From NCBI GenBank assembly GCA_046753505.1, contig JBHHTR010000003.1, positions 1-36,238 of the forward strand: DNA of 36,238 bases, written 5' to 3'. Shown piece by piece: positions 1 through 36,238 of the stretch. Position 1 is the stretch's first letter, and every line of letters begins with the position of its first letter. The stretch comes from Thermodesulfobacteriota bacterium (GTDB taxonomy: Bacteria > Desulfobacterota > GWC2-55-46 > S146-70 > JAUXIU01). The notes under the pieces were generated by a model. That model ran no database searches, was not told where the DNA came from, and saw nothing but the letters and a program-made list of their open reading frames with translations. The position numbers were made by a program, and so were the translations under genes.

Positions 1-2
1 CG

Positions 3-215
3 GTCATTGTTGTGGATTTAGATGAGGAGATGCAGGTAGAGCGGGCAGGGCAGAAGGGGTATAACTGCAAAGCGGCTCATGCCAGGATGGACGCTCAGGC
101 AAGACGAGAGGAGCGCTTAAGCCACGCCGACTTCATCATTGATAACAGCGGCAGCAGAGAGGTGACACGGGAGAGGACGAGAGAGGTATTTGCCGAGTTG
201 ACGCAAGCGTCATAG
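3..215 (+). CDS. coaE: Dephospho-CoA kinase, C-terminal part (truncated by window start)
   Basis: Open frame from window edge: VIVVD...RMDAQ...ADFIIDNSGS, the typical CoaE C-terminus; lies upstream of rho. Confidence 0.85.
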   Translation, partial: VIVVDLDEEMQVERAGQKGYNCKAAHARMDAQARREERLSHADFIIDNSGSREVTRERTREVFAELTQAS

Positions 216-291
216 GAGCAACCCGGCATGGAGAACGCTCTCCTCAAGGGCAACCGTAATCACTGTAGAAAGAATGCCACAAAAAAAACTA

Positions 292-320
292 TTGACACGT
301 CCCGAGCCATATGCTATTTA
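292..320 (+). promoter_or_regulatory. Putative sigma70 promoter of rho
   Basis: TTGACA (292-297), 17-bp spacer, TGc-TATTTA (315-320), with an upstream A-tract. Confidence 0.55.
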
Positions 321-513
321 TAAGTCCAATCAAATCTGCCTCTCGGCTATAAACACATTTACATCATAAGAAAACCATACCTTATTGAAAAATCCCTGTG
401 TAGCTTGAAGCAAGAAAGTTTATTGCATCAATAATATATACAATCATCCTCCAATTACCTCGCACAATTACGCGCCCACATCAACCAGCACCACTCCAGG
501 AGCCCTATTCTCT

Positions 514-1773
514 ATGAATCTTAAAGATCTGAAAGACAAAAAGATAAGTGAACTGACCACCCTTGCAAAAAAATATACCATCGAGGGGGCGGCAAGCCTT
601 AGAAAGCAGGATCTCATCTTCGCCCTCCTCCAGGCACAGAGCCAGCAGAACGGCCTGATCTACGGAGAGGGGGTACTCGAGACGCTCCCCGACGGCTTCG
701 GCTTTCTGAGGGCCCCCGATTACAATTACCTGCCGGGTCCCGACGATATCTACATCTCCCCTTCCCAGATAAGGAGGTTCAGTCTGAGAAAAGGCGATAT
801 CGTTTCCGGCCAGATAAGACCTCCGAAGGAGGGGGAGCGATACTTTGCCCTCCTCAAGGTTGAAAGCATCAACAACGAAGACCCCGAGATAGCAAGGGAG
901 AAGATCCTCTTCGACAACCTCACCCCCCTCTATCCGCAGAAGAAGTTCAAACTGGAAATAACGAAGAAGAAGGTGAGCGGCAACCTCTCCATGAGGACCA
1001 TGGACCTCTTTACCCCAATAGGCATGGGGCAGAGAGGACTCATCGTCTCCCCCCCTCGGGCCGGTAAAACCACCATCCTTCAGCAGCTTGCAAATTCAAT
1101 CACCACCAACCACCCCGATGTTGCCCTTCTGGTTCTTCTCATCGATGAACGTCCCGAAGAGGTTACCGACATGCACCGCTCGGTCAAGGGCGAGGTAATC
1201 AGCTCAACCTTTGACGAGCCGGCACAGCGCCACACCCAGGTGGCGGAGATGGTCATAGAGAAGGCAAAGAGGCTCGTTGAGCACCAGCGTGATGTGGTCA
1301 TCCTTCTCGACTCCATCACACGCCTCGCACGGGCCTATAACACCGTAGTGCCTCCCAGCGGGAAGGTTCTCTCCGGTGGTGTGGACTCCAATGCGCTCCA
1401 CAAGCCTAAGCGCTTCTTCGGAGCGGCAAGAAATATAGAGGAGGGCGGCTCTCTTACAATTATTGCAACAGCCCTCGTCGACACGGGCAGCAGGATGGAT
1501 GACGTCATCTTTGAAGAATTCAAGGGAACAGGCAACATGGAGATTGTTCTCGACAGGAAGCTGGGAGAGAGACGGATATTCCCTGCCATCGACCTGAACA
1601 AGTCAGGCACGAGAAAAGAGGATCTCCTCCTCTCAAAAGAGGAACTCAACAGGATATGGATATTGCGGAAGGTTCTTCAGCCTCTCAACCCTGTGGAGGC
1701 AATGGAGTTCCTCCTGACAAAACTGAAGAGCTCGGACACCAATAAGGAATTCCTCGACTCGATGCACAAATAG
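514..1773 (+). CDS. rho: Transcription termination factor Rho
   Basis: [18 protein letters not shown], Walker [26 protein letters not shown]; 419 aa. Confidence 0.99.
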
Positions 1774-1839
1774 TTTCACGCCATGCGCTGTCGGGGATAT
1801 ACATGGGCTCTCCGGCACTTTTTGCTGGACACTTTCTGC

Positions 1840-1868
1840 TTGCGCTTGTGAGGTATAGCTGTTATTAT
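1840..1868 (+). promoter_or_regulatory. Putative sigma70 promoter of rpmE
   Basis: TTGCGC, 17 bp, TGt-TATTAT; SD AAGGAGG follows. Confidence 0.45.
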
Positions 1869-1902
1869 TGCTCGGATTTACGCCATAAGGAGGTTCGATA
1901 TT

Positions 1903-2109
1903 ATGAAAGAAGGCATACACCCCACATATGAAACCGCCACCGTTACCTGTCTCTGCGGCTTCTCTGCGGAAACGCGGTCAACGAAGAGTGAGATAAAGGT
2001 TGAACTCTGCTCCAGCTGCCACCCATTCTACACGGGGAAGCAGAAGCTGATGGATACTGCTGGAAGGGTTGACAAGTTCAGGAAAAAGTACGCAAAAAAG
2101 GCTAACTGA
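1903..2109 (+). CDS. rpmE: 50S ribosomal protein L31 (Zn-binding form)
   Basis: MKEGIHP...CLCG...[10 protein letters not shown]...GRVDKF; strong SD. Confidence 0.98.
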
Positions 2110-2419
2110 GAAGCGGGAACGGCGTGGTTTCTCGCCGTAGACCGTCCCCGCTCCTGCTCCCGCTACATAAGGGCGCACAGCGGCTTTTAGCGCACTCAGG
2201 CGATTCTGCTCCTCTGGAGAGAGACCATGCTCAATTGAGAGAGAGCCTCTCAGGTGTGCTCTTCATTCGTTTGTCACCTTTAACCTGCACCTTCATCGCC
2301 AATGAGCACACGTCTACACCATTGACCCCTCCCACCCTTTCCCCACTCCAGCAATCTATCATACTGCTCCTTTTGCCAAAGCGTTGAGAGAGAGTTTTTA
2401 AAGAGGTTACCGGCCCGTT

Positions 2420-3493
2420 ATGTTGCAACGACTTGAAACCATAGAGACCCGCTATAACGAACTGGGCGCCCTTCTAAGTGATCCGAAGGTCATTTCCGAC
2501 CAGGAAACCTTCCAGCGATACGCAAAGGAGCACTCCTGTCTGAGAGATATTGTCGATGCCTTCGCCTCGTTAAAAGGTGTAGAGCAGGATATCGCGGATA
2601 ATGAGGAATTGCTCAAGGGGGGCGATGCGGAGATCAAGGAGCTGGCAGAGGAGGAGCTCGTAACCCTGCGGGAGAAAAAGAGCGCTCTGGAAACTGAGTT
2701 AAAATTCCTCCTCCTCCCGAAGGACCCCAATGATGAAAAGAATATCCTCATCGAGATCAGGTCAGGCGCTGGCGGTGATGAGGCGGCCCTCTTTGCGTCC
2801 GAACTCTTCAGGATGTACAGCCGCTACGCTGAGCTGCACAATTGGAAGCTGGAGATATTGAGCATCAACCATACGGGGCTGAACGGGCTCAAGGAGGTCA
2901 TCGCCCTCATAGAGGGGCAGGGCGCCTACAGCAGGTTGAAGTATGAGAGCGGGGTACACCGTGTACAACGAGTTCCTGAAACGGAGGCTGGCGGCAGGAT
3001 ACACACCTCTACGGCAACGGTAGCCGTCCTTCCCGAGGCGGAAGAGGTGGAGATTGAGATCAACAACGACGAATTGCGGATAGACACCTTCAGGGCCGGC
3101 GGCCACGGCGGCCAGAGCGTCAACAAGCTGGAGACTGCCGTGAGGATTACCCACCTCCCTACTGGTATTGCCGTGAGCTGCCAGGATGAAAAAAGTCAGA
3201 ACAAAAACAAGCAGAAGTCGCTGAAGATACTGAGGTCACGGCTCCTGGACATAAAGGTTCAGGAGCAGCAGTCACAAATCGCGAGCGACCGGAAGAGCCA
3301 GGTGGGGACAGGAGACCGGAGCGAGAAGATCCGGACATACAACTTTCCCCAGAACAGGGTAACGGACCATAGAGTAGGTCTCACCCTCCATAAGCTTGGA
3401 CAGATTATGGAGGGCGACCTTCAAGAGTTGATCGACTACCTGACAAACCACTACCAGGCCGAGGCCCTTAAAAACTCGGAAGGAACACCCTGA
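2420..3493 (+). CDS. prfA: Peptide chain release factor 1
   Basis: GGQ motif, PxT (PET) RF1 specificity motif, [19 protein letters not shown]. Confidence 0.98.
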
Positions 3494-3503
3494 GCAGACC
3501 ACT

Positions 3504-4760
3504 ATGGACAAGATAATAATAGAGGGAGGCAAGAGGCTGATAGGTGAAATAGAGATCAGCGGGGCAAAGAACGCCGCTCTGCCCATTATGGCCGCAACCC
3601 TCCTTGTTGAGGGCGCCAATACCATAACAAACATCCCCCACCTCAGAGACATCACTACCTTCAAGGCCCTTCTGAGCCACCTCGGCTGCACAATTAACGA
3701 TCTGGAGGATGGCTCCACCACTATCGACGCCTCAACTATCACAACACCTGAGGCGCCCTATGATCTTGTCAAGACGATGAGGGCCTCCGTTCTCGTCCTC
3801 GGCCCCCTCGTGGCGAGGTGTAAGAGGGCGCGCATCTCCCTTCCCGGCGGGTGCGCCATCGGGGCGCGCCCCATCAACCTCCACCTCATGGGGCTTGAAA
3901 AGATGGGGGCAACCATCAAGATTGAGCACGGCTACGTTGAGGCCACTGCTGAGAGGCTCAGGGGGAGTGTCATCTATCTCGACATCCCGACCGTTACCGG
4001 CACGGCCAATCTCATGATGGCAGCCTGCCTTGCCGACGGGACAACGGTGCTTGAGAACGCCGCCAAAGAGCCGGAGGTAGTCGAGCTTGCCAATCTTCTC
4101 AACACAATGGGCGGTTCAGTCGCAGGGGCCGGAACGGAAAAAATCGTCATAGAGGGGGTCGATAAGTTGCACCCCGTCTCTCATAGAGTCATGGCCGACA
4201 GGATTGAGGCGGGCACCTACATGATAGCCGCTGCGGCAACCAGGGGGAATCTCCTCCTGAAGAGGTGTCCCATTGATCTCCTTGAGGCGCTTATAGTGAA
4301 GCTGGAAGAGACCGGCACGGAGATCACCATCGAGGAGGGTGGCGTCCGTGTCATTGGCGCTACTCCAATCAGGAGTGTCGATATACAGACATCGCCCTAC
4401 CCCGGTTTCCCGACAGACCTTCAGGCACAGATGATGGCCATGATGACCGTCGCAAGCGGCCTCTCTGTTATTACCGAGACTATCTTCGAAAACAGGTTCA
4501 TGCATGTAAGTGAACTGAAGAGGATGGGGGCAAGGATCAAGGTAGACGGCAGGACAGCCATCGTTGAGGGGAGGCCTTACCTGAGCAGCGCCCCAGTCAT
4601 GGCCACCGACCTGCGCGCCAGCGCCTCACTTGTAATAGCGGCCCTCATCGTTGACGGAACAACTGAAATATCACGAATCTACCACCTCGACAGAGGGTAT
4701 GAGAGACTGGAAAAGAAGCTGGCCCAAGTTGGCTCAAAGATCAAGAGGATAAAGGGGTAA
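3504..4760 (+). CDS. murA: UDP-N-acetylglucosamine 1-carboxyvinyltransferase
   Basis: [19 protein letters not shown] (catalytic Cys), [15 protein letters not shown]. Confidence 0.99.
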
Positions 4761-4762
4761 AG

Positions 4763-5410
4763 ATGAAAACCAAACAGAACCACCTGACCATCGCGCTGCC
4801 GAAGGGGCGTGTCCTTGAAGAGGCTGTAGCGCTCCTGCAGCAGGCGGGAGTCGATTGTTCCGGGGCCTTAAGCAGCACTAGACAGCTCATTTTTGATAAC
4901 GAGGATGACAACATACGCTTCATGGTCATCAGGTCCCAGGACGTTCCCACCTTTGTGGAGTACGGCGCCGCCGACATAGGGATAGCCGGCAAGGACGTCC
5001 TCCTCGAACAGGGGAAGGATCTCTACGAACCCCTCGATCTCGGTATCGGCTACTGCCGGATGGCCGTTGCCGAACCAAAGGGGCTAAGAAACAGCGAATC
5101 TCCCGCCAACTGGAGCCATCTCCGTGTAGCGACGAAGTATCCGAATATCACCTTAAAGTATTTCCTGGAGAGGGGTGTACAGGTTGAACTGATTAAGCTC
5201 TACGGCTCCATCGAGGTGGCCCCTCTGCTCGGCATATCTGATCGGATAGTTGACCTCGTATCGACAGGAGAGACCATGAGAAAGAACGGCCTCGTCGAGA
5301 TAGAGCAGATCATGGAGATAACGGCAAAACTGGTCTGCAACCGGGCCTCACTCAAGACAAAACCGAAGAGGATCAAGGCGATTATTGAGAACCTGCGAAA
5401 GGTCCTCTAG
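4763..5410 (+). CDS. hisG: ATP phosphoribosyltransferase, short form
   Basis: IALPKGR, DVPTFVEYGAAD, ATKYP, GSIEVAP, DLVSTGET; 215 aa with no C-terminal regulatory domain. Confidence 0.97.
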   Translation: MKTKQNHLTIALPKGRVLEEAVALLQQAGVDCSGALSSTRQLIFDNEDDNIRFMVIRSQDVPTFVEYGAADIGIAGKDVLLEQGKDLYEPLDLGIGYCRMAVAEPKGLRNSESPANWSHLRVATKYPNITLKYFLERGVQVELIKLYGSIEVAPLLGISDRIVDLVSTGETMRKNGLVEIEQIMEITAKLVCNRASLKTKPKRIKAIIENLRKVL

Positions 5411-5453
5411 CGGTGAAGAAGTCAGCAAGAGGTGCAGTGAAATGGGAGGTTAG

Positions 5454-5535
5454 GGAAGGTCTGATTAATCCAGACCTTCCGCGATACATGGAAGTATCGA
5501 CATTTTTAGTGTCGGCAAGCCATTGAAAATATTCC
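5454..5535. mobile_element. IS5-like miniature element (family A), 82 bp
   Basis: Starts GGAAGGTCTGATTAA, ends ATTCC, flanked by TTAG/TTAG; homologous to the reverse complement of the right part of 26865-27013. Confidence 0.75.
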
Positions 5536-5650
5536 TTAGATTGAACAAAGACGCCACTCCCCGTAGCACCTCCAGCCGCAGAAATCTGCACTACTCTCCC
5601 CTTTATCCACTGCCAATCTGACCTCAAGTGCACCTTTTGAAATAACCATC

Positions 5651-5680
5651 TTGAAACAAACTATACCGTTGTGGTATAAA
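5651..5680 (+). promoter_or_regulatory. Putative promoter giving a leaderless DUF507 mRNA
   Basis: TTGAAA, 18 bp, TGg-TATAAA; ATG 7 nt downstream, no SD. Confidence 0.5.
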
Positions 5681-5686
5681 AGTGCC

Positions 5687-5968
5687 ATGAAGATACCGAT
5701 CGAACAGGTTGAACGAATATCGTCGCTTATCGTGGCGAGCCTCAAGGAGAAGAAACTCATTGAGTTGAAGAGCAGTGAGTCGGCCATAACGGAGAGGATT
5801 GTTGAGCTCTTTACCCGGAACCTCCATGACGAGGAGGCCCTCAATCGTGATGTTGATAATATCATGAAGAGCCATGCCGGTGAGGTTGAGAGCGGCCAGA
5901 TGGATTACAGGAAGATGTTCAATATGATAAAGTCAAGGCTTGCAAAGGAGCGTGAGATAATCCTGTGA
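5687..5968 (+). CDS. DUF507 family protein
   Basis: MKIPIEQVERIS...EEALNRDV...DYRKMFNMIKSRLAKER resembles DUF507; ATG 5687 preferred over TTG 5651. Confidence 0.75.
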   Translation: MKIPIEQVERISSLIVASLKEKKLIELKSSESAITERIVELFTRNLHDEEALNRDVDNIMKSHAGEVESGQMDYRKMFNMIKSRLAKEREIIL

Positions 5969-6237
5969 GGCTATCTGAAGACCGTATATCCCACATCGCC
6001 CATATCATCGCAGACGGGATATGGGAAGATGATATGGTGGATTTTAAGAGTGACCACGAGGTGCTTACTGAGATCAAGCGGGTTATCTCACACTACTTCC
6101 AGGTAGAGGATAACGCCGATGAAAAGGCGCGGCAGAAGATTCGCTCCATTAAACGGTACATACCTGAGGGAAGCAAGGAGTGGGACATCCTCTACAAGCA
6201 GTATTTTCAGGAAGAGACCGACAAGAAACGTTATTAG
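5965..6237 (+). CDS. DUF507 family protein (second type)
   Basis: MRLSEDRISHIAH...IPEGSKEWDILYKQY; GTGA overlap with the preceding gene. Confidence 0.8.
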   Translation: MRLSEDRISHIAHIIADGIWEDDMVDFKSDHEVLTEIKRVISHYFQVEDNADEKARQKIRSIKRYIPEGSKEWDILYKQYFQEETDKKRY

Positions 6238-6322
6238 CCAGCCCCGGCATCTTCTCCACCATCTCCTCTAACCGATCTATCATTATTAATGTAAGGGCGC
6301 TTATTTGCCGACAGGCTTATCA

Positions 6323-6925
6323 ATGTATCTCTGGATAGTCCTCCCCCCCATTATCGGCGCAACCATCGGTTGGCTCACCAACTACATTGCCATAAAGATG
6401 CTCTTCAAGCCCCACAGGCCGGTAAGGGTCTTTGGCTACAACTTTCAGGGGCTCATTCCGAAGAGACGGAAGGAGATCGGAAGAAGTATCGCCAGGGCCA
6501 TAGAGAGACAGCTCCTCTCATCGAATGACCTGGCCGACGCCCTCTCCGGGATTGACCTGAAGGCAGAGATCGAGCAGTCCGTTGAAGAGGCGATCGAACA
6601 TCGCTTTAAGAGCAATAAGATTAAGAGCATTCCTGTCATCGGTCTCGTTTCGGAAAACCTCATGAACAACATACGATACCTGATTACACGGGAACTCTTT
6701 CTACACCTGGACAAGAAGAAGGACGATATCGTAAACCGTTTCAAAGAGAGCATCGATGTAAACCACCTCCTCTCATCGAGGCTTGACGATCTCGAGCTTG
6801 AGGAGTTCGAGGCCCTCCTCACCGAGTTTATCGGAAAGGAACTCCGTCATATCGAGTGGATAGGGGGTATCATGGGTTTCCTCATAGGCGTCGTTCAGGT
6901 AATTCTCCTCTACTTCATACGATGA
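6323..6925 (+). CDS. DUF445 family membrane protein
   Basis: PIIGATIGWLTNYIAIKMLFKP...QGLIPKRR, and C-terminal ELRHIEWIGGIMGFLIG. Confidence 0.85.
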   Translation: MYLWIVLPPIIGATIGWLTNYIAIKMLFKPHRPVRVFGYNFQGLIPKRRKEIGRSIARAIERQLLSSNDLADALSGIDLKAEIEQSVEEAIEHRFKSNKIKSIPVIGLVSENLMNNIRYLITRELFLHLDKKKDDIVNRFKESIDVNHLLSSRLDDLELEEFEALLTEFIGKELRHIEWIGGIMGFLIGVVQVILLYFIR

Positions 6926-7662
6926 AGCATGTCCTGACCATAGCCGGTTCAGATCCGTCAGGCGGCGCCGGGATTCAGGCAGATCTGGCAACCTTTTCCG
7001 CCTTTGGTGTAAAGGGCCTATCGGCGATAACGGCTGTCACCGTTCAGGATGGCGGCTCTGTGAATGGGCTCTTTCCCATACCGCCCTCATTTGTCCTTCA
7101 ACAGATTGAGGCCCTCGCCGAGGCAGGCACTATTGATGCGATAAAGATCGGTATGCTCGCAAAGGGGGAGATTGTCACCGCCATTGCCGGAGTGCTCAAG
7201 AGGCTCGACATCGCTAACGTGGTTCTCGATCCGGTCATCACCTCTTCCAGCGGTTTTCCACTCCTGGAAAAAAGTGGGCTGCCTGCCCTCCGGTCTCTCC
7301 TGTCCGGCCTCCTCATTGTCACCCCCAATCTCCTTGAGGCGTCACTCCTTACGGGACGGAAGGTGGTTACGGAAGACGATATGGGAGAGGCGGCGATAAG
7401 GATAGGGGAGATGGGGCCAAGGTATGTGCTGATAAAGGGGGGACACCTCTCAGGAGATGCGGTTGATCTCCTCTATGATGGAGATGTGGTAACGCAGTAT
7501 GTATCTGCGCGCATAGGCAGGGAACTCCACGGCACAGGGTGCATTCTCTCAGCCGCACTGGCCGCCTGTCTCGCCGAGGGAGAGGAAATGGGACGGGCCG
7601 TGGCTAGGAGTAAAAACTACGTTTCCGACTGTCTCAGAGGCACAGACTCTTCAGGGGCCTGA
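6922..7662 (+). CDS. thiD: Hydroxymethylpyrimidine/phosphomethylpyrimidine kinase
   Basis: LTIAGSDPSGGAGIQAD, IKIGML, VVLDPV, TPNLLEA, KGGH, HGTGC; ATGA overlap with the DUF445 stop. Confidence 0.95.
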   Translation: MKHVLTIAGSDPSGGAGIQADLATFSAFGVKGLSAITAVTVQDGGSVNGLFPIPPSFVLQQIEALAEAGTIDAIKIGMLAKGEIVTAIAGVLKRLDIANVVLDPVITSSSGFPLLEKSGLPALRSLLSGLLIVTPNLLEASLLTGRKVVTEDDMGEAAIRIGEMGPRYVLIKGGHLSGDAVDLLYDGDVVTQYVSARIGRELHGTGCILSAALAACLAEGEEMGRAVARSKNYVSDCLRGTDSSGA

Positions 7663-8798
7663 TCGTTGCTCTCGATACCCCGCTCACTAACTTCTCTGCT
7701 GTAGTAAGCGCGTATCTTTTCACGGATCTCTCCCCTGGTGATTATCTTCGGTATCATGAGTTGCTGCCCGGCATCCATGAAGTCGGGGGCCCCTACTTTA
7801 TCGAGATTAGACATATAGATAACCACCCACAGCTCTCTGTTGCTGTAGATACTCTCCTTGGCGGCTATGGCGGCGAGCGATTCATCCTCTCTCTTGACCC
7901 TGTAAGTAGCGGTCCTCTTTTTCCACCACTCCTGACCACCCTCGTCACTCTCTGTTGTGGCATATCCAAAGATACCCTCTATCGAGAACGGCTTGATATG
8001 TTTCATTGAGGCTCTGTCCAGGGCGACCTCGCGGTCTTCCGCTGAAATCTCCCCCCCCTCCTCCAGCTTTAGGAGCCGCTCCTGCTCCAGACGATACTCG
8101 ATCTCCTCTTTCAGCAGAGCAGCGTTCTTAACATCACCCGTTAGCGCTATCTCCTCCTTCCGCATTACTACAAGGCGGGCTTTCAAAGCCTCCTCCGCAC
8201 GGCCGACGGCTTGCCCCCCCTCCCCCTCATCAACCGTTTTCTGCCCAAGTTCCGCATCAGCCAGTCTGGCTACGCCACTGATACTTTCCAGCAGAGCCAG
8301 CTCGGCCTTCACAATCGCCAGTTCTTCAGCCTTCTTTAAGAGGGACTCCTCCGCCATAACACGATCCAACTCTGTCTGCAGGAGTATGCTCTCCGCCTCT
8401 TGTCTCGCCTCCTCTTCTCTCTTTAACTGCTCCGCTGCCTCAGCCTGCCTCTGCTTCTCCTCTGCGGTAACTGCTCCCCTCCCCCCATCTGTTTGAGCCG
8501 ATTGGTTCAAATTCTCTTTGGCCGCCTTCAACTGGGCCTCTCGCTGGATGAGCGCCTCCTCTGCTTTGGCCCTCTCCTCCTTCTCACTCTGAAGAGCCTC
8601 TGTCAACTCCTTTATCTTACCGCTCTCCTCCTTAAGATCCTGCCCCACCTTGACCAACTCTTGTTGCATGTCCCTCTTGCTAACCTCCGTCGCCTCCAGC
8701 TGCTCGGACAGGTCACTTCTCTCCTTATGTCCGACTACCCACGACATTGACATTGAGAAACCGATAAAAACGATTGCTACAATAAGGATATTACCCAT
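7617..8798 (-). CDS. Membrane-anchored coiled-coil protein with C-terminal LysM-like domain
   Basis: N-terminal hydrophobic segment, long E/K/A-rich coiled coil, YRVKREDESLAAIA...LWVVIYMSN...PDFMDAGQQLMIP. Confidence 0.75.
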   Translation of the reverse strand: MGNILIVAIVFIGFSMSMSWVVGHKERSDLSEQLEATEVSKRDMQQELVKVGQDLKEESGKIKELTEALQSEKEERAKAEEALIQREAQLKAAKENLNQSAQTDGGRGAVTAEEKQRQAEAAEQLKREEEARQEAESILLQTELDRVMAEESLLKKAEELAIVKAELALLESISGVARLADAELGQKTVDEGEGGQAVGRAEEALKARLVVMRKEEIALTGDVKNAALLKEEIEYRLEQERLLKLEEGGEISAEDREVALDRASMKHIKPFSIEGIFGYATTESDEGGQEWWKKRTATYRVKREDESLAAIAAKESIYSNRELWVVIYMSNLDKVGAPDFMDAGQQLMIPKIITRGEIREKIRAYYSREVSERGIESNDQAPEESVPLRQSET

Positions 8799-8868
8799 AC
8801 TCTCTACCTCCCTATCGTTTTACGATTAACATAGCGATAGACTGCATTGAATGAACTTTCATAAAAGA

Positions 8869-10278
8869 TTACTCTACCCACTCCCCGGTTACCTCACCGA
8901 TATCGATCTGTACCTGATCGACAAAGGTCGTATACTCATTAAGGAAAGTAAGCTTAATATCATCGGTTGGACCGTTCCGCTGCTTTGCCACAATAACCTC
9001 CGCATCCCTCCGTCTACCGCAGGTACAGAGATCCTTCGGGCAGTCGCACGGGTCATACTGGGCCTTCCGGTAGATAAACATTACAACATCGGCATCCTGC
9101 TCAATCGCCCCCGACTCACGCAGATCGGAAAGTTGGGGCCTGTTCCCTTCACGCTGTTCCGTCCTTCGTGAAAGCTGTGAGAGGGCAATCACGGGGAGAT
9201 CGAGCTCCTTGGCCATCGCCTTCAGCGATCTCGATATATCCGAAATCTCCTGCTCTCTGTTGTCGGACCGGCTTCTACCCCGCATCAACTGGAGGTAATC
9301 GACAACTATGAGATCAAGACCAAGCTCAGCCTTCCATCTCCTGGCCTTGGCCTTCATCTCCAGGACCGTCAACGCAGGAGTATCATCTATATAGATCTTA
9401 GCCTCGTAGAGATTTCCGATGGCGGCAGTCAGTTTGCCCCAGTCCTCCTCCCTGAGAAAACCGCTCCTCAAGCGGCTCAGATCAACACGCGCCTTCGACG
9501 CCAGGAGGCGCTGGACGAGCTGCTCCTTACTCATTTCGAGAGAGAAGACGGCAACCGATTTACCATGGTCAGTCGCCGCATTCTGAGCGACATTCAGACA
9601 GAAGGCCGTCTTGCCCATACTCGGCCTACCGGCAATGATGATGAGATCGGATCTCTGGAGGCCGGCAGTCAACTTGTCGAGATCCTTGAATCCACTGGGA
9701 ATCCCTGTCAGTTGCTCCTTCTTCTCATAGAGCTGTTCGATGGCGTGAAAGGTATCCTTGATTATCTCCTTGAGGGGATAGAAGGAGCGCTTCTCCTTCT
9801 CATGGGCAATCTGAAATATGAGCTTCTCTGCGTCGTCGAGAAAATCATCGAGTGACTCGCCACCTTCGTAGCAGCCGTTAATTATCTCAGTAGATGCGGT
9901 GATCAGCCTTCTTAAGACCGATTTTTCTTTAACGATCCTGGCGTAATAGGCTATGTTGGCTGCCGTGGGTGTCGATTCAGCGAGGGCCCCAAGGTAGGAG
10001 AGTCCACCGACTGCATCGAGGGCGTCAGAGGTCTTGAGGGCGTCAGTAACGGTAATTATGTCTATGGGGGTCTGAGTGTCAAAGAGACCGACCATCAAGC
10101 GGAAGAGCTTTCGGTGGGCCTCACGGTAGAAGTCGCTCCCATCGGCGGAGAGCGTTTCGAGGACTCTTGTTATTGAGTTATTATCAATGAGGACGCCGCC
10201 GAGAACTGAACGCTCTGCCTCAACGTTTTGTGGCGGGACTCTCTGTAGAGCAAAATCGGTGGCGGCTTGTACGGCCAT
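8869..10278 (-). CDS. dnaB: Replicative DNA helicase DnaB
   Basis: PPQNVEAERSVLG, GRPSMGKT, FSLEM, VDYLQL, LSQLSR, DLRESGAIEQDAD, KQRNGP; start ATG 10278 is an estimate. Confidence 0.98.
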   Translation of the reverse strand: MAVQAATDFALQRVPPQNVEAERSVLGGVLIDNNSITRVLETLSADGSDFYREAHRKLFRLMVGLFDTQTPIDIITVTDALKTSDALDAVGGLSYLGALAESTPTAANIAYYARIVKEKSVLRRLITASTEIINGCYEGGESLDDFLDDAEKLIFQIAHEKEKRSFYPLKEIIKDTFHAIEQLYEKKEQLTGIPSGFKDLDKLTAGLQRSDLIIIAGRPSMGKTAFCLNVAQNAATDHGKSVAVFSLEMSKEQLVQRLLASKARVDLSRLRSGFLREEDWGKLTAAIGNLYEAKIYIDDTPALTVLEMKAKARRWKAELGLDLIVVDYLQLMRGRSRSDNREQEISDISRSLKAMAKELDLPVIALSQLSRRTEQREGNRPQLSDLRESGAIEQDADVVMFIYRKAQYDPCDCPKDLCTCGRRRDAEVIVAKQRNGPTDDIKLTFLNEYTTFVDQVQIDIGEVTGEWVE

Positions 10279-10353
10279 AATACATGGTTTCTCCGTTATG
10301 CGAAAATCACAGGGGAGAGCATACGGCATCTCTCCCCTGCTCTTATCAATTGT

Positions 10354-10797
10354 CTACTCTTGAATAATAGAAACCTTGAGGTTGGCCACAACCTCTTGAT
10401 GGAGCTTGTACGGCACCTCGGTATCACCGAGACTCTTGATCGGCTCATCAAGGGAGATCTTCTTACGGTCGATAGAAAAGCCCTGCTCTTCAAGAGCGCC
10501 TGCGATATCCATGGACGTCACGGAACCGAAGAGCTTTTCATCATCGCCGGCCTTCCTAGTAAATGAGAGGGTAACAGCTTCCAGCTTATCCTTCAGCGTC
10601 GATGCCTCGCTCTTGACCTTCTCTACCTTCCTGAGCCACGCCTCCTTCTGCTGCTCAATGGCCTTCATGTTCCCCTTCGTAGCAGCAACGACCATCCCCT
10701 TCGGAATAAGGTAGTTGCGTGCGTAACCGTTTGCCACAGTAACGGTATCCCCGAAGCTGCCCAAGGTGGGGATATCATTCTTCAGTAAAACCCTCAT
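10354..10797 (-). CDS. rplI: 50S ribosomal protein L9
   Basis: VANGYARNYLIP, KLFGSVT, PIKSLG. Confidence 0.98.
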   Translation of the reverse strand: MRVLLKNDIPTLGSFGDTVTVANGYARNYLIPKGMVVAATKGNMKAIEQQKEAWLRKVEKVKSEASTLKDKLEAVTLSFTRKAGDDEKLFGSVTSMDIAGALEEQGFSIDRKKISLDEPIKSLGDTEVPYKLHQEVVANLKVSIIQE

Positions 10798-10815
10798 AAA
10801 ATCGTACCTCCTGAA

Positions 10816-11097
10816 TCAGATAGATGTCGAAATGAAGGGAAGAATCGCAAGATTCCGAGCCCTCTTTATTGCCACTGTAATCTCCCGCTGGTGCTTGGCG
10901 CAGGTTCCTGTAATCCGCCTAGAGATCATCTTGCCCTTCTCGGTAATGTAGGGTCTCAACGCCCTACCATCCTTGTAATCAATCGTGAGCTTTGTCTCCT
11001 TGCAGAAACGGCAGAACTTCCGTCTCATAAAACCTCTTTTAAAACCACCCTTGCGTTCTCTGTTGTCCCTTGGGCGTCCTGGAGCGGTGCTACTCAT
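10816..11097 (-). CDS. rpsR: 30S ribosomal protein S18 (Zn-binding form)
   Basis: RRKFCRFC...IDYKD...[12 protein letters not shown]...AIKRAR. Confidence 0.98.
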
Positions 11098-11480
11098 ATA
11101 GAACCTCCTTCTTCTGCTACAGGTTGAACCACTTCCGTACTCTCACCTTCACTCTCTGCTTCATTTTCCTCAACAGCGGCAACCATTTTTCTGGGATCGA
11201 GCTTCACGGTGAGATAACGGATCACCTGCTCGTTCAACTTTAGCTGTCGCTCTATCTCCTTGATTGCTTCCGGCGGCGTGGTGAACTTAAGGTAGAGGTA
11301 GTAACCTTCTGTACACTTCTGTATCGGGTAGGCCAGCTTCCGCTTTCCCCACTCATCGACGGTGAGCATTTCACCCTTTGATGCGGCTACTACTCCGGTC
11401 ACTTTCTGAACTGCCGCCTGGATGACCTCCTCGCCAACATCAGGCTTTACAATAAAAATCAACTCGTACGGTTGTGACAT
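11094..11480 (-). CDS. rpsF: 30S ribosomal protein S6
   Basis: [20 protein letters not shown], acidic tail; SD AAGGAGG. Confidence 0.98.
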
Positions 11481-11485
11481 TTTTT

Positions 11486-11546
11486 CCTCCTTACGGTTCT
11501 CCCTTAACAGGGGAGCCCTTCACTCAGCAGTGCAAAGAGCAAGGAT
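11486..11546 (-). promoter_or_regulatory. S6:S18-binding ribosomal protein leader RNA
   Basis: Minus strand CCTTGCTC...GGGC...CCG-TAAGGAGG: CCTT can pair with the AAGG of the SD and an unpaired CCR lies next to it, as in the described rpsF leader. Confidence 0.7.
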
Positions 11547-11555
11547 TAGTTCTAG

Positions 11556-11717
11556 CCCGCATTATTCACAAATGTGCTCGTGCCCTCGCTTGATCTTGAA
11601 TCCACCAAGGCATTTGTTCGAGCTTGGCCGTATCCACTGGTACGGCACGCCCTCGAAAAATCCCATGGTAAATCCAATCTCTGCGCGATCATCACGGCAA
11701 TTCATGAATAATCCGGA
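11556..11717. mobile_element. Miniature inverted-repeat element (family C, IS1380-like ends), about 162 bp
   Basis: Imperfect TIRs CCCGCATTATTCACAAAT / ATTCATGAATAATCCGGA; no credible ORF; TSD not clear. Confidence 0.5.
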
Positions 11718-11720
11718 CGG

Positions 11721-11855
11721 GGAAACCTCTGAACAATTCAGAGGACGAAAACTAAAAGTGTAATTTTATTTTTCTCACATTTTCAATAACTTATCATCAC
11801 TGAAAATGGCGCTACATCCATGTAGTGCTAAATGTCTGAATAAATCAGACATTCA
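11721..11855. mobile_element. IS5-like miniature element (family A), degenerate ends
   Basis: About 84 bp nearly identical to 26899-26982; ends AACCTCTGAACAATTC / AATCAGACATTC. Confidence 0.8.
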
Positions 11856-11903
11856 TCACTTTCCACCAATAAGTCGTACTCCAGTTTCAACCATCTACCA
11901 CTA

Positions 11904-12050
11904 TCCCGTAGTGGCCACGCTGCCTGTGTAGTAACAGACCGTTTAGATCAAGACGCCTGCGGCTACTCTCGGCGCCATATTGGCCGCCATGTTTCAACAG
12001 GCAAGGTGTATGGATGTTTATTTTGATTGCATAACGGACACCACCGGGAC
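11904..12050 (-). ncRNA. Candidate structured RNA or long 5' leader upstream of rpsF
   Basis: Starts just after a promoter; 5' TCCCGGTGG can pair with 3' CCACTACGGGA; inner TGCCTGT/ACAGGCA stem; no credible ORF. Confidence 0.3.
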
Positions 12051-12055
12051 GCACT

Positions 12056-12084
12056 TTTATACTATATCTGCCTGAAAAAAGCAA
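12056..12084 (-). promoter_or_regulatory. Putative sigma70 promoter facing rpsF
   Basis: Minus strand TTGCTT, 17 bp, TATAAA. Confidence 0.5.
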
Positions 12085-12255
12085 GTGGGAATCTGTTGCA
12101 GGAAAAATCTGTAACCCCCTTACCTCATAACTTGCCAGGAGAAGCGGAAGCGAATCAACTGTGCGCTGTACGAGCCAGAGCGAGCAAGGAGTCCCCCTCT
12201 GGAGGCGCGGCATAGCCTGATTGCTATAGCGCTAGTCCCTGAAGAGGGCAATCCA

Positions 12256-14112
12256 TCAGGAACTCCTGCCAAAGACATTCAAGATGCGCTTGAGCAGACC
12301 ACCCTTCTCCCGCTTTCCTGATGACGGCGGTCTCGAAATAGTCTGCGTTGCCTTGCCGACGTTGCTTGTCCCCTTAGAGCCGAAATCTTCACCGTACTTC
12401 TTCTTGTAAAATGCAAGGCGCTCCTCTTTACTCTTAGGCTGGCGGCGCCCACTTTTCTTTCCATCACCAGAAGCTCTGGGAGGAGCGACTTTAGTCTCTG
12501 CCCTGGCAGGGCGCGAGACGGGGGGACGCGTAGCGGCGGAGATTGGGGGAGTGGAAGGCTGCCTCTTCGGTTGCTTACTCCTGTACTTTTCAGGTCCCCC
12601 GGTAGTTGCCTTCTTGTCGACCACTGTCGTAGACCCCTTTGTTTCAGAGGCAGTTGATGCCTCCGGATTTTTAGGATCAAACGGTTTTGATCCAGCCTTT
12701 TTTCCCTTGAAGTGGAAGGTCCGCTCCGGCCCACTCCTTGATTTGGAGCGACTACGGCTCTTGTTGCTCCTGTTTTTTTCCTGTGGAGAGGCCGCCACCT
12801 TCTGCTCTGCCTTCTGCTCTTTCGTGGGTTTTGATTGCGCCCTGACAGGTTTAGCTTGAGCTCTGGCAGGCTTTGCCGGACTCCTCGTCCCGCGTCTGGC
12901 GCCTCTTTCAGGCCCCTTCTTCAGTGGCGGCCTCTTTCTCCTGTACGGCCCGGCGCTATCCTTGACAAGATCCTCCTCCTCTATCCACTCTACCTCAATC
13001 TTCCGTTCAATATACGTCTCAATCTCAGGCAGATTCATGGCGTGGTCTTCACAGACGAGGCTGTACGCTTGACCGGTCTTTCCGGCCCTGGCAGTTCTCC
13101 CGATACGGTGTACATAGCTTGCGACCTCCTCCGGGAGATCGTAATTAATCACATGAGAGATATCCTCGATATGGAGCCCTCTGGCAACAACATCGGTGGC
13201 TACCAGGATCTTTATCTTCCCCGACTTCATGTTGTCGATGATGCGCTGCCGTCTGGACTGGCTTACGTCGCCTGTAAGCACCTTGGCCGGAAAGTCGTTG
13301 CCCACAAGCTTCCACTCCACCATCTCGGCCGTACTCTTCATATTGGTGAAGATGATGCACCGCTCCATATCAGGCCTCTTCAGGAGGGCCATGAGGATTG
13401 GTATCTTCTCCTCGTTTGATGTATAGAGAACCTTCTGGTCTATCTTATCCACCGTTACCTGTTCCGGTTCAATCTCTATAAAGACCGGGTCTGGCTTCAT
13501 ATACCGTGCGGCAAGGCGTCTGACATTTGCATCAATGGTTGCCGAAAAGAGCATGGTCTGGCGGGGTTTGTCTTTGGGAAGTTTGTTTGCTATGTAACGA
13601 ATGTCGGGGGCAAACCCCATATCGAACATGCGGTCCGCCTCGTCAACAATGAAGATATCAACATTGTTCAGAGTGAAATATTTCGACTTGTAGAGGTCGA
13701 TCATCCTGCCGGGGGTAGCGACAACAAGCTCGACTCCACTCTTCAGAGCCGAAATCTGCTTATCGTACTCGACGCCGCCGTAAAGCGCCACAGAGCGGAA
13801 TGGAAGATGTTTGCCCAACCTCTTTGCTTCGTTATCCAGTTGAACGGCAAGCTCCCTGGTAGGGGCCATCACAAGGGCTCTTGGGCCCTTCGATTTGTCT
13901 CCGCTCTCTTCGGGATTGGTCAGGAGTCTGGTAAATATAGTGAGGATGAAGACAGCCGTCTTTCCCGTACCGGTCTGGGATTGGGCAATGAGGTCCTTGC
14001 CGGCCAGCGCTTCGGGCAGGGACTGCTCCTGAATAGGGGTACACCGCTCAAACCCGGCATCGTCTATGCCCTGTAATATCTTTTCATCAAGATCTAACGT
14101 AGAAAATTTCAT
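12256..14112 (-). CDS. DEAD-box ATP-dependent RNA helicase (RhlB/RhlE-like) with long basic C-terminal tail
   Basis: Q motif TPIQ, QTGTGKT, PTRELA, TPGR, DEAD, SAT, ARGL, HRIGRTAR; about 230 aa K/R/S/P-rich tail. Confidence 0.95.
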   Translation of the reverse strand: MKFSTLDLDEKILQGIDDAGFERCTPIQEQSLPEALAGKDLIAQSQTGTGKTAVFILTIFTRLLTNPEESGDKSKGPRALVMAPTRELAVQLDNEAKRLGKHLPFRSVALYGGVEYDKQISALKSGVELVVATPGRMIDLYKSKYFTLNNVDIFIVDEADRMFDMGFAPDIRYIANKLPKDKPRQTMLFSATIDANVRRLAARYMKPDPVFIEIEPEQVTVDKIDQKVLYTSNEEKIPILMALLKRPDMERCIIFTNMKSTAEMVEWKLVGNDFPAKVLTGDVSQSRRQRIIDNMKSGKIKILVATDVVARGLHIEDISHVINYDLPEEVASYVHRIGRTARAGKTGQAYSLVCEDHAMNLPEIETYIERKIEVEWIEEEDLVKDSAGPYRRKRPPLKKGPERGARRGTRSPAKPARAQAKPVRAQSKPTKEQKAEQKVAASPQEKNRSNKSRSRSKSRSGPERTFHFKGKKAGSKPFDPKNPEASTASETKGSTTVVDKKATTGGPEKYRSKQPKRQPSTPPISAATRPPVSRPARAETKVAPPRASGDGKKSGRRQPKSKEERLAFYKKKYGEDFGSKGTSNVGKATQTISRPPSSGKREKGGLLKRILNVFGRSS

Positions 14113-14244
14113 CTTCTTCTCATCACTACAAGTGTCTCCCTTTACATTGAGGCATTATTTTTTTCACCCTCTCGTCTGCTAAATTATCCAATGCTACTAT
14201 AAATTGCATGTCTTTACCAGCCTTTTCTGCCACCTCTCCGACAA

Positions 14245-14393
14245 GACGCCCTCGTAAAAAGTCGTGAGATGGCTAAGTAAAAATTTCGATATACAAGGAG
14301 TAGTGGTTTTTCAGATGGGAAGGCATACATATGGTATGTCGAGTGTCTGAAAGATTGCTCGGCCCAATAGATCGGACTTTTTACGAGGGCATC
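14245..14393. mobile_element. Miniature inverted-repeat element (family B), 149 bp
   Basis: 19-bp TIRs GACGCCCTCGTAAAAAGTC / GACTTTTTACGAGGGCATC with one mismatch. Confidence 0.75.
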
Positions 14394-14573
14394 ATACGAT
14401 AAGGTAGAAAAAATTAATGGCAGGCTTTGTCTGGAAGAGTAGAGGCAGCCAGCTTCGATTGTCACTCTCGCTAGCCCCTTTGCCTGCGACTTCTCTATTG
14501 CGCCTAAGAGCACTTGATGGTACCGTTTTTCTGTCTCTGTTCCGCTACACTCTTGTCATTACATTTACTCTAA

Positions 14574-14610
14574 GGAACCTCTGAATAATTCATCCATGAA
14601 CTATTCAGAG
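14574..14610. mobile_element. IS5-like miniature element (family A), short and right-truncated
   Basis: CTAA then GGAACCTCTGAATAATTCATCC, identical to the start of the 26865 copy, then TGAACTATTCAGAG. Confidence 0.65.
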
Positions 14611-14613
14611 AGC

Positions 14614-14835
14614 ATGAACCTTATGGATACTCTTAAACATATAAAAGCTCTTAAGGAAGAATTTGAAGAGAAGAATCGTTTCTGTATGGGTGTCCACCTG
14701 CCGACCGATATTGCGAGAAGTGTCCGCAGGGAGCTCTTTCAGTTGTACAGCCAGGACCCGGGTGAGGGATTGACCACCCTCTTTGGCATTGAGGTGCTTT
14801 CAACAGACGCCCCCAAGATCAAGTTTGAGGAGTAG
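14614..14835 (+). CDS. Small hypothetical protein
   Basis: Protein-like 73-aa ORF alone in an intergenic gap; upstream ATG 14596 lies inside a MITE, so 14614 or 14623 is more likely. Confidence 0.65.
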   Translation: MNLMDTLKHIKALKEEFEEKNRFCMGVHLPTDIARSVRRELFQLYSQDPGEGLTTLFGIEVLSTDAPKIKFEE

Positions 14836-14874
14836 GCACTGCTATTTGATCTCAGCGGTTCTGAGACAAACCTT

Positions 14875-14909
14875 GACGCCCTCGTCAAAAGTCGTGAGAT
14901 AGCGCTAAC
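14875..14909 (+). repeat. Isolated left end of family B element
   Basis: GACGCCCTCGTCAAAAGTCGTGAGAT matches 14245-14270 at 25 of 26 positions. Confidence 0.7.
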
Positions 14910-14945
14910 CGTGGGTGGCAGTCTGTCCTGGCAGCGCCCTCATAA

Positions 14946-17042
<2,097 letters not shown>

Positions 17043-17177
17043 CACTAAATATGTAGCGGTATGGTATGGATGAGGAGCAAAAAAGACCCCTTTATTTTTT
17101 AGGTGCAAGCGTTTTTCCTGGACTCTGCAGACTTAAATACTACCGCTACATGCAACAGATCTATAGGTAATTGTTTT

Positions 17178-17210
17178 GTTAGCCATCGCACAACTTTTTA
17201 CGAAGGCATC
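17178..17210 (-). repeat. Isolated inverted left end of family B element
   Basis: Reverse complement GATGCCTTCGTAAAAAGTTGTGCGATGGCTAAC resembles 14245-14277. Confidence 0.65.
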
Positions 17211-17231
17211 AAGCAGGGGATGAATAATAAT

Positions 17232-17260
17232 TTGACTTTTTACCCGATTTGCCATATTAT
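17232..17260 (+). promoter_or_regulatory. Putative sigma70 promoter of rpsU
   Basis: TTGACT, 17 bp, TATTAT, with AT-rich upstream sequence. Confidence 0.65.
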
Positions 17261-17341
17261 TCTGCGTTGCGACAGTGGCAGGGGAGTTCTCTTCTGTCGC
17301 TCTATATATTACGGTGCGTTTGGAAGGGGGGTAGTTTTTGA

Positions 17342-17542
17342 ATGTCTGAAGTGAAGGTGCTCGATAACCAGCTTGAAAAGGCGCTCAAGGTTCTCAAGCG
17401 TAAGCTTGCGCAGGACGGTGTCTTCAGGGAACTGAAGAGGAGACGGTTCTACGAAAAGCCGAGCGTCAAGAAGAAGAAGAAGCGCATGGAGGCGCTCAAG
17501 AGACGGATCAAGGCGTCAAGAGGCATGAGGCGGCCTGGTTAA
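17342..17542 (+). CDS. rpsU: 30S ribosomal protein S21
   Basis: LEKALKVLKRK...ELKRRRFYEKPSVKKK. Confidence 0.95.
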   Translation: MSEVKVLDNQLEKALKVLKRKLAQDGVFRELKRRRFYEKPSVKKKKKRMEALKRRIKASRGMRRPG

Positions 17543-17573
17543 CCATCCAACCATTCCATGTGAAAGTAAATAA

Positions 17574-17611
17574 AGCGGGCATCCACTTATAAGGGTGCCC
17601 GCTCTTTTTTT
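17574..17611 (+). terminator. Intrinsic terminator after rpsU
   Basis: AGCGGGCATCC-loop-GGGTGCCCGCT followed by CTTTTTTT. Confidence 0.85.
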
Positions 17612-17641
17612 ACCAGGAAAACCAAAATCCATACAATGAAA

Positions 17642-17727
17642 TCACACAAAGACACAGAGGCCACAAAGGATTAACTTATTGTCTATAAATAGAATATTTC
17701 TTTGTGCTCTTTGTGAACTTTGTGTGA
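17642..17727. repeat. Palindromic element built from 9-10 bp-period CACA(A/G)AG units
   Basis: Three CACA(A/G)AG units, an AT-rich spacer, then three CTTTGTG units. Confidence 0.7.
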
Positions 17728-17758
17728 ATATATGACTACTTTTTAGTGAAACGTTATA

Positions 17759-19732
17759 CTAGAGCCTCTCCTCCACCAGCTTCTCAACGACCGATGGGTC
17801 GGCCAGGGTCGAGATGTCACCAAGCTCTTCCACCTGACCGTGGGCGATCTTCCTGAGAATCCTCCGCATGATCTTGCCGCTTCGCGTTTTGGGGAGTCCT
17901 GCGGCAAATTGAAGCTTATCCGGTTTCGCAATGGGGCTGATCTCCTGCCGCACATGGCCGAGGAGTATCTTCCTCAGGTCATCGGTAGCCTCAACGCCCT
18001 CGTTGACAGCGACATAGGCGTAGATCCCCTCCCCCTTCACGTCGTGGGGATATCCAACCACTGCGGCCTCCGCCACCGCCTCATGTGAAACGAGGGCGCT
18101 CTCTATCTCCGCCGTCCCAAGCCGGTGGCCCGAGACGTTGAGAACATCATCGATCCTACCCATGAGCCAGAAGTCTCCATCCTCATCGATTCGCGCCCCG
18201 TCGCCGCTGAAGTATTTTCCGGGGAAACGACTGAAGTAGGTCTCCCTGACCAGCCTGTTTTCAGGGTCGCCGTAGGTTCCCCTCAAGATGCCGGGCCACG
18301 GCTTCTCTATGACGAGGTAGCCTCCCTCATTCACCCTGGCCTCCTCGCCGTTCTCCTTGAGAACCTTTGGCTCTACGCCGAAGAATGGCCTTGTTGCGGC
18401 CCCAGGTTTCAGCGGCGTCGCTCCCGGAAGGGGGGTAATCAGTATGCCGCCCGTCTCCGTCTGCCACCACGTATCCACTACGGGGAGTTTCCCCTTGCCG
18501 ATCTTCTCATGATACCAGATCCACGCCTCGGGGTTGATCGGCTCACCGACCGAGCCGAGGACGCGGAGACTATCGAGGCTGTGATTATTGACCCACTTAT
18601 CCCCCTCACGCATGAGGGCCCTGATGGCGGTGGGGGCGGTATAGAAGAGATTGACCTGGTGCTTATCGACGATATCCCAGAATCTGCCTGGGTTGGGGTA
18701 GGTTGGCACCCCCTCAAAGAGGAGGCTTGTCGCGCCGCAGGCAAGGGGGCCGTAGACTATGTAGCTGTGGCCCGTCACCCACCCGATATCGGCGGTGCAG
18801 AAGAAGGTATCCTCCTCCTTGTAATCAAAAATCCATTTGAAGGTGAGGGCCGAGTAGAGGAGGTAGCCCGCCGTCGTATGGAGGACCCCCTTCGGCTTCC
18901 CCGTGCTTCCGCTCGTGTAGAGGATGAAGAGGGGATCCTCGGCATCCATCATTTCCGGTTCGCACCAGGAGGATATGGCTGGGTCATTGACATCGTCGTG
19001 CCACCAGGTATCGCGCCCCTCCACCATATCAACCTTAGTATCGGTGCACCGTACCACGATTGCGCTCTCGATTGTTGGACACTCGAGGAGGGCCTCGTCA
19101 CAGTTCGGCTTCAGCGGTATGGGGCGCCCCCCCCTGACGCCGCCGTCGGCGGTGACGATGATGGTTGATTCGCAGTCCTGAATCCTGTCCCTGAGAGAGG
19201 TGGGGCTGAAACCGCCAAATACCACGCTGTGAATGGCCCCTATCCTCGCGCAGGCAAGGGTCGCTATCACCAGTTCAGGTATCATGGGGAGGTAGATGGT
19301 GACCCGGTCCCCCTTCACTACCCCCTTTCCCTTCAGGACGTTGGCAAAGCGGTTTACCTCGTAAGAGAGCTGCTGATAGGTGTAGGTGCGGGAGGTGCCG
19401 TCGTCCCTCTCCCAGATGATGGCCGCCTTGTTCCTCCTCCACGTCGTGAGGTGCCGGTCGAGGCAGTTGTACGACGCGTTTATTTTACCCTTTATAAACC
19501 ACTTGACATCGGGCTTCTTGAAGTCCCACTCGACAACCTTGTCCCACTTCTTATCCCAGTCGAGCATCTCATCGGCCATCCGCCCCCAGAACCCCTCCAT
19601 GTCGTCAATCGACTCCCTGTAGAGGCGCTCATACTCCGCCATGCTCCCGATATACGCCCTCTCGCCCGCCTCCTTTGACGGAGGAAAGACCCGCTTCTCC
19701 TCCAACACGCTCTCTATCGTATGCTTTGCCAT
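17759..19732 (-). CDS. acs: Acetyl-CoA synthetase (AMP-forming)
   Basis: [49 protein letters not shown]. Confidence 0.98.
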
Positions 19733-19769
19733 AACTCCTCCAATCGTTATAAGAATTATACTGGCCTAA

Positions 19770-19811
19770 GGAATGTCTGAATAGTTCAGAGACGAATTCT
19801 TCAGAGGTTCC
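19770..19811. mobile_element. IS5-like miniature element (family A), 42 bp
   Basis: GGAATGTCTGAATA...TCTTCAGAGGTTCC flanked by CTAA/CTAA. Confidence 0.75.
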
Positions 19812-19816
19812 CTAAG

Positions 19817-19843
19817 ATTATACGATGATAGTTGGAGTGTCAA
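19817..19843 (-). promoter_or_regulatory. Putative promoter of acs
   Basis: Perfect TTGACA and TATAAT hexamers on the minus strand, but only a 15-bp spacer. Confidence 0.4.
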
Positions 19844-19870
19844 GGCAGATGAAGCAGTGTGTCACTCTAA

Positions 19871-19948
19871 GGAAGGGCTCCTATTCAGACATTCCGCGAT
19901 AGATGGATGTATCGCCATTCTGTAACGGCAACTCATTGAAAATGTTCC
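19871..19948. mobile_element. IS5-like miniature element (family A), 78 bp
   Basis: GGAAGG...CATTGAAAATGTTCC flanked by CTAA/CTAA; colinear with 5454-5535. Confidence 0.75.
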
Positions 19949-20079
19949 CTAACATAGAGGCGTCGAACTTTTTCCTGTACAGAGGCCGTGCTGTCGGCGT
20001 ACAGTCATAGGGAAAGTCTGATAATTATATAATGTATGCTTGCCACACTATAACACTCAAGACAAGGAGCTATTGAATA

Positions 20080-21255
20080 ATGACCGACTCGAAATCACCT
20101 TCTGCCGCCTGTAAAGCCGGTACGGATATCATCTGGATTGACAACAGCGAGGCGCTGGCCTCTTTTTGCGGTGAGGCAAGGCGTGAGCCATTTATTGCAG
20201 TCGATACCGAATTTCACCGTGAGCGTACCTATTTTGCCAAGCTTGCGCTGGTGCAGGTTGCTCTGCCCGGCAAAATTGCTTGCATTGATCCCCTCGCTAT
20301 CAGAGACCTTCAGCCCCTTGATGACCTGCTTCTCGACAGTAAGGTGCTCAAACTGATGCACTCCGGCAGACAGGATTTAGAGATATTTTTTGACCGTACC
20401 GGCACTGTTCCGGCGCCTCTCTTTGACACCCAGGTGGCGGCTGCTCTCCTTGGGATGGGTGAGCAGACAGGGTATGCCTCCCTCGTAGAAAAGGTGTGCG
20501 GTGTATCTCTGTCGAAGAATCATGCCCGTACAGACTGGATGCGCCGCCCTCTGAACTCTGACGTTATCGCCTATGCAGCTGATGATGTTCGTTACCTTGG
20601 ACAAATCTATCGTACCCTTGACAACTCTCTGACCGATAGGGGCCGCAGTAAATGGCTCGAAGAGGAGCAGGCAATGCTTTTAGCTCCGGCCACCTACGAA
20701 CCGGACATTGATAATGCATGGCAGCGAGTCAAGGGAAGTAATAAGTTGGATGGTCGATCTCTCCCCGTGCTCCAGATACTGGCCGGATGGAGGGAGTGTG
20801 AGGCCCGTGAAACAGATCGCCCAAAGCGCTGGATCCTCTCTGACGAAATCATTATCAACATAGCTCGGCAGCGCCCGAAAAATATGGATGCTCTGGAACG
20901 CATGAGGGGACTGGAAGAGCGGGTCAGAAGAAAGCACGGCCCTAAGCTGCTGACCCTGGTTGCGGATGGTGCAAAAGCGCCCATGCTCAACAGAAAGAGA
21001 GGAGAACGAAAAGCGGTATCTGATGATACCATCGTAGACGCCCTTATTGCAGTTTTAAAGATGCAGGCCCGTCAAAATGATATAAGCGCCGCAATGCTGG
21101 CGTCGAGGGGCGATCTCAACAGAGCAGCCGCAGGTGAACGTGATCTGCCCCTATTTAGAGGGTGGCGAAAGGCGCTCGCAGGCGATGCAATAGTGGCATT
21201 TCTGGCAGGAGATATGAAGTTGAAAACAGAATCGGGCCAGTTGGTTTTGAGGTAA
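20080..21255 (+). CDS. rnd: Ribonuclease D
   Basis: DEDDy exonuclease motifs AVDTEF, HSGRQD, FDTQ, DWMRRPL, YAADD; HRDC domain; GWR near the C-terminus. Confidence 0.95.
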   Translation: MTDSKSPSAACKAGTDIIWIDNSEALASFCGEARREPFIAVDTEFHRERTYFAKLALVQVALPGKIACIDPLAIRDLQPLDDLLLDSKVLKLMHSGRQDLEIFFDRTGTVPAPLFDTQVAAALLGMGEQTGYASLVEKVCGVSLSKNHARTDWMRRPLNSDVIAYAADDVRYLGQIYRTLDNSLTDRGRSKWLEEEQAMLLAPATYEPDIDNAWQRVKGSNKLDGRSLPVLQILAGWRECEARETDRPKRWILSDEIIINIARQRPKNMDALERMRGLEERVRRKHGPKLLTLVADGAKAPMLNRKRGERKAVSDDTIVDALIAVLKMQARQNDISAAMLASRGDLNRAAAGERDLPLFRGWRKALAGDAIVAFLAGDMKLKTESGQLVLR

Positions 21256-21453
21256 ATAGAGGATAGATAGCTAAACGTTTCACCGTTTTGCATGGCCTCT
21301 CCTGAGCGAAGCGGAAAAGTCAATGCACGTCCCCTAATGCTGACAGAGACGAGTATTTCAGAACAACCTGCTCTGTAGGGGTATAATGGCCTGCAAGTGT
21401 AGGTGACTGGCAGACGAGTCGCTGCTCCCACTTCCTTCGATGTTTATTCCTAT

Positions 21454-21466
21454 GAGCAGTGTGACA
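21454..21466 (+). repeat. 13-bp copy of the left arm of the WYL-box palindrome
   Basis: GAGCAGTGTGACA is identical to 23840-23852 and lies just upstream of the WYL gene SD. Confidence 0.7.
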
Positions 21467-21483
21467 ACTCTTGAGGGAGAATA

Positions 21484-22500
21484 ATGCCTCCTGAATCCAA
21501 AAAACTTTATGAAAAGAAGAAGCGGCTTCACAGGCTCCTTGCACTTCTCCGCAAGCTGGACAATCGTGAGAGAATCACGGCGGCTACCCTTGCGAGTGAG
21601 TTCGATGTCAGCAAACGGACGGCGCTGAGGGATATCAGGGATCTCAACGAGTCCGGCTTTGCTCTTTTATTTGACAGAGAACAGGGTACTTACAGCTTTG
21701 CAGACCCCGACTACACCCTCAGAGACTTCAACCTCAACGACAATGAATTGATGGTTCTCTTCCTTGGCGGGCAGATGGCCCACAGTCTGGGCAAGCCCTT
21801 TGAGGACGCCTCAAAATCCCTGCTCAAGAAAGCGTATAAGGAGAGTGGCAGAAAGACCAGAGGGAGGGTGGAGAAGTATCATGAGGAAAACAGGTTCTGG
21901 GTAGACATGGAGCTTGGCGAGGAGTTTGAACAGGTCGAAGGGCAATACAACGCCATCAATGAGGCCATGAACAGGAAGGTAGAACTGGAGATAACCTACG
22001 TGGCGATGCAGTCCCAGGCGGAGACAAGGAGGGCTGTCGCGCCCTACGGCCTCATATTCAAGTACGGTCTCTGGTATCTTATCGGCTACTGCAACCTGCG
22101 CGGGGAGATAAGGATCTTCGCCCTGGACTGTATAAAATATTTCGAGTTAACCGGCAGGCCATACACCATACCGGCCGATTTCCAGATTGCAGAGTACTTT
22201 GAGGCCGGATGGAACATGCTCCGCTATGGCGAACCGGTTGAAGTGGTCCTCAAATTTTCAAAGGAGTACGCACGATGGATAAAACGGCGCAGATGGCACC
22301 CGACACAGGTGATAGAAGAGCAGGAGGACGGCGCCATAATCTTCAGGGCAACCGTGGCGGGCACCATGGAACTCAAGTGGTGGACATACCACTGGATACC
22401 GTACTGCGAAGTCCTCTCCCCACCCGAACTCAGGATAGAGGTCATGGCAGAGATGAAGGAGGTGATGAAAAGATATGGAGAGAGATTGTGCAGAGCCTGA
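21484..22500 (+). CDS. HTH-WYL-WCX transcriptional regulator (PafBC/DriD/YafY-like)
   Basis: N-terminal wHTH (LASEFDVSKRTALRDIRDL), WYL domain (RAVAPYGL...WYLIGYC...RIFALDCI), C-terminal WCX (EVLSPPELR). Confidence 0.93.
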   Translation: MPPESKKLYEKKKRLHRLLALLRKLDNRERITAATLASEFDVSKRTALRDIRDLNESGFALLFDREQGTYSFADPDYTLRDFNLNDNELMVLFLGGQMAHSLGKPFEDASKSLLKKAYKESGRKTRGRVEKYHEENRFWVDMELGEEFEQVEGQYNAINEAMNRKVELEITYVAMQSQAETRRAVAPYGLIFKYGLWYLIGYCNLRGEIRIFALDCIKYFELTGRPYTIPADFQIAEYFEAGWNMLRYGEPVEVVLKFSKEYARWIKRRRWHPTQVIEEQEDGAIIFRATVAGTMELKWWTYHWIPYCEVLSPPELRIEVMAEMKEVMKRYGERLCRA

Positions 22501-22502
22501 CA

Positions 22503-22536
22503 ACGACATAGGGTTGTCATAGGGGTGTGGTAGGGT
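22503..22536 (+). promoter_or_regulatory. Putative WYL-regulated promoter 1 (HNH gene)
   Basis: ACGACA-N6-TGTCAT, then 10 nt, then TAGGGT (TAnnnT, preceded by TGg). Confidence 0.7.
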
Positions 22537-22573
22537 TTTGGACTCATATTATTCGTGTAAGGAGGGCCTGTAG

Positions 22574-22618
22574 ATGGCGAAACGTTACAGGAGAGAAGAA
22601 AAGGGGGGAGAAAGATGA
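22574..22618 (+). CDS. 14-aa upstream mini-ORF (MAKRYRREEKGGER)
   Basis: TAAGGAGG 8 nt before the ATG; its TGA overlaps the next ATG (ATGA 22615-22618). Confidence 0.4.
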   Translation: MAKRYRREEKGGER

Positions 22619-23710
22619 AGTTCAACATGTCGGATAGTTTACAGGACAAAGGAGCAAAGATCTTAGACGAAGTCTACAAGAATATCAACAGTGCAGCAAG
22701 TAGCAACTATGAAGAATTTTATCTTAACCGTTATCTATATCAACGCCTACGTAACAAGGAGCAGAAGGGCAAAAAAGAGATCAAGGAGCAATTATACACC
22801 AAGAATCAGTAGTGTCCGGTAAAAACTCGGAAATTAGTGCATAAACGGGGCAATCATCTGGTCTATTTTTTGCCCGGACAGCATTCAAAACCCCTTAAAA
22901 TAGCTATAAGAGCCTATTTGTACAAAAAAAAGGAAGCTCTTACGATTTCAGAAAAGTCTCTTTTAAATTGAGATTCAGGTTTGCCCGGACAGCATGTCTT
23001 GCCAATGCCTAACCTCTTGAAAAATAATCAATTTATTTTTATCAACAAGGCTTTACCGATGAACTTGAAAGTTTAACCGGACACCAGTGACCAAGAATCC
23101 TAAATGTCATTATTGTGGGGACCCCTTTGCCACTGATAAGGGGGTAGAGCTCCATCGAAAAGATGCGACGCAAGTCTACCCTAAAAGCAATTGTGTGCTT
23201 GTTCATAAAAAATGCCACCCACCCCAAGAAAAAGCTGATAATATAAATAAGAATAGGGTTCATACTAACAAAAGCAATTCTATGCGAAAAGAGGACACAC
23301 AAACTTCAACGCATCAATCCACTACCGTAAAAAGTACAAACAATGCGGGCGGAAAAGATTATTCACAGTATTTGTTCCAAGGCATCAAGTATTGCAAGAG
23401 GAGATTAGTCTTAGCCATTGTAAAGCAATATCTTCAAGATAATCCACATACTTCTTATGCAAAGCTATCTTGTAAATTTCCTACGGAATTACAGGGTTCA
23501 CAAGGAGTTTTTCGGAGAATAGACAACATAATAAACGAAGGGAGATATATGATGGACGATAAGCTTAAGACAGGGGATGGTATAACCATAGCTGTGTGGG
23601 GAGATTGGGGTGCAATAAAAAATAACTATGGCACAGTAAAACAGGATATTGACAACTTTATCAGGCATGTTAAAAAGAATATAGGTTACAATATCAGGAA
23701 GGCCCGATAA
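22615..23710 (+). pseudogene. HNH endonuclease with C-terminal putative DNA-recognition domain, interrupted by a MITE (join 22615-22806, 23099-23710; 267 aa)
   Basis: Removing 22807-23089 plus one ACCAAGAAT copy fuses the two ORFs in frame: LYTKNPKCHYCG...VELHRKD...SNCVLVHKKCH. Confidence 0.85.
22807..23089. mobile_element. 283-bp MITE (family D) with 9-bp target-site duplication
   Basis: TIRs CAGTAGTGTCCGGTAAAA / TTTAACCGGACACCAGTG; TSD ACCAAGAAT at 22798-22806 and 23090-23098; internal 16-bp direct repeat TTTGCCCGGACAGCAT (22869, 22980). Confidence 0.92.
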
Positions 23711-23838
23711 AGGAGCAGAGCATCTTAGAGCGTACACCTAGAGTAATTGACCGACGGTATCGCGCTCTTGATTTACCCTGTACAGCATATTCCTGATGCT
23801 CCCCCCCCCTCAAATAACCTTCTATAATTCAAACCTTT

Positions 23839-23880
23839 AGAGCAGTGTGACACACGGTTGTCACACTGCTCTGTTATTAT
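23839..23880 (+). promoter_or_regulatory. Putative WYL-regulated promoter 2 (AAA ATPase)
   Basis: Perfect 14-bp inverted repeat AGAGCAGTGTGACA-N6-TGTCACACTGCTCT; TGTCAC-N10-TATTAT. Confidence 0.8.
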
Positions 23881-23911
23881 GTCCACCATCAATCCAGAGT
23901 GGAGGTGTGCC

Positions 23912-25780
23912 ATGTCAGGTCAGATCGAAAGAGCGGAGGAGGTTGCGGATCTTCTTCTGAAAATTGCAGATGCGTCATGGGGTGACGGATCGAGATGGAG
24001 TGAGACTGGCGCGATGGAAATAGAAGCCGGTGTGCCCCGTCTCGTCGAACACCCCATCTTTAAAAAACATAATCTCGACGGAAAGGATGTGGTGATCATT
24101 GCCACCCTCTTTGCAAGGTATCTTGAGGACGGAGAGGGGATGGAGGCCGGGGAGATTTTGAGGAGGATTGAGGAGGAGAAAAAGTCCGTCTTCCTCGGGA
24201 TCGATAGGGTTGGACGGTTGAGGGATATTGGTATTCTTGAAACCATAGGGGAGAGTGACAGGGAGCGCCTTGAATACGGCTCCGAAGAGGAATCCACCGC
24301 ACCTCTCTTCCGCGCCAGTCTCACCCTCTCCGCCGCCTTCATAGCCGGACTCTACGGTGGCGCTGAGGTTATGCCCCACAGTCCTTTGAAGCCGTACAAG
24401 GATAACCTCGAATACCTCGCCGATCAGTTCGACAGGATAAAGCTCCTGGTCAATGAAAGTGGGGCGCTCATGCCGGGCCTGCCAATATCGAGAAGGGCGC
24501 GAAGGCGCAGAACCGCCGGAGTGGATAGGGCGCAGGGTGGGAAAGGCGTGGCAGAGATGGAGAGGAGAATAGCGGGGAGGTTGGAGGTGACGGAACGCTC
24601 CTTTCCCTTTGAGGAGTTCAGGAAGAGGACAAAGCTGAGCAGAAAAGAGGAGCTTGTACTTCTTCTGCTCCTTGAGAATGAGATTGCCAGTGGCGGCCAC
24701 TACGACATTGAAGATATGCTCGACATCATAAGCAGTACCACATATGACAAACTGGTCGATAGAACACTTTTCGATAGAGAGGGCCGGTTGATAAAGGAGA
24801 AGGTCATAGAGAAGGTTTCACGCCATCGCCTCTTCGGAAGGGAGGAGTTCATAAAACTGAACAACAACCTGAAGGCAAGGTTTCTTGAGAAAAAGGGGAG
24901 CCGAAGGAGGGCGGCGCTGAAAGATGATGACTTCTTCGAGGTTGTCAAGCCATCGGTCTCTATGGAGCAGGTCATCCTCCACCCCGCAACCCGTGAGGAT
25001 ATCGGAGCCGTGATAGAGATGATTCGGGGCAATACAGCAGGCGTCCTGCACGAGTGGGGAGTCAACGGAAGCAACCTTACACGCCCTTCATCAGGCAGGA
25101 AGGGGCGCCACTCCGTTACGATGCTCTACCACGGCGCACCCGGCACGGGCAAAACCCTTACGGCGCACGCAGTCGCTCATGCCCTGAAGAGCAGACTCCT
25201 GACCTTTGACTGTTCAAGGATACTGAGTTGCTGGGTGGGGGAGAGTGAAAAGAGTACAAGAAGGATATTTGACAGGTATCGTGAGTTATCGAAGGGGATG
25301 AAAATCCCACCAGTGCTCCTTCTGAACGAGGCTGACCAGTTTCTGCACAGGCGCATTAACGCCACAAGGTCCGTGGAGAACATGCACAACCAGATGCAGA
25401 ACATTTTCCTTGAACAGTTGGAGCAGTTTGAGGGTCTCCTCATCGCCACGACCAATCTTGTGGAAAACCTCGACCCCGCCTTTTCGAGAAGGTTTGACTA
25501 CAAGATTTGCTTCAGGAGACCGGGACCGGGTGAGAGGCTTAAACTGTGGCAGATTCACATGCCCCGCAAGGTTCCCATGGACGAAGATGTGGATATTGAT
25601 TTTCTCGCCGAATACTACGACCTGTCGGGAGGACAGATCGCCGTTGTGATCCGCAATGCCGCCACAAGGGCCGCAAGGAGGGGAGACAAGATGTATCAGG
25701 AAGACTTGCTGAAGGCCTGCAATGATGAGATTGCCGGAAACTTTGATGAAAAGGCAAGAGGGAGGATGGGCTTTTGTTGA
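23912..25780 (+). CDS. AAA+ ATPase with large N-terminal (probably winged-helix) region
   Basis: Walker A GAPGTGKT, pore loop WVGESEK, variant Walker B LLLNEAD, ATTN...LDPAFSRRF, C-terminal MGF; SD GGAGG before ATG 23912. Confidence 0.92.
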   Translation: MSGQIERAEEVADLLLKIADASWGDGSRWSETGAMEIEAGVPRLVEHPIFKKHNLDGKDVVIIATLFARYLEDGEGMEAGEILRRIEEEKKSVFLGIDRVGRLRDIGILETIGESDRERLEYGSEEESTAPLFRASLTLSAAFIAGLYGGAEVMPHSPLKPYKDNLEYLADQFDRIKLLVNESGALMPGLPISRRARRRRTAGVDRAQGGKGVAEMERRIAGRLEVTERSFPFEEFRKRTKLSRKEELVLLLLLENEIASGGHYDIEDMLDIISSTTYDKLVDRTLFDREGRLIKEKVIEKVSRHRLFGREEFIKLNNNLKARFLEKKGSRRRAALKDDDFFEVVKPSVSMEQVILHPATREDIGAVIEMIRGNTAGVLHEWGVNGSNLTRPSSGRKGRHSVTMLYHGAPGTGKTLTAHAVAHALKSRLLTFDCSRILSCWVGESEKSTRRIFDRYRELSKGMKIPPVLLLNEADQFLHRRINATRSVENMHNQMQNIFLEQLEQFEGLLIATTNLVENLDPAFSRRFDYKICFRRPGPGERLKLWQIHMPRKVPMDEDVDIDFLAEYYDLSGGQIAVVIRNAATRAARRGDKMYQEDLLKACNDEIAGNFDEKARGRMGFC

Positions 25781-26733
25781 ACCAGTCTGCCTGCTTCAGG
25801 AGAGCCATTGCCACCCTTTTCCTCGTTACCACATCAATACTCTTTTATGCCTGTTCAGCTCAGGCAGAGTTTCATGTAGAGGCACAGGGGGCGCAATATA
25901 CCCTGGCCGCATATACCGTGCAATATGGCAAGACTGGTCCACGGCAAGCATATGGCAGAACTAGTGTTACAGACATTTCTACTATTGGAAAGGGTTTGAG
26001 GCGCATTAGACGATTCTTACTCTGGACCTTTTACGGCGCCGCTGTAAGGGAGCGTTTGAGAAGGAATCAAGTGCTGGTAAAGGGGGGCTGTTTTAAAATG
26101 GGCGACTCCTTCGGTGACGGGTTTAGGAGTGAAAAACCTGTACACGACGTATGTGTCGACAGCTTTTATATTGAGAGGTATGAAGTAACCCAGCATGAGT
26201 GGTATGTGGTTATGGACGAGACCCCCTCTTTTTTCAATCGTTGCAGTGATTGTCCGGTGGAAAGTGTAATATGGAAGGAGACGCAGGAGTTCGTAAGGAG
26301 GCTTAACAACCTGACCGGCATGAAGTACCGCCTGCCGACCGAGGCCGAGTGGGAGTACGCCGCAAGGAGCGGCGGCAGGAGGGAGAGATGGGCAGGAACG
26401 AGCAGCAAAGAGGAGCTTGGAGTGTATGCCTGGTACGAGGATAATGCCTCTAAGAAGACACACCCTGTTGGAGAAAAGAGGGCGAACGGCATTGGTCTTT
26501 ATGACATGAGTGGCAATGTTAACGAGTGGGTTCAGGACTGGTACGCAAAGGATTACTACAGTAACACTCCCCGTGACAACCCCAGAGGGCCTTCGTCCGG
26601 AGAGGACAAGGTGCTCCGTGGTGGCTCCTTCGGCATAGCGAAGTTGGCGCGTACAGCCAATCGGAACTTCTTCTTTGCGGAGCATAGTTTAAAATACTTC
26701 GGTCTCAGATTAGCCCTCTCCGCTCAGGAGTAG
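25774..26733 (+). CDS. Secreted FGE-sulfatase/SUMF1-fold (CLec) protein
   Basis: Signal-peptide-like N-terminus (AQA), FKMG, YEVTQ, RLPTEAEWEYAAR, GLYDMSGNVNEW, VLRGGS; start uncertain. Confidence 0.88.
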   Translation: MLNQSACFRRAIATLFLVTTSILFYACSAQAEFHVEAQGAQYTLAAYTVQYGKTGPRQAYGRTSVTDISTIGKGLRRIRRFLLWTFYGAAVRERLRRNQVLVKGGCFKMGDSFGDGFRSEKPVHDVCVDSFYIERYEVTQHEWYVVMDETPSFFNRCSDCPVESVIWKETQEFVRRLNNLTGMKYRLPTEAEWEYAARSGGRRERWAGTSSKEELGVYAWYEDNASKKTHPVGEKRANGIGLYDMSGNVNEWVQDWYAKDYYSNTPRDNPRGPSSGEDKVLRGGSFGIAKLARTANRNFFFAEHSLKYFGLRLALSAQE

Positions 26734-26808
26734 TTGTTGCCGGACTTCTGATCCTCTGGTGTCTACGCACGCAAGGGCAAAACCCATGTGTGCTTATACA
26801 AGGAGAAT

Positions 26809-26837
26809 TTGTCCTTTCATTTTACCTGTGCTAACAT
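26809..26837 (+). promoter_or_regulatory. Putative promoter of the malic enzyme gene
   Basis: TTGTCC, 17 bp, TGc-TAACAT. Confidence 0.45.
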
Positions 26838-26864
26838 ACGCCCCATAAAGGGGAATGATCCTAA

Positions 26865-27013
26865 GGAACCTCTGAATAATTCATCCCTGAAGTATTAAGA
26901 GGACGAAAAATAAAAGTGCGATTTTATTTTTCTCACATTTTCAATAACTTATCATCACTGAAAATGGCGTTACATCCATGTATCGCGGAAGGTCCGAATT
27001 AATCAGACCTTCC
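26865..27013. mobile_element. IS5-like miniature element (family A), longest copy, 149 bp
   Basis: TIRs GGAACCTCTGAATAATTC / GAATTAATCAGACCTTCC flanked by CTAA/CTAA. Confidence 0.85.
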
Positions 27014-27047
27014 CTAATAGACTTTATCATGCCAATGGAGGAGGAGT

Positions 27048-28460
27048 ATGTCGGTACCGAGCCCAAGCTACAGTTTCGCAATTCGACTCAAGGCCCTGAA
27101 TAGACCGGGAATGGTCGGGAGGATCACCTCCACCATAGGAAAGAGCGGGGGGGACATCGGCGCGATTGATATCGTTAAGGTCGAGAAGGGCGCCGTCATA
27201 CGGGATTATACGGTTAACGCGAGTAATGTTGACCACAGCACCGAGATTGTAGACGCCCTGAACGGTATCGAAGGAGCCGAGGTCATTTTTTTATCGGACA
27301 GGACCTTTCTCATCCACCTGGGCGGCAAGATCCAGATCGAAAGCAAGATTCCACTCAACACCAGAGACGACCTCTCCATGTCATACACGCCAGGAGTGGC
27401 CAGGGTCTGCATGGAGATAGCCAGGGATAAGAGCAAGGTCTATAACCTGACTATCAAGAAGAATACCGTAGCCATTGTTTCGGATGGCTCCGCCGTTCTT
27501 GGCCTCGGTGATATCGGGCCAGAGGCGGCTATCCCCGTCATGGAAGGGAAGGCCATGCTCTTCAAGAAATTTAGCGGCGTCAACGCCTTTCCTCTATGCC
27601 TCACGACCAAGGACCCCGACGAGATTGTCGAAACCGTCGTCAGGATCGCGCCCATCTTCGGCGGGATAAACCTTGAAGACATCTCCTCCCCCCGCTGTTT
27701 TGAGATTGAATCGAAGCTGCGGGAACGTCTCGACATACCGGTATTTCACGATGACCAGCACGGTACGGCAATCGTTGTTCTGGCAGGGATCATGAACGCC
27801 CTCAAGGTGCTGGGAAAGAGTCTCGCCGGTATGAGAGTCGTCGTGTGCGGCACCGGAGCCGCCGGGATTGCCTGTAGCAGCCTCCTCAAAACAGCTGGCG
27901 CTCAAAATATCCTGGGTGTTGATTCGACAGGTATCCTCTACAGAGGCAGAGAGAATAATATGAACGATATCAAGGTTAAGTTCGCGGAGATAACCAACCC
28001 AGACAATGAAAAGGGGGATCTGAGCGATGCAATGAGAGGGGCCGATATCTTCATCGGGGTCTCATCGCCCGATATCGTTACCGTTGAGATGTTAAAGACG
28101 ATGGCGACAAGCCCCATAATCTTTGCCCTGTCAAACCCTGACCCAGAGATTGATCCATTGGTGGCGGAGCCTCATGTCGCCATCATGGCCACAGGCCGAT
28201 CAGATTACCAGAACCAGGTAAATAATGCCCTCTGCTTTCCAGGCTTTTTCAAGGGACTCCTCGACTGTTGCGCCAAGACAATCAATTACGAGATGAAGGT
28301 TGCGGCTGCCGAGGCCATCGCCTCAGTCATTGACGATGAAGAGCTTTCTGAGGATTATATCATTCCGAGCATCTTTGATGAGAGGGTGGCCGACCGTGTG
28401 GCAAGGAGGGTGGCAAAGGTTGCCATGGAAACGGGTGTGGCGAGACGAGCACCCAAGTAG
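27048..28460 (+). CDS. NAD(P)-dependent malic enzyme with N-terminal ACT domain
   Basis: ACT (NRPGMVGRI), YTPGVA, PVMEGKA, GGINLEDI, FHDDQHGT, GAAG, NQVNN; SD GGAGG. Confidence 0.95.
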   Translation: MSVPSPSYSFAIRLKALNRPGMVGRITSTIGKSGGDIGAIDIVKVEKGAVIRDYTVNASNVDHSTEIVDALNGIEGAEVIFLSDRTFLIHLGGKIQIESKIPLNTRDDLSMSYTPGVARVCMEIARDKSKVYNLTIKKNTVAIVSDGSAVLGLGDIGPEAAIPVMEGKAMLFKKFSGVNAFPLCLTTKDPDEIVETVVRIAPIFGGINLEDISSPRCFEIESKLRERLDIPVFHDDQHGTAIVVLAGIMNALKVLGKSLAGMRVVVCGTGAAGIACSSLLKTAGAQNILGVDSTGILYRGRENNMNDIKVKFAEITNPDNEKGDLSDAMRGADIFIGVSSPDIVTVEMLKTMATSPIIFALSNPDPEIDPLVAEPHVAIMATGRSDYQNQVNNALCFPGFFKGLLDCCAKTINYEMKVAAAEAIASVIDDEELSEDYIIPSIFDERVADRVARRVAKVAMETGVARRAPK

Positions 28461-28605
28461 CTGCCGTAAAGCTGGTTATGAACCAATGCGGAGGCTACTA
28501 CTCATTTGTCCTGCATGTCAGTGTAAGGGAGAGTGGTGGTTAAGAGAAGATAACAGACTCTACTGATGTGTGCTTCTTTGCAGCGCTGGTGATGACGCCC
28601 TATCT

Positions 28606-29271
28606 TCAAGCATTGGCGTGTACACTTTTAAAACCTGCGCCGTATATATTACCTACAATTGATGTTGACCAGACAACGGCCATCCTTCTCGTTTCATCAA
28701 GCTCCCTGAGGTGTACCTTAAATATCTCATTAATCTTTAACGGTGCGCCATAATACCGCACTCCGAGGCTGTGGGGAGAGATGTCAACGGCAGTCGCGGT
28801 AACTGATGTCGTCGCAAACTCCTCGTCCAACAAGAGGCACTCCAACTCCATCCGAGCCCTCTCTTCCCCTCGCTGCACCCTGATTTCTTGAGTTGTCTCC
28901 CCATGCGACACATCCTCTACAAGCCTGAGGAAGGCGTCCATCTTGAACGGTTTCATAAGGTAACGGCAACCGCTCTCCTTCAAAAACCGCTCTGTATCTT
29001 CATTCACCGTTGCAGTGGCAAAGATCACCCTCTTCTGCATCAAGGGGGCTTTCTCCCCCAGGTGCCTAAAGAAATCGGGTCCATCCATAACCGGCATCTC
29101 AATATCGCTGACAATAACATCAAAACGATCCCCTTCAAGGCATTTCAGGGCATCGAGACCGTTACCGGCAGTCACAACCTCGAATCCGCGCAGATCAAGA
29201 ATATCCACCAGGAGGGCAAGAAGGGCCGTATCATCATCTACAACCAGTATTTTCCCCTTTATCTCATCCAT
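28606..29271 (-). CDS. Response regulator receiver with C-terminal PilZ-like domain
   Basis: ILVVDDD, SDIEMPVMDG, KPF; then QRGEER (RxxxR) and DISPHSLG (DxSxxG-like). Confidence 0.85.
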   Translation of the reverse strand: MDEIKGKILVVDDDTALLALLVDILDLRGFEVVTAGNGLDALKCLEGDRFDVIVSDIEMPVMDGPDFFRHLGEKAPLMQKRVIFATATVNEDTERFLKESGCRYLMKPFKMDAFLRLVEDVSHGETTQEIRVQRGEERARMELECLLLDEEFATTSVTATAVDISPHSLGVRYYGAPLKINEIFKVHLRELDETRRMAVVWSTSIVGNIYGAGFKSVHANA

Positions 29272-29332
29272 CCTTCTATCTCCTCCTGCGCTCGATAGCT
29301 GTTGCTAATAATCCAATCTTTTCCAGCGCAGG

Positions 29333-29361
29333 ATGGTATGCAATGCAACTCGTAAAGTCAA
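29333..29361 (-). promoter_or_regulatory. Putative promoter of the response regulator
   Basis: Minus strand TTGACT, 17 bp, TACCAT. Confidence 0.5.
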
Positions 29362-29362
29362 G

Positions 29363-30013
29363 CTATTCCTCAACGGTAATCTTACCCACCATACCGGCAT
29401 GTATAAAGCAGAGATAAAAATATTCGCCGGGGGTATCCAGTGTGCGTTCCCAACTCTTGCCACTTTCGACCATGGGTGAGAGCATTGCCCCTTCACCCAG
29501 GAAGGGCATAGAGGAAAAGATATGGGCCTCACTGTCTCTATTGATCCACCTGACGGTCTCCCCCTTCTTTATGATGATGTTATCGGGTGTAAACTTGTTC
29601 ATTACCGTATCGGTTCTCATCGGCATTTCGATTATGTGTACCCCTCCTTGTGGGACAGAGCGAACGGCATCGGATAACTGGGAATTAAAGGTCGCCCTCT
29701 TCACCGCCTTGAGGGGTTCAAAGTTGTTTGCAATCTCCTTGTAATGATTGGCCATCACCTCCGCGATATAGAGGATGGAGCTCCTATCCTCCTTGTTGAC
29801 CTCTTTATTCATTGCTTCATCAATAAGCGCCTGAATCTCTTCGGGCACACTATCTTTCTTCATCTCGACCAGAAGGGCCATTCGCTGCTCGTCATTAGCG
29901 TCGAATGCCTTGCCGAATTCCTTGGCAAAACCTGATTCCTCGGCAAATGCCGTACCTGTGAAGGCTAACAAACAGAACACGATAAACGATACAAACAATC
30001 TTCTTCTACCCAT
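29363..30013 (-). CDS. Exported cupredoxin (plastocyanin/amicyanin-like) with N-terminal helical domain
   Basis: Signal peptide (AFA); FTPDNIIIKKGETVRWIN...H...YLCFIHAGMVG type-1 copper ligands. Confidence 0.85.
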   Translation of the reverse strand: MGRRRLFVSFIVFCLLAFTGTAFAEESGFAKEFGKAFDANDEQRMALLVEMKKDSVPEEIQALIDEAMNKEVNKEDRSSILYIAEVMANHYKEIANNFEPLKAVKRATFNSQLSDAVRSVPQGGVHIIEMPMRTDTVMNKFTPDNIIIKKGETVRWINRDSEAHIFSSMPFLGEGAMLSPMVESGKSWERTLDTPGEYFYLCFIHAGMVGKITVEE

Positions 30014-30187
30014 CTAGAACCTCCTCTCACATAGATGTATCATCGATAAAACTGTATCTAAAAGTACAAGTTTGCCCACAATAACCGGTCGTTGCTGGTG
30101 CTTCAAGACTTTTTATGGGATGGTTGCCGGGCTCCTACTATAACATCTCATGACTCCTCCTGCAAACTTATCTCAAAGAGCGTGACG

Positions 30188-31396
30188 TTACCCCGATGGC
30201 AAAGAGTGGGCACTCATTCCTTTGTAGAGTGCGAGGTAGCGGGGAACTACACTATCAAGGGTGTAGGAATCTCTCATGGTCTGCAACCCACGCACTGCAA
30301 GGGCAGCAGCCTTCTCCTGATCCTTTAGAAGATTCAATATTCCAAGAGCCAGCTCCTTCGAGTCGCCAGGCTCAACCAGTATTCCGTTAACGCCATCGTT
30401 GATAATATCCGTCCCGCCACCTATCCTTGTCGCCACAATGGGGAGTCCACACGCCATGGCCTCAAGGAGGGAGTTGGGCATACCCTCCTGAAGTGATGGG
30501 AGGACGAAGATATCCGTTCCGTGAAGGTAGTCGGTAACATGGGGGACATGTCCCAGAAAGATCACCGAGCCGGCAATACCCAGTGACGACGCCATCCGCT
30601 TCATCTCCTCAAGGAGGGGGCCGTCGCCCAGGAGGAGGAGCCTTGCATCGGCACATTCATCTGTTACATCTGTCCACGCCTCTAGCAGGTAGTTAATCCC
30701 CTTGCGGGAGATAAACCTGCCGCTGAAGGTCACGAGTGGCGCGGCCCCTACGCCAAGTTCTGTTTTTATCCTCTTCCTCTCCTCCGGTGAAGCCGGTGTA
30801 AAGATGCCTGGGGCGATGAAATTGGGGATACGCTCTATCTTCGTAACCTCAAAGCCGTCCTGTATAAGCCCCTCTTCAATCTCGCCGGTAGTGGCGACAA
30901 AGGCATCGACCATCCTGAGGAGGCTGAGAACCGCCCTGCCAGGAACACTGTAACGGCCTTGCAGGGAGCCCGCCTCAATGCCCAGTTTGGCGCTGGCCAC
31001 CTTGGCTATTACCCCTTTGCCGAGGAGCTTCAGCAGGGGGATTGTAACAAAGAGGGGGAGGCTGGCGCCGTGAAAATGGACTATGTCAAACTCTCTCCGC
31101 TGCTGAAAGAGGGTGCGGGCGCAACTGACGGCAAAGGAGAGGGAGACGAGGATGTTAAGGGGGGTAATCTTTTCAAAGTTATGGAGTTCCGGTTTCAGGG
31201 AGCCGACCCGGTAGACTTTCACCTTGCGGTTGAACTCTGCATATGGCATACCATCCATCTGCCGCGCTATGACAAATATATCGACCCCCTCTTCCGCCAG
31301 CCGCTCCGTTAGTAGCTGGGCCTGTCTACCGAGACCACCCAGAGAGGGGTGGTAGAGAGGCGATACGATGCAGACCCTGAGTCTCTTCTTTTCCAT
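30188..31396 (-). CDS. Glycosyltransferase family 4
   Basis: GGLG, GRFISRKG, GDGP, LPSLQEGMPNSLLEAMACG. Confidence 0.93.
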   Translation of the reverse strand: MEKKRLRVCIVSPLYHPSLGGLGRQAQLLTERLAEEGVDIFVIARQMDGMPYAEFNRKVKVYRVGSLKPELHNFEKITPLNILVSLSFAVSCARTLFQQRREFDIVHFHGASLPLFVTIPLLKLLGKGVIAKVASAKLGIEAGSLQGRYSVPGRAVLSLLRMVDAFVATTGEIEEGLIQDGFEVTKIERIPNFIAPGIFTPASPEERKRIKTELGVGAAPLVTFSGRFISRKGINYLLEAWTDVTDECADARLLLLGDGPLLEEMKRMASSLGIAGSVIFLGHVPHVTDYLHGTDIFVLPSLQEGMPNSLLEAMACGLPIVATRIGGGTDIINDGVNGILVEPGDSKELALGILNLLKDQEKAAALAVRGLQTMRDSYTLDSVVPRYLALYKGMSAHSLPSG

Positions 31397-32095
31397 TTAT
31401 CTACTGGAACTTTTTCGCGCAACGAGGACCAGCTCTTTTGGCGGCAGGCCGTAAAGTTTTATGAGGCTGTCTATAGCCTCACGAACGACGGGCAGGTGAC
31501 GGCCCCTGTTCAAAAGCCGAAAGGCGGGGGCATCCCACCTTCGGAAGGGGAGATCGTAGTGATAGAAAAAGACCCTTGCGCGATTGTAACCGGAAAGGGT
31601 TGCCAGGCGGAGGAGACTCTTCCTGGTAAAGGGACGCACATGACTCCAGTCATCGTAAAAAGAGGCATCGAAAGGTGGAACCCTCACAATCAGAATGCCA
31701 CCATCCCTCAAGACCCGATGATACTCCATGAAGGCCGCCTCAGGATCGGGCAGGTGTTCGAGGAGGTGGGCGCAGTGTATCCCGTCCACGACGCCGTCGC
31801 CCAGAGGAAGCTCCGTGCCACTGCCAAGAATGACCCTCCTGCCATCCCTCCTGCACTGCTCCACGATAAGCCGGTTGCTGTCAACCCCGACGGCGTTGAC
31901 GCCGCGCCCAGCCTTGCCAAGGAAAAAACCTAGACCACACCCGACATCAAGAACATCCCTGCAACCGTGGCGGTCCAGTATATTCCAGAAGTAGGCGGCG
32001 ACTATCTCCCTGTGCGCACGGGCGGTCTCCTGCCCAACTTCGCTGGTTTGCAGGTAGCGGTAGTATGCCTCGTCTCTCTCTTTCATCTCACTCAC
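31397..32095 (-). CDS. Class I SAM-dependent methyltransferase
   Basis: VLDVGCGLG, GVD, HLLEHLPDP, RVLRDGG; start could be ATG 32086. Confidence 0.9.
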   Translation of the reverse strand: MSEMKERDEAYYRYLQTSEVGQETARAHREIVAAYFWNILDRHGCRDVLDVGCGLGFFLGKAGRGVNAVGVDSNRLIVEQCRRDGRRVILGSGTELPLGDGVVDGIHCAHLLEHLPDPEAAFMEYHRVLRDGGILIVRVPPFDASFYDDWSHVRPFTRKSLLRLATLSGYNRARVFFYHYDLPFRRWDAPAFRLLNRGRHLPVVREAIDSLIKLYGLPPKELVLVARKSSSR

Positions 32096-33992
32096 GGTTG
32101 TCTATAAATTCTCTGTGCCACAGTTCGAGCATAAGGAGGTTGTAAATATGGTACTGCCAGTTCCACCTCCCGGATACATGGTCATCAAGGATACGCTGAA
32201 TGAAAGCTTTATTAAAGTAGCCCCGCTCAATAGAGCGCCGCCCGAGAAGCATATCATAAACCATCTCTCTCAGTTCATCACGAAACCACCGGTCTATGGG
32301 AACGACAAAACCCTTTTTTTTTCTGGCAATAATCCCATCTGGAAGGATACCTTTGAGGGCCTTCTTGAGAATATATTTTGTGCTCCGCCTTCTGAGCTTC
32401 AACGTTGATGGGATCCTTGCTACATACTCCATGAACTCATGATCTAGGAACGGCGACCGTGCCTCAAGGGAGTGAGCCATCGTTGCCACATCAACCTTTG
32501 TCAGGAGATCATTGGGAAGGTAGGTCATCACATCGGCATGTAGGGTTTTATCAAGAAAGCTATCTGCGTCACTGTCACGATACGCCTCCATCATCAAAGC
32601 AAATGAATCTACCGATGAAACTCTCGCCCATAAATCAGAAGAGTAGAGGCCATGTTTCATCTCATGCGTAAAGTGGCTGTTTAAACTGGCGTTGCTCAAC
32701 TCTGGAGTCTTTGTGTACTCCTGCAGAAATCTTTTCAGTTTCCATGTAATACTATCCAGCCCCTTTCCCTGGGGCAGCATCATAACAAGGGGTACAATCT
32801 TTTTTACCAACGCAGGCGGGCTATACCGCCGTACCGCCCGTGATAGTTCGTTGGCAACGTATCTCTCATAACCGGCAAATAGCTCATCACTACCGTCACC
32901 GGTGAGCGCTACGGTAACATGTTCCCTCGCAAGCTTGGAAACATAGTAGGTCGGTATCGCCGACTGGTCGGCAAAGGGTTCATTGTAGTGCCACACTAAT
33001 TTTGGCAATATCTCCGTCGCTTCAGGCTCTACAACGAACTCTGTATGGTCGCATCCAAACCTCTCTGCAACCGTACGAGCGTATTGCCGCTCGTCATACG
33101 CTTCGTCTTTGAAACCAATCGAAAATGACCTGACAGGCCTATCGCTCATTGCCGACATCAGGGCGACAATGGCGCTTGAATCGATACCGCCGCTTAAAAA
33201 GGCACCCAACGGCACATCGCTGATGAGTCGTATGCGCACGGCCTCCTTAAGTTTTTCGAGAAGTTCCTCAGCCACCTCCCTCTCCCCGGAGGCGGATGTA
33301 ACAACATATTTTGGTCTGTAGGATAACTTCCAGTAACGCCTGATATCTATCTTACTATCTTTACAAATAAGGTAGTGCGCCGGTGGGAGCTTTTTTATAC
33401 CGTCAAATGCGGAAAAAGGCGCAGGCACAGATTGATAGGTAAGGTAATGATGAATTGCGATAATATCCGGCCTCTTTTTGACTGTCCTATCCTCCAGAAT
33501 GGCCTTTATCTCTGAAGCAAAGATGAGACAATCATCATCTAAATAATAGAAGAGAGGCTTCTTTCCCACCCTGTCTCGTGCCAGAAAGAGGCTTCGCCTT
33601 GTATCATCCCATATCGCGAAGGCGAACATCCCCCGGAGCCTCCTGACACACTCCGGCCCCTCCTCCTCGTAGAGGTGGATTATCACCTCTGTATCGGAGT
33701 GAGAGGAAAAAGTATGTCCCAGTCCTTGTAGCTCCCTTTTTAATGCCTGGTAATTATATATCTCACCGTTAAAGACGACCCGTATGTTCCCACCCTCATT
33801 CGCCATGGGTTGATTGGCGGCAGATGAAAGATCTATTATGCTTAGTCGACGATGGCCAAGCCCAATCCCCCCCTTGGTGTAGACTCCATCGGCATCAGGC
33901 CCACGATGATGCAGGGTTGCCGTCATGCTTCGGATCAGCTCTTCCGGAACATCGCACCCATTAAATTCTACCTTGCCGCAAATACCGCACAT
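32088..33992 (-). CDS. asnB: Asparagine synthase (glutamine-hydrolysing) family amidotransferase
   Basis: MCGI nucleophile, HRGPD, RLSIID, NGEIYN, FLSGGIDSS, TGDGSDELFAGY; context suggests sugar amidation. Confidence 0.93.
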   Translation of the reverse strand: MCGICGKVEFNGCDVPEELIRSMTATLHHRGPDADGVYTKGGIGLGHRRLSIIDLSSAANQPMANEGGNIRVVFNGEIYNYQALKRELQGLGHTFSSHSDTEVIIHLYEEEGPECVRRLRGMFAFAIWDDTRRSLFLARDRVGKKPLFYYLDDDCLIFASEIKAILEDRTVKKRPDIIAIHHYLTYQSVPAPFSAFDGIKKLPPAHYLICKDSKIDIRRYWKLSYRPKYVVTSASGEREVAEELLEKLKEAVRIRLISDVPLGAFLSGGIDSSAIVALMSAMSDRPVRSFSIGFKDEAYDERQYARTVAERFGCDHTEFVVEPEATEILPKLVWHYNEPFADQSAIPTYYVSKLAREHVTVALTGDGSDELFAGYERYVANELSRAVRRYSPPALVKKIVPLVMMLPQGKGLDSITWKLKRFLQEYTKTPELSNASLNSHFTHEMKHGLYSSDLWARVSSVDSFALMMEAYRDSDADSFLDKTLHADVMTYLPNDLLTKVDVATMAHSLEARSPFLDHEFMEYVARIPSTLKLRRRSTKYILKKALKGILPDGIIARKKKGFVVPIDRWFRDELREMVYDMLLGRRSIERGYFNKAFIQRILDDHVSGRWNWQYHIYNLLMLELWHREFIDNRE

Positions 33993-34057
33993 AGATAAAA
34001 CCCTCGATTACCTCATGCTGCTATTACAATACCAATAAATCGATGCCCTTGATCAGA

Positions 34058-34852
34058 TCAGCCTTTATAGGCAAAGATGTAGTATTGTCCGCAAAGAATG
34101 TACCTGCCTACTCTATTGGATAATATTTTTTTGAAACGTCGCAGAGGATAAGGTGTGTGATACTTGACCCTGAACCTTTTGAAACCTGCCTTTTTCAGGG
34201 CATATATCCAGTCACGAGGCTCCTGCTTGGTTTGAAAGTCGGTGTCTTTTAATAACCCAAAAAGCCTCCCAAATCTCTGTATAGAATACCTGGGAACCTC
34301 CGCTACCACGGCAACTCCATCATCGGCCAAGGTGGTATAAATATCTCCTAGAAGCGCTGTGAGACTATTCGTAGCGCTCTCTTCAGCTTTTCTAAGGCGG
34401 ACTCGGCTCTCGTATATATGGTGTAAGCAGTGTGATACATAAATCATATCGAATGTGTTCTCATGAAAAGGTAATTTGAATGCATCGCCGAGGAGTAGCT
34501 TCAGACAGGGTAGAGAGAGGCGTGATTGTACTTTTTTAGCAAAATGATAGTCCGATGTCGGAGAACCTTCACCTTGATAATTGTCGATTCCAACTGCGAG
34601 TTTCGGTTTGGCTACGATACAGTTAGTGCTTAACATTAGTCCGTTACCGCAACCTATATCGAGTAGCCGCTTGCCATTGAGCGGTACTTCATCGATATAG
34701 TAAGATGCGATATGTTCATAAGTATCAATAGAGAAGCGGTGTGACCATCGTTCCTTTATGAAATCATCTAATATGCCTCTTAGGTTTCTTGCCAAAATAT
34801 ACTCCGCTTTGGTTAGGAAAGGGCTGATCCATTCGGGCCTTTCACAGTACAT
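34058..34852 (-). CDS. Class I SAM-dependent methyltransferase
   Basis: LLDIGCGNG, GDAFKLPFHENTFD, LHHI. Confidence 0.85.
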   Translation of the reverse strand: MYCERPEWISPFLTKAEYILARNLRGILDDFIKERWSHRFSIDTYEHIASYYIDEVPLNGKRLLDIGCGNGLMLSTNCIVAKPKLAVGIDNYQGEGSPTSDYHFAKKVQSRLSLPCLKLLLGDAFKLPFHENTFDMIYVSHCLHHIYESRVRLRKAEESATNSLTALLGDIYTTLADDGVAVVAEVPRYSIQRFGRLFGLLKDTDFQTKQEPRDWIYALKKAGFKRFRVKYHTPYPLRRFKKILSNRVGRYILCGQYYIFAYKG

Positions 34853-34867
34853 GGGTGAAGCGCTTCC

Positions 34868-36034
34868 TCAATCACGTGAAAGACATCTGGTAAAATAGTC
34901 AACGTACCTGCCTATAGTATGTTCTCGTAGAACTTTTTGTCTTGCATTCTTACCGAGTATTGTGAGCTTGTTTGGATTCTCAAATAAAGCAATGATCGCG
35001 GTTGCAATATCTTCACAGCTTTTACCTACTCTGACACCAACGGTCTCATCAACAAGTTTCCAAGTCTCGCCCACATCAGTGGCAATTATAGCATTCTCAC
35101 AGGCCATCGCTTCAATGAGACTTTGCGATGGGTAGTTGTTGACTTCTTGGAGCGACACAAATATTTTCGACTCCCATAGCAGCCTTTCCGGGGCATAGCA
35201 GTGCATAAAGGTAACATGGTTTTCTATCCTCAGCTGTTCAACCTGTTCCTTTAAGCTCTTCAGTAACGGTCCATCGCCAACAATACAAAAGTCAATATCT
35301 TTATGCTTGTCTCCAAGGTGCCGCAGGACGCTCGGAACAGCTTTCAAAAGCAGAGACGGGTTTTTATCTTTAATTAGTCTTCCCATAAAGACAATGCGGT
35401 TCTTCTTGCCTACACCTGTCGGCTCGCATCGGGAGTAATCGATAAAACTGCACGGTGCAACAAAGTAATTACCGTTAAATATATCGCCATATCTTTTTAA
35501 AAAAGATTCCTTAATCTCGTCTGACAAGAACTCTACATAGTCAGAATTTTTGACCGCACTTTTAAATAGCGCTCTTAGAGCACCGCTGTTAAGGTTTTGA
35601 TCCAGTGTTGAATCAAAGATAGAAAATCCTTTGTATACTTTTTTCTTTCTCAGAAAGAGCAGGGCATTTAATAAGAAGAGAAAACCCATGGAATGCAATT
35701 GGTTGATATTATGCCGGTCAATCAGCCTTGCAACAGTATGGTAAAGGCGCAGGCCGCTCAACATCATATGCGCAAAAGAGGGGTTGGCATAATGATTACC
35801 AGTGATTAGAAATACATTTTTGCTTTTGTCGAGCCGAATGCCGTGTTTTAGTAAACTTTCGTAGAGAACCTGATTGATAATAAGAAAGAGATTTGTATCC
35901 CTTGCCGAGGCATACAGAAATACGCGGCCATACCTCTTTTCGGCACCGCCTATCTGCTCTCTTCCTACTAATAGCATAGCTTTCCTGACGGGAATCTTTT
36001 TCTTTTGGTGTCTGAGATTTCTTGAAGGGTTCAT
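34868..36034 (-). CDS. Glycosyltransferase family 4
   Basis: GGAEKR, GRLIKDKNP, GDGP, YPSQSLIEAMAC, TDVG. Confidence 0.9.
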   Translation of the reverse strand: MNPSRNLRHQKKKIPVRKAMLLVGREQIGGAEKRYGRVFLYASARDTNLFLIINQVLYESLLKHGIRLDKSKNVFLITGNHYANPSFAHMMLSGLRLYHTVARLIDRHNINQLHSMGFLFLLNALLFLRKKKVYKGFSIFDSTLDQNLNSGALRALFKSAVKNSDYVEFLSDEIKESFLKRYGDIFNGNYFVAPCSFIDYSRCEPTGVGKKNRIVFMGRLIKDKNPSLLLKAVPSVLRHLGDKHKDIDFCIVGDGPLLKSLKEQVEQLRIENHVTFMHCYAPERLLWESKIFVSLQEVNNYPSQSLIEAMACENAIIATDVGETWKLVDETVGVRVGKSCEDIATAIIALFENPNKLTILGKNARQKVLREHTIGRYVDYFTRCLSRD

Positions 36035-36041
36035 TAATATT

Positions 36042-36238
36042 TTATCCCTCTATAAGAGCTTCATATAATGCAACCTCATCGTCAGCCACAAAGCGGTCAT
36101 TGTGCCAAAGCAAGGTGAAGTTTCCGTCAAACATGGGGCAAAGCACCAGTAGGTCATTCTATCAGCCCCATTCTATGAGGACAAGGAGGTTTATTGACCT
36201 CTTGCCATAGGAAGGCCACAAAAAGGTTTGCGAATTTA
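36042..36238 (-). pseudogene. Probable decayed 3' end of a polysaccharide deacetylase-like gene
   Basis: Minus frame ending 36042 reads MFDGNFTLLWHNDRF...; two in-frame stops at 36159-36164 lie just upstream. Confidence 0.35.

Follow-up and report, generated by a model that had tools for sequence, protein, structure and literature searches.

A WYL-domain regulator, a palindromic operator-promoter box and an AAA+ ATPase with tandem winged-helix domains were identified as the conserved core of a locus within a 36,238-nucleotide stretch of Thermodesulfobacteriota DNA (contig JBHHTR010000003.1), hereafter referred to as the window. After comparison with known WYL regulators, it appears rather probable that this locus is a local regulon under a DriD-type wHTH-WYL-WCX homodimer, which responds to an ssDNA-type signal and acts on two promoters carrying a -10 element only, with the ATPase as target. 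The recurrence of the regulator, the box and the ATPase together in distant bacteria suggests a conserved but hitherto unstudied module of stress response or defence. The features of the locus, in window positions, are as follows.

21454-21466, + strand: isolated half-operator, third copy of the 13-mer GAGCAGTGTGACA (three exact copies in the window)
21484-22500, + strand: wHTH-WYL-WCX transcription factor, 338 aa, DriD-like (Pfam, solved-structure search)
22504-22536, + strand: operator-promoter 1, CGACA-N6-TGTCAT-N10-TAGGGT (pattern scan, genome-wide matrix)
22615-22812, + strand: 5' fragment of an HNH-domain gene, 65 codons (alignment to the L116 protein)
22807-23090, no strand assigned: MITE-like repeat, 284 bp, inside the HNH gene (repeat and copy search)
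23087-23710, + strand: 3' fragment of the HNH gene, 207 codons from GTG (alignment to the L116 protein)
23838-23880, + strand: operator-promoter 2, TGACA-N6-TGTCAC, N10, TATTAT (pattern scan, genome-wide matrix)
23912-25780, + strand: AAA+ ATPase, 622 aa, with N-terminal tandem winged-helix domains (Pfam, structure model)
25774-26733, + strand: secreted FGE-sulfatase-fold protein, 319 aa (Pfam FGE-sulfatase, 9e-45)

Two operator-promoter boxes at the locus

Both boxes that the first-pass annotation had placed downstream of the WYL gene were found where it located them. Box 1 begins 4 nt past the WYL stop codon and consists of the palindrome CGACATAGGGTTGTCA at 22504-22519 and the -10 sequence TAGGGT at 22531-22536, while box 2 carries the palindrome TGACACACGGTTGTCA at 23848-23863 and TATTAT at 23875-23880. 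The half-sites are spaced as GAC-N8-GTC in both boxes, and 11 nt separate GTCA from the -10 hexamer in each. The promoter scan detected no sigma-70-type -35/-10 pair at box 1 or box 2, in agreement with the initial reading that neither has a recognizable -35. A site placed over the -35 in this way would suit a repressor just as well.

We searched the whole 2,210,536-base genome for the full pattern GACA-N6-TGTCAY-N10-TAnnnT, and two matches were obtained, both in this locus (22505-22536 and 23849-23880), the reversed control pattern giving none. Within the window the shorter pattern YGACA-N6-TGTCR matched twice against 0.11 expected, and none of 100 shuffles gave two matches, which argues against the two boxes being a chance pair or a functionless local duplication. 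This explanation, to which we give very little weight, would draw on the bare core GACA-N6-TGTC, which shows no genome-wide enrichment (54 strand-counts, like other spacings), and on the 13-mer GAGCAGTGTGACA common to 21454 and 23840 (exact-repeat search of the window), which points to some local copying of sequence. It is further opposed by a minor strain variant with 14 differences over 204 nt, of which the two within box 1 (22511 and 22524) both fall on spacer positions, and by the foreign sites described below.

Box 2 was also called as an intrinsic terminator, having a stem of 15 pairs (7 of them G-C) that spans 23838-23873 and behind it the T-rich tail TTATTATG; its palindrome arms, at 13-15 bp, are much longer than the 5-bp core seen in box 1. 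It is nevertheless unlikely that box 2 serves chiefly to end HNH transcription in a Rho-independent manner and resembles box 1 in a secondary way only, for the sites before orthologous AAA genes keep the GACA/TGTCA core and the -10 spacing with no long stem, and box 2, its -10 part included, heads the genome-wide ranking by foreign sites. The roles of box 2 as terminator and as operator-promoter are compatible.

The half-operator at 21454-21466 stops 17 nt short of the WYL start codon, and no partner half-site was seen in the sequence; it may be an autoregulatory site or the relic of a divergent box.

Recurrence of box, regulator and ATPase in other organisms

Using a matrix of nine sites from other loci, from which the window sites were left out, we scanned the genome for similar boxes. 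Box 2 ranked first at 26.0 bits and box 1 second at 23.6 bits, followed by a site inside a coding region at 19.1 and then by 15.0, so the window sites were recovered independently from sites of other organisms. AAA orthologues from unrelated metagenome loci are preceded by the same box: the pattern GAC-N7/8-G[TA]C-N11-13-TAnnnT was detected in front of 9 AAA genes out of 55, compared with 7 out of 634 for the remaining upstream regions in these loci, bearing out the association of AAA homologues with the box that had been anticipated. Its retention before orthologues whose N-terminal parts are no more than 35-40% identical as proteins likewise speaks against a chance pair.

When 770 kb of family loci were scanned with a matrix that included the window's own sites, 20 sites of at least 18 bits were found, 12 of them directly before an AAA gene; 19 lie on the strand of the AAA gene (the exception being L107:6257), each has a downstream same-strand gene assigned, and several loci carry two or three boxes apiece. 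The layout of a WYL stop codon followed by a box is repeated in L015, L016, L019, L107 and L116. The half-site spacing is N7 in L015, L016 (CGAC-N7-GACG and CGTC-N7-GTCG) and L019 (GGAC-N7-GTCC), as against N8 in the window. No box was detected before the AAA gene in many family loci, for instance L096, L097, L098, L104 and the whole Bacteroidota group, and in L095 a palindrome precedes the AAA gene with no -10 match.

Of 68 family loci, 32 were seen to contain a WYL gene, as opposed to none of the 34 control loci holding only CDC48-like AAA genes, and AAA and WYL were the only gene clusters common to many family loci; the proposed association of AAA homologues with WYL genes was thus found.

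The AAA orthologue itself was detected in 1 of 40 related genomes, that copy being a truncated remnant, and this patchy distribution is in keeping with a mobile defence gene no less than with a repair gene. It favors to this extent a second explanation, which we hold possible but clearly the less probable one, namely a phage-defence module in which a BrxR/CapW-type WYL repressor occupies the palindrome and blocks the polymerase until ssDNA or another infection signal releases the dimer, after which the HNH nuclease and the AAA+ ATPase would act on the invader. Against this stand the neighbors in other loci, which are often of DNA-repair type, including AddA/AddB-like genes, a DUF2779/Cas4-like nuclease, a beta-CASP nuclease, a RecN-like protein, Ogg, a NucS-like protein and other PD-(D/E)XK nucleases, and also the tblastn search with the winged-helix N-terminal part, which gave no match in 72,556 plasmids and 50,697 phages.

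The AAA+ ATPase and the accessory genes

Pfam assigned a WHD domain (PF22977, 1e-12) and an AAA domain (PF00004, 1.8e-27) to the ATPase, and its structure model contains two winged-helix units; clustering of the family at 50% leaves over 100 representatives of full length. Its single AAA module is matched by the D2 module of VAT/p97 at about 1e-36 to 1e-37, whereas the N-terminal part, for which no solved structure was matched at E <=0.001, sets the protein apart from the VCP-like ATPases p97/Cdc48, since two winged-helix domains (PF22977) stand there and not the Cdc48 N domain. Compared with the classic AAA (PF00004) remodellers, all the motifs are kept, including Walker A (GAPGTGKT), the WVG pore loop, and the SRR and TTN motifs, which we take to be the arginine-finger and sensor 1 positions of AAA proteins, except for the Walker B aspartate, which is replaced by asparagine (LLLNEAD aligned to IFIDEID). 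The same asparagine stands in all of the relatives that were aligned (5 of 5), which makes the protein a putative ATPase and weakens the preferred explanation to that extent. The start codon was set at ATG 23912; a TTG inside box 2 was dropped in favor of this ATG, which is preceded by GGAGG at 23901-23905.

The HNH nuclease is one gene split in this genome by a 284-bp multi-copy MITE. The L116 protein, 283 aa long, is matched over residues 181-236 by the 5' fragment, which has its stop codon at the MITE edge (36% identity, E 1e-7; phmmer 2.1e-6), and over residues 239-277 by the 3' fragment (38% identity, E 1e-6). The latter carries a CxxC...H...N...HxxCH motif, aligned to the HNH end of the L116 protein, and a C-terminal domain without assigned function, and gave no Pfam match, the HNH models included. 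Imperfect terminal inverted repeats of 19 nt bound the MITE, with the direct repeat ACCAAGAATC on either side; full copies of 100% identity are located on contigs C23 and C162, together with five partial copies at contig ends and two diverged ones, and the element forms its own unitig at a depth of 147-204 against 13-27 for the flanks. A related HNH gene was found in only one other locus, L116.

The FGE-fold gene encodes a protein with a signal-peptide-like N-terminus, as read from its sequence. A 7-nt overlap between its start and the AAA stop codon makes it probable that the two genes are co-transcribed here. It is not a conserved member of the module, as had been supposed, for it was found in 2 other family loci of 68 (L049 and L097), adjacent to the AAA gene in neither, and at least six further matches to the protein lie elsewhere in the genome. 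Among the regulon members listed in the first-pass annotation, the regulator, the box and the ATPase are conserved, the HNH gene is broken and the FGE gene is no conserved partner.

PADLOC, run on five locus proteins as had been proposed, returned an IetA-like and a weak PDC-S57 match, but no defence system, no BREX or CBASS protein and no whole-system partner. The IetA models (1.8e-25) cover only residues 361-622 of the ATPase, corresponding to its generic AAA module, and PDC-S57 (8.7e-6) covers residues 64-191 of the HNH 3' fragment, within the C-terminal domain. The IetAS system was considered and rejected, because the IetA models match the AAA module only and IetS is absent among the five proteins. 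The two matches count in favor of phage defence, as does the low G+C content of the HNH segment (0.38-0.41 against 0.50-0.55 in the flanks), and the combination of ATPase and HNH nuclease is reminiscent of Septu; the lack of a whole-system partner and the generic nature of the IetA match weigh on the other side.

The WYL regulator, its known relatives and a proposed mechanism

Pfam recognized HTH_11 (residues 17-62, 7e-11), WYL (156-220, 1.8e-18) and WCX (250-327, 3.3e-18) in the regulator, all above the cut-offs. A tblastn search with this protein found a single WYL gene in the genome. Two lexA genes are present elsewhere, and therefore the WYL circuit is taken to be separate from SOS, in support of the LexA-independent local circuit initially proposed.

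The promoters had been likened to the mycobacterial PafBC formula, TGTCGG-N10-TAnnnT. The regulator, however, is nearest to DriD, the SOS-independent damage-response activator of Caulobacter crescentus, and not to PafBC: the DriD homodimer binds a palindromic site of the GnC-N7-GnC type, which fits better than the non-palindromic heterodimer motif of PafBC. The closest solved relative is 8tp8, matched over its full length, and this entry agrees with the DriD residues cited in PMC10853764; at E 4.9e-14 the similarity is distant. When the regulator is aligned to 8tp8 with HMMER, its R45 and R49 fall on DriD Arg37 and Arg41, and a Leu on DriD Glu40. According to PMC10853764, Arg37 and Arg41 recognize G2 and the partner guanine of C4, while Glu40 reads the variable position 1; both base-reading arginines are thus kept. 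Of seven listed ssDNA-contact residues, four are identical to DriD (Y168, R178, Y192 and R204) and three differ, and for the latter reason the ligand may not be ssDNA.

The likeness extends from the wHTH-WYL-WCX build to the geometry of the promoters. The DriD site, as described in the portions consulted, is a palindromic CGxC-N7-GxCG that covers the -35 position of promoters lacking a -35, at a fixed distance to the -10, and the window operator is likewise a palindromic GnC...GnC over the -35 position of -35-less promoters. The didA oligonucleotide has 11 nt between GTCG and CAATCT, the same distance that parts the downstream half-site from the -10 in the window. DriD homologues carry a site that precedes their start codon by about 17 nt (PMC10853764), as does the window regulator in the form of its half-operator. 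The two differ in half-site spacing (N8 here, N7 in DriD), in flanks (TGACA/TGTCA against ATACGAC/GTCGTAT) and in targets, for DriD acts on scattered repair and division genes (didA, bapE, recA, recJ and dnaG), whereas two local promoters are found here, and their main target, an AAA+ ATPase, does not figure in the DriD targets that the portions consulted list.

PafBC matches the window protein at 8e-13 (PDB 6sj9), and is described in PMC11804915 and PMC13004042 as an ssDNA-activated WYL activator that acts just upstream of the -10 without a normal -35. It is a heterodimer of two WYL proteins with a short non-palindromic motif (PMC13004042), in contrast to the one WYL gene and the palindromic operator of the window.

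BrxR and CapW are also wHTH-WYL-WCX regulators heading an accessory gene set (BREX and CBASS, respectively), and the existence of such ssDNA-sensing repressors of immune systems favors the defence explanation: the portions consulted describe CapW as a WYL repressor that senses ssDNA and guards an immune system (PMC11662680), and BrxR as a WYL repressor whose operator, with 11-bp arms on either side of a 5-bp spacer, is situated downstream of the -10 (PMC9122601). The window operator differs from that of BrxR in this architecture and stands upstream of the -10, and no recognized defence system lies beside it, PADLOC giving generic AAA (IetA/TRIP13) and weak PDC-S57 matches. Moreover, there would be little basal activity to repress, since neither promoter has a usable -35, and both the nearest solved relative and the geometry of the promoters point to DriD.

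For the DriD-type regulon that we prefer, the following sequence of events is proposed. A ligand, most likely single-stranded DNA, would enter the WYL/WCX pocket of the dimer, which would then bind the GACA-N6-TGTC palindrome in place of a -35 hexamer and recruit RNA polymerase to a promoter having a -10 only, thus acting by activation and not by repression. Promoter 1, directly after the WYL stop codon, would have driven the HNH-domain gene since split by the MITE, and promoter 2 would drive the ATPase, probably with the overlapping FGE-fold gene on the same transcript. The ATPase may be a hexameric protein remodeller, brought by its winged helices to DNA or to a partner, and would act in DNA-damage handling or phage defence. 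The first-pass interpretation is overall partly supported, and induction by DNA damage or phage, as well as the joining of nuclease and ATPase into one system, may apply to this locus. In contigs of runs X1-X4, a 1-nt deletion was found at 22426 in the 3' end of the WYL gene, and therefore the regulator may be frameshifted in some strains.

Operator-promoters and genes of the locus

WYL regulators are emerging as nucleic-acid-sensing switches in DNA-damage responses and phage defence, and for most of them we know of no operator, mode of action or targets. At the locus analyzed here, the sequence reveals all three: the operator-promoter is of DriD-like type and was cross-validated with sites from other organisms, the regulon does not reach beyond the locus, and the target is a conserved, uncharacterised family of ATPases carrying a winged-helix domain (WHD, PF22977) plus an AAA module (PF00004). 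The genes are arranged in the following order.

20080-21255, + strand: rnd, the first gene of the listed order
21484-22500, + strand: HTH_11/WYL/WCX protein of 338 aa (WYL gene)
22615-22812, + strand: 65-codon ORF (5' part of the HNH gene)
23087-23710, + strand: 207-codon ORF with an HNH-like CxxC...H...N...HxxCH motif
Start ATG at 23912, + strand: WHD (PF22977) plus AAA (PF00004) protein (AAA gene)
25774-26733, + strand: FGE-sulfatase-fold protein with a signal-peptide-like N-terminus (FGE gene)
After the FGE gene, + strand: malic enzyme gene

The most likely start codon of the AAA gene is ATG 23912, which stands 6 nt past a GGAGG and agrees with the N-termini of the homologues. The G+C content is 0.38-0.41 across ~22550-23800 against 0.50-0.55 on either side in the window; one simple insertion between the WYL and AAA genes was considered as the source of this segment and rejected, because in two loci from other organisms (L016 and L116) cargo genes likewise stand between WYL and AAA, along with a second box or AAA gene, in the same order.

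Two predicted operator-promoters, box 1 (CGACATAGGGTTGTCA-T-N10-TAGGGT, 22504-22536) and box 2 (TGACACACGGTTGTCA-C-N10-TATTAT, 23848-23880), lie 3' of the WYL gene and 5' of the AAA gene. The palindrome pattern was found twice in the window (0.11 expected), a number reached in 0 of 100 shuffles, and the full pattern twice in the whole 2.2-Mb genome, both at this locus, with 0 matches for the reversed control. The matching pair of promoters proposed in the first-pass annotation, which had also called for a genome scan, is thereby borne out at the positions given. A sigma-70-type -35/-10 pair was found at neither box. The bare core showed no enrichment across the host genome; the distinctive feature is the pair of sites together with their -10. 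As an independent test, a matrix was made from nine foreign sites, and the window boxes ranked first and second in the host genome (26.0 and 23.6 bits); the third-ranked site, C31:9010 (19.1 bits), was dismissed as lying inside a coding region. Both arms of box 2 consist of the 13-mer GAGCAGTGTGACA, of which a third copy, seen with no partner half-site, stands at 21454-21466 and ends 17 nt 5' of the WYL start codon.

The best solved relative of the WYL protein is 8tp8, aligned over its full length with an E-value of 4.9e-14 and matching the DriD residues cited in PMC10853764; PafBC (6sj9) gave 8e-13 over the WYL part. According to PMC10853764, the DriD site is ATACGAC-N7-GTCGTAT with conserved bases G2/C4 and G12/C14, which are read by Arg37 and Arg41, while position 1 is read by Glu40. 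In the 8tp8 alignment, Arg37, Arg41 and Glu40 stand opposite R45, R49 and L48 in the window protein, in agreement with a GAC/GTC half-site having a free first base. The sole difference in geometry from the DriD site as described there is the spacing, GAC-N8-GTC in the window being one base wider than N7, and 4 of the 7 ssDNA-contact residues listed for DriD are identical in the window protein. PMC13004042 describes DriD-dependent promoters as being without a -35; the site takes the -35 position, and its distance to the -10 is always the same. A didA probe with an "optimised -35" in that source carries TTGACA 17 nt upstream of CAATCT, for which reason we read CAATCT as the didA -10; if so, 11 nt separate GTCG from the -10 in didA. 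In both window boxes, 11 nt separate GTCA from the -10.

The mechanism that we infer for the WYL circuit would, by close analogy, be that of DriD, and the DriD promoter logic is extended well past the alpha-proteobacteria. The host genome carries two lexA genes, so the circuit is an addition to SOS and not its replacement. In the contigs of three of the sequencing runs compared with the window (X1, X2 and X4) and in part of X3, there is A>G at 22422 and one base is missing at 22426, within the last 25 WYL codons; either the WYL C-terminus is frameshifted in some strains, or one assembly is wrong at the C-run.

Linkage of WYL and AAA genes across organisms

The locus gives direct experimental access to a large family: clustering at 50% leaves more than 100 full-length AAA representatives. 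Atlas clusters with PF22977 and PF00004 are named only "ATP-binding protein", and many of them, including large ones, come from Campylobacterota. Full-text literature search found no paper for the accession PF22977, and the papers listed for WYL regulators together with AAA+ ATPases, winged helices and DNA damage showed nothing on a WYL-AAA pairing.

For a survey of AAA neighbourhoods, as the first-pass annotation had proposed, we fetched 80 loci from genomes and 22 from metagenomes, and WYL genes were sought by an iterated profile. Among the bacterial family loci (L015-L060, n = 46) a WYL gene lay nearby in 22, and among the metagenome loci (L095-L116, n = 22) in 10; the 34 loci having only CDC48-like AAA genes (L061-L094) had none. 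The association expected by that annotation is thus upheld, and 32/68 is a lower bound because many of the contigs are short. After clustering of ORFs over the family loci, the only widely shared real genes were AAA and WYL, the other large clusters being antisense shadow ORFs of the AAA gene.

Nine of 55 AAA genes, among them the window's own and one duplicate pair, were preceded by the GAC-N7/8-G[TA]C-N11-13-TAnnnT pattern, as compared with 7 of the 634 other genes of these loci. Three sites upstream of AAA genes in metagenome loci read as follows.

L107: GACATAGTGTTGTCAC-N10-TAAATT
L112: GACATAATGTTGTCAG-N10-TATAAT
L105: GACTAACCTTTGTCAT-N10-TAAAAT

A scan of 770 kb of family loci, with a matrix that included the window's own sites, gave 20 sites of at least 18 bits, 12 of them directly 5' of an AAA gene. 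All except L107:6257 (19/20) lie on the AAA strand, each was assigned a downstream gene on the same strand, and several loci carry 2-3 sites. The layout with a box after the WYL stop codon is repeated in five loci (L015, L016, L019, L107 and L116), and L107 has a further box 14 nt 5' of the WYL start codon in the opposite direction, resembling the bidirectional driD promoter described in PMC13004042. Both the cis-elements and the WYL-AAA module are genuine and conserved.

No box was detectable 5' of the AAA gene in L096-L098, L104 and all Bacteroidota family loci, and only a partial one in L095. Five Bacteroidota loci (L028, L029, L034, L048 and L052) carry TGCC-N-GGCA-type palindromes 5' of AAA, for example CTCTGCC-N7-GGCAGAG in L028, which may represent a different operator of a diverged WYL clade. 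In L103, a truncated N-terminal AAA copy (5289-6101) and a full copy (7413-9269) are each preceded by a box, with a third box further upstream.

Among 40 related genomes, only generic FtsH/CDC48 matches and one truncated remnant of an AAA orthologue (in G024) were found, so these genomes were of no use for synteny. RNase D, sought for the island borders, had no match in 5 relatives. Short frames of ~49-140 aa in related genomes match only the last 45-60 AAA residues at 56-60% identity (G016:C43:7281-7463; G024:C62:18932-19078 and C32:20196-20342; G010:C4:79292-79429), and these may be scattered remnants of the AAA gene. A tblastn search of plasmids and phages gave no match to the winged-helix part of the AAA protein.

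The AAA ATPase and the predicted function of the module

In the AAA module, Walker A is intact, the pore loop reads WVG, and SRR and TTN motifs are present, which we take to be the arginine fingers and sensor 1. Walker B (residues 469-475, window ~25316-25336) reads LLLNEAD, in which Asn, invariant in five aligned relatives, replaces the usual Asp and the catalytic glutamate is kept. The N-terminal part was modelled as two winged-helix units (mean pLDDT 71.6, pTM 0.43); Foldseek of this model against PDB gave no match at E <=0.001, and MarR/PadR-type and tandem-winged-helix proteins appeared at E >=0.03.

Genes adjoining or sharing a box with the WYL-AAA pair in other loci encode AddA/AddB-like proteins, a DUF2779/Cas4-like nuclease (6 loci), a beta-CASP nuclease, a RecN-like protein, an Ogg glycosylase, a NucS-like protein and other PD-(D/E)XK nucleases, and a ResIII helicase. 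An NAD-dependent DNA ligase is a neighbour in the window (14994-17039, ~7 kb upstream of the module) and in L095 (5743-7812, directly divergent from the AAA gene), which may be chance or shared synteny.

The reading that we favour, by analogy, is that the WYL protein would be an ssDNA-triggered activator driving a DNA-associated protein remodeller; its main rivals are a defence role for the module and a repressor mode for the WYL protein. The favoured reading draws on the repair-type neighbours, on the AAA motifs and on PADLOC, a check suggested at first pass, which returned only generic AAA matches (IetA, TRIP13) and one weak candidate-family match. A bolder form of the activator-plus-remodeller reading, which we hold to be rather improbable, is that the tandem-winged-helix AAA+ ATPase would be the dedicated output of widespread ssDNA-sensing WYL activators, a segregase induced by damage or infection, brought to DNA by its winged helices to clear stalled or cross-linked proteins or phage proteins, with variable nucleases under extra boxes working alongside. 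If true, this would be a bacterial counterpart of chromatin extraction by p97/Cdc48.

The FGE gene and the interrupted HNH gene

From the gene set of the first-pass annotation, the WYL gene, the boxes and the AAA gene are kept, and the HNH and FGE genes are trimmed, the former as broken and the latter as incidental. The end of the AAA gene, with its stop codon, and the start of the FGE gene share 7 nt with no terminator between, and the two genes are therefore probably co-transcribed. FGE homologues were found in only 2 other family loci, in neither adjoining the AAA gene, and the host genome holds at least 6 other matches to the FGE protein elsewhere; the FGE gene is treated as a passenger. 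Its closest homologues in relatives (61-62% identity; G024:C87:8796-9395 and G016:C11:13276-13851) are within longer open frames (651-654 aa), double the size of the window gene.

The two HNH ORFs correspond to one 283-aa protein of L116, of which residues 181-236 align with the 65-codon ORF and, two residues on, 239-277 with the start of the 207-codon ORF (phmmer, 2.1e-6 and 5.1e-4). Between the ORFs lies a 284-bp element (~22807-23090) with 19-nt imperfect terminal inverted repeats and the flanking direct repeat ACCAAGAATC. The host genome holds two more full, 100% identical copies (C23:15584-15870 and C162:2550-2833), besides five partial ones located at the ends of contigs and two that have diverged, and the element forms its own unitig at a depth of 147-204 against 13-27 for the flanks. 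The terminal and direct repeats, the multiple copies and the unitig depth mark the element as a MITE-like insertion splitting one HNH gene, the frames of which are continuous, by eye, when read across the duplicated ACCAAGAATC. A MITE-free joint was not seen in the contigs of the four sequencing runs but may still exist. The repeat is present in about 7-11 copies per genome, and it probably causes part of the fragmentation of this assembly, since many contigs (C109, C21, C13, C220 and C149) end inside it.
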